From a bacterium (GTDB lineage Bacteria; Cyanobacteriota; Vampirovibrionia; Gastranaerophilales; CAZEDP01), in assembly GCA_043797105.1 (NCBI GenBank), contig JAZDPZ010000060.1, forward strand, positions 7,906-71,905: a stretch of DNA of 64,000 bases. The letters run 5' to 3'. Numbering within the stretch: position 1 is the stretch's first letter; each line of letters opens with the position of its first letter. Of the stretch, positions 1 to 64,000 are shown in pieces. The position numbers and the translations under genes are program-made. Below the pieces are notes generated by a model. The model made no database searches. It was not told the DNA's origin and was given only the letters and a program-made list of their open reading frames with translations.

Positions 1-2238
1 GCGATGAACTTGCATGACATTGGAGTCTCCATATCTGTATGGTTTGAGCTGATCGCTTTTACCATTATTGAGAGCAGGATTATTTTTAAATAATTCTATA
101 AGTTTTTTAGTATATTTTTCTGTATTGTCATAATAAGTTTTAAGTTCGTTTTTGGCGCTTTCTCTGTCTAATATTGATTCTTTAAATGCAGTTCCGTCAT
201 CAACAGAATATCCTTTTTCCCGATTAACCTTATCTCCCAAAGGTTTTCCTGTCAAGTCACTATAGCCAGGATCTGTTCCTGTATATTTTTCCCCTTCCGG
301 ATACTTAACAAAGAATTTAAATCTTTGAATACTTCCATATTCATCGCCCTGAAACAGCATTTTTGGTCCGGGATAAGCAAAAGTCACTCCTAAAGCCAGA
401 CGATTCAAAGCCTGAGCTTCTTTTAGCACTTTCTTAAATTCGTCTTTTGAAACAGGATTATTAATTTTAAGTTCTTGTTGATTATTCCAGATTTTATCAT
501 CGCCTGAATAATAGGCTTCAAGTAATTTCTGTGCGGCATTAGCTGCATTTTGTCCTTTTATTGCCGCATCTCTTTTTGCATCTCCTGTATTTGCTGAATT
601 TATTTTATCGGTCATATTTAATTTAATGTTTAATAATTTTGAAACCAGACGAGTGCCGTCATTATTGCCAATTTCATCATGACTCATAGGATAAGCAATA
701 TTTGTACCTGCCATAGGATCCAAAAACATTTGATCCAGGAATTTCATGGCATCAGCATGCCAGCTATCGCCTTTATATTTATAATCTCCATTAAAATCTC
801 TATGTGTTACCAATGTATGTAAGGCATGGTTAAAAGGAAAACCCCACTGAAAATCGCAGCCAACATTATCAAGAGATGTATTGTTATTTTCTATTTTGTT
901 TATCATTTCTACGTGTTTTGATTCATCGCCGCATTTTTCCTGTGGAGTTAATTTTCTAACTATTCTTGGATCATTTTCTTTGGATATTATTTTTCCGTCT
1001 TTATCTTTTTTTACTTCTTCCTGCCCATGTTCTGCAATAACAGGAGCATCAGGACAATGAAAATTGACCTCTGATACTATTTGCTTTAAAGCGTTGTCAG
1101 ATGTCATTTTCTTGGTCATATCAAGTCTTAAACCATCGCATTTATAGTTAATAAGCCAGTTTAACGCTGTATTAACCAAATAATCCCTGACATGTTTGTC
1201 ATTATTATGTCCCTTATTATTTTTATTATGGTCAGGTTCAAGATTATAACCGGGTCCCCATTCAGTAGACTTACCTTCATATTCGCCAAAATCATTTAAG
1301 ACATTTTTAAAAACAGGGATATGGCTTGGCACAACATCCATTATAACGTTTAAACCAAGATCATGAGCCGAGTTAATAAATTTTTTAAATCCGTCAGGTC
1401 CGCCAAGACTTTTCCTGACAGTAAACGGATCTACTGCATCATATCCCCAACCATTTCCAAGATGATTTCCGACAGGCATAATCTCAATGGCATTAAATCC
1501 AAGGTCTTTAATTGGCTTAAGCATTTTCTTAATTTTTTCGGTATCCCCATTTTTAAGCAGTTCTGAAAGATTTTTATTAAATGTTTCACCGTGCATTTCA
1601 TATATTACAGCTTTTGAAGGTGAAGTTAGTTTAGGATTAACAAGACTAAACCTCTCAGGATTATTTAACCATTTGGTATCAGCTGATACATCATGATTAT
1701 AGTATTCTGACCAGCTGTCTATTTCGGGTTGACTCAATATACAGGGATCTTTTCGGAATAATATTTTTCCTTGTTTATCAGCAAGGATAAATCTATATCT
1801 ATCGCCTTGTTTTATAGGAATTTTACCTGTTTCCCACATTCCTTCTCCACAAGATTTCATTTCCTGAATTTTTGAATGTTCGTTATCCGGTGCGATTGTA
1901 AATTTGTCTTTTATTTTTTGTATTTTGATAGTTCCTGCTCCCTGGGGTCCAGGATCAGATAAATTTTTATCTTTCCATTCAATAAATATTTGATCTGCCT
2001 TTGGCGCCCAAACTGTTAAATTTCCATTAGGATTAATAATTTTTTTATGTTCTTCCAGCTTTCGTCCAAAATTTAGTGATTTTGGCTTTGATAAACAATA
2101 ACCTCTTAATGTTTCTGAACCTGGATATATAGCAGGAACTTTAGTAATATTTTGTGCTGGATTTTGTAACTGTTGTAATGGTAATGGTTTATGTCTGACT
2201 TTCTGGCTTCTCACTCCCACGCTTAATAAATCAATCAT
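1..2238 (-). CDS. GH13 alpha-amylase-family glycoside hydrolase with N-terminal CBM48/E-set-like domain (TreZ / branching-enzyme-like); 3' end runs off the window
   Basis: Absent from the ORF track because there is no stop in the window. My own minus-strand translation from ATG 2238-2236 stays open to base 1 (746 codons): MIDLLSVGVRSQK...LTVWAPKADQIFIEW...GFNAIEIMPV...NVIMDVVPSHI...CDGLRLDMTKKM. DVVPSH and GLRLD fit GH13 conserved regions I and II. Confidence 0.8.
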   Translation of the reverse strand, partial: MIDLLSVGVRSQKVRHKPLPLQQLQNPAQNITKVPAIYPGSETLRGYCLSKPKSLNFGRKLEEHKKIINPNGNLTVWAPKADQIFIEWKDKNLSDPGPQGAGTIKIQKIKDKFTIAPDNEHSKIQEMKSCGEGMWETGKIPIKQGDRYRFILADKQGKILFRKDPCILSQPEIDSWSEYYNHDVSADTKWLNNPERFSLVNPKLTSPSKAVIYEMHGETFNKNLSELLKNGDTEKIKKMLKPIKDLGFNAIEIMPVGNHLGNGWGYDAVDPFTVRKSLGGPDGFKKFINSAHDLGLNVIMDVVPSHIPVFKNVLNDFGEYEGKSTEWGPGYNLEPDHNKNNKGHNNDKHVRDYLVNTALNWLINYKCDGLRLDMTKKMTSDNALKQIVSEVNFHCPDAPVIAEHGQEEVKKDKDGKIISKENDPRIVRKLTPQEKCGDESKHVEMINKIENNNTSLDNVGCDFQWGFPFNHALHTLVTHRDFNGDYKYKGDSWHADAMKFLDQMFLDPMAGTNIAYPMSHDEIGNNDGTRLVSKLLNIKLNMTDKINSANTGDAKRDAAIKGQNAANAAQKLLEAYYSGDDKIWNNQQELKINNPVSKDEFKKVLKEAQALNRLALGVTFAYPGPKMLFQGDEYGSIQRFKFFVKYPEGEKYTGTDPGYSDLTGKPLGDKVNREKGYSVDDGTAFKESILDRESAKNELKTYYDNTEKYTKKLIELFKNNPALNNGKSDQLKPYRYGDSNVMQVHR

Positions 2239-2259
2239 AACAGATATTCCCCAATCTCT

Positions 2260-2279
2260 AACCCTCTAACTCTTAAGTA
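2260..2279 (-). repeat. Family E motif, short variant (AACCCTCTAACTCTTAAGTA)
   Basis: ACCCTCTAACTCTTAA (2261..2276) aligns with AACCTCTAACTCTTAA (61257..61272), a near match by eye. It lies about 22 nt 5' of the minus-strand GH13 start codon. Confidence 0.5.
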
Positions 2280-2409
2280 ATGAACAATAATTTTTTACCT
2301 TTAAAAAAAAAGAGTTTGGTGTAGGGCATAGCCCTACCCTAGTCTAGTTCCCCTCCCTCGAGGGGAGGGGTAAGGGGTGGGTGTATAAAATTTATTGTTA
2401 CCCATTTAA
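2273..2409 (+). mobile_element. Family C MITE-like element, copy C1
   Basis: The ends TAAGTAATGAACAATAA... and ...AAATTTATTGTTACCCAT are inverted around the core AACAATAAATTT. TTAA flanks both sides (2273-2276, 2406-2409). Internal GC-rich hairpins are GTAGGGC-ATA-GCCCTAC and CCCCTCCCTCGAGGGGAGGGG. Related copies are at 13401, 9551, 48808, 55762, 60984 and 44832. Confidence 0.7.
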
Positions 2410-2508
2410 TACTTATCTCTTAATATGTAAAGTTAAAACAGCAAAAAAATTGCTAATAAAAATCGTTTTATTAGCAAAAAATTAAAATTTGTTAATATTA
2501 TTTTAATA

Positions 2509-2637
2509 CTAATACGGATTATAAGTTTTATAATATCCGTTAGTAGAGTCAAAGCCGCTTTCTAGCGCGCTTAACAAAGGTAAAAAAACAAGAATGGCAA
2601 TAATTAGTGCAAAGACCATAAAAAATAATTTTTGCAT
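2509..2637 (-). CDS. Possible 42-aa small hydrophobic (signal/TM-like) peptide
   Basis: My own translation gives MQKLFFMVFALIIAILVFLPLLSALESGFDSTNGYYKTYNPY*. It is below the ORF-track size cutoff, and there is no homology evidence. Confidence 0.2.
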   Translation of the reverse strand: MQKLFFMVFALIIAILVFLPLLSALESGFDSTNGYYKTYNPY

Positions 2638-2714
2638 AGGCGCTTTTTCTCCACTTTTTGGCTAACCATTCAGGGAGATTCTTACAATAAAACTATCTTG
2701 TAACTATACTTACT

Positions 2715-2776
2715 CCTGTCATTCTCAACTAGTTACATTGCCTGTGAAGTTTTAAATTGTGTATATAAAATCTGCC
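2715..2776 (+). repeat. Family B hairpin repeat, degenerate copy
   Basis: CCTGTCATTCTCAAC...AATCTGCC has the same ends as 12991..13063 (CCTGTCATTCTCAGC...GAGAATCTGCC). Confidence 0.45.
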
Positions 2777-2921
2777 TCTTTAGTTTATTATAAAACATCC
2801 TTTTGATAATCGCAATATATTTTTTGATTTAGCAAAATAATATTAAAAAACAGTAATAATATTTGCGATTATACTATATTTAGTATGCAAAAATTCTAAA
2901 ATTTTAGCTGACACACTAAGT

Positions 2922-3548
2922 CTATGACTCTTGCAGATGCTTAACATGCCTGTAAACATAGAGTCCAAATAAAACTAATAAAATACCCACTATTGCGTAA
3001 TCAAATTTATGCCAGATTTCAGTAAGATATTCTCTGTGTTCCCCAAGTTTTAATCCGACAAAAACCAGAAAATAACTCCATACTAAAGACCCCATAAATG
3101 TATAAAATATAAATTTTGGAAAATCAGCCTTTAAAATACCGGCAGGAAGCGAAATAAAAGTTCTGACAACAGGAAGCATTCTGCATATAAAAAATGCGAT
3201 GTCTCCATATTTCATTGTCCATTTATCCGCTAATTCCAGGTCTTTTTTACTTATTAAAAACCATTTTCCGTATTTTTCTATAAAAGGTCTTCCTCCAAAA
3301 TATCCCAGATAATAAGATGGAACAGACCCAACTACACAGCCAAAAGCTCCAGCAAAGCAAGCCACATGAAAATTAATTTCCCCTATACTTACTAAATAAC
3401 CTGCAAAAGGCAATATTGCCTCACTTGGCAGAGGTATATTTGCTGATTCTATAGCCATAAGCATAACTATTCCAAAAGCTCCCAGATTGCTTATGGTATG
3501 TTCAATACATTTGATAACAGGAACTAAAATTACATCAAGACTACTCAT
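2922..3548 (-). CDS. DedA/VTT-domain family membrane protein
   Basis: 208-aa multi-TM ORF with the DedA pattern: ...LPSEAILPFAGYLV...GYFGGRPFIEKYGKWF...RMLPVVRTFISLPAG... Confidence 0.85.
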   Translation of the reverse strand: MSSLDVILVPVIKCIEHTISNLGAFGIVMLMAIESANIPLPSEAILPFAGYLVSIGEINFHVACFAGAFGCVVGSVPSYYLGYFGGRPFIEKYGKWFLISKKDLELADKWTMKYGDIAFFICRMLPVVRTFISLPAGILKADFPKFIFYTFMGSLVWSYFLVFVGLKLGEHREYLTEIWHKFDYAIVGILLVLFGLYVYRHVKHLQES

Positions 3549-3571
3549 AAATTTATAATCCTTTCATAGTC

Positions 3572-3919
3572 TGTCATTGCGAGCGAAGCGAAGCAATCCA
3601 CTAAATAATACTATCATATAAGTCTTCCCATTTTTCATTAAAGCTGCTTATAAGCTGTAATTTCTTTTTTCGAGAACCACCTTTTATTTGTTTTTCTCTA
3701 ACAATAGCATTTTCAATATTATCAAATATTTCGTAATAAACCAATTTTGTTAGATCATATTTTTTTGAAAATCCGTCAATTAATTTGTTTTTGTGTTCGT
3801 AGATTCTTCTAACAAGATTATTAGTAATACCTGTGTAAAGCGTTCCATTTTCAAAATTGGTTAATATATAAATATAATACTCTTTGGATTGCTTCGTCAT
3901 TTCATTCCTCGCAATGACA
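3572..3919 (-). mobile_element. GIY-YIG nuclease cassette bracketed by inverted family A hairpin repeats (REP/RAYT-like arrangement)
   Basis: The outer 12-bp perfect inverted repeat is TGTCATTGCGAG (3572-3583) / CTCGCAATGACA (3908-3919). The inner 10-bp perfect repeat is GAAGCAATCC (3590-3599) / GGATTGCTTC (3886-3895). The ORF's stop abuts the left arm, and its first 5 codons (ATGACGAAGCAATCC) lie inside the right arm. Confidence 0.65.
3601..3900 (-). CDS. GIY-YIG nuclease family protein (short UPF0213/YhbQ-like type)
   Basis: 99 aa. YYIYILTN...GTLYTGITNNLVRRIYEHKN...E...K fits the GIY-x10-YIG / R / E core of GIY-YIG nucleases. Confidence 0.85.
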   Translation of the reverse strand: MTKQSKEYYIYILTNFENGTLYTGITNNLVRRIYEHKNKLIDGFSKKYDLTKLVYYEIFDNIENAIVREKQIKGGSRKKKLQLISSFNEKWEDLYDSII

Positions 3920-3927
3920 ACTAAAAA

Positions 3928-4590
3928 TTATTTATACAAAAATTCTGCTGAACAACCAAGACCATAACCCGTTTTAGTTGCGCACTGACTTGCCGGAGAA
4001 AAAGTATCACCCTGAATCCCCAAAGGATAAGCTCCATTTTTAGTTAACCAAATTCCAAAAATATCCTTTCCCATTTGATTAGGTCCTTTCCATCCATTCA
4101 CGTCTACTGTTATTGCTCCGCATATAACTGCCCCAAAACCATGAGTAACACTACAAGCAGAAGTTTCATATGAAAACCATACAAAAGTACCATTGTTTAA
4201 GATAGCTCCTGCTCTATTTTGAAAAGTTGTTTCAGGTGTACCATCAAGTCTTTTCCAATTTCCATCATTATGCCAGCAATTTCCTTTGCCTGAAACACTA
4301 TTACAGGATTTATTTACAGTCAGGTATTCAAGAAATTTATCTCTCATATTATCACTACTCGTAAAAACCCCTATCAAAGTTCCTGCATCAGAACCGGTAT
4401 TATTAGCCATTATTGACTCAGTAACCTGACTCAAATCAGCAAAAGCCTGTTTCCATAGTGTTTTAAGATTAGCATCCTGTATATTATGATAAAACGCCAC
4501 AGCTGTAATACTTGCAACAACTCCCAATACCCCTACAGCTATAAGCACTTCGCTAAGTGTAAAGGCTTTTTTTGTATTTTTTTTTGGCAT
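3928..4590 (-). CDS. Prepilin-type N-terminal cleavage/methylation domain protein (type IV pilin / pseudopilin-like)
   Basis: 220 aa. The N-terminus MPKKNTKKA|FTLSEVLIAVGVLGVVASI has F at +1 and E at +5 followed by a hydrophobic helix. The C-terminal part is a Cys-containing globular domain. Confidence 0.7.
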   Translation of the reverse strand: MPKKNTKKAFTLSEVLIAVGVLGVVASITAVAFYHNIQDANLKTLWKQAFADLSQVTESIMANNTGSDAGTLIGVFTSSDNMRDKFLEYLTVNKSCNSVSGKGNCWHNDGNWKRLDGTPETTFQNRAGAILNNGTFVWFSYETSACSVTHGFGAVICGAITVDVNGWKGPNQMGKDIFGIWLTKNGAYPLGIQGDTFSPASQCATKTGYGLGCSAEFLYK

Positions 4591-4629
4591 GGTTTTTTTC
4601 TCCTTATTTATTAAATCTATAATACTTTA

Positions 4630-4650
4630 TTTCATTCCTCGCAATGACAG
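4630..4650 (+). repeat. Family A single arm (TTTCATTCCTCGCAATGACAG)
   Basis: Matches the right arm of the GIY-YIG cassette (3898-3919) except at the last base (G vs A). It overlaps the last 5 codons and the stop of thiE. Confidence 0.7.
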
Positions 4651-5672
4651 TTTATTAAACTATTGAGTATTTTTGAAGCAACAAATTCAGGCGATTCTAC
4701 GTTTATTATCGCCCTTACTACAGCTATTCCCGAAGCTCCTGCTTCAATTACCTGATCCATATTATCCAAATTTATCCCGCCAATTGCAAACCATGGAATA
4801 TTTACGTTTTCTGAAGCCCATTTTACATATTCAAAACCTACTGCTTTTCTTCCGGGCTTGGTAGGAGTTTCAAATACAGGTCCAACTCCTATATAATCAG
4901 CGCCTTGCTGAACAGCTCTTTTTGCCTGTTCCGGAGTATGCGTTGAAATACCTATTATTGCGTCTTTTCCAAGAAAATGTCTTGCTGAACATATATCAAT
5001 ATCATCCTGCCCAAGATGAACTCCATCTGCTTCAACAATATTGGCTATATCAACCCTGTCATTTACTATAAAAACAGCATTATAAAAAGAGCAAAGTTCT
5101 CTTATTTTTTTCCCAAGCTCAATAAACTCTTTTGCTGACGAGTTTTTTTCTCTTAACTGGACAATGCCGACTCCGCCTTTTAAAGCTGAGGCTACTTTAT
5201 CTAAAAACTCGTCATGAGATAAAAAATTGCTTCTGTCTGTAACCAGATACAGTTTTTTATCTTCAAGTTTTTTTATATTGAGCTTTTTTAATAAATTTTC
5301 AAACATGATTTTCTCCAGTGTATAGGAATCATACCTTGCTTTTTCAAAAAATTCTATATTTAAACCGTTAATATTGCCATATTCAGCTAAAACTCTCAGA
5401 GCCTGCTGTAATCTTTTAAAATTAGCTTTAAAAATATCTAAAATATTATTTTTTGATGTTGGATTTATTATGTTTATACCAATATCATCTAAAGTATTTC
5501 TTGATTTTAGCAAAATTTTATAATTAATATTTATAATTTGAGCTAATTCATGCCTTATAAATTTTGTTTTTTGGGTTAAATCTTCATTATTAAGATAAAA
5601 CCTCGAAATTTCTTCGATTACTCTTAAGGCTTCAATTGCTCTGTTTAAATTAGCATCAATTATTCTATACAT
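4632..5672 (-). CDS. thiE: Thiamine-phosphate synthase with about 130-aa N-terminal extension
   Basis: 346 aa. The C-terminal half reads LYLVTDR...VQLREK...FIVNDRVDIA...GVHLGQDD...GISTHT...GADYIGVGPVFETPTKPG...FAIGGIN, which is ThiE. The N-terminal domain starts MYRIIDANLNRAIEALRVIEE. Confidence 0.9.
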   Translation of the reverse strand: MYRIIDANLNRAIEALRVIEEISRFYLNNEDLTQKTKFIRHELAQIININYKILLKSRNTLDDIGINIINPTSKNNILDIFKANFKRLQQALRVLAEYGNINGLNIEFFEKARYDSYTLEKIMFENLLKKLNIKKLEDKKLYLVTDRSNFLSHDEFLDKVASALKGGVGIVQLREKNSSAKEFIELGKKIRELCSFYNAVFIVNDRVDIANIVEADGVHLGQDDIDICSARHFLGKDAIIGISTHTPEQAKRAVQQGADYIGVGPVFETPTKPGRKAVGFEYVKWASENVNIPWFAIGGINLDNMDQVIEAGASGIAVVRAIINVESPEFVASKILNSLINCHCEE

Positions 5673-5764
5673 TGGGATAGGTTAAAAATTAAAATATTGT
5701 TATTTTATAAATAGCTTAATAATTATATCATATAATTATAATAGTAAATTAAAATGGGAAAAGT

Positions 5765-6379
5765 TTGGTGAGACAAAATATAAGAGAAAAATATAAAAAA
5801 ATGCAGCTTACTGAACTGGTTGAAAAAAGCCAGCAGGATGATCGCCTTGCTCTTGAAGAACTGGTTAAAAGAAATGAAAAGATTATATACAGCACTCTTT
5901 ATTATCTTGATCCAAATAGAAAAGATGTTGCCGATCTGGCTCAGGAAGTTTTGTACAGAATGGCGAAATCAATAAAAACTCTCAAAAATCCGGGGACTTT
6001 CAAGTTTTGGCTTAACCAAATTATTATTAATCTTTTTTATGATGAACTCAGAAGAAAAACCAGACGTCTTGTAACAATTTCTATGGATACTCCTTTTATT
6101 GATTCAAATGAAGAAGAAATTTTTCAAACAAGAGATATAGCTGATTTAGCAAGAATGCCTGAAGAAAGGACTTTGTACAGTGAGCTTGATAAAAAAATAA
6201 GAGAAGCAATTGAAAACCTGCCGGAACAGTTTAGGGTTGTAATCGTCTTAAGAGAATTACAGGGGCTTAGCTATGAAGAAATAGCCAAAATTACTAAAAC
6301 CAACATCGGAACAATAAAATCAAGACTTGCAAGAGCCAGAGCAAAACTGCAAGACCAAATCAGACCTTATTTAGAGTAA
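5765..6379 (+). CDS. ECF-type (sigma-70 family) RNA polymerase sigma factor
   Basis: 204 aa with region 2 and region 4: ...VVIVLRELQGLSYEEIAKITKTNIGTIKSRLARARAKL. The track start is TTG, and an ATG 12 codons downstream is an alternative start. Confidence 0.85.
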   Translation: MVRQNIREKYKKMQLTELVEKSQQDDRLALEELVKRNEKIIYSTLYYLDPNRKDVADLAQEVLYRMAKSIKTLKNPGTFKFWLNQIIINLFYDELRRKTRRLVTISMDTPFIDSNEEEIFQTRDIADLARMPEERTLYSELDKKIREAIENLPEQFRVVIVLRELQGLSYEEIAKITKTNIGTIKSRLARARAKLQDQIRPYLE

Positions 6380-6392
6380 GAAAGAGGTATAA

Positions 6393-6923
6393 ATGGAAAG
6401 TAATTCATCCTGCGAGGCTATAAAATTATTAATTTCCGCTTATTTTGATAATGAGCTTTCTTTAAAAGAGCTTATAATAGTAGAAGAACATCTTTATAAA
6501 TGTCAAAATTGCCAGCGAGAACTGGAAAAAATCCAAAAATTATCTCAAATTTTAAAAGATTCTGCCTCGAAAATTGAATGCGCTCAACTTAATTTATGGT
6601 CAAAAGTTTCAGCAAGGCTTGATTCCTCTGTGCCTAAGGCATATCCACAAGTTTCTAATCCTTCTTTAACAGGAATAATAAAAAATTATAAATTAAATTT
6701 TAATTCAGTATATAATAATAGAAATGAAATTAAACTTGGAATTTCAATATCAGGCGTAATTATAATTGCTTTGTTAACCTGGTTTTCAATTAAAACAGTA
6801 TTAATAAACTTTAATGAAAACTTTGACAAATCTGCTTACTCGAAATCTGAAGAATTTTTGTTTGCAAAGACATATTCAGAACCACCGGAAGGAGTAATTT
6901 CAATATTATATGAAAATGAATAA
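6393..6923 (+). CDS. Anti-sigma factor (zf-HC2 type) with one TM segment
   Basis: 176 aa. It carries the H-x3-C-x2-C motif EEHLYKCQNCQ and a TM segment ISISGVIIIALLTWFSI, and it lies directly downstream of the ECF sigma gene. Confidence 0.7.
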   Translation: MESNSSCEAIKLLISAYFDNELSLKELIIVEEHLYKCQNCQRELEKIQKLSQILKDSASKIECAQLNLWSKVSARLDSSVPKAYPQVSNPSLTGIIKNYKLNFNSVYNNRNEIKLGISISGVIIIALLTWFSIKTVLINFNENFDKSAYSKSEEFLFAKTYSEPPEGVISILYENE

Positions 6924-7290
6924 ATTTTTTATAAAATTGGGAATTATCGGAATACTGCTTTGTGGCGCTTCATTTTCAGCAGAAGCAAGCCGTATTAAAT
7001 GGGAAGTTTTTAATCTTACTTATGAACAAAAACAGGAAATTCAAGACCTTGACAGTCAGTGGCAAAAGATAAATTATGCGATTCGTCCCGGTTTAATCAG
7101 AGACCAACAGCAGTTGAAACTTCTTTTAACAAATACTGACAGCACAGATAATCAAATTAGAGAATTACAAAAACAAATTTTTTCAAAGCAGGATCAATTA
7201 AGATATGAAGCTCTTGAAAATTTCCTTTCAAAGCGTCGTTTATTAACTGCAAAACAACGAAAAATGCTTCAAAAAATGCTTTCAGAATAA
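6910..7290 (+). CDS. Periplasmic Spy/CpxP-family (LTxxQ motif) protein
   Basis: 126 aa with a signal peptide and two LTxxQ motifs (NLTYEQ, LLTAKQ). It overlaps the anti-sigma gene by 14 nt. Confidence 0.55.
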   Translation: MKMNKFFIKLGIIGILLCGASFSAEASRIKWEVFNLTYEQKQEIQDLDSQWQKINYAIRPGLIRDQQQLKLLLTNTDSTDNQIRELQKQIFSKQDQLRYEALENFLSKRRLLTAKQRKMLQKMLSE

Positions 7291-7321
7291 AAATTATTTT
7301 TTAAAGAAATTTTTGAGTAAA

Positions 7322-7346
7322 ATATTAAGTAGAAAGCACTTAATAT
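7322..7346. promoter_or_regulatory. 9-bp perfect palindrome ATATTAAGT-N7-ACTTAATAT, candidate operator upstream of nifU-nifS
   Basis: Read directly from the sequence. It lies 30 nt upstream of the nifU start and has no T-tract, so it is not a typical terminator. Confidence 0.3.
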
Positions 7347-7375
7347 AAAAGCATTATGTTTAAAGGAAAATATAT

Positions 7376-8218
7376 ATGTGGGAATATACAGAAAAAGTAA
7401 AAGATTATTATAGAAATCCTAAAAATGTAGGAGAAATAGAAAACCCTGACGCAATAGGCGAAGTAGGGAGCATTAGCTGCGGCGATGCAATAAAGCTTTA
7501 TTTAAAAATTGATATGAATATTATTACTGATGCTAAGTTTCAAACTTTTGGATGCGGTTCTGCAGTAGCCAGCGCAGGCGCTTTAACTGAAATGATAATA
7601 GGCAAACATGTTGATGATGCCGCAAAAATTACGAATCAGGATATTGTTGACTTTCTTGGCGGTTTGCCGGAGCAAAAAATGCATTGCAGCGTTATGGGAA
7701 AAGAAGCTCTTGAAGCAGCTTTAGCTAATTACCAGGGCAATCCCGTAAAGAAAAAAGAATCAAGCAAGGTTGTCTGTAAGTGTTTTGGCACAACTGACGA
7801 AAAAATAAGACAAATTGTCAGGGAAAATAATTTAACAGACATAAAAGATGTGATGAATTACTGTAAAGCCGGCGGTGGATGCGGTCAATGCCATGATGAA
7901 ATTCAAAAAATTGTTGAAGATGAATTAAAAAAAGATAAAAGAGAACTGGAAGAAAAAAAACTTACAAAAACTCAGATGATTATAAAAATTAATAATATTT
8001 TAGAAAATTATGTTGCTGATGAATTAAGAAAAGATGATGGCGATATTGAACTTGTTGATGTTGAGGATAACAAAGTATTTGTTGTGCTTGAGGGTTCCTG
8101 TAAAAATTGTCCAAATAATAATCTGACTCTTAAAAATTTTGTAGAAAGTGTTTTAAGAGAACACGTTGATCCTAAAATTGAAGTTTTATTAAATCGTAGA
8201 CAGAGCAGGAAAAGTTAA
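7376..8218 (+). CDS. nifU: NifU Fe-S cluster scaffold (IscU-like N-domain + BFD-like [2Fe-2S] + NifU C-domain)
   Basis: 280 aa: ...SCGDAIKLYL...FGCGSAVAS...MHCSV...CKCFG...GGGCGQCHDEI...EGSCKNCP... Confidence 0.9.
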   Translation: MWEYTEKVKDYYRNPKNVGEIENPDAIGEVGSISCGDAIKLYLKIDMNIITDAKFQTFGCGSAVASAGALTEMIIGKHVDDAAKITNQDIVDFLGGLPEQKMHCSVMGKEALEAALANYQGNPVKKKESSKVVCKCFGTTDEKIRQIVRENNLTDIKDVMNYCKAGGGCGQCHDEIQKIVEDELKKDKRELEEKKLTKTQMIIKINNILENYVADELRKDDGDIELVDVEDNKVFVVLEGSCKNCPNNNLTLKNFVESVLREHVDPKIEVLLNRRQSRKS

Positions 8219-9448
8219 ATGAAAATGGAAAATATAAAAAAATCAGAAAATATAATATATTTTGATAACAACGCCACAACCCGGGTAGCTGATGAAGTTA
8301 TAGAGGATATGCTGCCTTTTTTGTCGGAAAAATACGGTAATCCTTCAAGTATGCATTATTTTGGAGGAGAAGTCGGCAATTATATAAAGAAAGCCAGGAC
8401 ACAGGTAAGCGAGCTTATTGGAGCAGCCGATCCTCATGAAATAATTTTTACGAGTTGCGGCACAGAAAGCAGTAATATGGCAATAAGAGGTTTATTAGCG
8501 GCAAATCCAGGCAAAAATCATATAATATCAACAAAAGTGGAACATCCTTGTGTGCTTAATGTAACCAAATGGCTCAAGAAAAAAGGTTATCAGGTTACAT
8601 ATCTGGGTGTAAATTCAGAAGGAGAGCTTGACCTTGATGAATTTAGCGAGAGTATTACTCCAAATACTGCTATAGTTACCTGTATGTGGGCAAATAATGA
8701 AACAGGGGTCATATTTCCTGTTGAAAAAATGGCTGAAATTACAAAAGAAAAAAATCCTTCAACTGTATTTTTTGTTGATGCAGTCCAGGCTGCCGGTAAA
8801 ATTCCAATTGATGTGAAAAATACCTGCATTGATCTTTTAAGTATTTCAGGGCATAAAATTCATGCGCCTAAGGGTATAGGATCTCTTTATATTAAAAAAG
8901 GGACTTTAGTTAACCCTCTTATTATTGGCGGTCATCAGGAAAGAGGAAAAAGAGCCGGCACTGAAAATGTAGCAGGTATTGTAGGATTAGGAACAGCTTC
9001 AGAACTTGCTGTTAATTGCCTGGAAGATGAAAATACCCGTGTAAAAAAACTTAGAGACAAGCTTGAAAGAGGTTTAATCGAAAAAATATTCAATGCAAGA
9101 GTAAATGGCACAAGGACTAACAGAATGCCGAATACAACTAATATTAGCTTTGAATATATAGAAGGAGAATTAATTCTTTTACATCTAAGTGATTTTAATA
9201 TATGCGCAAGTTCAGGAAGCGCATGTACCAGTGGCAGTCTTGAACCAAGTCATGTTCTTCGGGCTATGGGCATACCATTTACTGCAATACATGGCAGTAT
9301 AAGATTTAGTTTAAGTAAATATAATAATGAAAATGAAGTTAATTATATTTTAGAAGTAATGCCTCAAATAATTAAGAAATTAAACAGTATTTCTCCATTC
9401 CAAAAACAGCTCAAAGAACTGGAAGAAATTAAATTTACAAGAAATTAA
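8219..9448 (+). CDS. nifS: Cysteine desulfurase NifS (class V aminotransferase)
   Basis: 409 aa. It has the PLP lysine motif SISGHKIHAPKGIG and the active-site segment SSGSACTSG, and it abuts the nifU stop. Confidence 0.9.
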   Translation: MKMENIKKSENIIYFDNNATTRVADEVIEDMLPFLSEKYGNPSSMHYFGGEVGNYIKKARTQVSELIGAADPHEIIFTSCGTESSNMAIRGLLAANPGKNHIISTKVEHPCVLNVTKWLKKKGYQVTYLGVNSEGELDLDEFSESITPNTAIVTCMWANNETGVIFPVEKMAEITKEKNPSTVFFVDAVQAAGKIPIDVKNTCIDLLSISGHKIHAPKGIGSLYIKKGTLVNPLIIGGHQERGKRAGTENVAGIVGLGTASELAVNCLEDENTRVKKLRDKLERGLIEKIFNARVNGTRTNRMPNTTNISFEYIEGELILLHLSDFNICASSGSACTSGSLEPSHVLRAMGIPFTAIHGSIRFSLSKYNNENEVNYILEVMPQIIKKLNSISPFQKQLKELEEIKFTRN

Positions 9449-9449
9449 A

Positions 9450-9546
9450 AAATTTTTATACTAAAGGTTCAATCAACAAAGTCATGAAATGACATTATAA
9501 CTATAATTTAGCTTATCATTAGTCATAAAATATAGACAAATACCAT
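9450..9546 (+). repeat. Family D repeat, copy D1 (about 95 nt)
   Basis: ...CAAAGTCATGAAATGACATTATAACTATAATTTAGCTTATCATTAGTCATAAAATATAGACAAATAC... closely matches 30312..30404 in the same orientation. It contains the hairpin GTCAT-GAA-ATGAC. Confidence 0.7.
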
Positions 9547-9550
9547 TTAT

Positions 9551-9655
9551 CCCTTCCCTCAAGGGAGGGGAATGAGACTAGGGCAGGCAGCAAAGCTGCA
9601 CCATTATGTCCTCACTGGAAGGATTAGTAACTGGTGAATGTGGCTTAGCCACTCC
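9551..9655 (-). repeat. Family C partial copy (C3), reverse orientation
   Basis: This is the reverse complement of the C2 core. A 45-nt stretch ACTAGGGCAGGCAGCAAAGCTGCACCATTATGTCCTCACTGGAAG is identical to the reverse complement of part of 13449..13556. Confidence 0.75.
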
Positions 9656-9666
9656 TATTAATTTTT

Positions 9667-10539
9667 TTAATAATTCAATGTATATAAATTAATATTTTGA
9701 TAAAAATATCCAAGTATTTGATAAGCATTATATCCGTAATTTGCTAAAACATTTGCGCCATGTTGAGACATTCCGACACCATGACCTCTTTTAGGCAGAT
9801 TATCATCAAAAGAAGGAACTGCTCTGACAAAAGGCAAATCTTTAACCCAAACAGCGCCTGAATTTACGGTATGACCTCCTGAACTGCTGTGATAATAAGC
9901 AGGCACAACTTTATTTTCACAGACAAGCACCTGTCCTTTTGTTTGTATAGCAGCGGTATTAGTTTTTAATGTTTCGCATGACGCGCCGCCATAAGCTTGA
10001 TCTTCAGGAGTATCCTTTAAATCATAACCATTTTTGGCTCTTTTTCCCATATTTGCTACTGCATAGCTTCTCGCTGCTATTGCCTGAGCTTTATGGGCTT
10101 CAATATTCCAACTGCTAGGCATTTCAGCAGGAATAACACCCATAATATAACTTTCCAGGTCAATATCATTTATGACAGTCAGTTTATTTCCAGAATTAAA
10201 AATAATTAAATTTCCTCTATACCATTTATTCTTTGTAAATACAAATCCTGATTCTTCTGATTTTACTATTATGTAGTTTGATTGAAGATCATAAGATTTT
10301 TTTTTGAATGTAACACTTAATCCGTTACCATTTATTTTTATTAAATATGGCTGTAAAGGTTCAAGGTTTAAGACAGATTTTTCCGTGTGACTATTAATGA
10401 AAATACCTGGTTTTGATGTTGCAACAACTACAGAATTTATATTAGTAAAAAGCCCTATTTTTATAGCAAAAGCAGGAAAACAGTAAAAAAACGCAACAAT
10501 TATAAAAATTATAACTGAATAAATTCTATATAATTTCAT
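9667..10539 (-). CDS. SpoIID/LytB domain-containing protein
   Basis: 290 aa with an N-terminal TM/signal segment: ...YIMGVIPAEMP.SW..EAHKAQAIAARSYA...YYHSSSGGHT...MSQHGAN... Confidence 0.85.
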   Translation of the reverse strand: MKLYRIYSVIIFIIVAFFYCFPAFAIKIGLFTNINSVVVATSKPGIFINSHTEKSVLNLEPLQPYLIKINGNGLSVTFKKKSYDLQSNYIIVKSEESGFVFTKNKWYRGNLIIFNSGNKLTVINDIDLESYIMGVIPAEMPSSWNIEAHKAQAIAARSYAVANMGKRAKNGYDLKDTPEDQAYGGASCETLKTNTAAIQTKGQVLVCENKVVPAYYHSSSGGHTVNSGAVWVKDLPFVRAVPSFDDNLPKRGHGVGMSQHGANVLANYGYNAYQILGYFYQNINLYTLNY

Positions 10540-10556
10540 AAAATGACCTTTATTTT

Positions 10557-10591
10557 GGATTGCTTCGTCATTCTATTCCTCGCAATGACAG
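10557..10591 (+). repeat. Family A single arm retaining the nuclease start codon
   Basis: GGATTGCTTCGTCATTCTATTCCTCGCAATGACAG. Its reverse complement carries ATGACGAAGCAATCCAAA, the first 6 codons of the GIY-YIG ORF at 3900. Confidence 0.75.
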
Positions 10592-10642
10592 TTTTTAGTT
10601 TTTGGAAGGATTGATGACGATAAGAAGGCGGCTCAGCCGCAG

Positions 10643-11131
10643 TTATTCAATTGGAGCAGTTTGAGCTTCTTCTTTTATAATTTCGGAAGCTATAACAATA
10701 ATAGGCATATCAACAGAAACTTTTGGAGTTAATTTAATTATCATTTTATAATCACCAATATGATTTATAGGATTGTTCAAAGAGATGTTTCTTCTATCAA
10801 CTTCTATTCCTATTTTTTCTTTAATTATATCAGCTAATTTACGTGTTGTAACAGCTCCAAAAAGTTTTCCGCTTTCTCCTGCTTTTGCAGAAATTTCAAT
10901 TTGATTAAGAGTTTTAATTTTTTCTGCTTGTTCAAGAGCCTGTTTGTGAAGTTTTTCAACTTTAGCTTTAATTCTGGCAATATTTTGCGCTCTATTTTTT
11001 ATGGCGCCTTCAGTAGCTATTTCAGCTAAACTAGCCGGTAAAAGGTAATTTCTTGCGTAGCCGTCAGCAACTTCTACAATATCACCGGATTCTCCAAGTG
11101 ATTGCACGCCTTTTCTAAGTATAACTTTCAT
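10643..11131 (-). CDS. rplI: 50S ribosomal protein L9
   Basis: 162 aa: MKVILRKGVQSLGESGDIVEVADGYARNYLLPASLA... Confidence 0.92.
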   Translation of the reverse strand: MKVILRKGVQSLGESGDIVEVADGYARNYLLPASLAEIATEGAIKNRAQNIARIKAKVEKLHKQALEQAEKIKTLNQIEISAKAGESGKLFGAVTTRKLADIIKEKIGIEVDRRNISLNNPINHIGDYKMIIKLTPKVSVDMPIIVIASEIIKEEAQTAPIE

Positions 11132-11607
11132 TCATTTCTCCTTTTCTTGTCTTTATATTTGTTATTTTTTTTATATCTATACATTCCTATTACTGTATTT
11201 AAATTAGATTCAAAACCCAGTTTACTATAAAAATCCTTTTTTGCCCATTTTGTATATAAAGTAATTAAAGGTATATCATAATCGTCGAGTTTAGTCAGCA
11301 TGGATTTTATAATTAATTTTCCAATGCCAAAATTTTGATAAGATGGATTAACAGCCACATCCCATATTGTTGCGTTAAAAACGCCATCTCCTGTAGCTCT
11401 TGCTATTCCTATCAATGATTGTTTATCCCAAGCGCTTGTAATTAATATACTTTTATTTAGAGAATTTTTTATATCTTTAATTTCTCTATACTGCCAACCT
11501 ACAGATAAATATAAACTTTGAACAAGCTCAGGAAGAATGTTTTTAGTATATTTAATTTCAATTTTTTCTAGTTCAAAATTTTTTTTAGGAAAAATCGATT
11601 CAAACAT
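11128..11607 (-). CDS. GNAT family N-acetyltransferase
   Basis: 159 aa. The acetyl-CoA binding pattern is ...VAVNPSYQNFGIGKLIIKSM... Confidence 0.8.
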   Translation of the reverse strand: MFESIFPKKNFELEKIEIKYTKNILPELVQSLYLSVGWQYREIKDIKNSLNKSILITSAWDKQSLIGIARATGDGVFNATIWDVAVNPSYQNFGIGKLIIKSMLTKLDDYDIPLITLYTKWAKKDFYSKLGFESNLNTVIGMYRYKKNNKYKDKKRRNE

Positions 11608-11697
11608 AATTTATTTTTACAATCTTTTTTTTTAGTTCAGTATAATAATAAGCTGTAGGATAATAAAACATAATCAACCAACCGGACAAACCTTATA

Positions 11698-11787
11698 TCA
11701 TCACGAGGAGCGAAATGTAATGAAGCGATTTGGTATATATCTATAATTTACATTTTTTAGATTGCTTCGCTTCGCTCGCAATAGCAG
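11698..11787. mobile_element. ORF-less miniature family A element (both arms, 26-nt spacer)
   Basis: The left arm is TCATCACGAGGAGCGAAATGTAATGAAGCGATT and the right arm is AGATTGCTTCGCTTCGCTCGCAATAGCAG. The arm order and orientation match 3572..3919 but no ORF is present. Confidence 0.6.
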
Positions 11788-11883
11788 TTCCTACAAGGTT
11801 TTATGGTTAAAGATGTAAATTAAATTTAATTCTGTTAAAATAATATTTAGATAATCTTTTTAAAAATATTTTTAGGAGGAAAA

Positions 11884-12693
11884 ATGATTTGTAATAATAA
11901 AAATAAAGCTGATATAGGTGTTTTTGGAGGATCCGGATTCTATGAATTTTTGGATGATGTACAAGAAATTACTATGGAAACGCCTTATGGACCACCTAGC
12001 GATAATATAATTTTAGGCAGTATTAGAGACAAAAAAGTAGCGTTTTTGCCTAGACATGGAAAAAATCACAGTATACTTCCACATTTAATAAACTATAGAG
12101 CTAATATATGGGCTATGAAATCTTTGGGAATCACAAGAATTATAAGTCCCTGCGCTGCAGGAAGTCTTCAAAAACATATTAAACCGGGAGAATTTGTTAT
12201 ATGCGATCAGTTTGTCAATAAAACCTGGAATAGAAAAGACACATTTTATGAAGGACCTATAGCTACTCATGTAAGCCCTGCTGATCCTTATTGTTCGGAA
12301 TTAAGAAGCATAGCAATTAAAACTTCTCAAGAACTTAATATTCCTATTCATGAAAAAGGAACAGTTTTAATAATCCAGGGACCAAGATTTAGCACCAAGG
12401 CTGAGTCAAAGTTTTATACAGCTATGGGATGGGAAGTTATTAATATGACTCAGTATCCTGAAGCATATCTTGCCCGTGAGCTTGAAATATGCGTTGTAAA
12501 TATCTCTTTAATTACTGATTATGATGCGGGATTAGTGGGGGATGTATCTCCTGTAAGCCATTCAGAAGTTATTAAAGTCTTTTCTGAAAATAATGAGAAA
12601 CTGAAAAAATTATTATTTTTTCTGATTCAAAAAATCCCTACAGAAAGAGAAAATTGCGCTTGTAAGGGATCTTTAGATTTTGCGCGCTTATAA
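11884..12693 (+). CDS. mtnP: S-methyl-5'-thioadenosine phosphorylase
   Basis: 269 aa: GVFGGSGFY...PYGPPSD...VAFLPRHG..H...PH.INYRANIWAMKSLG... AGGAGG RBS upstream. Confidence 0.88.
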   Translation: MICNNKNKADIGVFGGSGFYEFLDDVQEITMETPYGPPSDNIILGSIRDKKVAFLPRHGKNHSILPHLINYRANIWAMKSLGITRIISPCAAGSLQKHIKPGEFVICDQFVNKTWNRKDTFYEGPIATHVSPADPYCSELRSIAIKTSQELNIPIHEKGTVLIIQGPRFSTKAESKFYTAMGWEVINMTQYPEAYLARELEICVVNISLITDYDAGLVGDVSPVSHSEVIKVFSENNEKLKKLLFFLIQKIPTERENCACKGSLDFARL

Positions 12694-12713
12694 AAAAACG
12701 GGAGGAAAAATTT

Positions 12714-12980
12714 TTGAGTATTTATCAAGCTATTAGTCAATTATTTCAACTTATGCAATTGATTTTAATTGTCAGGATTTTATTATCATGGTTTCCTAAC
12801 ATTGATTGGTGGAAACAGCCGTTTAAGTTCTTACATGCCATATCAGAACCTATACTGGCTCCTTTTAGAAGAATGGTTCCTTCTCTTGGAGGTTTAGATA
12901 TTTCACCGATTTTTGCTTTTATTTTTTTGGAAATACTTCAATCAGTTGTATTAAATATAGCTAAATTTTCGGGAAATTAA
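12714..12980 (+). CDS. YggT/Ycf19 family membrane protein
   Basis: 88 aa: ...ILIVRILLSWFPN...EPILAPFRR.VP..GGLDISP... Confidence 0.8.
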   Translation: MSIYQAISQLFQLMQLILIVRILLSWFPNIDWWKQPFKFLHAISEPILAPFRRMVPSLGGLDISPIFAFIFLEILQSVVLNIAKFSGN

Positions 12981-12990
12981 TCATTTTGCC

Positions 12991-13063
12991 TGTCATTCTC
13001 AGCGACCGAAATGTGATAGCGGACAAGCATCGCCTGCTTTGCAAGCAAGTATGAGAATCTGCC
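12991..13063 (+). repeat. Family B hairpin repeat, copy B1
   Basis: TGTCATTCTCAGCGA...TATGAGAATCTGCC, in which ATTCTCA pairs with TGAGAAT. It lies between yggT and the lipoprotein gene. Confidence 0.7.
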
Positions 13064-13083
13064 ATAATAAATGAGGATATTTT

Positions 13084-13347
13084 ATGATTGCACAAAACTT
13101 TGGGATTGGGATAAAAGTCTTAATTTCTTTTGTTATAATTTTTATTCTTGCAGGATGTGGCGTTTCATCAAGAAAAACAACAGATGGAGACGAGATAATA
13201 AAGCTTAATAGCGGTGTGATTATTTATAAAGATAATTCTGATCCCTTTGTTCCTCCTGAATATGAAACATCTAATTCTACAGATGCTCCCTGGAATATTA
13301 AATTTGGACCTGATGACTTAAAATTTGGATCTAAAACTTCTCATTAA
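13084..13347 (+). CDS. Hypothetical lipoprotein
   Basis: 87 aa with a signal peptide and the lipobox ILAGC. Confidence 0.55.
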   Translation: MIAQNFGIGIKVLISFVIIFILAGCGVSSRKTTDGDEIIKLNSGVIIYKDNSDPFVPPEYETSNSTDAPWNIKFGPDDLKFGSKTSH

Positions 13348-13350
13348 AAA

Positions 13351-13389
13351 AAAGAAGAAGTGATGCCTTTTAGGTATCTCTTCTTCTTT
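13351..13389. terminator. Bidirectional-looking intrinsic terminator hairpin
   Basis: The 10-bp stem is AAAGAAGAAG / CTTCTTCTTT with a 19-nt loop. An A-run precedes it and a T-run follows. Confidence 0.55.
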
Positions 13390-13400
13390 TTGACTATCTA

Positions 13401-13593
13401 TTAAGTAATGAACAATAAATTTCCACCTTTTAAAAAATGGGTTTGGTGAGGAAGTGGCTAAGCCACATTCACCAGTTACTAATTCTTCCAGTGAGGACAT
13501 AATGGTGCAGCTTTGCTGCCTGCCCTAGTCTAAGTCCCCCTCCCTCGAGGGAAGGGTATAAAGGGGAGGGTGTATAAATTTATTGTTACCCAC
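13401..13593 (+). mobile_element. Family C MITE-like element, long copy C2
   Basis: TTAAGTAATGAACAATAAATTTCCACC...GGGTGTATAAATTTATTGTTACCCAC. Relative to C1 it carries an extra module of about 75 nt (GGCTAAGCCACATTCACCAGTTACTAA...). Its right end supplies the stop codon of the hfq-like gene (13586-13588). Confidence 0.75.
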
Positions 13594-13792
13594 TTTGATG
13601 ATAATAAATAATAGAATTTTTTAAAAGAGTTATTTTTTGACTATTTTCAAGGATAATATGAAAAGCATCATCATCAAACCATATAATCTGTCCCTTGAAT
13701 GTTTTATTATCAATAATATGAAATTCTATCCATATTTTATCTTTTATAAATTGTTTAATCTCAAAAACACTTGGTCCTTTAAGCTCATTCAT
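13586..13792 (-). CDS. hfq: Hfq-like Sm-fold protein (short cyanobacterial type)
   Basis: 68 aa: GPSVFEIKQFIKDKIWIEFHIIDNKTFKGQIIWFDDDAFHIIL...ITLLKNSIIYY. This follows the Sm1/Sm2 beta-strand pattern, and from memory it resembles cyanobacterial Hfq (LPSVRQVQ.LIKD...V.I.L..G....G.I.WQD.D). Confidence 0.55.
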   Translation of the reverse strand: MNELKGPSVFEIKQFIKDKIWIEFHIIDNKTFKGQIIWFDDDAFHIILENSQKITLLKNSIIYYHQSG

Positions 13793-13810
13793 TTAATAAA
13801 TTTCCTTGCT

Positions 13811-14740
13811 TTAGTTTAACTCTTTTTCTGAAAGAATAAACAAACTTATTACATCTTCCAGCTCATCAGCTTTTTTTCTGCGTTTTTGAACTTCTTTTTC
13901 CAGTATTTTAATATTATTTTTGTATTCTTCAATAGTATTCATATTATCTCTAATTGAATGCTCTATTTCGTCCTGTACTTGCTGAGCTTCTGTAAGGACT
14001 TTATTCATCGAAATTCCCATTGCTTCCATTGTTTGTCTGATTATTTGAGCTCCGGTATGTCTGGTAACTCCTGATGGAAGTTGATTAATCAATCTTATTA
14101 AAACACTTACATTTGTTGGAGATTCAAATTCTGACAAATCAAGTTCTGGATCCGATATTTTGGAATTTAGCTGAACATTCGGTTGTTCGTTAAATTTTTG
14201 TTTTGGAAAGGTTGTTCTTTCATTAAATTCATTAGGTTTTTGTCTTATTGGAACATTTTTTTCATTTGAAATAGAAGTCTTATTAGGTGAAACCATTTGT
14301 TTTTTAGGAGTATATTCTTTATATTCAGGTCTTTCATTTCTTTTAACCGGCTGGGCATAGTTTTTTTGTCTGTTATCATACTCTTTATCAGCTTTTTCAT
14401 CTAATAAATAATCACATTCTTCTGAATATTCTTCTTCATTATTACCTGATGAATCCAGACTAAATTCATCAGCATCCTCGGTCTCATAGTTGGATTCTTG
14501 AGACATATAAGATTCATAGGAAATTTCTTGATATTCATTATTATTCCAGTAAGAATCCTCAGCTTCATTATTAGGTAATTCTGTTTCCTGCATATTAGTA
14601 ATTTCCGGAGAATCAACCATTTCTTCAAAATTATTTTTTTGCTCTTGTCTTTCAGATGTAACTTCAGACTGATTTTTTAAAGCTTCAATTATTTTTCTGC
14701 CAACACCTTCAGGTAATTTTGTTGATTTTTTGACTTCCAC
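13811..14740 (-). CDS. Hypothetical acidic low-complexity protein with C-terminal coiled coil
   Basis: 309 aa, E/N/S-rich. The C-terminal region is ...GAQIIRQTMEAMGISMNKVLTEAQQVQDEIE... GTG start. It lies 18 nt upstream of the hfq-like gene on the same strand. Confidence 0.5.
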   Translation of the reverse strand: MEVKKSTKLPEGVGRKIIEALKNQSEVTSERQEQKNNFEEMVDSPEITNMQETELPNNEAEDSYWNNNEYQEISYESYMSQESNYETEDADEFSLDSSGNNEEEYSEECDYLLDEKADKEYDNRQKNYAQPVKRNERPEYKEYTPKKQMVSPNKTSISNEKNVPIRQKPNEFNERTTFPKQKFNEQPNVQLNSKISDPELDLSEFESPTNVSVLIRLINQLPSGVTRHTGAQIIRQTMEAMGISMNKVLTEAQQVQDEIEHSIRDNMNTIEEYKNNIKILEKEVQKRRKKADELEDVISLFILSEKELN

Positions 14741-14861
14741 TTGTTTTATCTCCTTATTAAATTTTAAATTTAATTATAGACATAATTATACTCAAATAAA
14801 ATATGAATTTCAAAAAAATAAAAATGTCCTATTTTCACTTTGGATTTATAATTTATTGGCA

Positions 14862-14870
14862 TGATATAAT
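14862..14870 (+). promoter_or_regulatory. Candidate extended -10 promoter element (TGaTATAAT) for aroC
   Basis: TGATATAAT lies 47 nt upstream of the aroC ATG. In AT-rich sequence such matches also occur by chance. Confidence 0.3.
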
Positions 14871-14916
14871 TATACAAGTTTTAAACTGAATTTAAGAAAT
14901 GTTTTGAGGAAAATTT

Positions 14917-16116
14917 ATGGCTTTTAGATTTTTGACTTCGGGAGAATCACATGGAAAATGCCTGACGGCAATTATTGAAGGTATTCCTGCCGGATTTAGC
15001 TTAACTACTGATGATATAAATAAACAGTTATTTAGGCGGCAACAGGGTTATGGTCGTGGTGACCGCATGAAAATAGAAAATGATAAAATTATTTTAAACT
15101 CAGGAGTTAGATTTGGAAAAACAACAGGAGCGCCAATAAGCCTTATAATAGAAAATAAAGACTGGAAAAACTGGCAAATTGCTATGTCTTCTCAACCAAT
15201 TGATCTTAATGATCCTGAAATTTTGGAAGTGATTTTACCTAAAAAAATTACGCATGTAAGACCAGGACATGCTGATCTTCCCGGAGCTTTGAAATATAAC
15301 CATGATGATGTCAGAAACGTGCTTGAAAGGTCAAGCGCGAGAGAAACGGCTATAAGAGCGGCAATTGGCGCTATTGCAGCTATAATTTTGAAAAATTTTA
15401 ATGTTGAAATTTTTAGTCATGTGCTTAAAATAGGTTCAGTTGCAGTAAGTCCTGATTTTTTACTTGGTAATTATAATCTTATTAGAGATTATGCGGAAAA
15501 ATCGGAAGTAAGATGCGCTGATAATATAACTTCTTCTAAAATGAAGGAAGCCATAAATAAGGCTGTTACCGATGAAGATAGTCTTGGCGGAGTGTTTGAA
15601 ATAGTTGCTCTTAATGTTCCTGTTGGTTTAGGGAGTTATGTTCACTGGGATAAAAGACTGGATGGATTAATAGCGCAGGCTGTGATGAGCATACCTGCAA
15701 TTAAATCAGTAAGCATTGGTACTGGCGAATTTTCCGGTAAGATTCCAGGCTCAAAATTTCACGATGAAATATATCCTAAAGAGTCGGATTCAAAAGAATA
15801 TAAAAGAAAAACCAATAATTCAGGCGGTATTGAGGGAGGAATAAGCAATGGAAATCCAATAACAGTAAGGGCTTTTATGAAACCGATTCCTACTCTTAAA
15901 AAACCTCTTAGCTCTATAGATTTAGCTAATGGAATGGAACATATTGCTCATTATGAAAGATCTGATGTTTGCGCTGTTCCCGCAGCCGGCGTTGTTGGAG
16001 AAGCTATGCTTGCTATTGTTTTGGTTCAGGCTTTTTTTGAAAAATTCGGCGGAGACAGCATTCAGGAAATAAAGACAAATTTTGAGAATTATTGTAATTT
16101 GTATCAAAAAAGGTAA
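14917..16116 (+). CDS. aroC: Chorismate synthase
   Basis: 399 aa: MAFRFLTSGESHGKCLTAIIEGIPAG...RRQQGYGRGDRM... Confidence 0.93.
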   Translation: MAFRFLTSGESHGKCLTAIIEGIPAGFSLTTDDINKQLFRRQQGYGRGDRMKIENDKIILNSGVRFGKTTGAPISLIIENKDWKNWQIAMSSQPIDLNDPEILEVILPKKITHVRPGHADLPGALKYNHDDVRNVLERSSARETAIRAAIGAIAAIILKNFNVEIFSHVLKIGSVAVSPDFLLGNYNLIRDYAEKSEVRCADNITSSKMKEAINKAVTDEDSLGGVFEIVALNVPVGLGSYVHWDKRLDGLIAQAVMSIPAIKSVSIGTGEFSGKIPGSKFHDEIYPKESDSKEYKRKTNNSGGIEGGISNGNPITVRAFMKPIPTLKKPLSSIDLANGMEHIAHYERSDVCAVPAAGVVGEAMLAIVLVQAFFEKFGGDSIQEIKTNFENYCNLYQKR

Positions 16117-16118
16117 AA

Positions 16119-16634
16119 ATGGCTAAAAATATTATATTGATCGGCTTGATGGGATGTGGAAAAACTACAATAGGCAGATTAATTGCAGAAAAGCTTAATA
16201 AAAAATTTGTTGATACTGATGAATTAATAGAAAAAGAAATGCAAAAAAATATCAATGAGATATTTAAACTATATGGTGAAAATTTTTTTAGGGAATTAGA
16301 ATCAAAAATAATCAAAAAAATAACTCTGGAAATAAATCAAGTTATTTCAACAGGAGGAGGAATAGTGGAAATTCCTGAAAATATTGAATGTTTAAAGCAA
16401 AACAGTATGATATTTTATCTGTATGCTCCTGTTGAAGAACTTTTCAGAAGAATTAAAAATGAAAATAATCGTCCATTATTAAAAAATGATAATCCTTTGG
16501 AAACTTTAGAAAAATTATTGAATAAAAGAGAAAGATTTTATAACCGCGCAAATATAAAAATTAACACTGTTAATAAAGAATTTGATAAAATAATTAGTGA
16601 AATTATAAGAGAATATGAAAATAATGAACAATGA
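16119..16634 (+). CDS. aroK: Shikimate kinase
   Basis: 171 aa with the P-loop LIGLMGCGKTTIGR and ...DTDELIE... It ends in TGA (16632-16634). Confidence 0.9.
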   Translation: MAKNIILIGLMGCGKTTIGRLIAEKLNKKFVDTDELIEKEMQKNINEIFKLYGENFFRELESKIIKKITLEINQVISTGGGIVEIPENIECLKQNSMIFYLYAPVEELFRRIKNENNRPLLKNDNPLETLEKLLNKRERFYNRANIKINTVNKEFDKIISEIIREYENNEQ

Positions 16635-17751
16635 AACCGTTAAAGTAGCGATTCCCGGGGATAAAGCTAAAAATTATAATATTATAATAGCTCAGGATAT
16701 TATTAAACACACTGGAATTTTTATAAAAAAAAGCTTAAAAGCAGAAAAAATATTAGTAATAACCAATGAGACAATATGTTCTCTTTTTGGAAATGAGTTA
16801 AAGCAATCTTTAGAAGATCAAAATTTAACTTATGATTTTGTAATTCTTAAAGATGGTGAGGAATATAAAAAAATTGAATCTCTTGAATTAATATGGACAA
16901 AAGCTATTGAGTTTAAACTTGAGCGAAAAGATGCTATTTTAGCTCTTGGTGGCGGAGTAATCGGAGATATTTCAGGATTTGCAGCCGCAACATACTTAAG
17001 AGGAATTGATTTTATCCAGATGCCAACTACATTGCTCGCTCAGGTTGATTCATCAGTTGGAGGAAAAACCGCAATTAACCATAAACTTGGCAAAAATCTT
17101 ATAGGCGCTTTTTATCAGCCTAAACTTGTTTTAACAGATACAAATACTTTAAAAAGTTTGCCTGATATGCAGCTAAAAGTTGGACTTGCAGAGGTTTTAA
17201 AATATGGCTTTATTGAAAAAAGCTGTAATTTAAACGAACCTGAATTAAATTTAACAAAATTTCTGGAAAATAAAAAACAGGCAATATTTTCTAAAAATCC
17301 GGCAATATTGACAGAATTAATAAAATATTGTTGTAAATTAAAAGCCGCTGTAGTTAATCAGGATGAAAAAGAATCAGGATTAAGAGTTATATTGAATTTT
17401 GGTCATACAATCGGACATGCAATAGAAAAATGCACAAATTATGAACTTTTTAATCATGGACAGGCTGTTGCTATTGGTATGACAGGAGCATTTTATATTG
17501 CAAAAGATAAAAATTTAATATCCGAAGATTATCTAAATTCTTCATTGAATTTAATTAATTTGTTTGGCTTAGGCGATTATAAAATTCCACAAAACATAAA
17601 AATTGCTGATCTTATGAATGCAATGCAAGTTGATAAAAAAGTATTATTTAATAAAATCAGGTTTATATTGCCGGTAAAAATTGCGGAAGTTGAGATTTTC
17701 AATGATATAGAAGAAAAACTTATTTATTCTGGTTTAGAAAAACTGTATTAA
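16615..17751 (+). CDS. aroB: 3-dehydroquinate synthase
   Basis: 378 aa: ...GGGVIGDISGFAAATYLRGIDFIQMPTTLLAQVDSSVGGKTAINH..GKNLIGAFYQP... Confidence 0.92.
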   Translation: MKIMNNETVKVAIPGDKAKNYNIIIAQDIIKHTGIFIKKSLKAEKILVITNETICSLFGNELKQSLEDQNLTYDFVILKDGEEYKKIESLELIWTKAIEFKLERKDAILALGGGVIGDISGFAAATYLRGIDFIQMPTTLLAQVDSSVGGKTAINHKLGKNLIGAFYQPKLVLTDTNTLKSLPDMQLKVGLAEVLKYGFIEKSCNLNEPELNLTKFLENKKQAIFSKNPAILTELIKYCCKLKAAVVNQDEKESGLRVILNFGHTIGHAIEKCTNYELFNHGQAVAIGMTGAFYIAKDKNLISEDYLNSSLNLINLFGLGDYKIPQNIKIADLMNAMQVDKKVLFNKIRFILPVKIAEVEIFNDIEEKLIYSGLEKLY

Positions 17752-17774
17752 ACCTTTTTTTAATATTTGTTTTT

Positions 17775-18443
17775 CTATTTTTTATAAATCTTTGTTATTG
17801 CAATACATATTCCATAGAAAAATAAAATAATCCCTGCAAACATTATTTGCGCAAACAATTCTAAAGAAGAAGCAATAATAAAAGAAACAGCTAAAGCCCC
17901 TATAAATACATATTTCCAGAGAGAAATCAGTTTTTTTGAGCTTATAAATCTGGTTTTAACCAATAAAATACAAAAAACCGGCAGCTCAAAAGCCATGCCA
18001 ATAATTAAAATTACCTGCAAACAAAAGGATACATAACTTGAAATACTAATATTAATGTGCGCAAGATTTGAATTAAACCCAAGTAAAAAAAGCAGCAGTA
18101 AAGGAATTGCAACGTAATAAGCAAATAAAATACCTGCTGCAAAAAGCAAAAAACCACTCATTAAACTTGTAAAAAGAATTTTTTTATTAAATTTTTTTAA
18201 ATAATATATAATTACGGGAAAAGACAAATAAAATCCGGTTAAAACAGCTATTTTCAAAGATGATAAAAATATTTCCGCAGGGGTAAGCTGAACAAAATTT
18301 ATTGTAAAAGGAACCTGCATCAAAAGAATTTTAATTAACTGCCTGGAAAAAACCAATATAACTGTTGAAGCAAGCACAAAAACTACAAAAAAATGTGTTA
18401 TTTCTGTTTTAAATTTAGTGTAATCTTTGACGTACTGATTCAT
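17775..18443 (-). CDS. tatC: Twin-arginine translocase subunit TatC (short)
   Basis: 222-aa polytopic protein: ...LTPAEIFLSSLKIAVLTGFYLSFPVIIYYLKKF... fits the TatC pattern. No tatA is adjacent. Confidence 0.65.
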   Translation of the reverse strand: MNQYVKDYTKFKTEITHFFVVFVLASTVILVFSRQLIKILLMQVPFTINFVQLTPAEIFLSSLKIAVLTGFYLSFPVIIYYLKKFNKKILFTSLMSGFLLFAAGILFAYYVAIPLLLLFLLGFNSNLAHINISISSYVSFCLQVILIIGMAFELPVFCILLVKTRFISSKKLISLWKYVFIGALAVSFIIASSLELFAQIMFAGIILFFYGICIAITKIYKK

Positions 18444-19197
18444 ACAATATAATTCCAGCTGAAATACTTAAATTTAAAGATTCTACCTGCTCATTCATGG
18501 GTATTGTTATTAATTTGTCAGCCTGATTGAGCAATTCTTCCGAAAGACCTTCTGCTTCCGAGCCAAACATTAAAACCGTTGGTTTTTTATAATCAATATC
18601 ATAATATAAATATGTGTTTTGCGCTTTTTTAACAGTTGTTGCAATAAATTGACTTTTTTTAAATTTATTTAAATTCTCTTTTATTTTATTTTTTTCTGAT
18701 ATATAAATTATTGGTATTTTCCACAAATTAGCTGCGCTTGATCTTACTATTTTTGGATTATAAATATCTACAGTCTCATCAGTTAAAATAATCCCTGAAA
18801 CATTGCAGGCTTTTGCTGTCCGAATTATTGTGCCGAGATTTCCCGGATCTTTTATATTTTCTAAAATAATAATTACCGGATTATCAGAAGTAAAAAAATC
18901 ATTTATTGAAAATTTTAATTGATAAGCTGTTGCCAGTATTTCAGGAGGACTTTCTGTAGTTGAAATTTTTCTTAAAATTTGCTCATTAACGCTGTAAATA
19001 TTTGGAAAATCAGGAATTTTCCTGTTAAAATCCTTGTCTATAAAAATATCTTCCAGTTTAATGCCTGATTTTAAAGCTTCAATAATTGCTTTGTAACCCT
19101 CCAGCAAAAATAATCCCTGTTCATTACGATTTTTTTTCTCTTTAAGTGAATGGACTTTTTTTATAAGAGGGTTGTTAATGCTTGTAATTTCTTTCAT
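18415..19197 (-). CDS. TrmH/SpoU family RNA 2'-O-methyltransferase
   Basis: 260 aa: ...LLEGYKAIIEAL...ILENIKDPGNLGTIIRTAKACNVSGIIL...IPM...VESLNLSISAGIILYE. Confidence 0.85.
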   Translation of the reverse strand: MKEITSINNPLIKKVHSLKEKKNRNEQGLFLLEGYKAIIEALKSGIKLEDIFIDKDFNRKIPDFPNIYSVNEQILRKISTTESPPEILATAYQLKFSINDFFTSDNPVIIILENIKDPGNLGTIIRTAKACNVSGIILTDETVDIYNPKIVRSSAANLWKIPIIYISEKNKIKENLNKFKKSQFIATTVKKAQNTYLYYDIDYKKPTVLMFGSEAEGLSEELLNQADKLITIPMNEQVESLNLSISAGIILYESVRQRLH

Positions 19198-20882
19198 TAG
19201 CAGTTACCTGAATTAATTAAGTTTTCATCAAATTTACAATTGGTTAAGCTTTTAATTTTCATTTTAGAATTATCTTTTACGATTGTTACGGTATTTTCGA
19301 GCCTCACGCCGCCCCAGTCATCATTATATAAACCAGGTTCTATTGTAAAGCACATGCCGGGTTTCAGTTTTGTTTTACAAATATCTGATGCTCCAAGTCT
19401 TGGAGGAGCTTCATGCACCAAAATACCAATCCCATGCCCTGTGCCATGAGAAAATTTAAAGGATTCATCTATATCTTTAGTTAAAATTTCCCGAACAGCC
19501 TTGTCTATATCAAATCCTGTGGTATTTTCGTCTATTTCCATATTTAATCCATATAAAAGAGCTTTTAAAACCTTTGTGTAAATTTGTTTTGCTTTTGGAT
19601 CAGGAGATGCCTTTGTCCCGCCTGCTAAAAAAGTTCTGGTTACATCTGTGGCATAACCTCCTTCAAAATAAGCTCCGCAGTCCAGCAGTACCAGTTCTCC
19701 CATTTCAATATATTTTTGAGGATCAGGATTTGTATAATGAATAAATGCTGTATTTTTGCCGCTTGCAGCTATAGTTTCAAAACTTAAATCACAAGCACCT
19801 TCTTCTAAAAACAAAATTTTTACTTTATCGGCAAAATCTTTTTCAGAAATTTTTGCTTTTTTTTCAAGATTCTGATTAAGCCAGCTTATAGCTCTATTTA
19901 TTACTATGTCTGTTTTTTTAAAGCATAATTGTATATGATTCAGTTCAGCATTGTTTTTTACTGATTTCATTTCTGATATTGGATTTGTAGTAAACTCTAC
20001 AAGATTATTTTTTGTGTTTTCAAGTTGTCTATAAATATATAAACTGGTAGAATAAGGATTAAAATCAATATTAACAGGTAAATCAAGAGACAGATTTTTA
20101 TTTAAATAATCTATAAAAGTATTTTCCTGTCTAAATTCAAAAATTTTGCCTAATTTCGCCTGAATATCTTTGGTTATTTTTTCTAAATCAGTAAAAATCA
20201 GACATTTATTTTGATTTTTATTGATTATAGCTTTTGCTTTAAAAGTCGAGTTATAAGGAATTTCATTACCTCGCAAATTAGTTATATAAGCTATTTCATC
20301 CAATTTTGTCAAAACAAGTATATCAGCATTATCAAGTTCTTTTATCGTTAAATTAAGTTTTTCCTCAGCAGTTAAACCTGTATATTCAGTAGAAATATGT
20401 CTTACAGGATGAGTGTAGGGTGTAGACCTACATTCATTAAGAATCGGATCATATTCAAACTCACAGCATTCAAAATTTTTATCCGAAAAAGTTTTAGATA
20501 ATTCTTTAAAGCAAAAATAACTGATTTTAGAGCTGACAAAACCTATTTTTTGATTTGGTTGAGATAATTCAGTTATTTTTTCGCTTAATGCTGCCTGAAA
20601 AGAAGTATTTATTCCAAGTTTAACTACTGTTATGAGATTTTTATCAGTTTCATTGTCTGCCTGAAGATGGTATCTGCCGTCTACAAACAGAAAAATATTT
20701 TCCCGTGTTACAAGAGCATTTCCGGTAGAGCCTGAAAACCCTGTAAGAATATATCTTGAATTTTCGCTTAAATCCACGTATTCATTGAGATATTCATCAG
20801 TAGAATTCACAATGAAAAAATCCAAATTTTTACTTTTCATAAATAAGCGGAGCTTATCAATAATTACTTTATGATTAATCAT
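19197..20882 (-). CDS. pepP: Xaa-Pro aminopeptidase (M24B, three-domain type)
   Basis: It carries the M24 metal-ligand region ...LLDCGAYFEGGYATDVTRT...HGTGHGIGILVHEAP...EPGLY... I trimmed the start to the ATG at 20882 (MINHKVII...), which has the RBS AAGAGGA 3 nt upstream. The track's 22 extra codons are repeat sequence. Confidence 0.85.
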   Translation of the reverse strand: MINHKVIIDKLRLFMKSKNLDFFIVNSTDEYLNEYVDLSENSRYILTGFSGSTGNALVTRENIFLFVDGRYHLQADNETDKNLITVVKLGINTSFQAALSEKITELSQPNQKIGFVSSKISYFCFKELSKTFSDKNFECCEFEYDPILNECRSTPYTHPVRHISTEYTGLTAEEKLNLTIKELDNADILVLTKLDEIAYITNLRGNEIPYNSTFKAKAIINKNQNKCLIFTDLEKITKDIQAKLGKIFEFRQENTFIDYLNKNLSLDLPVNIDFNPYSTSLYIYRQLENTKNNLVEFTTNPISEMKSVKNNAELNHIQLCFKKTDIVINRAISWLNQNLEKKAKISEKDFADKVKILFLEEGACDLSFETIAASGKNTAFIHYTNPDPQKYIEMGELVLLDCGAYFEGGYATDVTRTFLAGGTKASPDPKAKQIYTKVLKALLYGLNMEIDENTTGFDIDKAVREILTKDIDESFKFSHGTGHGIGILVHEAPPRLGASDICKTKLKPGMCFTIEPGLYNDDWGGVRLENTVTIVKDNSKMKIKSLTNCKFDENLINSGNC

Positions 20883-20891
20883 ATATCCTCT

Positions 20892-20979
20892 TGTCATCCT
20901 CAGGCTGCGTAGCAGCCGTGAGGATCTGAATAATGGGCAGATTCTCACGCTACGGCTTCGCCTTCGCTGAGAATGACAG
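20892..20979. repeat. Family B composite (two hairpin units, opposite orientation)
   Basis: Unit 1 is TGTCATCCTCAGGCTGCGTAGCAGCCGTGAGGATCTG. Unit 2 is GCAGATTCTCACGCTACGGCTTCGCCTTCGCTGAGAATGACAG, which follows the reverse complement of the B1 consensus. Together they fill the pepA-pepP spacer. Confidence 0.7.
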
Positions 20980-20988
20980 TTTATTTAT

Positions 20989-22482
20989 TTAAATACTGAG
21001 TAAATAATTTATTATTGTTCTGACTCCTGCTCCTGTCGGACCTTTTGAAAGCTCTTTTATATCTTTATCAATCCATGCCGGTCCTGCAATATCAATATGC
21101 GCCCAGGGAACATCGCTTACAAACTCTTTTAAAAACACTCCGGCAACAGAAGCGCCTGCTTCTCTTGAACCTGCATTTTTAAAATCAGCTATCTCACTCT
21201 TTAAAGTTTTCATATATTCTTCATAAAGAGGCAGTTGCCAAAGTCTTTCACCGCCTTTTTTAGCTGATTTTATCAAATTATCTGTTAATTCCTGATTATT
21301 TCCCATAACACCGGCAGCCATTCTACCCAAAGCCACCATACAAGCACCGGTAAGAGTTGCTATGTCAATAATCTGGTCAACCTTTAAATCAGCCGCATAA
21401 GACAAAGCATCTGCTAAAATCAATCTGCCTTCTGCATCTGTATTATCAATCTCAATAGTTTTATCATTCATAGCTGTTAAAATATCACCCGGCTTATAAG
21501 AACTTCCGCCTGGCATGTTTTCACATGCCGGAATAATTCCATGAACTTCAACATCGGGCTTTAATTCGGAAAGAGCGCGCATAATACCGATAACTGCGGC
21601 AGCTCCTGACATATCACCTTTCATAAGAGCCATGCCGGATGCCTGTTTAATATTTAATCCGCCGCTATCAAAAGTTATGCCTTTTCCTACAAGCGCAATT
21701 CTTTTTTTAGTTTTGTTTTGAGGTTTATACAGTATATGTATAAATTTTGGAGGCTCGCTGCTGCCTTTTGCCACAGCTAAATAAGCACCCATTCCAAGCC
21801 TTTCTGCTTCTTCTCTTTCAATAATCCCGCATTTTACACCCTGAATAGACATTGCTTCTTCAGCAAGTTTAGCTGGAGTAACAACAGATGCCGGTTCATT
21901 TATCAGATCTCTTGCATAGTTAGTCGCTTCTGCAATGATTTTTCCTTTTTTTATGCCGTCATTTATATTATTAATTTTTGAAGAGTCAAGTTCAATGATC
22001 TCAAGTTCGTTTATATTATTAATATTTTCATCATCTATTTTTGATTTATATTTGGAAAATTTATAAGCCCCTAAAACAGCCCCTTCTGTAATCATTTGAG
22101 CGCAGTCCAAAGCTTCAAAACCTGCAATGCCTGCTCCATGAAGAATTGTGCAGACTTTTTTAGCTTTTAAAGAAACAGCTTTTTTTATAGAAATAGAAGC
22201 TACCTCTCTGATTTTGTTTAAATTAAAGTCTTCAGCTTTTCCAAGTCCTGCTATAATGACTTTATCAGCAGGTATTTTGCCATGTGTTTGCAGTACGTAA
22301 GTTTTGCCTAATTTGCCCTTAAAATTTTCTTTTTCTATAACGTAAGATGAAATTATATTATCAAGAGCTTTATTAACAGCTCCGGTAGCACCTCCGGGAA
22401 TTTTTACATCTTCAAAAAGGTTTATTATAAGAACATCACAAACTACATCTGTGAGTGAACCCTGTTTAGCTTTAATTTCCAT
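20989..22482 (-). CDS. pepA: Leucyl aminopeptidase (M17)
   Basis: ...VGKGITFDSGG...NTDAEGRLILADAL... I set the start at the ATG at 22482 (MEIKAKQG), which has GAGGA 7 nt upstream. The track's TTG start is 5 codons further upstream. Confidence 0.9.
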   Translation of the reverse strand: MEIKAKQGSLTDVVCDVLIINLFEDVKIPGGATGAVNKALDNIISSYVIEKENFKGKLGKTYVLQTHGKIPADKVIIAGLGKAEDFNLNKIREVASISIKKAVSLKAKKVCTILHGAGIAGFEALDCAQMITEGAVLGAYKFSKYKSKIDDENINNINELEIIELDSSKINNINDGIKKGKIIAEATNYARDLINEPASVVTPAKLAEEAMSIQGVKCGIIEREEAERLGMGAYLAVAKGSSEPPKFIHILYKPQNKTKKRIALVGKGITFDSGGLNIKQASGMALMKGDMSGAAAVIGIMRALSELKPDVEVHGIIPACENMPGGSSYKPGDILTAMNDKTIEIDNTDAEGRLILADALSYAADLKVDQIIDIATLTGACMVALGRMAAGVMGNNQELTDNLIKSAKKGGERLWQLPLYEEYMKTLKSEIADFKNAGSREAGASVAGVFLKEFVSDVPWAHIDIAGPAWIDKDIKELSKGPTGAGVRTIINYLLSI

Positions 22483-22566
22483 TTTTTTTATCCTCAATTT
22501 ACAATAAGAACATTATTATATTATATTTATAATTAATTATAATCAAAAAATTGAGGTAAAGAGTAA

Positions 22567-25182
22567 ATGTTGGAAAAAGAATATAAAAATAAAGATAACA
22601 TACTAAAAAGCTCGGATATAAATCCTGAAGACGCAACTCCTATGCTGCGTCAGTATTTGGAAATTAAAAAACAATACGAAGAAGTGATTTTATTCTATAG
22701 AATGGGGGATTTTTATGAAACTTTCCTGGAAGATGCCCTGATTACATCAAAAGAGCTTGAAATTACTCTTACAGGCAGAGAAGCAGGAAAACTCGGCAGA
22801 ATTCCTATGGCTGGCGTGCCTCAAAAGGCTATAGACAATTATCTTGCAAAACTCCTTGAAAAAGGATATAAAGTTGCAATCTGCGAGCAAATGGAAGACC
22901 CTTCAACCGCCAAAGGACTGGTTGACAGACAGGTTGTAAAAACAATCACCGCCGGCACAATTACAGAAACAACTTTGCTTGAATCCACAAAAAACAATTA
23001 TCTTGCCGCAATAGTAAAATCCAGTAAAAATGAATTATTCGGGCTTGCTTATGTTGATATTTCAACAGGCGAATTTAAAATTACAAAAGCAACTCTTGAG
23101 CAGCTTGTATCTGAATTAAACAGAATTTCTCCGTCTGAAATACTTGCTCCTGTTAAAAAACAGGAAATTAAACCTTTTCAGGTCGTGCCTGAAGAAATTA
23201 TTGATTTACCTGAAATAATTACAGGCAATTATAATTTTACAAAAAGAGGGTATTCGTCTTTTTCTTTAGATAAAGCCATACCAAAGATTAAAGAATTATT
23301 TAATGTAAATTCCCTTGAGCCGTTTGGTTATCCTGAATATATACTGGGACTAATGGCAGCCGGAGCTATAATAGAGTATCTTGAAGAAACTCAAAAGCAG
23401 GGCATGCCAAAATTTGATATAATCGTTCCTTATGCGCTTGATTCTTATGTTGCTATTGACGCAAATACCAGAAGAAATCTTGAACTTGTCCAGACAGTAA
23501 GAGACAACAATTATAAAGGCAGTCTGCTTTGGGCAATTAATAAAACCCATACTAATATGGGAACACGGCTTCTCAGAAAGTGGCTTCAACAGCCTCTTCA
23601 GGATATTAATAAAATAATTCAACGCCAGTCTGCTGTAGAAGAGCTTCTTGATAGCACTAAGATAAGACTGGAACTGTCTTCTTTTCTTGGTAAAGTTTAT
23701 GATATTGAAAGACTGGCAACAAAAATAAGCAATAATACCGCTAATGGCAGAGATTTCCTGTCATTAAAAGACTCTCTAAAACTTTTGCCTGAATTTGAAA
23801 AGCTTTTATATAATGCGAGATCGCCTTTTTTGTCTGTATTTTCAAATATAAAAGAGGAAGTTGTTGATTTTGGCAATATTATTGAAAATACAATAACAGA
23901 AAATCCGCCTGTAGGAATTAAAGAAGGAAATTTAATAAAATCAGGAGTAAGTGAAGAACTCGATCATTTGAAAGATTTGCTTAACGGGGGAAAAGACTGG
24001 TTAGCCGGATTTGAAATTCAGGAAAAGGAACGAACAGGAATTAAATCACTGAAAGTTGGCTACAACAAGATTTTTGGTTATTATATAGAGGTTACTCATT
24101 CCAATACTAATTTGGTTCCCCCAAATTATATCAGAAGACAAACTTTAGCCAATGCTGAAAGATATATTACCCCTGAGTTAAAAGAGCATGAATCCGAAGT
24201 TTTAAGCGCAGAAACACAATCAATTGAGCTGGAATATCAAATTTTTTGCGATTTAAGAGAATATGCAAAGGAATTTGTCCAGCCAATAAGAGAAATAGCC
24301 AAATCTCTCGCAGCTATTGATGTTTTATTGTCTTTTGCAAACGTTGCCGCTGAGTTTAATTATATAAAACCTGAAATAGACAAGTCTCATGATTTGATTA
24401 TCATTGAAGGACGCCATTCTGTTATTGAACAGGTGCTTTCTATGGGCAAATATGTTGCTAATGATCTCAATATTTCAGGGGGAGACATAAAAATTAATAA
24501 TAATTCAGGACAGTGCCAATTTATGATTTTAACAGGTCCGAATATGGCGGGAAAATCTACTTATATGAGACAAAATGCTCTTATAGTCATTCTTGCTCAA
24601 ATAGGGAGCTTTGTACCGGCAAAGACCGCTAAAATTGGTATTGTTGATAAAATTTTTACAAGAGTTGGGGCAGTAGACGATCTTTCTATGGGTCAATCCA
24701 CTTTTATGGTGGAAATGAATGAAACAGCCCTTATTCTCAACTCCGCAACAGACAAAAGCTTTATACTTCTGGATGAAATAGGCAGAGGCACAAGCACTTA
24801 TGATGGAGTCGCAATAGCATGGAGCGTAGTTGAGTATATAGTTGAAAACATTAAAGCCAGGACAATATTCGCAACACACTATCATGAGCTAAATACTATG
24901 TGTGAAAAATATCCTCAAATAGCAAATTATAAGGTAACAGTAAGCGAAAATGAAGGTGAAATTGAATTTTTAAGGCAGGTATTACCTGGCGGCACCAATA
25001 AAAGTTATGGCATTCAGGTAGCTAAAATGGCTGGTCTGCCAAATTCTGTAATTTCAAGAGCTCAAAATCTTATGAATAAAATGCAGAAGGATTATTCTGT
25101 AAAGATTTCTCCCAAAAAACGCTCCTCTGCTGATAATATTGAAGTAAATTCTCCTCAATTATCATTATTTAATGAGGTTTAA
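22567..25182 (+). CDS. mutS: DNA mismatch repair protein MutS
   Basis: 871 aa: ...TPMLRQYLEIK...FYRMGDFYE... with the Walker A motif TGPNMAGKST and ...TFMVEM.E...DEIGRGTST.DG... Confidence 0.95.
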   Translation: MLEKEYKNKDNILKSSDINPEDATPMLRQYLEIKKQYEEVILFYRMGDFYETFLEDALITSKELEITLTGREAGKLGRIPMAGVPQKAIDNYLAKLLEKGYKVAICEQMEDPSTAKGLVDRQVVKTITAGTITETTLLESTKNNYLAAIVKSSKNELFGLAYVDISTGEFKITKATLEQLVSELNRISPSEILAPVKKQEIKPFQVVPEEIIDLPEIITGNYNFTKRGYSSFSLDKAIPKIKELFNVNSLEPFGYPEYILGLMAAGAIIEYLEETQKQGMPKFDIIVPYALDSYVAIDANTRRNLELVQTVRDNNYKGSLLWAINKTHTNMGTRLLRKWLQQPLQDINKIIQRQSAVEELLDSTKIRLELSSFLGKVYDIERLATKISNNTANGRDFLSLKDSLKLLPEFEKLLYNARSPFLSVFSNIKEEVVDFGNIIENTITENPPVGIKEGNLIKSGVSEELDHLKDLLNGGKDWLAGFEIQEKERTGIKSLKVGYNKIFGYYIEVTHSNTNLVPPNYIRRQTLANAERYITPELKEHESEVLSAETQSIELEYQIFCDLREYAKEFVQPIREIAKSLAAIDVLLSFANVAAEFNYIKPEIDKSHDLIIIEGRHSVIEQVLSMGKYVANDLNISGGDIKINNNSGQCQFMILTGPNMAGKSTYMRQNALIVILAQIGSFVPAKTAKIGIVDKIFTRVGAVDDLSMGQSTFMVEMNETALILNSATDKSFILLDEIGRGTSTYDGVAIAWSVVEYIVENIKARTIFATHYHELNTMCEKYPQIANYKVTVSENEGEIEFLRQVLPGGTNKSYGIQVAKMAGLPNSVISRAQNLMNKMQKDYSVKISPKKRSSADNIEVNSPQLSLFNEV

Positions 25183-25270
25183 CCAGCCACTTGCTATATT
25201 GCCATGTTTAATTTATATAATTTTCAGAGTGTTTTTAAATAGATAAAGAAAAGAAAGGAATTTATTTAAA

Positions 25271-26284
25271 ATGGTAAAAGTAGCTATAAACGGTTTTGGT
25301 AGAATTGGACGAAATACTTTAAGAGCTGCTGTTAAAAATGGCAGTTTTGAAAAGGTTGAGTATGTTGCTATTAATGATCCTGGTTTAAATCCAAAGGAAG
25401 CAGCGCATCTTTTAAAATATGACTCAGTAATGGGTGGATTTAAAGGTGATGTTAAAGCTGAGGCTGATGGTATTGTAGTAAATGGCAAAAAAATCAAATT
25501 TTATGCGGAAAAAAATCCGGCAATCCTCCCTTGGAAAGAACTTGGTGTAGAAGTTGTTATTGAATCAACAGGTTTCTTTACAGATGCTAATTTAGCCAAA
25601 AAACATATTGAAGCCGGCGCTAAAAAAGTAATTATTTCAGCTCCTGCTAAAAATGAAGATATTACTATTGCTTTAGGCATTAATGAAAAAGCTTATGATA
25701 CGGCTAAACATAATGTAATTTCAATGGCTAGCTGCACTACAAATTGTCTTGCTCCAATAGCTAAAGTTATTCTTGAAGAATTTGGTATTGTAGAAGGTTT
25801 AATGACAACAGTTCATGCTTATACCGGAGACCAAAGACTTTTGGATGCAGGTCATAAAGATCTAAGAAGAGCTAGAGCCGGCGCTATTAATATTGTGCCT
25901 ACTACAACCGGAGCTGCTAAAGCTGTTGGTTTAGTATTGCCTGAGTTAAAAGGAAAATTAAACGGCTTTGCCATGAGAGTTCCTGTGCCTAATGTAAGTG
26001 TTGTTGATCTTGTAGCAATTACAGAAAGACCTGTTACTGCAGATTCTGTCAATGCTGCTTTGAAAAAAGCCGCTGAAACCGAGCTAAAAGGCATTATGGA
26101 ATATATGGAAGAAGAGCTTGTAAGTTCAGATTTTATTGGTTCATATTTTAGCAGTATTGTTGATTCCAAATTAACCATGACTATGGGAAGCAATATGGTT
26201 AAAGTTATAGCTTGGTATGATAATGAAATGGGTTATAGCACAAGACTTTCAGAATGTGTTGCATTTATAGCCAATAAACTTTAA
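25271..26284 (+). CDS. gap: Glyceraldehyde-3-phosphate dehydrogenase (type I)
   Basis: 337 aa with INGFGRIGR and the active site SCTTNCLAP. Confidence 0.95.
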
Positions 26285-26298
26285 AAAATTAGTTTGCA

Positions 26299-26329
26299 AA
26301 GAGGTAAATTTTTATTTTACCTCTTTTTT
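26299..26329 (+). terminator. Rho-independent terminator after gap
   Basis: A perfect 10-bp stem AAGAGGTAAA / TTTACCTCTT, a 7-nt loop, then TTTT. Confidence 0.75.
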
Positions 26330-26358
26330 AAATTTTTAAATAAGAGAGGAATAAAAAA

Positions 26359-27144
26359 ATGGTAAGAAAACCAATTATTGCCGGAAATTGGAAATTACAC
26401 AAGCTGATTGAAGAAGCAATTAGCTTAACTGAAGATATAAAAATTAAATTAATGGATTGTGATCAAAATAAACTTCCTGTTGTAGTTCTCTGTCCTACTT
26501 TTACTTCCCTTCAGGCAGTAAGAAAAATTTTGGAAACAGGCGGAAAAATCCATCTGGGCGCTCAAAACTGCTTTTATAAGGATTCTGGAGCATATACAGG
26601 AGAAGTATCAATTCCAATGCTTAAAGACCTTTGTGTATCTTATATTATTATTGGACACAGTGAAAGAAGACAGTATTTTGCGGAAACAAATGAAACAGTC
26701 AATTTAAAAATAAAGGCTGCTATTGAAAATCAGGTAAAACCTATTATTTGTGTCGGTGAAAGTTTAGAACAAAGAGAATCAGGTATTACTGATGAGCATA
26801 TTGAAAATCAGGTAAAACTTGCATTAAAAGATATCAATATAAATGATATTGCCGGTTTAGTATTTGCTTATGAGCCTATTTGGGCTATTGGAACAGGTAA
26901 AACTTGTGATGCTAAAGAAGCTAACAGAGTAATCAAGATGATTCGCTCAGTTATTGCTGAAATATCAAATCAACAAACTGCCGGTCAAGTAAGGATTCTT
27001 TATGGTGGAAGTGTAAAAGCGTCAACTATTGAAGAACAAATGTCCATGTCAGATATTGATGGAGCTTTAGTTGGAGGAGCAAGCCTTGAAGTTGAAAGTT
27101 TCGTAGGCATTATTAAAGGCGCAATGCTTGCAAAAATCAAATAA
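26359..27144 (+). CDS. tpiA: Triosephosphate isomerase
   Basis: 261 aa: ...IAGNWK...GHSERR...AYEPIWAIGTG... Confidence 0.95.
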   Translation: MVRKPIIAGNWKLHKLIEEAISLTEDIKIKLMDCDQNKLPVVVLCPTFTSLQAVRKILETGGKIHLGAQNCFYKDSGAYTGEVSIPMLKDLCVSYIIIGHSERRQYFAETNETVNLKIKAAIENQVKPIICVGESLEQRESGITDEHIENQVKLALKDININDIAGLVFAYEPIWAIGTGKTCDAKEANRVIKMIRSVIAEISNQQTAGQVRILYGGSVKASTIEEQMSMSDIDGALVGGASLEVESFVGIIKGAMLAKIK

Positions 27145-27155
27145 AATATTTTTCA

Positions 27156-27863
27156 ATGACAATAAAGCTTGTTAAAAAAACATTTTCTATAAAACAAAAT
27201 ATGATTCAGCTTTTTAAGGCTGAATCATGTTATATTGATAAGGCTGAAACCATTTTATTTATTGGTGTTTTTCATGGAGATGAGCCGGAAGGTGAGCATC
27301 TAATCTTGAATTTAATAAATGAAATAAATAAAAATTCAGAGCTTATAAAAAATAATATTATTTTATTTATTCCTGTTTTGAATCCGGACGGAAAAGAGCT
27401 TAAAACAAGAGGAAATGCTAATGGAGTCGATCTTAACAGGAATTTTCCAACTAAAAATTGGTTGTTATCTTCTAATAAAGATGCTTATTTTTCTGGAACA
27501 TCGCCGGCAAGCGAAATTGAAACTAAGTTTCTTATTGAAATTATTCAGGAATATAAGCCGCATAAGATTATAACTTTACACACTCCGTACAAAATTGTAA
27601 ATTATGATGGTCCGGCAAAAAAATTAGCAAAAAAGATTTCTGAGCTAAATGGTTATCCGATTCAAAAAGATATTGGATATGCTACGCCAGGTTCTTTTGG
27701 GACATATTACGGGATGGAGAGAAATATTCCTGTTATTACTCTTGAATTACCTGAAAATATTGATATAAATACACTTTGGGAAGAAAATAAAACAGCTTTT
27801 TTTTATATTATTTCTTCTTCTAACCAGATTGAAAAGCATAACAAAAATAACCCTCTTGTCTAA
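27156..27863 (+). CDS. M14-family zinc carboxypeptidase / murein-peptide amidase (MpaA-like)
   Basis: 235 aa: GVFHGDEPEG...PVLNPDG...NGVDLNRNFP...LHTPY... Confidence 0.7.
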   Translation: MTIKLVKKTFSIKQNMIQLFKAESCYIDKAETILFIGVFHGDEPEGEHLILNLINEINKNSELIKNNIILFIPVLNPDGKELKTRGNANGVDLNRNFPTKNWLLSSNKDAYFSGTSPASEIETKFLIEIIQEYKPHKIITLHTPYKIVNYDGPAKKLAKKISELNGYPIQKDIGYATPGSFGTYYGMERNIPVITLELPENIDINTLWEENKTAFFYIISSSNQIEKHNKNNPLV

Positions 27864-27930
27864 TTGATTGCCAGGCAATAAATATTTTAATTAATAGTTA
27901 AAGACTTTGAAAAAGAAATGAGGAATTTTT

Positions 27931-28599
27931 ATGAATAAATATTTTATAATTATATTATCTTTAATCTTTCTTTTTAGTTCTGTTTCAGGAGGTTTTGCCA
28001 AAGTTCCCGAAAATATTTCAGCAATATCAATGACGAATCTTAGTAGCTCAACAGCAAAAATTGGGGAATGCTTTCAGGCAAAAATTCCAAAAAATCTAAC
28101 CTTAAAATCAGGAACTACTATACCATCAGACAGTATTATCTATGGACAAGTTATAAAAGTAAAAAAATCCAAAAGATTTAGCAGAGGAGGCTCAATTACT
28201 TTAACAGCCAATCAAATACAAACACCGCAAGGACAGACAATCCCTCTTGAAAATTTTAAAAGCATAGTTGTGTCTCCTTATGTAAAACCGTTAAAAGAAA
28301 GATTTTTAGAAAGAATTCCTATAGCAGTAGCTTCTTCAGGCACGTCTATTCCTTTAAGCGCAGCCACAAATCTAAATGGCGGAATAGTTTATGCTATAAG
28401 TCTTGGTGCCGGAGTAGTGATGGGAGCAGTAAGCGGAATTTTTGATCCTGATTATGAGAAAACAAGAACTCAAACCGCTGCTATTAGAGCATTTGAATCA
28501 ACTCCCATTGGTGGCATTAAAATAGCTGCGAGTAAGGGCAAAGAAGTAAACCTAAAAATTGGTGATTGTATTATTTTTAAGTATAATAATAAAAAATAA
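27931..28599 (+). CDS. Hypothetical secreted protein
   Basis: 222 aa with a signal peptide (LIFLFSSVSGGFA). No recognisable domain. Confidence 0.5.
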   Translation: MNKYFIIILSLIFLFSSVSGGFAKVPENISAISMTNLSSSTAKIGECFQAKIPKNLTLKSGTTIPSDSIIYGQVIKVKKSKRFSRGGSITLTANQIQTPQGQTIPLENFKSIVVSPYVKPLKERFLERIPIAVASSGTSIPLSAATNLNGGIVYAISLGAGVVMGAVSGIFDPDYEKTRTQTAAIRAFESTPIGGIKIAASKGKEVNLKIGDCIIFKYNNKK

Positions 28600-28628
28600 G
28601 TTAATTAAATAAAAATTATTATGCTCAA

Positions 28629-30107
28629 ATGTTAAAAAATTTAAATATATCAAGAATAAAAAGCGAAAAAATCACTGAAATTGTCTTTAACTTGTGTAAA
28701 CAAGCTAATTTATATATATCTAAAGACGTTTATAATACTATTTTAAACTCATATACAAAAGAAAAATCATCAAAATCAAAATATATTTTATGGCAGATTT
28801 TAGAAAATATAAGATTGGCTTCTGAATTAAAACGTCCTATATGTCAAGATACAGGAATTGTAGTAATTTTTGCAGAAATTGGACAAAATGTTTTTATAGA
28901 GGGTGATAATTTTGAAAATGCTGTGAATCAGGGAGTAAAAGAAGCATATAAAAATAATTTCTTTAGAAAATCAATAATTGATGATCCTATTTTCAAAAGA
29001 ATTAATACAAATACTAATATTCCGGCAGTTATTTATACTAAATTAATTAATAGTAACTCAATTAAGATTTCCCTGGCAGTAAAAGGCTGTGGCAGTGAAA
29101 ATATGAGTACGGTAAAGATGTTAAAACCATCTGCCGGCATTGAAGGAATAGTTGATTTTGCTGTTGAAACAGTCAGAAAAGCCGGTTCCAATCCTTGCCC
29201 TCCAGTAAGGCTCGGTATTGGCATTGGTGGAACTTTGGATTATGCGGCTTTTTTATCTAAAAAAGCTCTTTTAGAACCGATTAAAACAGAAAAAGAATTG
29301 GAACTGTTATCTTTAACCAATAATACTGCAAAACTTGAGCTTGAGATTCTTCAAAAAACAAATGACCTTAAAATCGGAGCTGCTGGCTTTGGTGGTAATA
29401 CAACTGTTTTTGGAGTTAATATACTTGATTTCCCCACTCATATTGCAGCTTTGCCTGTAGCAATCAATATTAATTGCCATGCTTCAAGGCATGCAAAAGC
29501 AGAAATATTTGAAAACAATATAAAATATTATTTTGATGATTTTCAGTATAAATTCGAAGAAATTTGTAATCAGAAAAAGCTCTATAAACAAGTAAATACA
29601 GATGATGCAGCAAGTTTAAAAAATTTAAAAACAGGAGATGAGATTTTATTATCCGGCTATATTTATACGGCAAGAGATGCTGCCCATAAAAAATTAATAG
29701 AGTGTATTGATAAAAATGAAGATTTACCTATAGATATTAAAGATAAGATAATATACTATACAGGACCTTGTCCTAAACAAGAAAACGAAATAATAGGTCC
29801 CGCAGGTCCGACAACATCTTGCAGAATGGATAAATATACTCCTGCTTTGCTTGAAAGAGGACTTTTAGGATCAATAGGAAAAGGAGAAAGATCAAGTCAG
29901 GTTATAGAGTCTATAATAGATAATAAAGGTATTTATTTGGTTGCTACAGGCGGAGCTGCTGTTTTACTTTCGCAAAAAATTACTGAAGCTAAGGTTATTG
30001 CATATCCTGAACTTGGTCCGGAAGCTATTTACAAGCTAAAGATAGAAAAATTTCCTGTTATTGTTGCTATTGACAGTAATGGCAATAACATATTTACTCC
30101 AAAATAA
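28629..30107 (+). CDS. Class I (Fe-S) fumarate hydratase / tartrate dehydratase family, fused alpha+beta
   Basis: 492 aa. The alpha part is ...ICQDTGIVVIF...KGCGSEN... The beta part is ...GYIYTARDAAHKK...YYTGP...GPTTS.RMD...GKG.R... Confidence 0.85.
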   Translation: MLKNLNISRIKSEKITEIVFNLCKQANLYISKDVYNTILNSYTKEKSSKSKYILWQILENIRLASELKRPICQDTGIVVIFAEIGQNVFIEGDNFENAVNQGVKEAYKNNFFRKSIIDDPIFKRINTNTNIPAVIYTKLINSNSIKISLAVKGCGSENMSTVKMLKPSAGIEGIVDFAVETVRKAGSNPCPPVRLGIGIGGTLDYAAFLSKKALLEPIKTEKELELLSLTNNTAKLELEILQKTNDLKIGAAGFGGNTTVFGVNILDFPTHIAALPVAININCHASRHAKAEIFENNIKYYFDDFQYKFEEICNQKKLYKQVNTDDAASLKNLKTGDEILLSGYIYTARDAAHKKLIECIDKNEDLPIDIKDKIIYYTGPCPKQENEIIGPAGPTTSCRMDKYTPALLERGLLGSIGKGERSSQVIESIIDNKGIYLVATGGAAVLLSQKITEAKVIAYPELGPEAIYKLKIEKFPVIVAIDSNGNNIFTPK

Positions 30108-30112
30108 TATTA

Positions 30113-30147
30113 ATACAAATAAAAAAGCCGCTTTTATGAGGGCGGCT
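30113..30147 (-). terminator. Intrinsic terminator readable on the minus strand
   Basis: The minus strand reads AGCCGC-CCTCATAAAA-GCGGCT followed by TTTTTTATTTG. Confidence 0.55.
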
Positions 30148-30282
30148 ACTATGAGGAGGAGGTTGGGGTCACGACCACATAGTAAGTGGTCTCATTATGT
30201 ATATCGGTAGTTTTTGAAAAAACTTTAGGGTTTTTTTAAAAAATTTTTTAAAAAATTTAGTCTTAACTGAGTAACAGTTAAT

Positions 30283-30316
30283 TTAAAAACCAAAAACCAA
30301 TTTTAATTAAGTATAT
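30283..30316 (-). repeat. Family E motif, copy E1
   Basis: TTAAAAACCAAAAACCAATTTTAATTAAGTATAT. Related copies are at 37217, 57143 and 61241. Confidence 0.6.
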
Positions 30317-30404
30317 TTACTTTGGTTAAACAAACAAAGTCATGAAATGACATTATAACTGTAATTTAGCTTATCATTATTCATAAAACGTAGACAAATA
30401 CTAT
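30312..30404 (+). repeat. Family D repeat, copy D2
   Basis: It closely matches 9450..9546 in the same orientation. Confidence 0.7.
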
Positions 30405-30485
30405 AAATTACGATATGTCATGCCGAAGCATAATATGTAGGACAGATCCCGAACATCCATGATATTTAAATATCAGTAGAACCAT

Positions 30486-31040
30486 TTACTTTTTCTTTGT
30501 TGACAGATAAATTTTTAATCTTACATCTTTGTCTTCATAATTAATTTTTAAAGTATCATTATCAAAATTTTTTATGGTTACATTATTTTTTTCAGGATAA
30601 TTTTCTTTAATATCCTGATCTATTTTAGCTTCTATTTCTGTAATAATCTTGTATCCTTGTTTAAATCTTAAAAAATATTTATCATCTTTTTTAATTTTAT
30701 CAACCAGATAAAAACCGCTTTGAAGGACACTTTCATTAATATAAACATCAAAAGGCAATCTTAACAAAGCATCAGGAGAACCAGGAATTTCAGGGATTTT
30801 TTTTATTTTTTTTAATGGCGCATTGTCTTTATTTTTATTTTTCTTCTTTTTTTTGTTTTTTGTTTTTTGATATTTGTTTATAGTTTCAACAGCTGCATTA
30901 AATTCCTGAGGAGTAACAGGTTTTGTGTACTCGTATTGATTATAAAAATATGGATTGTCATTATAATCAGATGTTTCCTGAGCATAGGCAATTTGGACAA
31001 AATTTAATAATATTATAAGAGCTAAATAAACTTTTTTCAT
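30486..31040 (-). CDS. Hypothetical secreted protein with poly-Lys tract
   Basis: 184 aa with the signal peptide ...NFVQIAYA|QE and a KTKNKKKKKNKNK tract. Confidence 0.5.
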   Translation of the reverse strand: MKKVYLALIILLNFVQIAYAQETSDYNDNPYFYNQYEYTKPVTPQEFNAAVETINKYQKTKNKKKKKNKNKDNAPLKKIKKIPEIPGSPDALLRLPFDVYINESVLQSGFYLVDKIKKDDKYFLRFKQGYKIITEIEAKIDQDIKENYPEKNNVTIKNFDNDTLKINYEDKDVRLKIYLSTKKK

Positions 31041-31099
31041 ATTAAATATTATATAATAGTTTAGTAAGCTGGTTTATAAAAAAAAGAAAGTCAAATTTT

Positions 31100-32782
31100 A
31101 TGCATGAAATAATTTTTCTAGTAGTAGCGCTTACTTTAATAGGGATTACAGTTGCAGCGCTTTATCATTTGGTTATTCCGGATGCAGATAAAAATAAAGA
31201 AAAAACACAGAAAGAAATAAAAAAGAAAAAAAGCAGCGCCGCTTTATCAAAAATTCCAAATGCAAGCTCATATTTATATCACTCAGGTAATGTTAATGAT
31301 GCAATCAAGCTTTATGAAATGTCTGTAAAGCAAAATCCAAAAGATTTAGCCACGAGATTTATACTTGGTAATATGTATCTGGAAAGAAAAAGATTTGCGG
31401 ATGCCATGGATCAATTTAGATATATTAAAAAAATCAGTCCAAAACATATAGAATCAAGAAAAAAACTCGCTGAAATTTATTTTTCAAATAAAGAGTATAA
31501 AAAATCTCTTGAAGAATATAATTATATTCTTCAAAATATGCCTGAAGATATTGAAATTCTGCATAAAGTGGCTTTTATCCATGAAAGCAGCGGAGATATT
31601 GACTCTGCTATAGATGAATTTAAAAAAATTGTTACTATGCAGAATGATATTGATATCAGGAAAAAATTAGCAGATCTTTATTTAATGAAAAAGAGTTATC
31701 ATAATGCTGTTTTGGAATATGAAGCCGCTTTGAATATTGATAATAACTGTGTGGACATTTTGAGAAAACTGGCTTCAATCTACGTTAAGGTAGAAAAATA
31801 TGATGAATCTATAGAAACATATAAAAAAATATTGGAAAATGATGAAGAAAATATTGAAATAATACTTGAATTAGCTGAAGTATATGTATCTTTTAAAAAA
31901 TATCAGGAAGGAATCGATATATATAGAGAAGTTATAAGCAAAAGTTCTAAAAAATCGCCAGTAATGGTAAATAGACTAGCTCAAATTTTGATTATAAATG
32001 GAGATTATGACAGCGCTATAAGTGAATGCAGATTATTTTTAGCGGAAGAATCAGATATTGATTATTTAAAAATCACTCTTGCCGACGCGTACGAACTTAA
32101 AGAAATGTTTCAGGAAGCAGTGGATGTGTATAAGGATATGCTGGCAGAAGCTAAAACAGAAGAACAACAAACCAGATGCAAAGATTATATTAGCGCTTTG
32201 ATTTGCAATTGGGGAGTTAAGTTTTTTGAAAAAGGCGATTATCAGGATGCATTGGATAAATTTGTCTTTGCTGTATATTATAATGATAAAAATCCGGATA
32301 TATATTTTAATCTGGGTAAAACTAACCTTGCCATTAAAAACTTTGAAAGTGCTGTATCGCATTTTAAAATGGCTTTGAATCTTTCTCCTGATGATAGTGA
32401 ACTATATTTGTATTTAGGACATGTATATGATGAAAAGGGTGAGATTGATATGGCTATCGAGCTTTATACACTTGCGGTCAGCAAAAATTCTAACAGCTAT
32501 AAAGCCCGATCTGCTCTTGGAATAACTTATGGATACAAAAAACAATATGATAAAGCTGTAAAAGAGCTTAAAAAAGCAATAGAAATTAGTCCGAATAATG
32601 GTGATGCTCATTATAATCTGGCTGTGGTATATGAATCTTTAAAACAATATAATGAAGCAAAAGAAGAATATCATAAAGTTTTATCAATTAATCCCAGACA
32701 CAGGGAAGCAAAAAATAATTTAAACGTTATTATTGAATCAGAAAAAGAAACTTCTGCCAAGGGAAATTATTGGGAACGTTAA
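31100..32782 (+). CDS. TPR-repeat protein with N-terminal TM anchor
   Basis: 560 aa with many 34-aa repeats of the form ..A...Y..AL...P....A...LG..Y... Confidence 0.8.
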   Translation: MHEIIFLVVALTLIGITVAALYHLVIPDADKNKEKTQKEIKKKKSSAALSKIPNASSYLYHSGNVNDAIKLYEMSVKQNPKDLATRFILGNMYLERKRFADAMDQFRYIKKISPKHIESRKKLAEIYFSNKEYKKSLEEYNYILQNMPEDIEILHKVAFIHESSGDIDSAIDEFKKIVTMQNDIDIRKKLADLYLMKKSYHNAVLEYEAALNIDNNCVDILRKLASIYVKVEKYDESIETYKKILENDEENIEIILELAEVYVSFKKYQEGIDIYREVISKSSKKSPVMVNRLAQILIINGDYDSAISECRLFLAEESDIDYLKITLADAYELKEMFQEAVDVYKDMLAEAKTEEQQTRCKDYISALICNWGVKFFEKGDYQDALDKFVFAVYYNDKNPDIYFNLGKTNLAIKNFESAVSHFKMALNLSPDDSELYLYLGHVYDEKGEIDMAIELYTLAVSKNSNSYKARSALGITYGYKKQYDKAVKELKKAIEISPNNGDAHYNLAVVYESLKQYNEAKEEYHKVLSINPRHREAKNNLNVIIESEKETSAKGNYWER

Positions 32783-32895
32783 TCAGGAAATATTACAAAA
32801 ATTTTTATCCAGTAGGGTTATTTTAAACTCAAAAAAATTATTTGTTAATGGTATAAATAAAAATATAGGGCTGAGGAAAAATAGCTAAAAACTGG

Positions 32896-32936
32896 TGTCA
32901 TCCTGAGGAAGCCCGAAGGGCTGACGTGAGGATCTG
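32896..32936 (+). repeat. Family B hairpin unit, copy B3
   Basis: TGTCATCCTGAGGAAGCCCGAAGGGCTGACGTGAGGATCTG. Confidence 0.65.
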
Positions 32937-33006
32937 TCCAGTATTCATCATTATTATGATTACAAAATCGTGATTTTTGGCTTATTATAATAAGCGTATT
33001 ATGGAT

Positions 33007-33044
33007 AGATTGCCACAGTGCCTACGGCGCTTCGCAATGACAGG
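33007..33044 (+). repeat. Family A-type arm, divergent
   Basis: AGATTGCCACAGTGCCTACGGCGCTTCGCAATGACAGG shares the GATTGC...CGCAATGACAG ends. Confidence 0.5.
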
Positions 33045-33115
33045 AGAAAGATTACAGCTTATTTTCCTTTACCCTGAATAAAAATACTCTTATTGAGATA
33101 GGAAAATTTATTAAA

Positions 33116-33685
33116 ATGTCAAAACGATTAATAATTTCCGGTAGTATTATAGGAGCTTTAATTTTACTCAGCTTATGGGCATTTATTGCTTCGTCCAGAA
33201 TGGCGGATAATATCAAACAGGTTTCAAACAGACCTGATAACACGATTAATGAAGAAGCTGTTTTTGTTAATGATTTAATAATTACTGAAACAAGAGATGG
33301 GCAAAAATTTTGGGAAGTTTACGCTTATTCAGGAAAATATGATAATGAACAAACTCAGGCTTTGTTAACCAATGTTAAAGGAAATTTTTACAAAAATAAT
33401 AAGGTTATATTAAGCTTTGAAGCTCCTATGGCTATTTATGACAGTAAAAATAAAGGAATAAAATTAACAGGAGGTTCAAAAGCGCTTACTAATAATGATA
33501 TATTTATTTTAGCAAAAGAATTAACATGGACCGGCAATAAAGGTGACATTATTGCAAAAGGCAGTGTTAAAATCAAAAAAGCTGATAAATTTTCAACATC
33601 CGGTGAGAAATGTGTTTTTAACACTGATTTTTCAAAGTTTAAAGTAATTGGAAGTTCTGAAACAAATGTATATGGTAAAAAATAG
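33116..33685 (+). CDS. lptC: LPS export protein LptC-like
   Basis: 189 aa with an N-terminal TM anchor and beta-rich repeats, directly upstream of an OstA/LptA-like gene. Confidence 0.55.
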   Translation: MSKRLIISGSIIGALILLSLWAFIASSRMADNIKQVSNRPDNTINEEAVFVNDLIITETRDGQKFWEVYAYSGKYDNEQTQALLTNVKGNFYKNNKVILSFEAPMAIYDSKNKGIKLTGGSKALTNNDIFILAKELTWTGNKGDIIAKGSVKIKKADKFSTSGEKCVFNTDFSKFKVIGSSETNVYGKK

Positions 33686-33697
33686 AAGAGATAAAAT

Positions 33698-34810
33698 ATG
33701 AAAAAAAATTTATTTTTAATAGGATTGTCAATAATGTTTTTGGGAGTTGCTTTTTCTGGATTGTCTTATGCTGAAAATATTTTAATTGAAGCAGATAAGC
33801 AAAGTTATAACAGTGAAACAAATTTAACTATTTTTGAAGGAAATGTCAAAGTTGGTTTTGATAATATTTCTGTAAAAAGTCCAAAAGCTTTTGTTAAAAC
33901 CGATAATGACGGTAAACCGCAAGTAGCTACTTTTTTACAGGGAGCAGAAGCAATAAAAAATAATGGCTACTCAAAGAGTCAAATAAAAGCGGATATAATC
34001 AGATTATCACTTCTTGAAAACAATATTACTGCTCAAGGCAATACAAAATCAACTATTTTTGAAAATCAAAAACCGCTAGTTACTATTAAAGCCTATTCTC
34101 AGGAATTTGATATACTAAATAATCTTATTACTGCGTCAGGTAACGTTATTATAAATTATAATGATCTTATTACTGCTTCTTCTCAGGCAAAAATTGATAT
34201 AGATAAGCTTACCGGTAAACTTAAACAGGTAAGTCTTATTGGTTCTGTCAAATTAAAACAAAATAAAAACACTATAAATGCGTCAAATATTATTTTTAAA
34301 CCTGAATCAAATGAGCTTATTGCGCAGGGTAATGCCCATTCTCAGACAGTTTTAAGTGATTTAACGCGTGTATCGATTTATTCTGATTATCAACAGTATG
34401 ATAAAAGCTCAAATACCTTGCTTACAAGCGGAAATGTTAAAATTTCCTATAAAGATTATGTTGCTACAGGTCCAAAAGCAACGTTTTTTTCTGATGAAAA
34501 ATCTTCTAACCCTAATAAAATAGTATTTTTAGGCAGATCAAAAATTCAGGAAGGCACAAGAAATATTGAAGCTGATAAAATAGAAATTATTATGTCTCCA
34601 AAAAGCTTTACAGCAGAGGGAAATGTTAAAACTAAATTTACTCAGGTACAAAGTTTAAATAATTCTTCAAACCCTGAAACTCCAAAAATTCCAATAGCTC
34701 AATCAGATAATTTACAAAAATTTGCTAAAAAACTTGAAAAATCTTTGGAAATTCCTGTAAATAATATAGAAAATGTAACTATAGATAATAAACAAGGAGA
34801 AATAAAGTGA
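33698..34810 (+). CDS. LptA/OstA-family periplasmic protein (duplicated OstA-like repeats)
   Basis: 370 aa with a signal peptide and repeated segments of the form ...A....Y......F.GNV... typical of the OstA_N fold. It is about twice the length of E. coli LptA. Confidence 0.6.
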
Positions 34811-35373
34811 AAAAAAGCTTGGGCGCAAAGACAATAGTTTATCCGACACCTGTTTTTATTGTTGGAACATACGATAAAGATAATAAACCAAATGCTATGA
34901 ATGCTGCATGGGGAGGAATATGCTGTTCTAAACCTCCATGCGTTACAATTTCTCTCAGAAAAGCAACTCATACTTATGGCAATATTATGGAAAAGAAAGC
35001 CTATACAGTTAATATTCCTTCTGAAAATTATATAAAAGAAGCTGATTATTTTGGCATAGTATCAGGAAAAGATATTGATAAATTTGCTAAAACAGGTCTT
35101 ACTCCTATTAAAAGCGATATTATAGATGCTCCTTATATAAAGGAATTTCCTTTAATTTTAGAATGTAAAGTAATTCATGTTATTGAAATAGGACTTCATA
35201 CACAATTTGTCGGTGAAATTCTTGATGTAAAAGTAGATGAAGCCATGATTGAGAATGATTTGCCAAATATCGAAGAAATAAGACCAATGATATATGCTAC
35301 AGGAATACAAAATTATTACAGCATAGGGAAAAATTTGGGCAAAGCTTTTTCTATTGGAAAAGAAATACAATAA
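34807..35373 (+). CDS. Flavin reductase-like (FMN-binding split-barrel) protein
   Basis: 188 aa: ...[26 protein letters not shown]... Confidence 0.8.
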
Positions 35374-35428
35374 AATTATTGCTTGTTTTATTATTATGAA
35401 TTTTTGACTTTATAAACTAAATATTATT

Positions 35429-37147
35429 TTAAGTAAATTTAGAGTATTGATTAATTATAAAATTTGGATCACTTGTATAATTTTCACAATTTAAAGAATT
35501 TAAAAATCTATTTAATAAAATTGGCACAAGTTTTGCCGGTAATCCGCTAAAATCTATTACAAACTCATTAATACCAGTATTTTGGAAATAATTCAAATAT
35601 TTAAACAAATCCAGAATTTGATTTTTAAATAAATGCATTCTGCAGAAACCGTCTACCGCTATAGGGAATAACTCTCCAATAGTTGGATCCAAAATAGCAT
35701 AATTACCATGACGGCATGGAGCAGAACAGGATAAACGTGATAAAATAGCGGAATCATTATTTAATGGACACAAACCTGAACTTGAAATTCTTATATTGCC
35801 TGCTATTGTTAATTTTTTATTTGGTATTTTATCTTTAATTTTATCTATACAAAATTTTATATTGTTAATATCTGTAAAATTACTTAAATCAACGGATAAA
35901 ACAGGATGTTGATTTACAAGAGAAAGAATTGAATCGCTATTTAATAAATTTAACCCTTGCCCAAGTTCAACGGATATTTTTTCAAAGTCTGTATCATTAA
36001 TAATTGTCCACCAATATCCGATATTATTTATGATAATCGAGGATGGATAAGGAAATTTGGTACAAAGCAATTTAACATATTCATATACCCTGTCAAAATC
36101 CCTTTCTATCAAAATTTTTGGCGTGCTTAGCTGTAATTTTATATTGTATTGCAGACAATCTTTTTTTATTTTTTCAAGAATTTTATTAAAACTATATTTT
36201 GATAAATCAAAAGTATTAATAATTTCCCCGTATTCTATAGAATAAACAGGATTAAAAGAAAGAGTTTTAAGATATTTTTTTAAATATTTGAACTGCTCTA
36301 AACTTGTTAATCTTAAACTTAAACGTGGTATTTTAGTTATATCAACTGATTTTTGCTTAAGCCTGACTCCCTTGAATTTCCAGTTAAATTGCTGAATATT
36401 GCCCGTAAATTTAAAATCCTTTCCACTGGAGCTCAAAAATTCTCCTAAAAAATGATTGGATTTATAACAGGAATTTCCAAGATGCTTAAAAGGTAATTTT
36501 TGATCTTTAAAAATTTTTGGATTTTCCAAAATTTTTTCAATTGAGCAAATCCCTTGTATCATCTCTTCTGAATCTTTAAAATCACCTTTTATAATGATTG
36601 TTTCAATAGTTTTTTTTCTAAGAATATCTTCAGCTATCCAGGGTAAATTATTTGTATCAATTGAAAGTTTGAAATTTGTATATTTTTTTATTTTCATAAG
36701 ATTTTTTAAATAAATTTCCTCAGTAATATTTATATTTTCAATAGGATAAAACCAATTAACAAACTCTATGCCGGAGAGATTATGTATATTTAATCCCGAG
36801 TCTATAAATACTTTAAAAGGCAATTTATTTGATTTTATAGACTCTATATGAATATGAGATAATATATTAAAACTATTAATTAATATCCCGCTTACAGGAT
36901 GCTTAATCAAAAAATCCAGAAAATTTTTTATTTTTTCTACTTCAATTTCATTGATAGTGCTTTTAAAATTTATAAAAAATTCGAAATCATATTTTTTAGC
37001 TTCTTCAATGTAATCAAAAATTAAATTATAATTTTTTTCTTCTAAAAAGTAGGAATGATATAAATAAACGCTTTTACACTTGGTTTTTGCCACCAAGTCC
37101 ATATCCTGAATGCAGTTAATAGGCGATAAGATTTTAGGATTTTTCAT
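35429..37147 (-). CDS. Hypothetical protein, distantly U32-peptidase-like
   Basis: 572 aa. The N-terminus follows the U32 TIM-barrel pattern (KILSPINCIQDMDLVAKTKCKSVYLY...EEAKKYDFEFFINF...). SGLCPLNNDSAILS...CSAPCRHGNY resembles a degenerate U32 signature (C-x4-G-x-C-x-[LIVM]-S...C..CR). Confidence 0.35.
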   Translation of the reverse strand: MKNPKILSPINCIQDMDLVAKTKCKSVYLYHSYFLEEKNYNLIFDYIEEAKKYDFEFFINFKSTINEIEVEKIKNFLDFLIKHPVSGILINSFNILSHIHIESIKSNKLPFKVFIDSGLNIHNLSGIEFVNWFYPIENINITEEIYLKNLMKIKKYTNFKLSIDTNNLPWIAEDILRKKTIETIIIKGDFKDSEEMIQGICSIEKILENPKIFKDQKLPFKHLGNSCYKSNHFLGEFLSSSGKDFKFTGNIQQFNWKFKGVRLKQKSVDITKIPRLSLRLTSLEQFKYLKKYLKTLSFNPVYSIEYGEIINTFDLSKYSFNKILEKIKKDCLQYNIKLQLSTPKILIERDFDRVYEYVKLLCTKFPYPSSIIINNIGYWWTIINDTDFEKISVELGQGLNLLNSDSILSLVNQHPVLSVDLSNFTDINNIKFCIDKIKDKIPNKKLTIAGNIRISSSGLCPLNNDSAILSRLSCSAPCRHGNYAILDPTIGELFPIAVDGFCRMHLFKNQILDLFKYLNYFQNTGINEFVIDFSGLPAKLVPILLNRFLNSLNCENYTSDPNFIINQYSKFT

Positions 37148-37216
37148 TTTATAGTCCCAAATTAAATTTTAAGATATATTTTTGGGAATAGATAACTTTT
37201 TCTTTATTATACATAA

Positions 37217-37253
37217 ATTAAAAAACTAAAAACTGATTTTAGTTAAGTATAGA
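37217..37253 (-). repeat. Family E motif, copy E2
   Basis: AATTAAAAAACTAAAAACTGATTTTAGTTAAGTATAG, 70 nt 5' of the minus-strand gene that starts at 37147. Confidence 0.6.
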
Positions 37254-37621
37254 TAAAATTTTAGTAGAATAAAAAAATAAAAAATCCTCATAAATCAGGA
37301 TTTTTAAAATTTAAAAAATAAAAAATTTAATTACCTTAATAAATCACAATTTTTTATTGCAAAATAATATTATTTATGCTAAACTAAGTTATTATTTTAA
37401 TTTAAATCTCGTCGCTAGTTTGTTTTTAAAATAATAAGGAGGTTTGCATCTACAAAATTTATTTATATGTTCATTTCTTATAAATTTATCCTAAAGATAA
37501 ATTAAAATCAAGTTTAAATTTAGTCAAATTTTAGCTAAAAGGAGGTTTAATCAAAAAACATTAAAAATTTGTTTTTAAATTTGGGATTTAGCATGGTTAG
37601 TTAAAAAATGGAGTGAATTTA

Positions 37622-37780
37622 ATGAAAACAGCAGAAAAAAACAGACAAAAATTATCTTCCTCTCAAACAAGAGCAGCAAATGCAAAATATAATTTTGGAA
37701 GATGGAAGATTAATTTAACTACTCTCGAAGATTATCTCCAATATATGGCAGAAGACAATTTGAAATATGAAACCAGTTAA
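37622..37780 (+). CDS. Possible 52-aa small protein
   Basis: MKTAEKNRQKLSSSQTRAANAKYNFGRWKINLTTLEDYLQYMAEDNLKYETS*. GGAG lies 9 nt upstream of the ATG, and a hairpin terminator follows. It is below the track size cutoff. Confidence 0.35.
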   Translation: MKTAEKNRQKLSSSQTRAANAKYNFGRWKINLTTLEDYLQYMAEDNLKYETS

Positions 37781-37815
37781 CTAGCCATTGCTTAAAAATT
37801 AAATAGTTTAAATAT

Positions 37816-37860
37816 AAGAGGCTGACTAAAAAGTAATTTTTATCAGCCTCTTTGCATTTT
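37816..37860 (+). terminator. Hairpin terminator 1 (stem AAGAGGCTGA / TCAGCCTCTT)
   Basis: A 10-bp perfect stem and a 17-nt loop, then TGCATTTT. Confidence 0.55.
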
Positions 37861-37900
37861 AAATTTTAAGATTTTCGTATAATTTTTATGCTATTTAGAA

Positions 37901-37940
37901 AAGAGGCTATCCTTATTTTTTAGGTAGCCTCTTATTTCTC
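37901..37940 (+). terminator. Hairpin terminator 2 (stem AAGAGGCTA / TAGCCTCTT)
   Basis: A 9-bp perfect stem and a 15-nt loop, then ATTTCTC. The stem sequence is nearly the same as in hairpin 1. Confidence 0.45.
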
Positions 37941-38055
37941 AAAATTATGCTATGCATTCTTGCTAAAGAATTTTTTCTCTAAAATTTATTTAAATTTTTT
38001 AATCAATTTATAACAACTTAAGAAGATGTAAGATTTACTTAAATTAAAATTTTTA

Positions 38056-38084
38056 TTTGACCTCCTTTCTTGTAACTTATAAAT
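38056..38084 (+). promoter_or_regulatory. Candidate sigma-70-type promoter (TTGACC-N17-TAAATA) upstream of tig
   Basis: Read from the sequence, about 170 nt upstream of the tig ATG. The AT-rich context makes chance matches likely. Confidence 0.25.
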
Positions 38085-38256
38085 ATATAAAAACATGAGA
38101 TTTTAAATAATTGCTATATTTTTCTAAAAATATAAAAAATTTATATATTTTATTAAGCTGTATTTCAATATAAAGTTTTAATTTATAATGTTTCAAGTAT
38201 AATATTTAATATAAAGCATAAAAAAGTTGGATTAAGAAAAAACGAAAAGAGAGAAA

Positions 38257-39594
38257 ATGAAAGTAAGTGTAGAAAAACAAGATAACAATGTATTTCAGCT
38301 TGATATTGAAATTGATGCGGAAATTGCTTCGCAAGAATATAATAAAGCTTGCAGAAAAATAGGTGAAAGAATTGTAGTCCCTGGTTTTAGAAAAGGTAAA
38401 GCTCCAAGATCAATGATTGAAAAACATTTTGGAATTAGCAAAATCCAAAAAGAAGCTTTAGATAGACTTTTACCTAATATTTTAGCTGATACCATCAGTG
38501 AGCATCAGCTTGATCTAGCTTCAGAACCAATAATAGAAAAATATAATTTTGAATTGGGAGAACCCCTTAAGCTTACAGCTAAACTGGAAGTTAAGCCCGA
38601 AGTAACACTTAATGGCTATAAAGGACTTATAGTAGAAGTTCCTGAATTTAAACATCCGGAAAATGCTATGGAACAAGAGCTGAAAAATCTTACAGAAAGA
38701 TTTGCGACTCTTGAACCTATAATTAACAGACCAATAAAAGAAAGCGATATTGTTATTATTGATTATGCCGGAACTGTTAATGGAGAGTTGATTAAAGGCG
38801 GTTCAGCAAAAAATCATCAGTTGAACATATCTAATAATAACTTTATAAAAGGTTTTTCCGAACAATTAGTGGGCAAAAATCTTGGGGAAGACTTTATGAT
38901 TAAAGTAACTTTCCCGTCAAATTATTTTGACTCGGCTCTGGCAGGAAAAGAAGCCTGTTTTCAGATAAAAATAAATGAAATTAAAGAAAAAATAGTTCCG
39001 GAAATCAATGATGAATTAGCTCAAAGAGTCGGGGCTTTTCAGACTATTGAAGAATTAAAAGCTGATTTAGTTTCATATCTTAAAAAAACAAAAGAAATTG
39101 AAAATAAAGTTAGAACTGAAAAAGCTGTATTAAATAAGACAATTGACAAAGCTTCGGTGGATATTCCTGATTCTATGATAAATAAAGAAGCTAAGGTTCT
39201 TCTTGAAGAAGTCCAAGCCAAGCTTAAAAGTCAGGGAGTATCCTGGGAACAAGTTTTGGATAGTCAAGGGCATGAAAATATATGGAATAGCTTGAGAGAA
39301 GAAGCTGCTAAAAGAGTAAAAAGCAGTTTGGTGCTGGGCACAATTGCAAAAATAGAGAATATTCAATTAGCGGATGAAGATTTTATAAATCAGGCAAGAG
39401 AGTTTGCTACTATATATAATACTGATGAAAAATCAGTTTTTAGACAAATCTCTCAAACCCCTGGATTAGCTCAATCTCTTTCTCAACAAATTATGAGTCA
39501 AAAAATAATTCAATTTCTTTTAGAAAATAATGAGGTAAAATATATTGAGGACTCTTCAGAATATGTTGAAGAAATACCTGAAAGTGAATTTTAA
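38257..39594 (+). CDS. tig: Trigger factor
   Basis: 445 aa: ...VPGFRKGKAPRSMIEKHFG... Confidence 0.93.
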   Translation: MKVSVEKQDNNVFQLDIEIDAEIASQEYNKACRKIGERIVVPGFRKGKAPRSMIEKHFGISKIQKEALDRLLPNILADTISEHQLDLASEPIIEKYNFELGEPLKLTAKLEVKPEVTLNGYKGLIVEVPEFKHPENAMEQELKNLTERFATLEPIINRPIKESDIVIIDYAGTVNGELIKGGSAKNHQLNISNNNFIKGFSEQLVGKNLGEDFMIKVTFPSNYFDSALAGKEACFQIKINEIKEKIVPEINDELAQRVGAFQTIEELKADLVSYLKKTKEIENKVRTEKAVLNKTIDKASVDIPDSMINKEAKVLLEEVQAKLKSQGVSWEQVLDSQGHENIWNSLREEAAKRVKSSLVLGTIAKIENIQLADEDFINQAREFATIYNTDEKSVFRQISQTPGLAQSLSQQIMSQKIIQFLLENNEVKYIEDSSEYVEEIPESEF

Positions 39595-39621
39595 TTAAAA
39601 TTATTGGAAAGGAAATAATTT

Positions 39622-40233
39622 ATGGGATTTGTACCTGTTGTAATAGAACAATCAAGTCGTGGAGAAAGATCTTTTGATATTTTTTCAAGATTGCTAAGAG
39701 AAAGAATTATTTTTCTCGGCACTCCAATTGATGATATGATAGCAAACCTGATTGTAGCTCAATTACTTTTGTTGGATTCAGAAAATCCTGAAAAAGATAT
39801 TATGTTATATATTCATTGTCCTGGTGGCAGTGTTACAGCAGGATTGGCTATTTATGACACAATGCAGCATATAAGAGCAGATATAAGCACTATTTGTCTT
39901 GGACAAGCCGCAAGTATGGGAGCTTTTTTGCTGTCAGCAGGCACTCCTGGTAAACGTATGGCTTTGCCTCACTCAAGGATTCTTATACATCAGCCTTTGG
40001 GAGGAGCGCAGGGACAGGCTACTGATATTGAAATTCAGGCAGCAGAAATTAACAGAATTAAACGTATGCTGAATGAACTTCTTGCAAAACATACCGGACA
40101 ATCATACAAAAAAATTGAGAAAGATACAGACAGAGATTATATTATGTCTCCACAGGAAGCCCTTGACTATGGAATGGTTGATAAAATTATTACCAAAATT
40201 GAAAGAGATAAAGAAACTTCGGAAAAAAATTAG
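39622..40233 (+). CDS. clpP: ATP-dependent Clp protease proteolytic subunit
   Basis: 203 aa: ...[20 protein letters not shown]...[11 protein letters not shown]...HQPLGG... Confidence 0.95.
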
Positions 40234-40250
40234 CTACTTAGGAGAAATTT

Positions 40251-41516
40251 ATGCCTAAACACCGTAACCATGATGATAGCCGACTACAATGTTCATTTTG
40301 TGGCAAAATTCAGGATCAGGTCAAAAAATTAATTGCCGGTCCGGAAGTTTATATTTGTGATGAATGTGTTGATCTTTGCAATGAAATTTTAGATGAGGAA
40401 TTTCTTGAATCTGAAGGAGAATTTGAATCCGATGTTCCGGAAATAATGAAAGTGCCAAAGCCTTGTGAAATTAAAGATTATCTGGATCAATACATAGTAG
40501 GACAGGATGAAGCTAAAAAATTTCTATCTGTAGCGGTTTATAATCATTATAAGAGGGTTAATCATAATGCAATGATTTTAAATAATGAATCCTCGCAAGA
40601 TATAGAAATTCAAAAAAGTAATATTCTTCTGGTAGGACCAACAGGCAGTGGAAAAACTCTTTTAGCATATACTCTTGCAAAATTGCTTGATGTTCCGTTT
40701 GCGGTTGCTGATGCTACAACGCTTACAGAAGCCGGTTATGTCGGTGATGATGTCGAAAATATACTTGTTAAGCTTTATCAAAACGCTGATTATGATGCCG
40801 TAAGAGCTGAAAGAGGAATTATATATATAGATGAAATAGATAAAATTGCCAGGAAATCAGAACATCCGAGTTTAACAAGAGATGTAAGCGGAGAAGGCGT
40901 TCAACAGGCTTTATTAAAAATGATAGAGGGAACAACCGCTAATGTTCCGCCTCAAGGTGGCAGAAAACATCCTCATCAGGAATATGTCCAAATTGATACA
41001 AGCAATATTTTATTTGTAGTGGGCGGAGCATTTATAGGTCTTGAAAAAATTGTAGAAAGCAGAGCCGGTTCCGGTAAGCTTGTCGGGTTTGGAGCTACTG
41101 GAGCAAAAACTTCTTATGAAAGAGAAATACAGGCAGTCAAAATGCTAAAAAATTTAATTCCTGAAGATTTACTTAAGTTTGGCTTAATTCCTGAATTTAT
41201 TGGAAGAATCCCTGTTTATGCGGTTTTGGATCCATTAGATGAAAATGCTCTTATTAAAATACTTACAGAACCTAAAAATGCTGTTATTAAACAATATCAA
41301 CAGTTATTGGCAATAGACGGCGTTAAACTCGAATTTGATCCGGAAGCAGTAAGATTAATCGCTTTTGAAGCAATGAAAAGAAAAACAGGAGCAAGAGCTT
41401 TAAGATCTATACTGGAAGAACTGATGATTGACTTAATGTATGAAGTTCCGTCAAGAACAGATGTTAAGACTGTTAAAATTACGCCTGACATGGTAAAAAA
41501 AAGAAGTCATCCTTGA
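40251..41516 (+). CDS. clpX: ATP-dependent Clp protease ATP-binding subunit ClpX
   Basis: 421 aa with the zinc finger CSFCGK...CDECV and the Walker A motif GPTGSGKT. Confidence 0.95.
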
Positions 41517-41611
41517 AGGAGCTAAGAGTTCTACCCACTCCAAACCAAAGAACAGCAAAAAATCAAAAAGCAAAACAAAACAATAATTAAGTATTATTAA
41601 AGATAGTTAAT

Positions 41612-41639
41612 AAAGACGAAGATAAGTTTCTTCGTCTTT
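41612..41639 (+). terminator. Rho-independent terminator after clpX
   Basis: The stem is AAAGACGAAG / CTTCGTCTTT with an 8-nt loop. The 3' arm is T-rich. Confidence 0.65.
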
Positions 41640-41675
41640 GTAATAAAATTTATTTAAGTGATATAAAATAGTATA

Positions 41676-44078
41676 GTGAAAAATATGAATATGTCTGAAA
41701 AATTAATTCCTGTATTACCAATGAGAGATATAATAATTTATCCTCAAATGGTAGCTCCTATATTTGTTACAAGGTCTCAGTCAACTGTTGCTGTTGAAAA
41801 TGCTTTAATGACTGACGATCATGAGGTTATTTTACTCGCGCAAAAAACACCCTCTACTGAAACACCTGATATTAATAAAGACTTTTATGATATTGGAATT
41901 TTAGGCAAAGTTGTCCAAATTTTAAAATTTCCTGATGGTTCTATAAAAGCTTTAATAGAAGGCTTAAATAGGATAAAAATCTCTAATATTCAGCGAAAAG
42001 ACAGTCTTATTCAATCACAATATGAAATTTTAGAAGATATTGACATTGAAAGAGGAGATACAAAAGCATTATTAAGACTTTCTATGGAAAAATTTCAGCA
42101 ATATATTCAAAAAAGCACAAAAATTAATGCTGAAAATTTTATCTCTATATCTGAAATACAAGAATCGGGTAAATTAGCTGATATTATGGCTACCTATCTT
42201 TCTGTTGACATAAATGAAAAACAACAGTTACTCCAAACTTTGGATACTTATGAAAGACTTGAACTGGTAAGCAAAGTTCTTTCAAGAGAAATTGAAATGC
42301 TTGGCATTGAAGAAGCTATTCAGGAAAAAGTTAGATATAAGCTTGGAAAATCTCAAAAAGAATATCTTTTGAGAGAAAAACTACGTGTTATTAAGGAAGA
42401 ACTCGGCTCTGGTGAAGGTATTGATGAAATTGATGAATACAGAGAGTTGATAAAAAAAACCCCGGTACCTAAAAAAATAAAGGAACAGCTTAATAAGGAG
42501 CTTAACAGGCTTGAAAAAATGCCGGTATATACTGCCGAGACTTCTGTAATCAGAACTTATATAGATACAGTGATTGGTTTACCCTGGTGTAAAAAAACAA
42601 AAGATATTCTTGATATTAAAAGAGCAAAGGAAATTCTTGATGAAGATCATTATGGGCTTGAAGATGCAAAGGAAAGGATTCTTGAATTTCTTGCAGTGAA
42701 AAAACTTTCCAAGCAACCGCAAGCAACAATTATATGTTTTACAGGACCTCCAGGTGTCGGGAAAACCTCTTTAGCCAGGTCTGTTGCAAGAAGCCTGAAC
42801 AGAAGTTTTGCTCAGGTAAGCCTGGGTGGTATTAACGATGAATCAGAAATCAGAGGACACAGAAGAACATATATAGGAGCCATGCCGGGCAGAATAATAA
42901 GAGCCATTCAGGATGCTGGAACCAGAAATCCAATTATTTTACTCGATGAAATAGAAAAAATGGTTCCAAGCCACATGGGAGATCCTAATGCTGCAATGCT
43001 TGAAGTGCTTGATCCTGCTCAAAATTCACACTTTAGAGATCATTATATAGATATGGCTTTTGATTTATCAGATATATTCTTTATTGCAACAGCTAACACT
43101 GCTGAATATATTTACAAACCTTTAAAAGACAGGCTTGAAACTATAGCGCTTACAGGATATACAGAAGAAGAAAAAGTTAATATAGCGGAAAAATTTTTAA
43201 TGCTTCGTCAATTTAAAGCAAATGGAATGGATCCTGAAAAATTAAAAATCACAGATTCAGCAATAAGAGAAATAATAAATAAATATACCAGAGAAGCAGG
43301 TGTTAGGGAGCTGGAAAGAAGCATATCCAAAATATGCAGAAAAATAGCAGTTGAAATAATTTCAAATCCTGACAAAGAATTTTGCGTTGATGCTGAAAAC
43401 ATCCATAAATACCTTGGCACACCGAAATTTGTAAGGGAAGAAGCAGTAAAAGAACCACAGATAGGGCTTGTGCATGGACTTGCATGGACTGAATTCGGCG
43501 GTGAGATGCTGGAAATTGAAGCCAGTATAATGCCGGGAAAGGGCAAACTGAATTTAACGGGCAGATTAGGCGAAATTATGCAGGAATCAGCTAAAACAGC
43601 TTTTAGTTTTGCGCGCAGCAACTATGAAAACTTAAATTTACCGCATGATATTCAGGAAAAATATGATGTTCATATACATGCTGCTGACGGAGCCACACCA
43701 AAAGATGGTCCCAGCGCAGGTATTGCATTAACACTTGCTTTAATAAGCGCTCTTACCAAACGTCCCATAAAAGCAGATATAGCCATGACAGGAGAAATTA
43801 CCTTAAGAGGAAGAGTTTTACCAATAGGCGGCTTAAAGGAAAAATGTATTGCAGCTTTAAGAAATAATATCCATACAGTTATAATTCCAAAAGCAAATGA
43901 AAAGGATATTCCTGATCTACCGGATTATATAAGAGAGAAAATTAAATTTAAAACAGTAAATAATTTTATGGAAGTTCTTGATATTGCTCTTTTAGAAGCG
44001 CCAGAACAGTATAATCATCAGCAAAACGGTGTTAATAAAGATATTGAAAAAATAATTATTCCAGATGAACAACGATAA
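41676..44078 (+). CDS. lon: Lon protease (LonA)
   Basis: 800 aa with an N-terminal LON domain, the Walker A motif GPPGVGKTS and the catalytic segment ...DGPSAGIA... The track start is GTG, and ATG alternatives lie 3 and 5 codons downstream. Confidence 0.95.
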   Translation: MKNMNMSEKLIPVLPMRDIIIYPQMVAPIFVTRSQSTVAVENALMTDDHEVILLAQKTPSTETPDINKDFYDIGILGKVVQILKFPDGSIKALIEGLNRIKISNIQRKDSLIQSQYEILEDIDIERGDTKALLRLSMEKFQQYIQKSTKINAENFISISEIQESGKLADIMATYLSVDINEKQQLLQTLDTYERLELVSKVLSREIEMLGIEEAIQEKVRYKLGKSQKEYLLREKLRVIKEELGSGEGIDEIDEYRELIKKTPVPKKIKEQLNKELNRLEKMPVYTAETSVIRTYIDTVIGLPWCKKTKDILDIKRAKEILDEDHYGLEDAKERILEFLAVKKLSKQPQATIICFTGPPGVGKTSLARSVARSLNRSFAQVSLGGINDESEIRGHRRTYIGAMPGRIIRAIQDAGTRNPIILLDEIEKMVPSHMGDPNAAMLEVLDPAQNSHFRDHYIDMAFDLSDIFFIATANTAEYIYKPLKDRLETIALTGYTEEEKVNIAEKFLMLRQFKANGMDPEKLKITDSAIREIINKYTREAGVRELERSISKICRKIAVEIISNPDKEFCVDAENIHKYLGTPKFVREEAVKEPQIGLVHGLAWTEFGGEMLEIEASIMPGKGKLNLTGRLGEIMQESAKTAFSFARSNYENLNLPHDIQEKYDVHIHAADGATPKDGPSAGIALTLALISALTKRPIKADIAMTGEITLRGRVLPIGGLKEKCIAALRNNIHTVIIPKANEKDIPDLPDYIREKIKFKTVNNFMEVLDIALLEAPEQYNHQQNGVNKDIEKIIIPDEQR

Positions 44079-44799
44079 AAGAATTGAAAATGAAATAATA
44101 CATGGAAAATTAATAGCTGATAAAGGTGAACAAATATGGAACTGGTCATCTCCGGCAGGTAAAATTCGCTGGAAGAGAAGAGTTGATATGTTTATAAAAT
44201 TTTTGGGCAATGATAATAGGAAAATACTTGAAATAGGTTGCGGCACAGGTCTTTTTACTGAGGAAATAGCAAAAACCAACAATAAATTAACAAGCATTGA
44301 TATATCAAGCGAACTTATTGAATTAGCTAAACAAAGAGTTTGTTCCGTCAATGTAATTTTTATGTTGGAAAATGCTTATAATACCAACTTTATAGAAGAT
44401 TCCTTTGATTTTATTATAGGCAGTTCGGTTCTTCATCATCTGGATATAGATTTAGCTTTAAAAGAGTTTTACAGACTTTTAAAGCCAGGCGGTAAAATTA
44501 TGTTTACAGAGCCAAATATGTTGAATCCTCAAATATCTTTACAAAAAAATATAAATTTTATCAAAAAAATAACCGGAGACTCGCCTGATGAAACAGCTTT
44601 CTTTAAAAAAGACATAAAGAAAAAATTTGTTTTATATGGCTTTAAAAATATTTATGTTGAGCCGTTTGATTTTTTACATCCGGCAATACCGGCTTTTTTA
44701 ATTCCTTTTATGAAAAAAATTACTGTTTCTCTTGAAAAAATTCCTGTAATAAGAGAAATTGCAGGTTCTTTAGTTATTCAAGCAGCTAAGGGTGCCTAA
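44065..44799 (+). CDS. Class I SAM-dependent methyltransferase
   Basis: 244 aa with motif I ILEIGCGTGLFT and ...LKPGGKIMFTEPN... It overlaps the lon 3' end by 14 nt. Confidence 0.8.
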   Translation: MNNDKRIENEIIHGKLIADKGEQIWNWSSPAGKIRWKRRVDMFIKFLGNDNRKILEIGCGTGLFTEEIAKTNNKLTSIDISSELIELAKQRVCSVNVIFMLENAYNTNFIEDSFDFIIGSSVLHHLDIDLALKEFYRLLKPGGKIMFTEPNMLNPQISLQKNINFIKKITGDSPDETAFFKKDIKKKFVLYGFKNIYVEPFDFLHPAIPAFLIPFMKKITVSLEKIPVIREIAGSLVIQAAKGA

Positions 44800-44831
44800 G
44801 GGACACATTCATAGGCTTTCCAATCATTCCT

Positions 44832-44851
44832 AAAATTTATTGTTACCTATT
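44832..44851 (+). repeat. Family C right-end fragment
   Basis: AAAATTTATTGTTACCTATT compares with AAATTTATTGTTACCCA at 2388..2404 and 13577..13593. It touches the ADH stop codon. Confidence 0.45.
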
Positions 44852-46007
44852 AACAATTACAGGATTTACAAGCGCATGATTTTTTATTGTAAGCATACAA
44901 AGATTCACGATATATGATTTCTATAGTATTTTTATCGATTGACATAGGCGCTAAGCTTAATAACAAATCAAGTGAAGGTGTTTCCATTGCTAATTTAGTT
45001 AATTTTTCAATATCTGTTTCAGAAAATCCTTCATTTGTCAGCTTGGAAGTAATTCCTGTGTTAAATAACCATTTTTCCATACTTTTTGCCGCTATTTCCG
45101 CTTCATCAGGAGTTCCTTTTAAGTCAGGAATTATAGGGGCAAGAATATCAGCCAAAACTTGAGGTGTAACAGGATAAATTTGTTTTATTACAGATGGAAG
45201 AATCATGGCTAGACCAAGTCCATGCGCTAAATTTGGTTTTACACCGCTTAATGGATGTTCAAGGGCATGGGTTAAATGCAGAAGTCCATTATCAAAAGCT
45301 ATTCCTGAAATTAATGAAGCATAAAGCAAAAAATATCTGGCTGTTAAATCTTCCGGATTTCTTTTAACTGCCGGCAGATATTTAACAATAAGTCTTATTG
45401 TTTCTTTAGCAAGCAATATTGAAAAAGGACTCGTTACTTTGGTAGTTGCAGCTTCTATAACGTGATTTAAAGCGTCAATTGTAACATATAAAGTTTGATC
45501 CGCAGGTAATTTTGTCATTAAAGACGGATCATCAATTGAATAAAGCGGATAAATACAATCATAAGCAATAGCCGGTTTAAATTCTTTTTCAGGAATACTT
45601 ACAACAGCAAATCTATCAACTTCTGTTCCTGTTCCATGAGTTAAGTTTATTGTAATTATAGGAATTGCTTTAGTTGGAATAAATTTATGTTCATATAAAT
45701 TCTTTGCTGTTTTATCAGGATATTCAACTAAAATAGCTGTGCTTTTAGCCGTATCTATCGGGCTTCCGCCACCAATAGAAAGAACAGCTTTAACGCCAAA
45801 TTCCAATCCAAGCTTTGTAGCTTCATCAACTTGGTCTATTGTAGGATTTGGAGTTACTTTGTCATAAATAATCCACTCTATAGCATTATTTTTAAAGGCT
45901 TTTTCTACGTAATCCCAGGCACCGGTTATTTTATAGGAACTTTTGCCTGTTATAACAATAACTTTGTCAATATTTTTGTTTTTAAGTTCTAAAGCTATAT
46001 CATTCTC
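44850..46007 (-). CDS. Iron-containing (group III) alcohol dehydrogenase; the 5' end appears frameshifted
   Basis: The frame is open from 46007 to 44850 (385 codons): ...KVIVITGKSS...LSIGGGSPIDTAK...HGLGLAM... The first ATG/GTG/TTG in this frame is the TTG at 45806. A 24-codon ORF in another frame (46074..46000, MWESTININEIKEIRAKTTVYLGE*) supplies the expected N-terminus. Confidence 0.8.
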   Translation of the reverse strand, partial: ENDIALELKNKNIDKVIVITGKSSYKITGAWDYVEKAFKNNAIEWIIYDKVTPNPTIDQVDEATKLGLEFGVKAVLSIGGGSPIDTAKSTAILVEYPDKTAKNLYEHKFIPTKAIPIITINLTHGTGTEVDRFAVVSIPEKEFKPAIAYDCIYPLYSIDDPSLMTKLPADQTLYVTIDALNHVIEAATTKVTSPFSILLAKETIRLIVKYLPAVKRNPEDLTARYFLLYASLISGIAFDNGLLHLTHALEHPLSGVKPNLAHGLGLAMILPSVIKQIYPVTPQVLADILAPIIPDLKGTPDEAEIAAKSMEKWLFNTGITSKLTNEGFSETDIEKLTKLAMETPSLDLLLSLAPMSIDKNTIEIIYRESLYAYNKKSCACKSCNC

Positions 46008-46093
46008 CTAAATAAACGGTTGTTTTTGCTCTAATTTCTTTTATTTCGTTAATATTAATAGTTGATTCCCACATAATTATTATCCTTTCTTTT

Positions 46094-48529
46094 TTAGCTG
46101 CATCTTGAAAATCCGCAATTTTTGCAAAGAGCGCATCCTTCTCCAAATTCCAACATTTGACCACACTCAGGACATTCAGGGCATAAGCCTAAATCTGCTC
46201 TTGAACCTTCTTCGAATGAAACGGACTGATGTGTATTATTTCGTTTTTTACCATTTTTGCCATTATTTTTTATAATTGATAAATTTTTGGTTTTTTCAAG
46301 ATTACGTTCCAGTACTTTACCTATTGCATCGGAACAAGAAAGAATAACTTCGCCTTTTGTAATAGAAGGAGCAGGACATCTGATCCCTTTAAGCTGATCT
46401 ATTATTGAACTAATATCCACCCCTGCTCTTAAAGCTAAAGAGATCATTCTTCCGGTTGCTTCTGCCTGACTTGTAGCGCATCCTCCGGATTTCCCCATTC
46501 TTGCAAACACTTCACACAAACCCTCTTCATCAGTATTTATAGTTATATAAAGAGGACCACAGCCTGTTTGAATTTTATCTGTCATTCCGTATGTTAAATT
46601 AGGTCTTTGTCTTGGCACAACAACTTTATTAACAAGTTTAAATCTGCCTATGTTATTAAATAAACAAGCATCTTTATTTTCTTGTTTTTTAGATTTTTCA
46701 CTGCCTTTTGTTTCAATATTCATGGGTTGATAAGCTCTGCTTTTATTTCTATAAACAGTTATTCCCTTTAAGTCTGACTTATAGGCAAGATAATATGTTT
46801 CAGCTATTTGGTCTCTTGTGGCGTTTTCTTCAAAATTAACGGTTTTGGAAACAGCATTATCAGTATGAAGCTGGAAAGCCGCCTGCATTTTTACATGCCA
46901 TTCAGGAGTTACATCATGGGCAGTAACAAAAATTCTTTGAATATCATCGGGAACTTCTTCTATCTCTTTTACAGATCCGTAAATAGAAATTTTTTTCATT
47001 AATTCTTCAGTATAAAAATCCCTTTCTTTTGCAACTTTCTCAAAAATAGGATTAACTTCAAGCAATTCAGTTCCATCCATTACCTTTCTGACAAAGGTTA
47101 GCGCAAATAAAGGTTCAATACCTCCGGAAGCTCCGGCTATCATACTAATTGTTCCGGTTGGAGCTATACAGGTAGTTGTAGCGTTTCTTACGCCAAATTC
47201 CTGAATTTTAAGGTCCAGTTCATACCAATCTTTATCAGAAATAATTCCGGCAGATTTATCTTTATACTTATTGTACAAATAAGTATTCCCATCATAGACA
47301 CTGCCTTCAAAATTCGGAAATCTGCCTCTTTCTTTAGCAAGTTCCAGTGATTTTACTTTGGAATGATAGTCTATAAATTCCATTGTCTTTTCTGCAAGTT
47401 TAATGCCTTCTTCAGAATCATAAGAGATATTCAAAATCATAAGCAGATCAGCCCAGCCCATAATTCCCAGTCCAATTTTTCTATTATTTCTTGCCATTTG
47501 TTCAATTTGCGGCAATGGAAAATTATTTACAGTAATTACATTGTCAAGATAATAAATGGATAATTTAGTTACATATTCTAATTTATTCCAATCTACTTCG
47601 GGTTTATTTTCCTCGTTATACTTAATCATTTTTCCAAGGTTAATTGAACCGAGATTACAAGCCTCATAAGGCAACAAAGGAACTTCTCCGCAAGGGTTTG
47701 TAGATTCAATATCACCCAATTGAGGCGTTGTGTTATAAGCATTTACATTATCAATAAATATAATTCCGGGTTCACCGTTTCTCCAGGCATGGTCTACGAT
47801 TATATCAAATACGTCTTTTGCTCTTAATTGTTTAATAACTTCTTTTGTATTTGGATGAACCAGATTATAATTTTCATCTTTTAATACTGCTTCCATAAAT
47901 TTATTTGTAATGCCAACAGAAATATTAAAATTATTAAGTTTGTGTCCTTCATATTTAGCATTAATAAATTCCAGAATATCAGGATGATCTACCCGTAAAA
48001 TAGCCATATTAGCGCCTCTTCTGGTGCCTCCCTGTTTTACGGCTTCAGTAGCAGCGTTAAATACTTCAATAAACGATACAGGTCCGGATGAAACTCCCAT
48101 TGTGGATTTTACTATATCATTCTTGGGTCTGAGCCTTGAAAATGAAAAACCGGTACCGCCTCCGCTTTTATGGATCAAAGCCGTATTTTTCACTGCTTCA
48201 AAAATAGCTTCAAGTGAATCATCAACCGGCAATACAAAGCATGCTGAAAGTTGACCCAATTCTCTTCCCGCATTCATTAAAGTTGGGCTGTTAGGCATAA
48301 AATCAAGATTTGTTACTAATTTATAAAATTCTTCAGCAAGACAATTTATATGCGCATCGTCTTTTTTATAAAAACGGTCTGCTTCTGCTATTGTACGAGC
48401 AACCCTCCAAAACATTTCCTCATGAGTTTCTGTTGGATTACCATTTTCATCTCTTCTTAAATATCTTTTGGCTAAAACTGTTTTAGCATTATCACTCAAT
48501 CTAATTGCTTCGGATAAATGTGATGCCAC
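46094..48529 (-). CDS. nrdJ: Adenosylcobalamin-dependent (class II) ribonucleotide reductase
   Basis: 811 aa: ...TVLAKRYL..DE.G...ET.EEMFWRVA...NPCGE... with a C-terminal Cys-rich tail CPECPECG...CALCKNCG. GTG start. Confidence 0.92.
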   Translation of the reverse strand: MASHLSEAIRLSDNAKTVLAKRYLRRDENGNPTETHEEMFWRVARTIAEADRFYKKDDAHINCLAEEFYKLVTNLDFMPNSPTLMNAGRELGQLSACFVLPVDDSLEAIFEAVKNTALIHKSGGGTGFSFSRLRPKNDIVKSTMGVSSGPVSFIEVFNAATEAVKQGGTRRGANMAILRVDHPDILEFINAKYEGHKLNNFNISVGITNKFMEAVLKDENYNLVHPNTKEVIKQLRAKDVFDIIVDHAWRNGEPGIIFIDNVNAYNTTPQLGDIESTNPCGEVPLLPYEACNLGSINLGKMIKYNEENKPEVDWNKLEYVTKLSIYYLDNVITVNNFPLPQIEQMARNNRKIGLGIMGWADLLMILNISYDSEEGIKLAEKTMEFIDYHSKVKSLELAKERGRFPNFEGSVYDGNTYLYNKYKDKSAGIISDKDWYELDLKIQEFGVRNATTTCIAPTGTISMIAGASGGIEPLFALTFVRKVMDGTELLEVNPIFEKVAKERDFYTEELMKKISIYGSVKEIEEVPDDIQRIFVTAHDVTPEWHVKMQAAFQLHTDNAVSKTVNFEENATRDQIAETYYLAYKSDLKGITVYRNKSRAYQPMNIETKGSEKSKKQENKDACLFNNIGRFKLVNKVVVPRQRPNLTYGMTDKIQTGCGPLYITINTDEEGLCEVFARMGKSGGCATSQAEATGRMISLALRAGVDISSIIDQLKGIRCPAPSITKGEVILSCSDAIGKVLERNLEKTKNLSIIKNNGKNGKKRNNTHQSVSFEEGSRADLGLCPECPECGQMLEFGEGCALCKNCGFSRCS

Positions 48530-48807
48530 TTGTATATTCTCCTTTTTAGCAGTTGTTATTTATATTAGTTAAATTAATCAAAAATTGTATAAATATATAT
48601 AGCATGAGCATGATACAACAACAGAAAATTTCTTGAGTCAGTAAATTTAAAATTTTCGTAAAAACACTGCTATACTGGCTCCTCAAAAATTTACAAATAT
48701 TTATACAAACCCAAAATTTTTTAATAGCTGTATATAAGCTAATACGGTATAGGAAAAATTTTTGATTGTTGTTTAAATTAAATAATGAAATTTAAAAATT
48801 ATATTTA

Positions 48808-48968
48808 TAAGTAATGAACAATAAATTTTCACCTGTCATTCTGAAGGAGCGAAGCGACTGAAGAATCTCATAATCGTCCTTGCGATCCTTTGCTACGCTG
48901 CGAAATGCGGACAGCGCCGCCTGCTTCGCGCTCAGGATGACAAAACGGGAAATTTTTCTGTTACTCAC
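48808..48968 (+). mobile_element. Family C short element (C4) interrupted by a family B insertion
   Basis: Left end TAAGTAATGAACAATAAATTTTCACC, then the insertion at 48834..48942, then AAACGGGAAATTTTTCTGTTACTCAC as the right end. Confidence 0.6.
48834..48942. repeat. Family B element nested inside C4
   Basis: TGTCATTCTGAAGGAGCGAAGCGACTGAAGAATCTCAT...GCGCTCAGGATGACA has TGTCAT...ATGACA termini. Confidence 0.6.
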
Positions 48969-49010
48969 TTAGCTTACTAATATGAGATGAGATAGATGGG
49001 ATAAAAATAT

Positions 49011-50186
49011 ATGAATCTAAAAGATTTACAAGTAAATACAAATTTAAATAATAAAAAATCCGAGATTAATCTGGCTATTGTTTTAGATCAATTATCAGGA
49101 GCAATTGGAGGCGCAGAAAGCATATTATTTGCTGTTTATGAATTATTTCCGGATGCGCCAACCTACACAACTATTCTTAATCCTTCAATAATGCCTGAAA
49201 AATATAAAAATAAAGAAATTTACACAACGCTTATTCAAAATTTGCCTTTTTCACAAAAAATGTACAAGGCGTATTTTCCGCTAATGCCTGTTGCTATTGA
49301 ACATTTAAATCTACAGGAATATGACGTTATATTTTCCTCTCATCATTGTGTGGCTAAAGGTATAATACCAAGACCTGATGCTGTTCATATTTGTTATTGT
49401 CATGCTCCTGCAAGGTATATATGGGATTTATTCTGGACTTATTCTAATTTAAATAACTTTGGAAGAATAAAAAAAGCTATAATTTCTGTTCTTTCACATT
49501 ATATAAGGATATGGGATGTAATAAGCTCTAATAGAGTTGACTATTTTCTTGCTAATTCAAAATATACAGCAGCCAGAATCAAAAAATTTTATAACAGAGA
49601 ATCAGAAATTCTTTATCCTCCTGTTGACACAAACAGATTTAATTATGAAAGTTCTGACGATTATTGTCTTATGGTAGGAAGACTTGTGGCATATAAAGGC
49701 TTTGAATTGGCTATAGATGCTTTTAATGAATCAAAAGAAAAATTTATTATCATAGGTGATGGTGTAGAATTTAAAAAATTAAGAGCAAAAGCCGGTCCAA
49801 ATATCATAATGCCAGGAAAAGTTTCTAATGAAGAGCTCGTTAAATATATGAACAATTGTAAAGCTTTTATTTTTCCGGGGAAAGAAGATTTTGGCATTGT
49901 AATGGCAGAAGCTCAGGCTGCTGGTAAACCTGTTATAGCTTTAAAAGCCGGTGGCGCTCTTGATATTGTTATAGATAATGAAACAGGCATACTTTTTGAA
50001 GAACAAACAGTTTCTGCTCTAAATAAAGCTATTTTAAAGGCAAAATCCATAAACTGGAATTATAAGGAAATTGCTAATCATTCAAACAAATTTGATAAAG
50101 AAATATTTATTAACAGATTAAAATATATTATTGAAAATGCAAAACTATTTGAAAGAAATATACCAATAAATTTTAAAAATTATTAA
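49011..50186 (+). CDS. GT4-family (group 1) glycosyltransferase
   Basis: 391 aa with the C-terminal motif ...PGKEDFGIVMAEAQAAGKPVIA...G... Confidence 0.85.
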   Translation: MNLKDLQVNTNLNNKKSEINLAIVLDQLSGAIGGAESILFAVYELFPDAPTYTTILNPSIMPEKYKNKEIYTTLIQNLPFSQKMYKAYFPLMPVAIEHLNLQEYDVIFSSHHCVAKGIIPRPDAVHICYCHAPARYIWDLFWTYSNLNNFGRIKKAIISVLSHYIRIWDVISSNRVDYFLANSKYTAARIKKFYNRESEILYPPVDTNRFNYESSDDYCLMVGRLVAYKGFELAIDAFNESKEKFIIIGDGVEFKKLRAKAGPNIIMPGKVSNEELVKYMNNCKAFIFPGKEDFGIVMAEAQAAGKPVIALKAGGALDIVIDNETGILFEEQTVSALNKAILKAKSINWNYKEIANHSNKFDKEIFINRLKYIIENAKLFERNIPINFKNY

Positions 50187-50295
50187 TTTTTATTAAAATT
50201 TATATACATTTTAATAAAAATCATTAAAGTTTTTAGTGAAAACTCCCGATTAATATATTGTGGATATAGTGTTAAATAATTTTGGAGAAAGAAGC

Positions 50296-50550
50296 ATGAA
50301 TGATTCAATAAGCAATGAAAAAACAATGGGTGTAAATTTCATTAAAAACATAAATATTAATGAAAAAAATACTCTTGCAAAGCGGGCTATCGGAGATTTT
50401 TTGGATTTTATAGATGATTCTCTTAAAAATACGGATTTTTCCTGGAATGAGAATATTCAACTTCAAATTGAACAGCTTGAATCTGAAACTAAAGAATATG
50501 AGCAGATATTCACCCAAAATTATGCAAATGCTCTTGATTTGAGGGCATAA
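50296..50550 (+). CDS. Hypothetical 84-aa acidic protein
   Basis: I set the start at the ATG with GGAGA 8 nt upstream (MNDSISNEK...). The track's GTG start is 12 codons earlier. It converges on the rSAM gene, with 21 nt between the stops. Confidence 0.45.
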   Translation: MNDSISNEKTMGVNFIKNININEKNTLAKRAIGDFLDFIDDSLKNTDFSWNENIQLQIEQLESETKEYEQIFTQNYANALDLRA

Positions 50551-50571
50551 TACATTAATTTTCCCGCTTGC

Positions 50572-52374
50572 TTAAAAAGGCATTTTAATTCTTTTTACGG
50601 TTTCAATACCGTATTTACAAATATAAAGAAATAATGTTTCACGGTATCTTATATACATCCAGACAGGATTATTATAGCTTTTTATAGATTTTCTTGTGAA
50701 ATAATCTATAATTTCATCGAGTTCATTATTTGTAAGCCCTAATGATGCTTTATAAGAGCAGTTTGAAGAAAATTCCTCTTCTTCTTCTGAAAGTTTGATT
50801 ATTCCGAATTTTTCAGGATCATTCTTTATCAGGGCATGTTTTCCAAGAGAAAAGCGGCTTCGTCCATAAGCTGAAATAATATCAGTATTTTGACAAATAA
50901 TATCTATTGTATCAAAAGCATCTTGCTTTGTTTCTGTAGGAAAACCAAAGAAAATATAGGCAAAATTCCAAATATCAGCCTCTTTTGCATCTCTTAAAAT
51001 TTCAAGTCTTTTATCTATGTCAATTCCTTTGTTTATAAGCTCCATTATTCTGTCAGAACCGGATTCCAAGCCCCATAATATCATTCTAAGTCCGGCTTGT
51101 CTTGCGAGTTTTAATATGTCTTTTGTCAAGCTTGTTTCAAGTCTTGCATTGCAGTACCAATTTATTTTTAAGCCGGATTCCAGAATTTTTTCAGAAAAAT
51201 TCTTTAAATAATTAGCATTTATTGCTTCATCAATAAATTCAAAATAAGAAATGCCAAATTTTTCATTAAGTTCTTTAATTTCATTAACAAGTTTATTTAT
51301 ATCTTTTATATTATAAGTTTGACCAAAATCATGATCGCAAAAAGTGCATTTTTTCCAGTAACAGCCACGACTCGCCTGTATTGGAAGCACAATTTCAGGC
51401 ATTAAATATTTTTCAAAACAAAAACCTTCTAAATCCTGCGTAATCATTTCATTTAATTTAAGCGGATAATTTTTAGGATTAACTTTTACTTCATTATTTT
51501 CAAGATAAATTAAGCTTGAAACCTGCTTTATATCGAGCTGTCCTTTTAAATATTCCAATAGTTCGATTACAGGTTTTTCCCCTTCTTCCACTATGATTGA
51601 ATGAGCAAAAATTTCAAAAAATTCAGGATTTTTATAAAAAGCGTTAATTACCCTGCTGAAATAATTACCCCCTATATTTATATGCGCTTTAGTCCTGCAT
51701 TTTAATATTGCGGCAAGGGTTAAACCCGGAATAACCTGTGAATATGCCCCTATTGAAATCCCTATATAATCAGGTTTTTTCTCTATTATAGAAGGAATTA
51801 TTTCATTGTAAAAATTATAAAACATGTTTTGGGATTCATTGAGACAATAATTTTTCATATCCTGAAAACAAAATTTTAAAGCAGGATTTATATAATCATG
51901 CAAGCTTAATTCAGCGGGATAATAAGGAAGAGACAGCATATTTAAAGCTTTATCAAGTATGATAAAAGCTCTTGACAGTAAATTAAGCGAATAAAAATCT
52001 TTTTTGTCTTTCATTACCTTCACGGCAAAAGGTAAAAGCTTTAAAACATCTATAATTTCATCAAATTTTTTTTCTCTTAATTCATTTATTTTTAGAAATT
52101 TTTTAGCATTAATATGAAATTCAGGAGGATATTCCAGATTATCCAATGAATATTCTTTTGAAACAGTATCTTTAAGCTCCTGTTCCATATCAAAAGTTTT
52201 TTCTAATGACGTCCTAAGATATTCAGGAGTAAGAACATAATTATAAAATTCTATGTTTAAGTCTCTAATTTCAACTTTATGATTATTTTGTCTTAAATGA
52301 GCGGCAATGGAGGTTAAAGCAAAATGAGGACTTAAAGGAGACCATTGAGGAGGAAAAAGTAAAAAATTATTCAT
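50572..52374 (-). CDS. Cobalamin-binding-domain radical SAM protein, paralogue 1 (600 aa)
   Basis: The N-terminus is PPQWSPLSPHFALTSIAAHLRQNNHKVEIRDLN (B12-domain-like). The cluster motif is SRGCYWKKCTFCD (51337..51363), followed by ...GLRMILWGLESGS... It is colinear with 52769..54571. Confidence 0.8.
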   Translation of the reverse strand: MNNFLLFPPQWSPLSPHFALTSIAAHLRQNNHKVEIRDLNIEFYNYVLTPEYLRTSLEKTFDMEQELKDTVSKEYSLDNLEYPPEFHINAKKFLKINELREKKFDEIIDVLKLLPFAVKVMKDKKDFYSLNLLSRAFIILDKALNMLSLPYYPAELSLHDYINPALKFCFQDMKNYCLNESQNMFYNFYNEIIPSIIEKKPDYIGISIGAYSQVIPGLTLAAILKCRTKAHINIGGNYFSRVINAFYKNPEFFEIFAHSIIVEEGEKPVIELLEYLKGQLDIKQVSSLIYLENNEVKVNPKNYPLKLNEMITQDLEGFCFEKYLMPEIVLPIQASRGCYWKKCTFCDHDFGQTYNIKDINKLVNEIKELNEKFGISYFEFIDEAINANYLKNFSEKILESGLKINWYCNARLETSLTKDILKLARQAGLRMILWGLESGSDRIMELINKGIDIDKRLEILRDAKEADIWNFAYIFFGFPTETKQDAFDTIDIICQNTDIISAYGRSRFSLGKHALIKNDPEKFGIIKLSEEEEEFSSNCSYKASLGLTNNELDEIIDYFTRKSIKSYNNPVWMYIRYRETLFLYICKYGIETVKRIKMPF

Positions 52375-52703
52375 ATTTTGTTTAATATTTCCTGTACTTT
52401 CTTTTTCAAATCAATTTGCATTTGATTTGAAATTTGCTGAATTTGAACCATTATTTTTTCCTGAATTTCTGTTGGATCCTGATTTATATTTGTGCCTATA
52501 AGTTGTTTTTTTAAAGTTTCTATTTTATTTTGGGCTTTGTCTACAATTTCAAGAGTTTCTTTTATTTCTTTATCATTAAGACCAAGTTTTTTTAAAGTTT
52601 TTTTAATATCTTTTTTAATTTTCTCTCTTTCAGAAAGAATTTCATTAGGAGTATTTTTTTGTTTTTTAAGTTTTTTAAAAAAATCCATAAATATTTTTCC
52701 CAT
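52371..52703 (-). CDS. Hypothetical 110-aa K/E-rich coiled-coil protein
   Basis: The heptad-like sequence is ...KKDIKKTLKKLGLNDKEIKETLEIVDKAQNKIETLKKQL... Its stop overlaps the paralogue-1 start by 4 nt (ATGA), so the two are likely co-transcribed. Confidence 0.55.
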   Translation of the reverse strand: MGKIFMDFFKKLKKQKNTPNEILSEREKIKKDIKKTLKKLGLNDKEIKETLEIVDKAQNKIETLKKQLIGTNINQDPTEIQEKIMVQIQQISNQMQIDLKKKVQEILNKI

Positions 52704-52768
52704 TATATGTTATATAAATTATAATATTATAATATTTTTATCCCAAGACTACAAAGGTTTTATTAAAT

Positions 52769-54571
52769 ATGAAAATAATTCTTATTTATCCCCCTCAATG
52801 GACACCTCTAAATCCTCATTTTTCTCTAATGTCTATTGCGTCTCAGTTAAGACAAAATAATCATAAAGTTGAAATTAGAGACTTAAACATAGAATTTTAT
52901 AATAAAATTCTAAAAAAAGAATATTTGAAAAAATCTCTTGAAAAAGCTTTTAAAATGAAAGAAGGGCTTTTTCAGGAATTATCAAAAAAATTCTCGCCAA
53001 ATAAAAAAACAGAACAGTATTCTGAAAATTTTCAAAAAAAACTTGCAAAATACACAAAAATAAAAGAAACAGAAAAAAATTCGGAAGAAAATCTATATAT
53101 TATAGATTCTATAGAAGAAGCTGTAAGCATAATGAAGTGCAAAACAAGATTTTATGATTCTGATCTTCTTATCAGGTCTTTAAATACTATAGATGCTGCA
53201 TTGGAAATAGCTTCCCTTCCTTTTTGTCCTTCTTTGTTGCAATTACATGATTATAATAATCCTTTTTTAAAGCTGACTTTTGAAAGTATTAAAAAACACT
53301 GCCTTGATAAATCTACAAATATGTTTTATGAATTTTACGAAGAAAAAATATCTGAAATTTCTTATGAAAGTCCTGATATCATTGGAATTTCTATAAATTC
53401 ATCCTCTCAAATAATACCGGGGCTAACTCTTTCAATGATGCTAAAATCAAAAACCAAAGCGCATATAAATATAGGAGGGAATTTTTTTGGCAGAGTATCT
53501 GAAACCCTTTTGAACAATACTGAATTTTTTGAACTTTTTGCTCATTCACTCATTGTAGAAGAAGGGGAAAAACCTATAGCAGAGCTTGTGAAACATCTTG
53601 AAGGCAAAATAAATATAAATGAAGTTCCAAATTTAATGTATTTAGAAAATAAAATAAATAAAATAAATTTTAAAACAGAACCTCTTACTTTAAATGAAAT
53701 AAATATTCAGGATTTGGAAGGTTTTCCTCTGGATGCGTATTTTACTCCGCATATTGTGCTTTCTGTACAATCAAGCAGAGGATGCTACTGGCGAAAATGT
53801 TCTTTTTGCGATCAGGATTTTGGTCAAAATTCCAGCATAAAAGACATTGATAAACTCTTTTCAGAATTAAAATACTTAAAAGAAAAGTTTAATATAAGTC
53901 ATTTTGAGTTTATAGATGAATCTGTAAGTCCTGTTTATCTTGAAAACATATCAAAAAGAATATCAGAAGAAAATATTGAAATTAATTGGTTTATAAATGC
54001 CAGACTTGAAAATGCTTTTACTCATGAGCTGCTTGAAAAAACAAGGCAAGCCGGACTTAGAATGATATTATGGGGATTTGAATCCGGATCAAACGAGGTA
54101 ATGAAACTTATAAACAAAGGTATTGATCTGGATAAAAGACTTGAAATTTTAAGAGATGCAAAAGAGGCTGATATTTGGAATTTTGTTTATATTTTCTTTG
54201 GTTTTCCTACAGAAACTTGGGACGATGCCCTAAAAACAATAGATATTATTTGTCAAAATACAGATATAATATCAAGTTACGGCAGAAGTGTTTTTACACT
54301 TGGAAAACATACAAAATTAAGAGAAAGTTGTGAAAAATACTCAATTACAAAAATTTTGGAAAATGAAGAAGAATTTTCTCCAAGTTATAAATATGAAACT
54401 TCAAAAGGAATGAACTCAAAAGAAATATCTGAAGCCGCAAATTTATGCACAAAAATATGTAATGAAGCTTATGAAAGCCCTCTTTGGATGTATTTAAGAT
54501 ATAGAGAAATTTTATTTCTCTATATCTGTAAATATGGCGCAAATATAGTTCAAAAATTCAAAAAACATTAG
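52769..54571 (+). CDS. Cobalamin-binding-domain radical SAM protein, paralogue 2 (600 aa)
   Basis: PPQWTPLNPHFSLMSIASQLRQNNHKVEIRDLN, cluster motif SRGCYWRKCSFCD (53783..53809), and ...GLRMILWGFESGS... Confidence 0.8.
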   Translation: MKIILIYPPQWTPLNPHFSLMSIASQLRQNNHKVEIRDLNIEFYNKILKKEYLKKSLEKAFKMKEGLFQELSKKFSPNKKTEQYSENFQKKLAKYTKIKETEKNSEENLYIIDSIEEAVSIMKCKTRFYDSDLLIRSLNTIDAALEIASLPFCPSLLQLHDYNNPFLKLTFESIKKHCLDKSTNMFYEFYEEKISEISYESPDIIGISINSSSQIIPGLTLSMMLKSKTKAHINIGGNFFGRVSETLLNNTEFFELFAHSLIVEEGEKPIAELVKHLEGKININEVPNLMYLENKINKINFKTEPLTLNEINIQDLEGFPLDAYFTPHIVLSVQSSRGCYWRKCSFCDQDFGQNSSIKDIDKLFSELKYLKEKFNISHFEFIDESVSPVYLENISKRISEENIEINWFINARLENAFTHELLEKTRQAGLRMILWGFESGSNEVMKLINKGIDLDKRLEILRDAKEADIWNFVYIFFGFPTETWDDALKTIDIICQNTDIISSYGRSVFTLGKHTKLRESCEKYSITKILENEEEFSPSYKYETSKGMNSKEISEAANLCTKICNEAYESPLWMYLRYREILFLYICKYGANIVQKFKKH

Positions 54572-54626
54572 TTCAAATTCTAATATTAGGTTGCTTTTTA
54601 CTTGCTGTATATTTTAAAATTTAACT

Positions 54627-55322
54627 ATGTTTAAAAAAATTGTATACAAACAACTTTTTAAAAAAATCAGATATTTGAGATTTTTAGATAACTACCCTAA
54701 ATTTAATCCAGGTTCGCTTCTGGTAGCTGTTTTATGTGTTTTTTTAATTATTATTTCTACTTTTACACAACTTCCTTTAGGACTTTTGACCATTCCTGAG
54801 GAAGCTTTTTTACATCCAATTGATTTTTTCTCAAATATTAAATCTGCAAATGAAATTATGAAAGTATGCTATTATATTCCCCAAATACCGTCCATTTTAT
54901 TTATAGGGGCTTTGCTTGGACCAAGAATAGGCTTAATAGCAATATTTATTTATATAGTTCTGGGATTAGCCGGATTGCCAATTTTTGCCTCGGGAGGCGG
55001 AATTAATTATTACTCTCAGTTAGGGTTTGGATATATATTAGGATATTTAGCAAGTGTTTATTTAGTTGGAAATATTTTATCCGCCAAAATAAATACTTAT
55101 TCTATATTTAGAGCGACTATTGTAGGTGTATTCTCTATTCATTTAGTTGGAATAGTATATTTAATATGTTTAATGTTGCTACAGCAAAGTTCAATTCTTT
55201 TGATACTTGGATGGATTTGGGCTCAGAGCGGAATACAGCTTCCTTATGATTTATTTATCGGTTTTATTGCCATAAGTCTTGCTCGTTCTGCCAGATCAAT
55301 TTTTTGGATGGCTATGGATTAG
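54627..55322 (+). CDS. bioY: BioY-family biotin transporter S-component
   Basis: 231 aa: ...IPQIPSILFIGALLGPRIGLIAIFIYIVLGLAGLPIFASGGGINYYSQLGFGYILGYLASVYLVG... fits the BioY core pattern. Confidence 0.7.
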   Translation: MFKKIVYKQLFKKIRYLRFLDNYPKFNPGSLLVAVLCVFLIIISTFTQLPLGLLTIPEEAFLHPIDFFSNIKSANEIMKVCYYIPQIPSILFIGALLGPRIGLIAIFIYIVLGLAGLPIFASGGGINYYSQLGFGYILGYLASVYLVGNILSAKINTYSIFRATIVGVFSIHLVGIVYLICLMLLQQSSILLILGWIWAQSGIQLPYDLFIGFIAISLARSARSIFWMAMD

Positions 55323-55602
55323 CTGATATTATATAAAAATCGCTTTTTTTGAAAAGCATATTAAGAAATATAAAATAAATATTTTGGAAATTATATAAAA
55401 AATAGCAATTCTTTATATCTAAAAGTTTTTATATATATAAGAAATAATTAGAATATAAAAATCTTTTTAACCATAAATCAGGAGTTAGTAAATTATATAA
55501 AAATCTTAATTAGCTTACATTCATAGAAATTTTTTACTTAAAACTTACTTGTTTATCAGTTTCACAACTTCAGAGGCGGTGCTAGATTGAAGGAGGATAA
55601 GG

Positions 55603-55626
55603 CAGCTATATTAGCTGTTTTTTTTT
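55603..55626 (+). terminator. Short-stem intrinsic terminator with a 9-T tail
   Basis: CAGCTA-TAT-TAGCTG then TTTTTTTTT, about 280 nt downstream of bioY. Confidence 0.5.
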
Positions 55627-55761
55627 GATGAGTCGATAAAATAAATAACTTATGAGATTTTTCGGGTTACGCCCTCTAAACGACAATTAATTAATGCGTT
55701 TACTATAATATTAATAGATCTTTACAATAAAATAAACAAATTTTTCTTTTCATTTGTTTTA

Positions 55762-55837
55762 TAAGTAATGAACAATAAATTTTTACTTCTTAGAAATGGG
55801 TTTAGTATAAGGCTTTGCCCTATAGAAGTCTAGTTCT
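55762..55837 (+). repeat. Family C left-half copy (C5)
   Basis: TAAGTAATGAACAATAAATTTTTACTTCTTAGAAATGGGTTTAGTATAAGGCTTTGCCCTATAGAAGTCTAGTTC parallels 2274..2350. Confidence 0.65.
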
Positions 55838-55870
55838 TCAGTTTTAAATTTTTTTCGGAAGGTATGGGAA

Positions 55871-56521
55871 ATGCTGGAAAGATTGAATATTATAACTCCT
55901 CTGCAGAGAAAATATCATAACGCAAATTTAATTGCCTTGAACAAAAATCTTATAGTTCCTGCTCTTGCTATTGGAAGTTTATTTTCTATGTCGGAAAAAA
56001 ATAAAGATGATCTAAAAAAACATACTTATTTAATAAACAATATTACTGGGGCATGTCTAAGCGTATTTTTGCGAAATATGAAGGATTATAACTGGGCAAA
56101 GAATGACTGGTCAATGCTTCCTTTAGCTGCAGTATCTACTATTGCTGTTCGCGCTTCAGGTAAGGAAACAAAATACGATAAAATAGCTTCTGTAATAAAG
56201 GATACAGTTTGGCTTGGTTGTGGTTTAGCTTTTAAAGCTCTCTTTTCCAATAAATTTTGGGGACCAAAACCTTCAAGCGTATTTGGTTTTTTGAGTGATG
56301 TTTGCGCTTTTATAGTTGGAGCAATAGTGGTTTCGCCTGTTGTCAACAAATTTTTAATTAAAAACTTTTTAGATCCAAATGTCTCTAAACTTGATTCAAA
56401 AATGCTTAGAAAATTGGATTTGCAGGATCAATCACCACTTCCAATATCACTGGATAAATATAATACAAGCAGGATAACAATGCCGGAAAGTTATATTAAA
56501 TATTTAAAAAGACCAAATTAA
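55871..56521 (+). CDS. Hypothetical membrane protein
   Basis: 216 aa with several hydrophobic segments. Its 3' end overlaps the converging trpF gene by 18 nt. Confidence 0.45.
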   Translation: MLERLNIITPLQRKYHNANLIALNKNLIVPALAIGSLFSMSEKNKDDLKKHTYLINNITGACLSVFLRNMKDYNWAKNDWSMLPLAAVSTIAVRASGKETKYDKIASVIKDTVWLGCGLAFKALFSNKFWGPKPSSVFGFLSDVCAFIVGAIVVSPVVNKFLIKNFLDPNVSKLDSKMLRKLDLQDQSPLPISLDKYNTSRITMPESYIKYLKRPN

Positions 56522-57142
56522 AGAGAATATTTTTTTTAATTTAGCATGGTCTTTTATACCTTTATATTTTTCTACGCCGCTTGAAATATCTAAGGCATAA
56601 GGTTGAACTTTTAAGCATGCTTCTTCTATGTTGTCAGAATTTAACCCGCCTGCCAGAATAATTGGAATGTTAAAAAGTTTTGCTTTCGAGGCAATATCCC
56701 AGCAAAAACTTTTACCTGTTCCTCCGAGTTGGCTTTCTGAGTAACTATCCAGCAAAACAGCAAAAACAATATCTTTATAATCCTTGATAGTCAATATATC
56801 ATCAATATTTTTAACTCTTATTGCTTTTATTACAGGTATATTTAGATTATTAAAAATATTTAAGCAAAACTCTTTTGATTCATCTCCATGCAGTTGAATT
56901 TTTGTTATTCCTGTTTTTAAGGAAATTTCCCTAATTTCATCAAGGGATGAATTAGCAAAAACACCTATTTTTTCTATATTTTGAGGCAAAGTTTTTATTA
57001 TTTTTGCCGCTTTATCAGGTTTAATATATCTTGGAGAATTTTTTACAAAAATAAAGCCCAAAGCCCAAGCTCCAAGCTCTGAAATAAATTTAGCATCTTC
57101 TTGCAGCGTTATTCCGCAAATTTTAATCTTTATGCAAGTCAC
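56504..57142 (-). CDS. trpF: Phosphoribosylanthranilate isomerase
   Basis: 212 aa: ...IKICGIT...GFIF...SPR...QLHG...LDS...GGTG..F.W...ILAGGL... GTG start. Confidence 0.88.
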   Translation of the reverse strand: MTCIKIKICGITLQEDAKFISELGAWALGFIFVKNSPRYIKPDKAAKIIKTLPQNIEKIGVFANSSLDEIREISLKTGITKIQLHGDESKEFCLNIFNNLNIPVIKAIRVKNIDDILTIKDYKDIVFAVLLDSYSESQLGGTGKSFCWDIASKAKLFNIPIILAGGLNSDNIEEACLKVQPYALDISSGVEKYKGIKDHAKLKKIFSLIWSF

Positions 57143-57180
57143 AAATTAAAAAACCAAAAATTGATTTTAGTTGAGTATAG
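57143..57180 (-). repeat. Family E motif, copy E3
   Basis: AAATTAAAAAACCAAAAATTGATTTTAGTTGAGTATAG abuts the trpF GTG start. The minus strand reads TGCTATACT..., which looks like an extended -10. Confidence 0.6.
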
Positions 57181-57184
57181 CATT

Positions 57185-57826
57185 TTAATTTTTATTGTTA
57201 GCTATTTTTCCAAAAAATGGATTATGTAATTTTTCATTTAATATAGTAGTTGCGGCGCCATGCCCGGCATAAACTATTGTGGCATCATCAAGAGTAAAAA
57301 GTTTATTTTTTATAGAGTTAGCAAGTTCTTCATAGGAACCGCCGGGAAGATCTGTTCTTCCTACAGAATCTGCAAACAGAGTATCTCCTGAGAATAAAAT
57401 ATTATTCAGTAAGTAACAAACAGAACCAGGTGAATGTCCGGGTGTATGAATGACTTTAATTGTAAGATCTCCAATTTTTATTTCCTGTCCGTCTTCTATA
57501 AATTCATCTGGTTTAGGAGGTTCATACTCCGGCATTCCATAAGTTTTTAAGTGTTCTTTAAGCGAATTTACAAGGAATTCATCGGCTTTATGTATTAAAA
57601 TTTTTGCCCCACCTTTTGTTTGAAGATCAAAATCTCCGGCAATATGATCTAAATGTCCATGTGTATTTAAAACATATTTAATTTTAGCGTTATATTCGCT
57701 TGCAAGCTTTATTGTAGCCTTATAATCACCGCCTGCATCAATTAAAGCTGATTCCAATGTGTCTCTGCAAACTATAAGATAGTTATTTACCTGAAAAGGT
57801 CCTATATTTAAAGTTCTTATAATCAT
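57185..57826 (-). CDS. MBL-fold metallo-hydrolase (glyoxalase II-like)
   Basis: 213 aa: ...LNTHGHLDHIAG...HTPGHSPGS...GDTLF... Confidence 0.85.
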   Translation of the reverse strand: MIIRTLNIGPFQVNNYLIVCRDTLESALIDAGGDYKATIKLASEYNAKIKYVLNTHGHLDHIAGDFDLQTKGGAKILIHKADEFLVNSLKEHLKTYGMPEYEPPKPDEFIEDGQEIKIGDLTIKVIHTPGHSPGSVCYLLNNILFSGDTLFADSVGRTDLPGGSYEELANSIKNKLFTLDDATIVYAGHGAATTILNEKLHNPFFGKIANNKN

Positions 57827-57912
57827 AATTAATCTCCTTGAAAATATATCGACTAATTTTTTATATCGTGAAATATTTTTAATTATTCTATAATATCAAA
57901 AGTATCAATAAA

Positions 57913-59067
57913 GTGAAGAAGATGAAGAAAAAAATTTCAATATTAGGTTCAACAGGTTCTATAGGGAAACAGGCTTTAGAAGTTATAGACAGTCTGCCTG
58001 ATAATTTTCAAATATTAGGACTTGCAGGAGGAGAAAATATTGAAATTTTACAGGAACAAATTAAGAAATATAAACCTAAAATTGTTTCAGTAAAAAATGA
58101 AAAGCTGGCAATAGAATTTAAAAAACAAATAAAAGATACTCAAATAGTTTATGGTAAGCAAGGTTTAATTCAAATAGCTCAAAATACAGAGAATGATCTT
58201 ATTTTAGTGGCGGTATCCGGTTTAGTTGGTTTATTTCCTGTGCTTGCAGCAATAGACAACAATATAAATTTAGCTCTTGCAAATAAAGAAATACTTGTTT
58301 CAGCCGGAAAGATCATAATGAAAAGAGCTAAAGAAAAAAATATCAAAATATTACCTGTTGATAGCGAACATTCAGCTATTCATCAATGTATAAATTCCAG
58401 AAATTCTTCTTATATAAAAAAATTAATTATCACAGGTTCAGGAGGACCTTTTAAAAACAAATCCATGGCTGAAATGGAAAATGCCAGTGTTGAAGAAACT
58501 CTAAAGCATCCTAAATGGTCAATGGGATCTAAAATTACTGTAGATTCAGCTACTTTAATGAACAAAGGACTTGAGGCAATAGAAGCTCACTGGTTATTTG
58601 GATTAGAATATCAAAATATTGAAGTTATTATTCATCCTCAAAGCATAATACATGGAGCCGTAGAATTTTTGGACGGAAGCATAATAGCGCAGCTTGGGGT
58701 TGCAAGTATGCATATTCCAATACAATATGCCCTTACTTATCCTGAAAAATACAGCGGACTTAAAACAAATAGCCTAAATCTTAGTGATATTGGACGATTA
58801 GAATTTGAGAAGCCTGCATTAAACAGATTTCCATGCCTGAAACTGGCTTATGAAGCCGGGATAAAAGGTGGAACTTATCCTGCTGTTTTAAATGCTTTAA
58901 ATGAAGAAGCTGTCTATGCTTTCTTAAATAGAAAAATTAAACTTACTGATATATCGAAAATAGTTGAAAAAGGCTTAGAAATTCATAAAAATATCGAAAT
59001 CCCTACTTTAGATGATATTATTAATTCTGATATTTGGGCAAGAGAGCTTGCAAAAGAGCTTATATAA
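57913..59067 (+). CDS. dxr: 1-deoxy-D-xylulose 5-phosphate reductoisomerase
   Basis: 384 aa: ...ILGSTGSIGKQALEV...LANKE...PVDSEHSAI.QC... Confidence 0.93.
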   Translation: MKKMKKKISILGSTGSIGKQALEVIDSLPDNFQILGLAGGENIEILQEQIKKYKPKIVSVKNEKLAIEFKKQIKDTQIVYGKQGLIQIAQNTENDLILVAVSGLVGLFPVLAAIDNNINLALANKEILVSAGKIIMKRAKEKNIKILPVDSEHSAIHQCINSRNSSYIKKLIITGSGGPFKNKSMAEMENASVEETLKHPKWSMGSKITVDSATLMNKGLEAIEAHWLFGLEYQNIEVIIHPQSIIHGAVEFLDGSIIAQLGVASMHIPIQYALTYPEKYSGLKTNSLNLSDIGRLEFEKPALNRFPCLKLAYEAGIKGGTYPAVLNALNEEAVYAFLNRKIKLTDISKIVEKGLEIHKNIEIPTLDDIINSDIWARELAKELI

Positions 59068-59161
59068 AATTAGGTAATATAAGTGTATGATCTCAGATTT
59101 TATAAAATAAGTTTTAATTTAATATGGGCATTAATGATTTAAATAGGTAATGGAGTAAAAA

Positions 59162-59953
59162 ATGGATATTAGCTCAGTAGTTGGAGTAGTTTTAGGTATA
59201 GCTTGCATTTTATTTGGACAGTTTCTTGAAGGTGGAAATATACAATCTTTACTGCAAGTAACCGCAGCTCTTATTGTATTTGGAGGAACTGCCGGAGCTG
59301 TTATTTTAAGTTTTCCCGCTCCTGATTTAATGTTTGCTGTTGAATCTTTAAGCATGGTATTTTCAGGGAAAAAAATTGATTATGATAAAGTAATAACTGA
59401 AATAATAGGATTTGCAACAAAAGCCAGAAAAGAAGGAGTTATTGCCCTGGAAAAAGAAGCTGCAAAAGCCAGTGATTCTCTTTTAAAAATGGGTTTGGAA
59501 GCAGTAAGTGATGGCGCCGATCCTGTATTAGTAAGAGATTTAATGGAAACTCAATTATCTCAACTGGAAGAAAGAGTTACAAGAGCTTCAAAAGTATGGG
59601 AATCTGCCGGAGGATACTCACCGACAGTAGGCATTATTGGAGCTGTACTCGGTCTAATCCAGGTTATGCAGAACTTATCAGAACCTGCAAAGCTTGGAGC
59701 AGGAATTGCCGTTGCTTTTGTGGCTACAGTTTATGGAGTAGGGGCTGCTAACCTTATACTTATCCCATTAGGAAGTAAAATCAAGTTTAAAAGCAAGCAG
59801 GATTTTTTAGCAAAAATGATTATGATCGAAGGAATTTTATCCATACAGGCAGGAGAAAGCCCTGCTCTTATCGAAAGAAAATTAAAAGCATTTCTTATAG
59901 AGAAAAGTTCATCCGGTAATGCAAAAACTGCAAATAAAGAAGCTCAAGCATAG
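59162..59953 (+). CDS. motA: Flagellar stator protein MotA/PomA family
   Basis: 263 aa with 4 TM segments: ...YSPTVGIIGAVLGLIQVM...AFVATVYGVGAANLILIP... Confidence 0.8.
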   Translation: MDISSVVGVVLGIACILFGQFLEGGNIQSLLQVTAALIVFGGTAGAVILSFPAPDLMFAVESLSMVFSGKKIDYDKVITEIIGFATKARKEGVIALEKEAAKASDSLLKMGLEAVSDGADPVLVRDLMETQLSQLEERVTRASKVWESAGGYSPTVGIIGAVLGLIQVMQNLSEPAKLGAGIAVAFVATVYGVGAANLILIPLGSKIKFKSKQDFLAKMIMIEGILSIQAGESPALIERKLKAFLIEKSSSGNAKTANKEAQA

Positions 59954-59969
59954 TTTTGACGGTTAAAAT

Positions 59970-60983
59970 ATGGCAGGAAAAAAAAGACATCACGCTGAAG
60001 AACATGAAAACCTTGAAAGATGGTTGGTTTCTTATGCTGATTTTATAACGCTTTTATTTGCGACGTTTGTAGTTTTATATGCTCTTTCGCAATTAGACCT
60101 TGAAAAATTTAAAGAACTTAAAATTTCTCTTCAAAAAGCTTTTTCTGCTCAGACTGTTCTTAAGGGAGATGAGGGTATTTTAAGTCAGTCTAACAGTATT
60201 TTATCTGAAAATGCCAGTAACGGTAAGGATTTAGTTCCTGCAATCATAGAACTGGAAGCTAAATACGAAGACAGCACTTTTAATGAAGCTAAAAAATCTT
60301 TGGATGAATTAGAAAAAACCAAAGATATTGAAGGTGTAGAAACAAGCATAAATGAAAGAGGCTTAATAATAAGTCTTATTGACAGCTTATTTTTCAGCTC
60401 AGGCAGTGCGGAAGTAAGAAAAAATGCTTACCCTGCTCTTGAAAAAGTAGGACGAATGTTAAAAATAAAGTTTTCTGACCATGCTATAAGAGTTGAAGGA
60501 CATACAGACAGCATTCCCACAAGCTCGGCTCTTTATCCGTCAAACTGGGAACTATCTTCATCAAGGGCTTCAAGTATTATCAGATTTTTTATAAATAATT
60601 TTGATTTTCACAAAAACAGATTTGCTGCTATAGGCTATGCTGACAGTAAGCCAATTGCTTCTAACAGTTTAGAAGATGGGAGAAAGAAGAATAGAAGGGT
60701 AGAAATAGTTGTTTTAAGAAACAAATTTATCAAAGCTGAACCTGTAATGTCAGGTATTAATCAAGATAGACTAAAAACTATCAAAGAACTTGAAAAAAAA
60801 CAGCAAAAAATGCTTGAAAACTATAAAAATAATGCTAGTGACGCCGCAAAAAATCTTATGCAGGAAACAGGTCAATCAATAAAAGATGTATTATTATATG
60901 AAGATCCTTATGAAAAGGAATCTGCCAGAATAGCAAAAGAGCTAAAAGAAAAAGAAAAAGAAAAAAATAATGCAAATTATTAA
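59970..60983 (+). CDS. motB: Flagellar stator protein MotB (OmpA-like C-domain) with K/E-rich C-terminal tail
   Basis: 337 aa: ...RWLVSYADFITLLFATFVVLYA (conserved Asp)...VEGHTDSIP...SNWELSSSRASSI...NRRVEIVV... Confidence 0.8.
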   Translation: MAGKKRHHAEEHENLERWLVSYADFITLLFATFVVLYALSQLDLEKFKELKISLQKAFSAQTVLKGDEGILSQSNSILSENASNGKDLVPAIIELEAKYEDSTFNEAKKSLDELEKTKDIEGVETSINERGLIISLIDSLFFSSGSAEVRKNAYPALEKVGRMLKIKFSDHAIRVEGHTDSIPTSSALYPSNWELSSSRASSIIRFFINNFDFHKNRFAAIGYADSKPIASNSLEDGRKKNRRVEIVVLRNKFIKAEPVMSGINQDRLKTIKELEKKQQKMLENYKNNASDAAKNLMQETGQSIKDVLLYEDPYEKESARIAKELKEKEKEKNNANY

Positions 60984-61066
60984 GTTAGTAACTAGTGAAT
61001 GTGGCTTAGCCACCCCCTACACCAAACTCTTTTTTAAAAGGTGAAAATTTATTGCTCATTACTTAA
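60984..61066 (-). repeat. Family C partial copy (C6), reverse orientation
   Basis: The reverse complement reads TTAAGTAATGAGCAATAAATTTTCACCTTTTAAAAAAGAGTTTGGTGTAGGGGGTGGCTAAGCCACATTCACTAGTTACTAAC. It starts directly after the motB TAA. Confidence 0.7.
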
Positions 61067-61117
61067 TATATTTTTGTAGAAATTTAGTAACAAGCAAGTT
61101 TTTGGACATTAATTTAT

Positions 61118-61151
61118 AGAAAAAACAAAAAGCCCCGCTAAGGAACGGGGA
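61118..61151 (-). terminator. Intrinsic terminator readable on the minus strand
   Basis: The minus strand reads CCCCG-TTCCTTAG-CGGGG followed by CTTTTTGTTTTTTC. Confidence 0.55.
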
Positions 61152-61240
61152 AGAAGAGATCATGAGGCAGATTTAAATCATATCAATTGAATTTTTTTGT
61201 TTATGTTTTTGAAATACTAACCCTCTCTAAACCAGAAAAA

Positions 61241-61279
61241 TTTTAAAAAAACCAAAAACCTCTAACTCTTAATAAATAT
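61241..61279 (-). repeat. Family E motif, copy E4
   Basis: TTTTAAAAAAACCAAAAACCTCTAACTCTTAATAAATAT. Confidence 0.55.
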
Positions 61280-61513
61280 TTTTGTTAAATCCATATGTTA
61301 AATTACATGGTAAATAATAATATTTCAAGAAAAATTAGATATTAGTCTTAAGGATTAGACTTTATTAGTCTTGAGAATTATTTTTTATAAAAACGACTTA
61401 TTAATTGTCATTTTTACACTTTTAAAAGTTTGAATTAGCAAGTTATACTAACTTGCGTTCTGCCGAATTGTCATTACGAACCTGTGAATGTGTTGATAAC
61501 TTATTAATTGCCT

Positions 61514-62548
61514 TTAGATTATAATTTGAATAGGATTAGTAAATATCCAGGGATGATTTTTGTAAAATACTTCTACTCTATATTTTCCCGGTATTAAATC
61601 TTTAAAAATAAGTTCTTTTCCTGTATATTCCTGAATTAATTTACTATTATGGATTAATTTTATTTTTGCTTTTTTTGAAAGGTTTATAACAGCTTTTGTC
61701 TGCTTATCAAGTTTAATAGAATTTCCCGGAAATGCCTGTTTTTCTTTATTTTCTATAAAAAAATCAAAATTTTCTTTATTATTCCAGATTTTATTGATAA
61801 TAGTATTTTTTCCATCACGTAAAGCATTGATAATTTGAATTTTAGCTTGTTCAAATGACTTTGATAACTCATTATCAAGATAAAGACAGTTTGTTACAGT
61901 TTTAAAACTTTCATAATAAGGAAAAACCTTGAATTTAATCCCTAAAAATTTATATTCCAGGGCATGAGCATCAACTCCGCCAATAGCAGGAATAATTTTA
62001 GCGCTTGAGTTATTTAATCTGTCCCACCATTCCAAAGTGCTTAAAGTTGGACCATTCAGCATTCTTTGTCTTAAAAAATAATTCCAGAAAGCTTTTTTAC
62101 TGTCAAAATTATCAACCCAGTCAGACAAATAATTCCAAATTTCAATGCCGTCAAAACCTTGAATATCCCAATCCCTCCATCTTAGAGGTTTTAAATTATT
62201 TTTTCTTGCTAAATTTTCATCAGGATGCGCAATAAAGCCAATCCCGCCCTGCTTTTTTACCTCCTGTATAAAACTTTCCGGAGGCATTTTCTCGCTTATT
62301 TCCTGTTTTATATTTAAAGCAAGGTAATGGTCAGAATTTTCAGGGCTTATTTCTTCTCCGATAAGAACTGCTACACCGTTATACCAGCCTTCTTCGCCAT
62401 TTTTTAGCCCTTCAATATTATTATGATCCGTTATTATTATCCAGGACAAACCGGTTTTTTTTGCTGCGAGAGCTATTTCTTTAATAGCGCTTGTGCCGTC
62501 TGAATATTTGCTGTGAATATGTAATGCGCCTATGCTTATATTACTCAT
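61514..62548 (-). CDS. PHP-domain metal-dependent phosphoesterase
   Basis: 344 aa: ...GALHIHSKYSDGT...IIITDHN...FIAHPD...GGVDAH... Confidence 0.8.
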   Translation of the reverse strand: MSNISIGALHIHSKYSDGTSAIKEIALAAKKTGLSWIIITDHNNIEGLKNGEEGWYNGVAVLIGEEISPENSDHYLALNIKQEISEKMPPESFIQEVKKQGGIGFIAHPDENLARKNNLKPLRWRDWDIQGFDGIEIWNYLSDWVDNFDSKKAFWNYFLRQRMLNGPTLSTLEWWDRLNNSSAKIIPAIGGVDAHALEYKFLGIKFKVFPYYESFKTVTNCLYLDNELSKSFEQAKIQIINALRDGKNTIINKIWNNKENFDFFIENKEKQAFPGNSIKLDKQTKAVINLSKKAKIKLIHNSKLIQEYTGKELIFKDLIPGKYRVEVFYKNHPWIFTNPIQIII

Positions 62549-63210
62549 AAATTAATTATATTAACTCCTGAACTCGTGCCTATTCTTGCAGCTCCTGCTT
62601 CAATCATATTAACCGCCTTATTTCTATCTTTTATGCCGCCACTGGCTTTTACTTTAACTCCATATAAAAAGACAGTGTCATACATTAATTTTACATTTTC
62701 AAAAGTAGCTCCAACTCCATTTTTTACAAAACCTGTTGAAGTTTTTACAAACTTTGCTCCTGATTCTGCTGAAATTTTACAGGCTTCAACCATTTCATCT
62801 TTTGTAAGCAAATCAGTTTCAAGTATAACTTTTACAATTTTCTCTCCTGCTTTTTCAACAACTTTTTTAATATTGTTTTTTGCTCTTGAGTAATTTTTTT
62901 CTTTTATAGCTCCGATATCTATAACCATATCAAACTCATCAGCTCCGTCTTCAAGAGCTTTTTCAGTCTCAAATTCTTTGGTATCCGATCTGTTAGTTCC
63001 AAGCGGAAAGCCAATAACCGTGATTATCCTGACAGAATTAGTTTTTAGATATTCTTTTGCAAATGAAACATATAAAGGGTTAATACAAACCCCAAAAAAT
63101 CCATACTTTACAGCATCATCCAATAAGTTTTTTATTTCCTGCAAAGTAGCATCAGGCTTTAATAAAGTATGTTCTATATATTTTTCAAGATTTAAATTTT
63201 TTATTTTCAT
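62545..63210 (-). CDS. deoC: Deoxyribose-phosphate aldolase
   Basis: 221 aa: ...IEHTLLKPDAT...VCINP...VIGFPLG...DMVI...KVILET..L...FVKTSTGF...VKASGGI... Confidence 0.92.
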   Translation of the reverse strand: MKIKNLNLEKYIEHTLLKPDATLQEIKNLLDDAVKYGFFGVCINPLYVSFAKEYLKTNSVRIITVIGFPLGTNRSDTKEFETEKALEDGADEFDMVIDIGAIKEKNYSRAKNNIKKVVEKAGEKIVKVILETDLLTKDEMVEACKISAESGAKFVKTSTGFVKNGVGATFENVKLMYDTVFLYGVKVKASGGIKDRNKAVNMIEAGAARIGTSSGVNIINL

Positions 63211-63293
63211 AAATTTCCTAAATATTTTTAATGATATAATTATTTTATACTAAAACTTGTATAAAGTTTGTGAAAATAAATTTGGAGTTGAAC

Positions 63294-64000
63294 ATGGTTG
63301 ATATAAATAATGAAGCAATGATTACTTATGAATCTGTAGAATCTGCCCTTAAAAAATATATGAAAGAAATAGAGGGTAAAACGCTTGGATATGAAGAAAT
63401 AAACATAGAGGATTCATTAGGAAGAATTTTATATGATGATGTAATTGCTCAGTATGATTTGCCTGCATTTAGTCGGGCTTTAATTGACGGTTATGCTGTT
63501 AATTCACATGACGTTATATTAGCTGATTCTCAAAATCCTGTTACCTTAAAAATTATCGCGGAAGCGCAGGTTGGATATGTTGATGAGCTTATTATTTCTG
63601 AAAAAGAGGCTGTAAAGATTTCAACAGGCGCAATGTTGCCTAAAAATGCTGATTCTATAGTAATGCTTGAAAATACAATATCTGAAGGCAATCAGGTTAA
63701 AGTTTTTAAAAGTGTGATTGTAGGTGAAAACATTGCCCAAAAAGGCGAAGATATTTCCATTGGAGAACTGTTCATCAGAAAAAAAAGAAAAATCAGAGCG
63801 CAGGATATTGGTGGAATTATTTGTCTGGGATTTAGAAAAATCAGAGTTTTTAAAATGCCGGCAGTTGCTGTTATTCCTACAGGGAATGAATTGATTCCTA
63901 TTAATGTTACTCCCAAACTTGGTCAATTACCTGAATCAAATACTTATGTGTTAAAAGGTCTGGTCGAGCAATTAGGCGGAATTAGCAAAATACAGCCTAT
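63294..64000 (+). CDS. moeA: Molybdopterin molybdenumtransferase MoeA (N-terminal part; runs off the window)
   Basis: My own translation from ATG 63294 gives MVDINNEAMITYESVESALKK...LPAFSRALIDGYAV...ISTGAMLPKNADSIVMLE...VAVIPTGNEL... There is no stop before 64000. Confidence 0.85.
   Translation, partial: MVDINNEAMITYESVESALKKYMKEIEGKTLGYEEINIEDSLGRILYDDVIAQYDLPAFSRALIDGYAVNSHDVILADSQNPVTLKIIAEAQVGYVDELIISEKEAVKISTGAMLPKNADSIVMLENTISEGNQVKVFKSVIVGENIAQKGEDISIGELFIRKKRKIRAQDIGGIICLGFRKIRVFKMPAVAVIPTGNELIPINVTPKLGQLPESNTYVLKGLVEQLGGISKIQP

Follow-up and report, generated by a model that had tools for sequence, protein, structure and literature searches.

Short-tract gene conversion between inverted radical SAM paralogues as the probable origin of a lineage-specific 57-nt inverted repeat in an uncultured Melainabacteria genome

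The two tuf genes of Salmonella enterica occupy distant chromosomal sites. The account of tufA and tufB given in PMC5485169, which cites Hughes 2000, presents them as inverted paralogues with a 12-nucleotide difference that undergo gene conversion, nearly half of the events recovered by selection at a single site being accompanied by inversion of the intervening segment, and it attributes this exchange to general homologous recombination, without a dedicated invertase. Concerted evolution of the kind recorded in GENECONV tracts leaves paralogues closer to each other than to their orthologues, silent sites included, between flanks that remain orthologous (PMC2720389). Finally, template switching at quasipalindromes, with arms of about 10-16 bp and spacers of a few bp, turns imperfect arms into perfect ones and can invert the spacer (PMC8604942, PMC7202029).

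In the present work, we analysed a 64,000-nt stretch (hereafter, the window) of an uncultured Melainabacteria genome, in which two genes encoding radical SAM (rSAM) enzymes, A and B, are divergently transcribed 0.4 kb apart and share 56% amino acid and 68% nucleotide identity (Table 1). Like the tuf genes, A and B are inverted paralogues on one chromosome, with apparently non-reciprocal exchange in continuous tracts. Unlike the tuf genes, they are highly diverged, adjacent and divergent, their tracts measure 26-57 nt, and the proposed exchange is deduced from the sequence. From GENECONV-type paralogue tracts the locus does not differ in kind; it adds one further case, from an uncultured member of the Melainabacteria and an uncharacterised rSAM family.

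Invertons that overlap genes usually have an invertase nearby and are defined by the presence of both orientations among the reads. These "partial intergenic" invertons, together with shufflon-like programmed inversions, form a documented class (10.1101/2023.03.11.532203, with discussion of Milman et al. 2023). The A/B locus resembles them in that repeats within homologous coding regions flank promoters and the 5' ends of genes, with the potential for an in-frame exchange of parts, and departs from them in that no invertase was found in the window, relatives lack the repeats and just one orientation is known. Taken together, we consider it likely that the 57-nt repeat and the tracts associated with it arose by lineage-specific, short-tract gene conversion between old paralogues, and that the repeat is a by-product of this process and not a dedicated recombination site.

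Table 1. Features of the rSAM locus, in coordinates of the window
Feature	Position	Strand	Description
rSAM paralogue A	50572..52374	-	600-aa ORF; protein P0030 / MFH0703170.1
Small conserved gene	52371..52703	-	110-aa ORF; NCBI annotation 105 aa from 52688
Divergent intergenic region	52704..52768		65 nt, between small gene and B
rSAM paralogue B	52769..54571	+	600-aa ORF; protein P0001 / MFH0703172.1
Promoter-like hexamers	52746..52718	-	TTGGGA-17-TATAAT; face to face with the next; consensus match only
Promoter-like hexamers	52697..52725	+	TTCCCA-17-TATAAT; consensus match only
Tract 1, left arm	52240..52296	-	A codons 27-45; 57-nt perfect inverted repeat
Tract 1, right arm	52847..52903	+	B codons 27-45; 57-nt perfect inverted repeat
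Inter-arm segment	52297..52846		550 nt; A codons 1-26, small gene, promoter region, B codons 1-26
Tract 2, A side	50961..51015	-	55-nt perfect run
Tract 2, B side	54131..54185	+	55-nt perfect run
Perfect run	50930-50958 (A) / 54188-54216 (B)		29 nt
Tract 3	50885-50910 (A) / 54236-54261 (B)		26-nt perfect run
Further perfect run	51071-51099 / 54047-54075		29 nt
Wider zone	50836..51104 with 54042-54310	- (first interval)	269 nt, 84% A/B identity; holds tracts 2 and 3
Flipped-form junction sequence			TGATTATTTTGTCTTAA|CTGAGACGCAATAGACATTA

The inverted repeat described in the first-pass annotation is exact, with 57/57 positions matching after reverse complementation. The match stops abruptly at both ends, without even a one-base extension, and the pattern occurs at two sites only in the window, even when 3 mismatches are allowed, with 0 matches predicted by shuffled sequences. 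The second reported tract, 50930..51015 versus 54131..54216, is likewise 84/86 identical, with the mismatches at 54186-54187 that divide it into perfect runs of 55 nt and 29 nt. The latter run and the 26-nt run of tract 3 (together spanning 50885..50958 on the A side and 54188..54261 on the B side) are parted by an unconverted patch, and the wider zone of 84% identity probably represents older or patchy conversion.

The duplication that gave rise to A and B is ancient judging by sequence relationships, and in four related loci from Melainabacteria each paralogue has orthologues of its own. In a neighbor-joining tree, the A of the window groups with L001_1, L002_1, L008_1 and L005_2, and its B with L001_2, L002_2, L008_2, L005_1, L006 and L007; the branching order, (L005,(WIN,(L001,(L002,L008)))), is identical in the two clades. 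The flanks of the tracts (codons 1-26, 46-120 and 516-600) retain this orthology, those of A being nearer to other A genes and those of B to other B genes. Codons 1-26 of A carry the A-type diagnostic residues S12, S15, T21 and AA24-25, and those of B are B-type. L001, L002 and L008 display the same divergent three-gene layout as the window, and in each of the 5 loci of the clade the small gene is found upstream of the A-type copy. Nevertheless, the 57-nt repeat is absent from L001, L002, L005 and L008, where the longest runs shared by A and B measure 17-26 nt and fall at other positions. The layout of L005 is convergent, with B facing A and the small gene on the same strand as A; we rejected recombination between paralogue repeats as its source, since an inversion of this kind retains the divergent layout.

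Statistical support for exchange was obtained from a Sawyer-type permutation analysis of a codon alignment of 10 genes (45 pairs). The run of 37 polymorphic sites shared by A and B of the window, corresponding to tract 1, was the longest among the 45 pairs (global p=0.002), and the runs of 37, 25 (tract 2) and 18 (codons 492-500) matching polymorphic sites were each reached by 0/20,000 permutations. Synonymous sites tell the same story: identity at third codon positions within the tracts is 1.00, 0.93 and 0.83 here versus 0.39-0.68 in the A/B pairs of four relatives, which are 53-68% identical at these positions across the tract 1 stretch. Over tract 1, A and B match at 100% of nucleotides, whereas either gene matches 8 orthologues at 61-81%, and among 91 family genes compared with this tract the maximum identity is 81% and the median 58%. 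The residue states QNNHKVE, ILRDAKEAD and TIDIICQNTDIIS, all at positions variable in the family, are common only to A and B of the window; those of QNNHKVE, in tract 1, are derived states confined to this genome, and TIDIICQNTDIIS belongs to the stretch with the 29-nt and 26-nt runs. Permutation tests, synonymous-site identity and the comparison with orthologues therefore all back the earlier proposal of gene conversion between inverted copies, and the observation that was to count against it, equal nucleotide conservation of the tracts in orthologues, did not materialize when the orthologues were compared.

From this pattern we infer that short stretches were copied between the paralogues by non-reciprocal homologous recombination in this lineage only. 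There would have been at least two separate events, one producing tract 1 (codons 27-45) and another tracts 2 and 3 (codons about 455-500). In the latter event, sequence probably passed from B as donor to A as recipient; the tract 2 residues ILRDAKEAD resemble the B clade, and the residue states of tract 1 are mixed, with R28 being A-like and N31 and K33 B-like. Because A and B are inverted relative to each other, conversion tracts between them appear as perfect inverted repeats, and this orientation is also why the 57-nt repeat can be regarded as a by-product of conversion. The minimal efficient processing length in Escherichia coli is roughly 25-30 bp, a threshold exceeded by the perfect runs of 57 and 55 nt, and arms of this length could permit RecA-dependent crossover on occasion. 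The outcome would be inversion of the 550-nt or of a 3.1-kb segment, with in-frame chimeric genes.

Two features sit less comfortably with conversion: strand exchange at 68% identity should be inefficient, with mismatch repair acting against it, and tract borders as sharp as these, next to strongly diverged flanks, are not typical of classical long-tract conversion. The same pattern could come from replication template switching of the quasipalindrome type, which would homogenize the arms without RecA-mediated conversion. It is known to act on non-identical inverted repeats and to invert their spacers (PMC8604942), and its modest need for flanking homology fits sharp borders in genes as diverged as these. 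The documented events, however, favor short arms and spacers, the affected repeats having significantly shorter spacers (PMC8604942), whereas the A/B arms of 55-57 nt are separated by 550 nt and about 3.1 kb. Although template switching and RecA conversion cannot be separated on the sequence alone, we regard the former as unlikely.

A different reading, which develops the possible invertible promoter/leader segment of the first-pass annotation, is that the arms serve a functional invertible element as its sites of recombination. A flip would then swap the promoter, the N-terminal 26 residues and co-translation with the small gene between the two rSAM bodies, with phase variation between two expression states as the result. 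The geometry of such a flip is sound. The arms are perfect and lie in the same codon phase, at an offset of 78 nt in A and B alike, so that both ORFs and the ATGA coupling of the small gene would survive inversion; both putative promoters lie inside the segment, although the hexamer count of the divergent intergenic region is no higher than in shuffled sequence; a second, 55-nt arm pair is nested with the first; and gene-overlapping invertons provide a precedent. The inventory of the segment also stood, comprising codons 1-26 of A and B, the small ORF and the intergenic region, except for the 110-aa length assigned to the small gene. This ORF is probably 5 codons too long, since the NCBI protein (P0121, 105 aa) begins MDFFKK at 52688 and several orthologues have a similar M(D/N)F(F/L)KK-like start.

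What argues against the switch itself is that the relatives of identical layout lack the repeat, that no recombinase was recognized in the window, that A and B each retain an N-terminus (codons 1-26) of their own type, that the small gene accompanies an A-type body throughout the clade, and that no flipped form was found. Neither a scan for serine and tyrosine recombinase motifs in all window ORFs of at least 100 aa nor a Pfam search of 37 ORFs spanning the window, all of them housekeeping genes, yielded a recombinase; one could still be encoded outside the window. The flipped chimeras B(1-26)+A(27-600) and A(1-26)+B(27-600) are absent from a 15-billion-protein collection in which A and B each occur in one copy, encoded by the same NCBI MAG contig (83,923 bp). 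The 41-nt core of the arm gave 0 matches to JGI metagenome contigs, and, in a look-up for alternative junctions, no contig was on record as encoding the exact sequence of A, of B or of the small protein; these searches concern a single assembly of the organism. The assembled orientation is, by its residue states, the ancestral pairing of N-terminus and body. For these reasons, inversion is better seen as a possible by-product than as a demonstrated switch: a rare RecA-driven inversion is possible, nothing indicates a programmed or selected one, and a functional inverton is very unlikely.

An extension of this idea would treat the nested 57-nt and 55-nt repeat pairs as a recombinase-independent switch, in which homologous recombination shuffles the two putative B12-rSAM genes among up to 4 in-frame isoform combinations within a population and conversion continually renews the arms. 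If true, shuffling would swap the promoter, the N-terminal 26 residues, the coupling to the small GTNIN-motif protein and/or the C-terminus from about codon 470, but we consider the proposal highly improbable.

Two further explanations leave aside recombination between the paralogues. Purifying selection acting at the nucleotide or RNA level, e.g., on a shared regulatory or translational element, might be suggested by the fact that both mRNAs bear an identical 57-nt sense stretch close to their 5' ends, and the tract partly encodes a conserved peptide, IRDLNIEFYN. This is largely refuted already by the low identity of orthologues and family members in tract 1, by the third-position divergence of the relatives' A/B pairs and by the derived QNNHKVE residues exclusive to this genome, and we hold it to be extremely improbable. 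Neither is any known type of structured RNA element supported, given the folding z-score of 0.21 for the arm and 0 Rfam matches at gathering thresholds over the whole window; z was -1.59 for the 5' 142 nt of B and +0.52 for those of A. A single assembly represents the organism, and the repeat length is near common assembler k-mer sizes, so that the orientation of the inner segment could in principle be mis-resolved; yet an assembly or polishing artefact is scarcely credible, since assemblers do not make paralogues of 68% identity locally identical, such divergence would keep reads from mis-mapping, the tracts remain in frame and code for sensible protein, and the orientation as assembled agrees with the ancestral pairing.

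The locus is thus an ordinary phenomenon, cleanly documented: a statistically solid example of short-tract conversion between highly diverged inverted paralogues from an uncultured member of the Melainabacteria. Existing knowledge of recombination is left unchanged, but the case carries a caution for inverton-prediction pipelines, in that perfect inverted repeats in divergent gene pairs can be by-products of conversion and should not be taken for invertons without read-level evidence.

The more interesting biology may reside in the conserved module of two uncharacterised, putatively B12-binding (class B) rSAM enzymes and a small GTNIN protein found across Vampirovibrionia. Both paralogues match the Pfam family Radical_SAM (PF04055; 2.6e-17 for A and 6.3e-18 for B), and the cluster cysteines C339, C344 and C347, spaced Cx4Cx2C instead of the canonical Cx3Cx2C, show no variation among 20 homologues. 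The B12-binding domain PF02310 is weakly matched in A (17.2 bits against a cutoff of 32.1), gives no match in B and has precomputed matches in some homologues. In NCBIfam, every one of the best matches is to a B12-rSAM family, with scores far under the cutoffs; the nearest, TIGR03975 (RiPP-maturation rSAM C-methyltransferase), scored 117-119 bits, and membership was rejected because this is below the curated cutoff of 281.85. A PDB sequence search with B returned only a distant rSAM-core match, to the queuine lyase 6p78 (4.9e-05), and a literature search on this rSAM family in Melainabacteria retrieved nothing relevant. A homology search with the small protein matched only the query itself; its homologues were gathered by tblastn against the loci of relatives. 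The TGA stop of the small gene overlaps the ATG of A (ATGA), which suggests that the two are probably co-translated, and the small-gene family is conserved across the Vampirovibrionia loci, with a near-invariant GTNIN motif.

The two divergent radical SAM paralogues of the window, A and B, are 56% identical in protein and 68% identical in DNA and share several tracts that show the defining pattern of gene conversion. Paralogues that carry conversion tracts and evolve in concert are of a well-known kind; it is the place that is new. The first-pass annotation had reported a perfect 57-nt inverted repeat in the two genes, and comparison base by base showed this to be exact: the arms match at 57 of 57 nt, differ at the very next base at both ends and, with up to 3 mismatches allowed, are the only two sites of this sequence in the 64-kb window, with none expected from shuffles. 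The second tract it described was also recovered, with 84 of 86 nt identical. In a codon-aware alignment, the perfect runs between A and B measure 57, 55, 29, 29, 26, 20, and 18 nt, and all of them share codon phase.

Features of the A/B locus and other repeats in the window (paired copies separated by a slash)
Feature	Position	Strand	Details
Gene A	50572-52374	-	600 aa; protein MFH0703170.1; locus tag prefix V2B14
Gene B	52769-54571	+	600 aa; protein MFH0703172.1; locus tag prefix V2B14
Small ORF	52371-52703	-	TGA stop overlaps ATG of A (ATGA); annotated by NCBI as 105 aa, start 52688
Intergenic region, small ORF (A side) to B			65 nt; promoter-like hexamers face to face
Arms (tract 1)	52240-52296 / 52847-52903		57 nt, reverse complements
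Interval between arms	52297-52846		550 nt; A codons 1-26, small ORF, 65-nt intergenic region, B codons 1-26
Junction, unflipped			TGATTATTTTGTCTTAA joined to ATGAGCGGCAATGGAGGTTA
Junction, flipped (predicted)			TGATTATTTTGTCTTAA joined to CTGAGACGCAATAGACATTA
Second tract as first described	50930-51015 / 54131-54216		mismatches at 54186-54187
Tract 2	50961-51015 / 54131-54185		55 nt, perfect
Tract 3	50885-50910 / 54236-54261		26 nt
Codons ~250-272, A / B	about 51560-51630 / 53516-53585		PEFFE.FAHS.IVEEGEKP
Cluster motif in B	53783-53809		residues 339-347; equivalent site in A
63-nt direct repeat	2253-2315 / 13381-13443 / 55741-55803		core TAAGTAATGAACAATAA
81-nt direct repeat	9466-9546 / 30324-30404		90% identity
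106-nt inverted repeat	9548-9653 / 13453-13558		89% identity

Permutation, silent sites, and comparison with orthologues all support the conversion between inverted paralogues that had been proposed for this locus. Across the gap-free codon columns of ten aligned genes (1,266 polymorphic sites, 45 pairs), A and B match at 37 consecutive polymorphic sites in codons 27-45, the longest run of any pair, outlasting even those of orthologues with 80% identity (pairwise p < 1/2000, global p = 0.002). Each of the three longest A/B runs (37, 25, and 18 sites in codons 27-45, 457-471, and 492-500) exceeds all 20,000 within-pair permutations, for which the respective maxima are 25, 18, and 14. At third codon positions, A/B identity across the regions of the three tracts is 1.00, 0.93, and 0.83; the corresponding ranges in the A/B pairs from four relatives are 0.53-0.68, 0.41-0.62, and 0.39-0.65. 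Within tract 1, A and B are 100% identical, either is 61-81% identical to any orthologue, and identity to 91 family genes reaches a maximum of 81% (median 58%); in flanking codons 46-120 and 516-600, A is nearer to A-type genes and B to B-type genes. The derived states QNNHKVE, ILRDAKEAD, and TIDIICQNTDIIS are common to A and B of the window only, although the family varies freely at these positions.

Since tract 1 is separated from tracts 2 and 3 by 1.2 kb of 57-66% A/B identity, at least two conversion events are required. Tracts 2 and 3 are enclosed by a 269-nt zone of 84% identity, which suggests older or patchy exchange, and their shared states resemble those of the B clade (ILRDSHEAD...NFVY in the L005 gene L005_1, TI...ISS in B-type genes), which implies transfer from B to A. 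The shared states of tract 1 are a mixture of A-like and B-like ones. Codons ~250-272 are 86% identical between A and B, and the longest A/B run of the related locus L008 sits in codons 252-259 (15 polymorphic sites, pairwise p=0.0045); this region may be the product of an earlier or separate conversion, or may just be a motif under strong constraint.

The best explanation would be general homologous recombination between the inverted paralogues, as in Salmonella tufA/tufB. The minimal processing segment measured in E. coli is roughly 25-30 bp, shorter than the 57-nt and 55-nt perfect arms, which could, by analogy with tuf, support rare RecA-dependent inversion. The tuf genes are likewise inverted paralogues that exchange sequence, a process observed there and deduced from sequence here; their conversion tracts are continuous, and nearly half the events selected at a single site came with inversion of the intervening DNA (PMC5485169). 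Template switching during replication likewise makes imperfect inverted repeats uniform and is a rival to homologous recombination, but in the documented examples the arms are short and the spacers very short (PMC8604942), as opposed to spacers of 550 nt and 3.1 kb here. Selection that acts on the sequence itself, as RNA or DNA, is disfavoured as the source of tract identity: orthologues lack the nucleotide conservation that the first-pass annotation had named as evidence against conversion, third-codon A/B identity is low in relatives, no family gene exceeds 81% identity to tract 1, the arm has no predicted RNA structure, and Rfam gave no match to known RNA families anywhere in the window. 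An assembly artefact is unlikely because assemblers are not known to make genes of 68% identity locally identical, and the assembled orientation agrees with orthology.

The first-pass annotation had also suggested that the interval between the arms is invertible. Its contents were borne out by an ORF map and the geometry is right, but a dedicated or conserved switch did not find support, as the repeat is lineage-specific and no recombinase was found among the window ORFs scanned. The arm starts at nucleotide offset 78 in both genes, so a flip is predicted to yield the in-frame chimeras B(1-26)+A(27-600) and A(1-26)+B(27-600), and would place the small gene before the body of B with the ATGA overlap kept. 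No comparable repeat occurs in the relatives that have this divergent layout, where the longest runs common to A and B are 17-26 nt and at other positions; Pfam detected no recombinase domain in 37 ORFs spanning the window, and a motif scan found none in any window ORF of at least 100 aa. Codons 1-26 carry A-type diagnostic residues on A and B-type residues on B, which points to the assembled orientation as the ancestral one, and the small gene lies upstream of the A-type body in 5/5 loci. The available tests all argue against a dedicated or conserved switch, and a recombinase-independent isoform or promoter-swap switch seems highly improbable. Flipped chimeric proteins are absent from the protein collection, the arm has no match in JGI metagenome contigs, and no contigs encoding these proteins are on record, findings of little weight because this uncultured Melainabacteria/Vampirovibrionia MAG, represented in public data by one 83,923-bp contig, was assembled only once. 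The likeness to gene-overlapping invertons (10.1101/2023.03.11.532203) is one of geometry only. Of three features expected of that class, namely a nearby invertase, conserved repeats, and both orientations in reads, the first was not found among the window ORFs scanned and the second was not found in relatives. The locus offers a tidy example of gene conversion and a warning that repeats by themselves should not be called invertons.

Vampirovibrionia are rich in homologues, with 744 proteins at E<=1e-20. A distance tree built from 91 family genes places A in a clade with four further A-type genes, each of which has the small gene upstream of it, and places B among the B-type genes. The two clades branch in identical order, which indicates that the duplication is older than the divergence of these lineages. 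Orthologues share only 58-69% protein identity. The same three genes occur in four related loci, L001, L002 (=L003), L008, and L005. The first three have the divergent layout of the window (A and the small gene leftward, B rightward), whereas in L005 (6001-10114) B converges on A and the small gene. Genomes of Gastranaerophilales have the small gene immediately downstream of one rSAM gene, and in several the second paralogue is on a different contig. The module must therefore have undergone at least one rearrangement, by a route for which recombination between the paralogue repeats cannot account. Locus L028 has a divergent family pair (1764-3557, -; 4025-5794, +) ~470 nt apart, between which tblastn detected no small-gene homologue.

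Both A and B contain the radical SAM core (Pfam PF04055), and their best NCBIfam matches, all sub-threshold, are B12-binding rSAM families (nearest TIGR03975, 117-119 bits versus a cutoff of 282); they appear to be B12-rSAM-like enzymes. Their cluster motif, C339-x4-C344-x2-C347 (GCYW[KR]KC[ST]FCD), is invariant in 20 homologues and differs in spacing from the canonical Cx3Cx2C. The ATGA overlap of the small ORF with A is typical of translational coupling, and the promoter-like hexamers of the intergenic region are no commoner than in shuffles of this 31% GC DNA. The family of the Lys/Glu-rich small protein (~105-110 aa, no Pfam family) spans about 50 Vampirovibrionia loci and has a central L(I/N)GTNIN motif that is almost invariant; homologues are encoded in L001, L002, L005, and L008 and in some 45 loci of Gastranaerophilales (e.g., L009, 5828-6124). 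The small gene always adjoins one B12-rSAM paralogue, upstream of the A-type in the window clade, and the protein could be a substrate or partner of the rSAM enzymes.

The rest of the window encodes housekeeping functions (class II RNR-like, glycosyltransferase, BioY, trigger factor, ClpP/ClpX, Lon, MotA/B, NifU/NifS, GAPDH, TIM, and others). The 106-nt inverted repeat directly adjoins one copy of the 81-nt direct repeat; neither has an Rfam match at gathering thresholds, and together they resemble copies of some small repeat element. The 63-nt direct-repeat family may represent a shared regulatory or promoter motif; its third copy lies just upstream of a 216-aa ORF (55871-56521).
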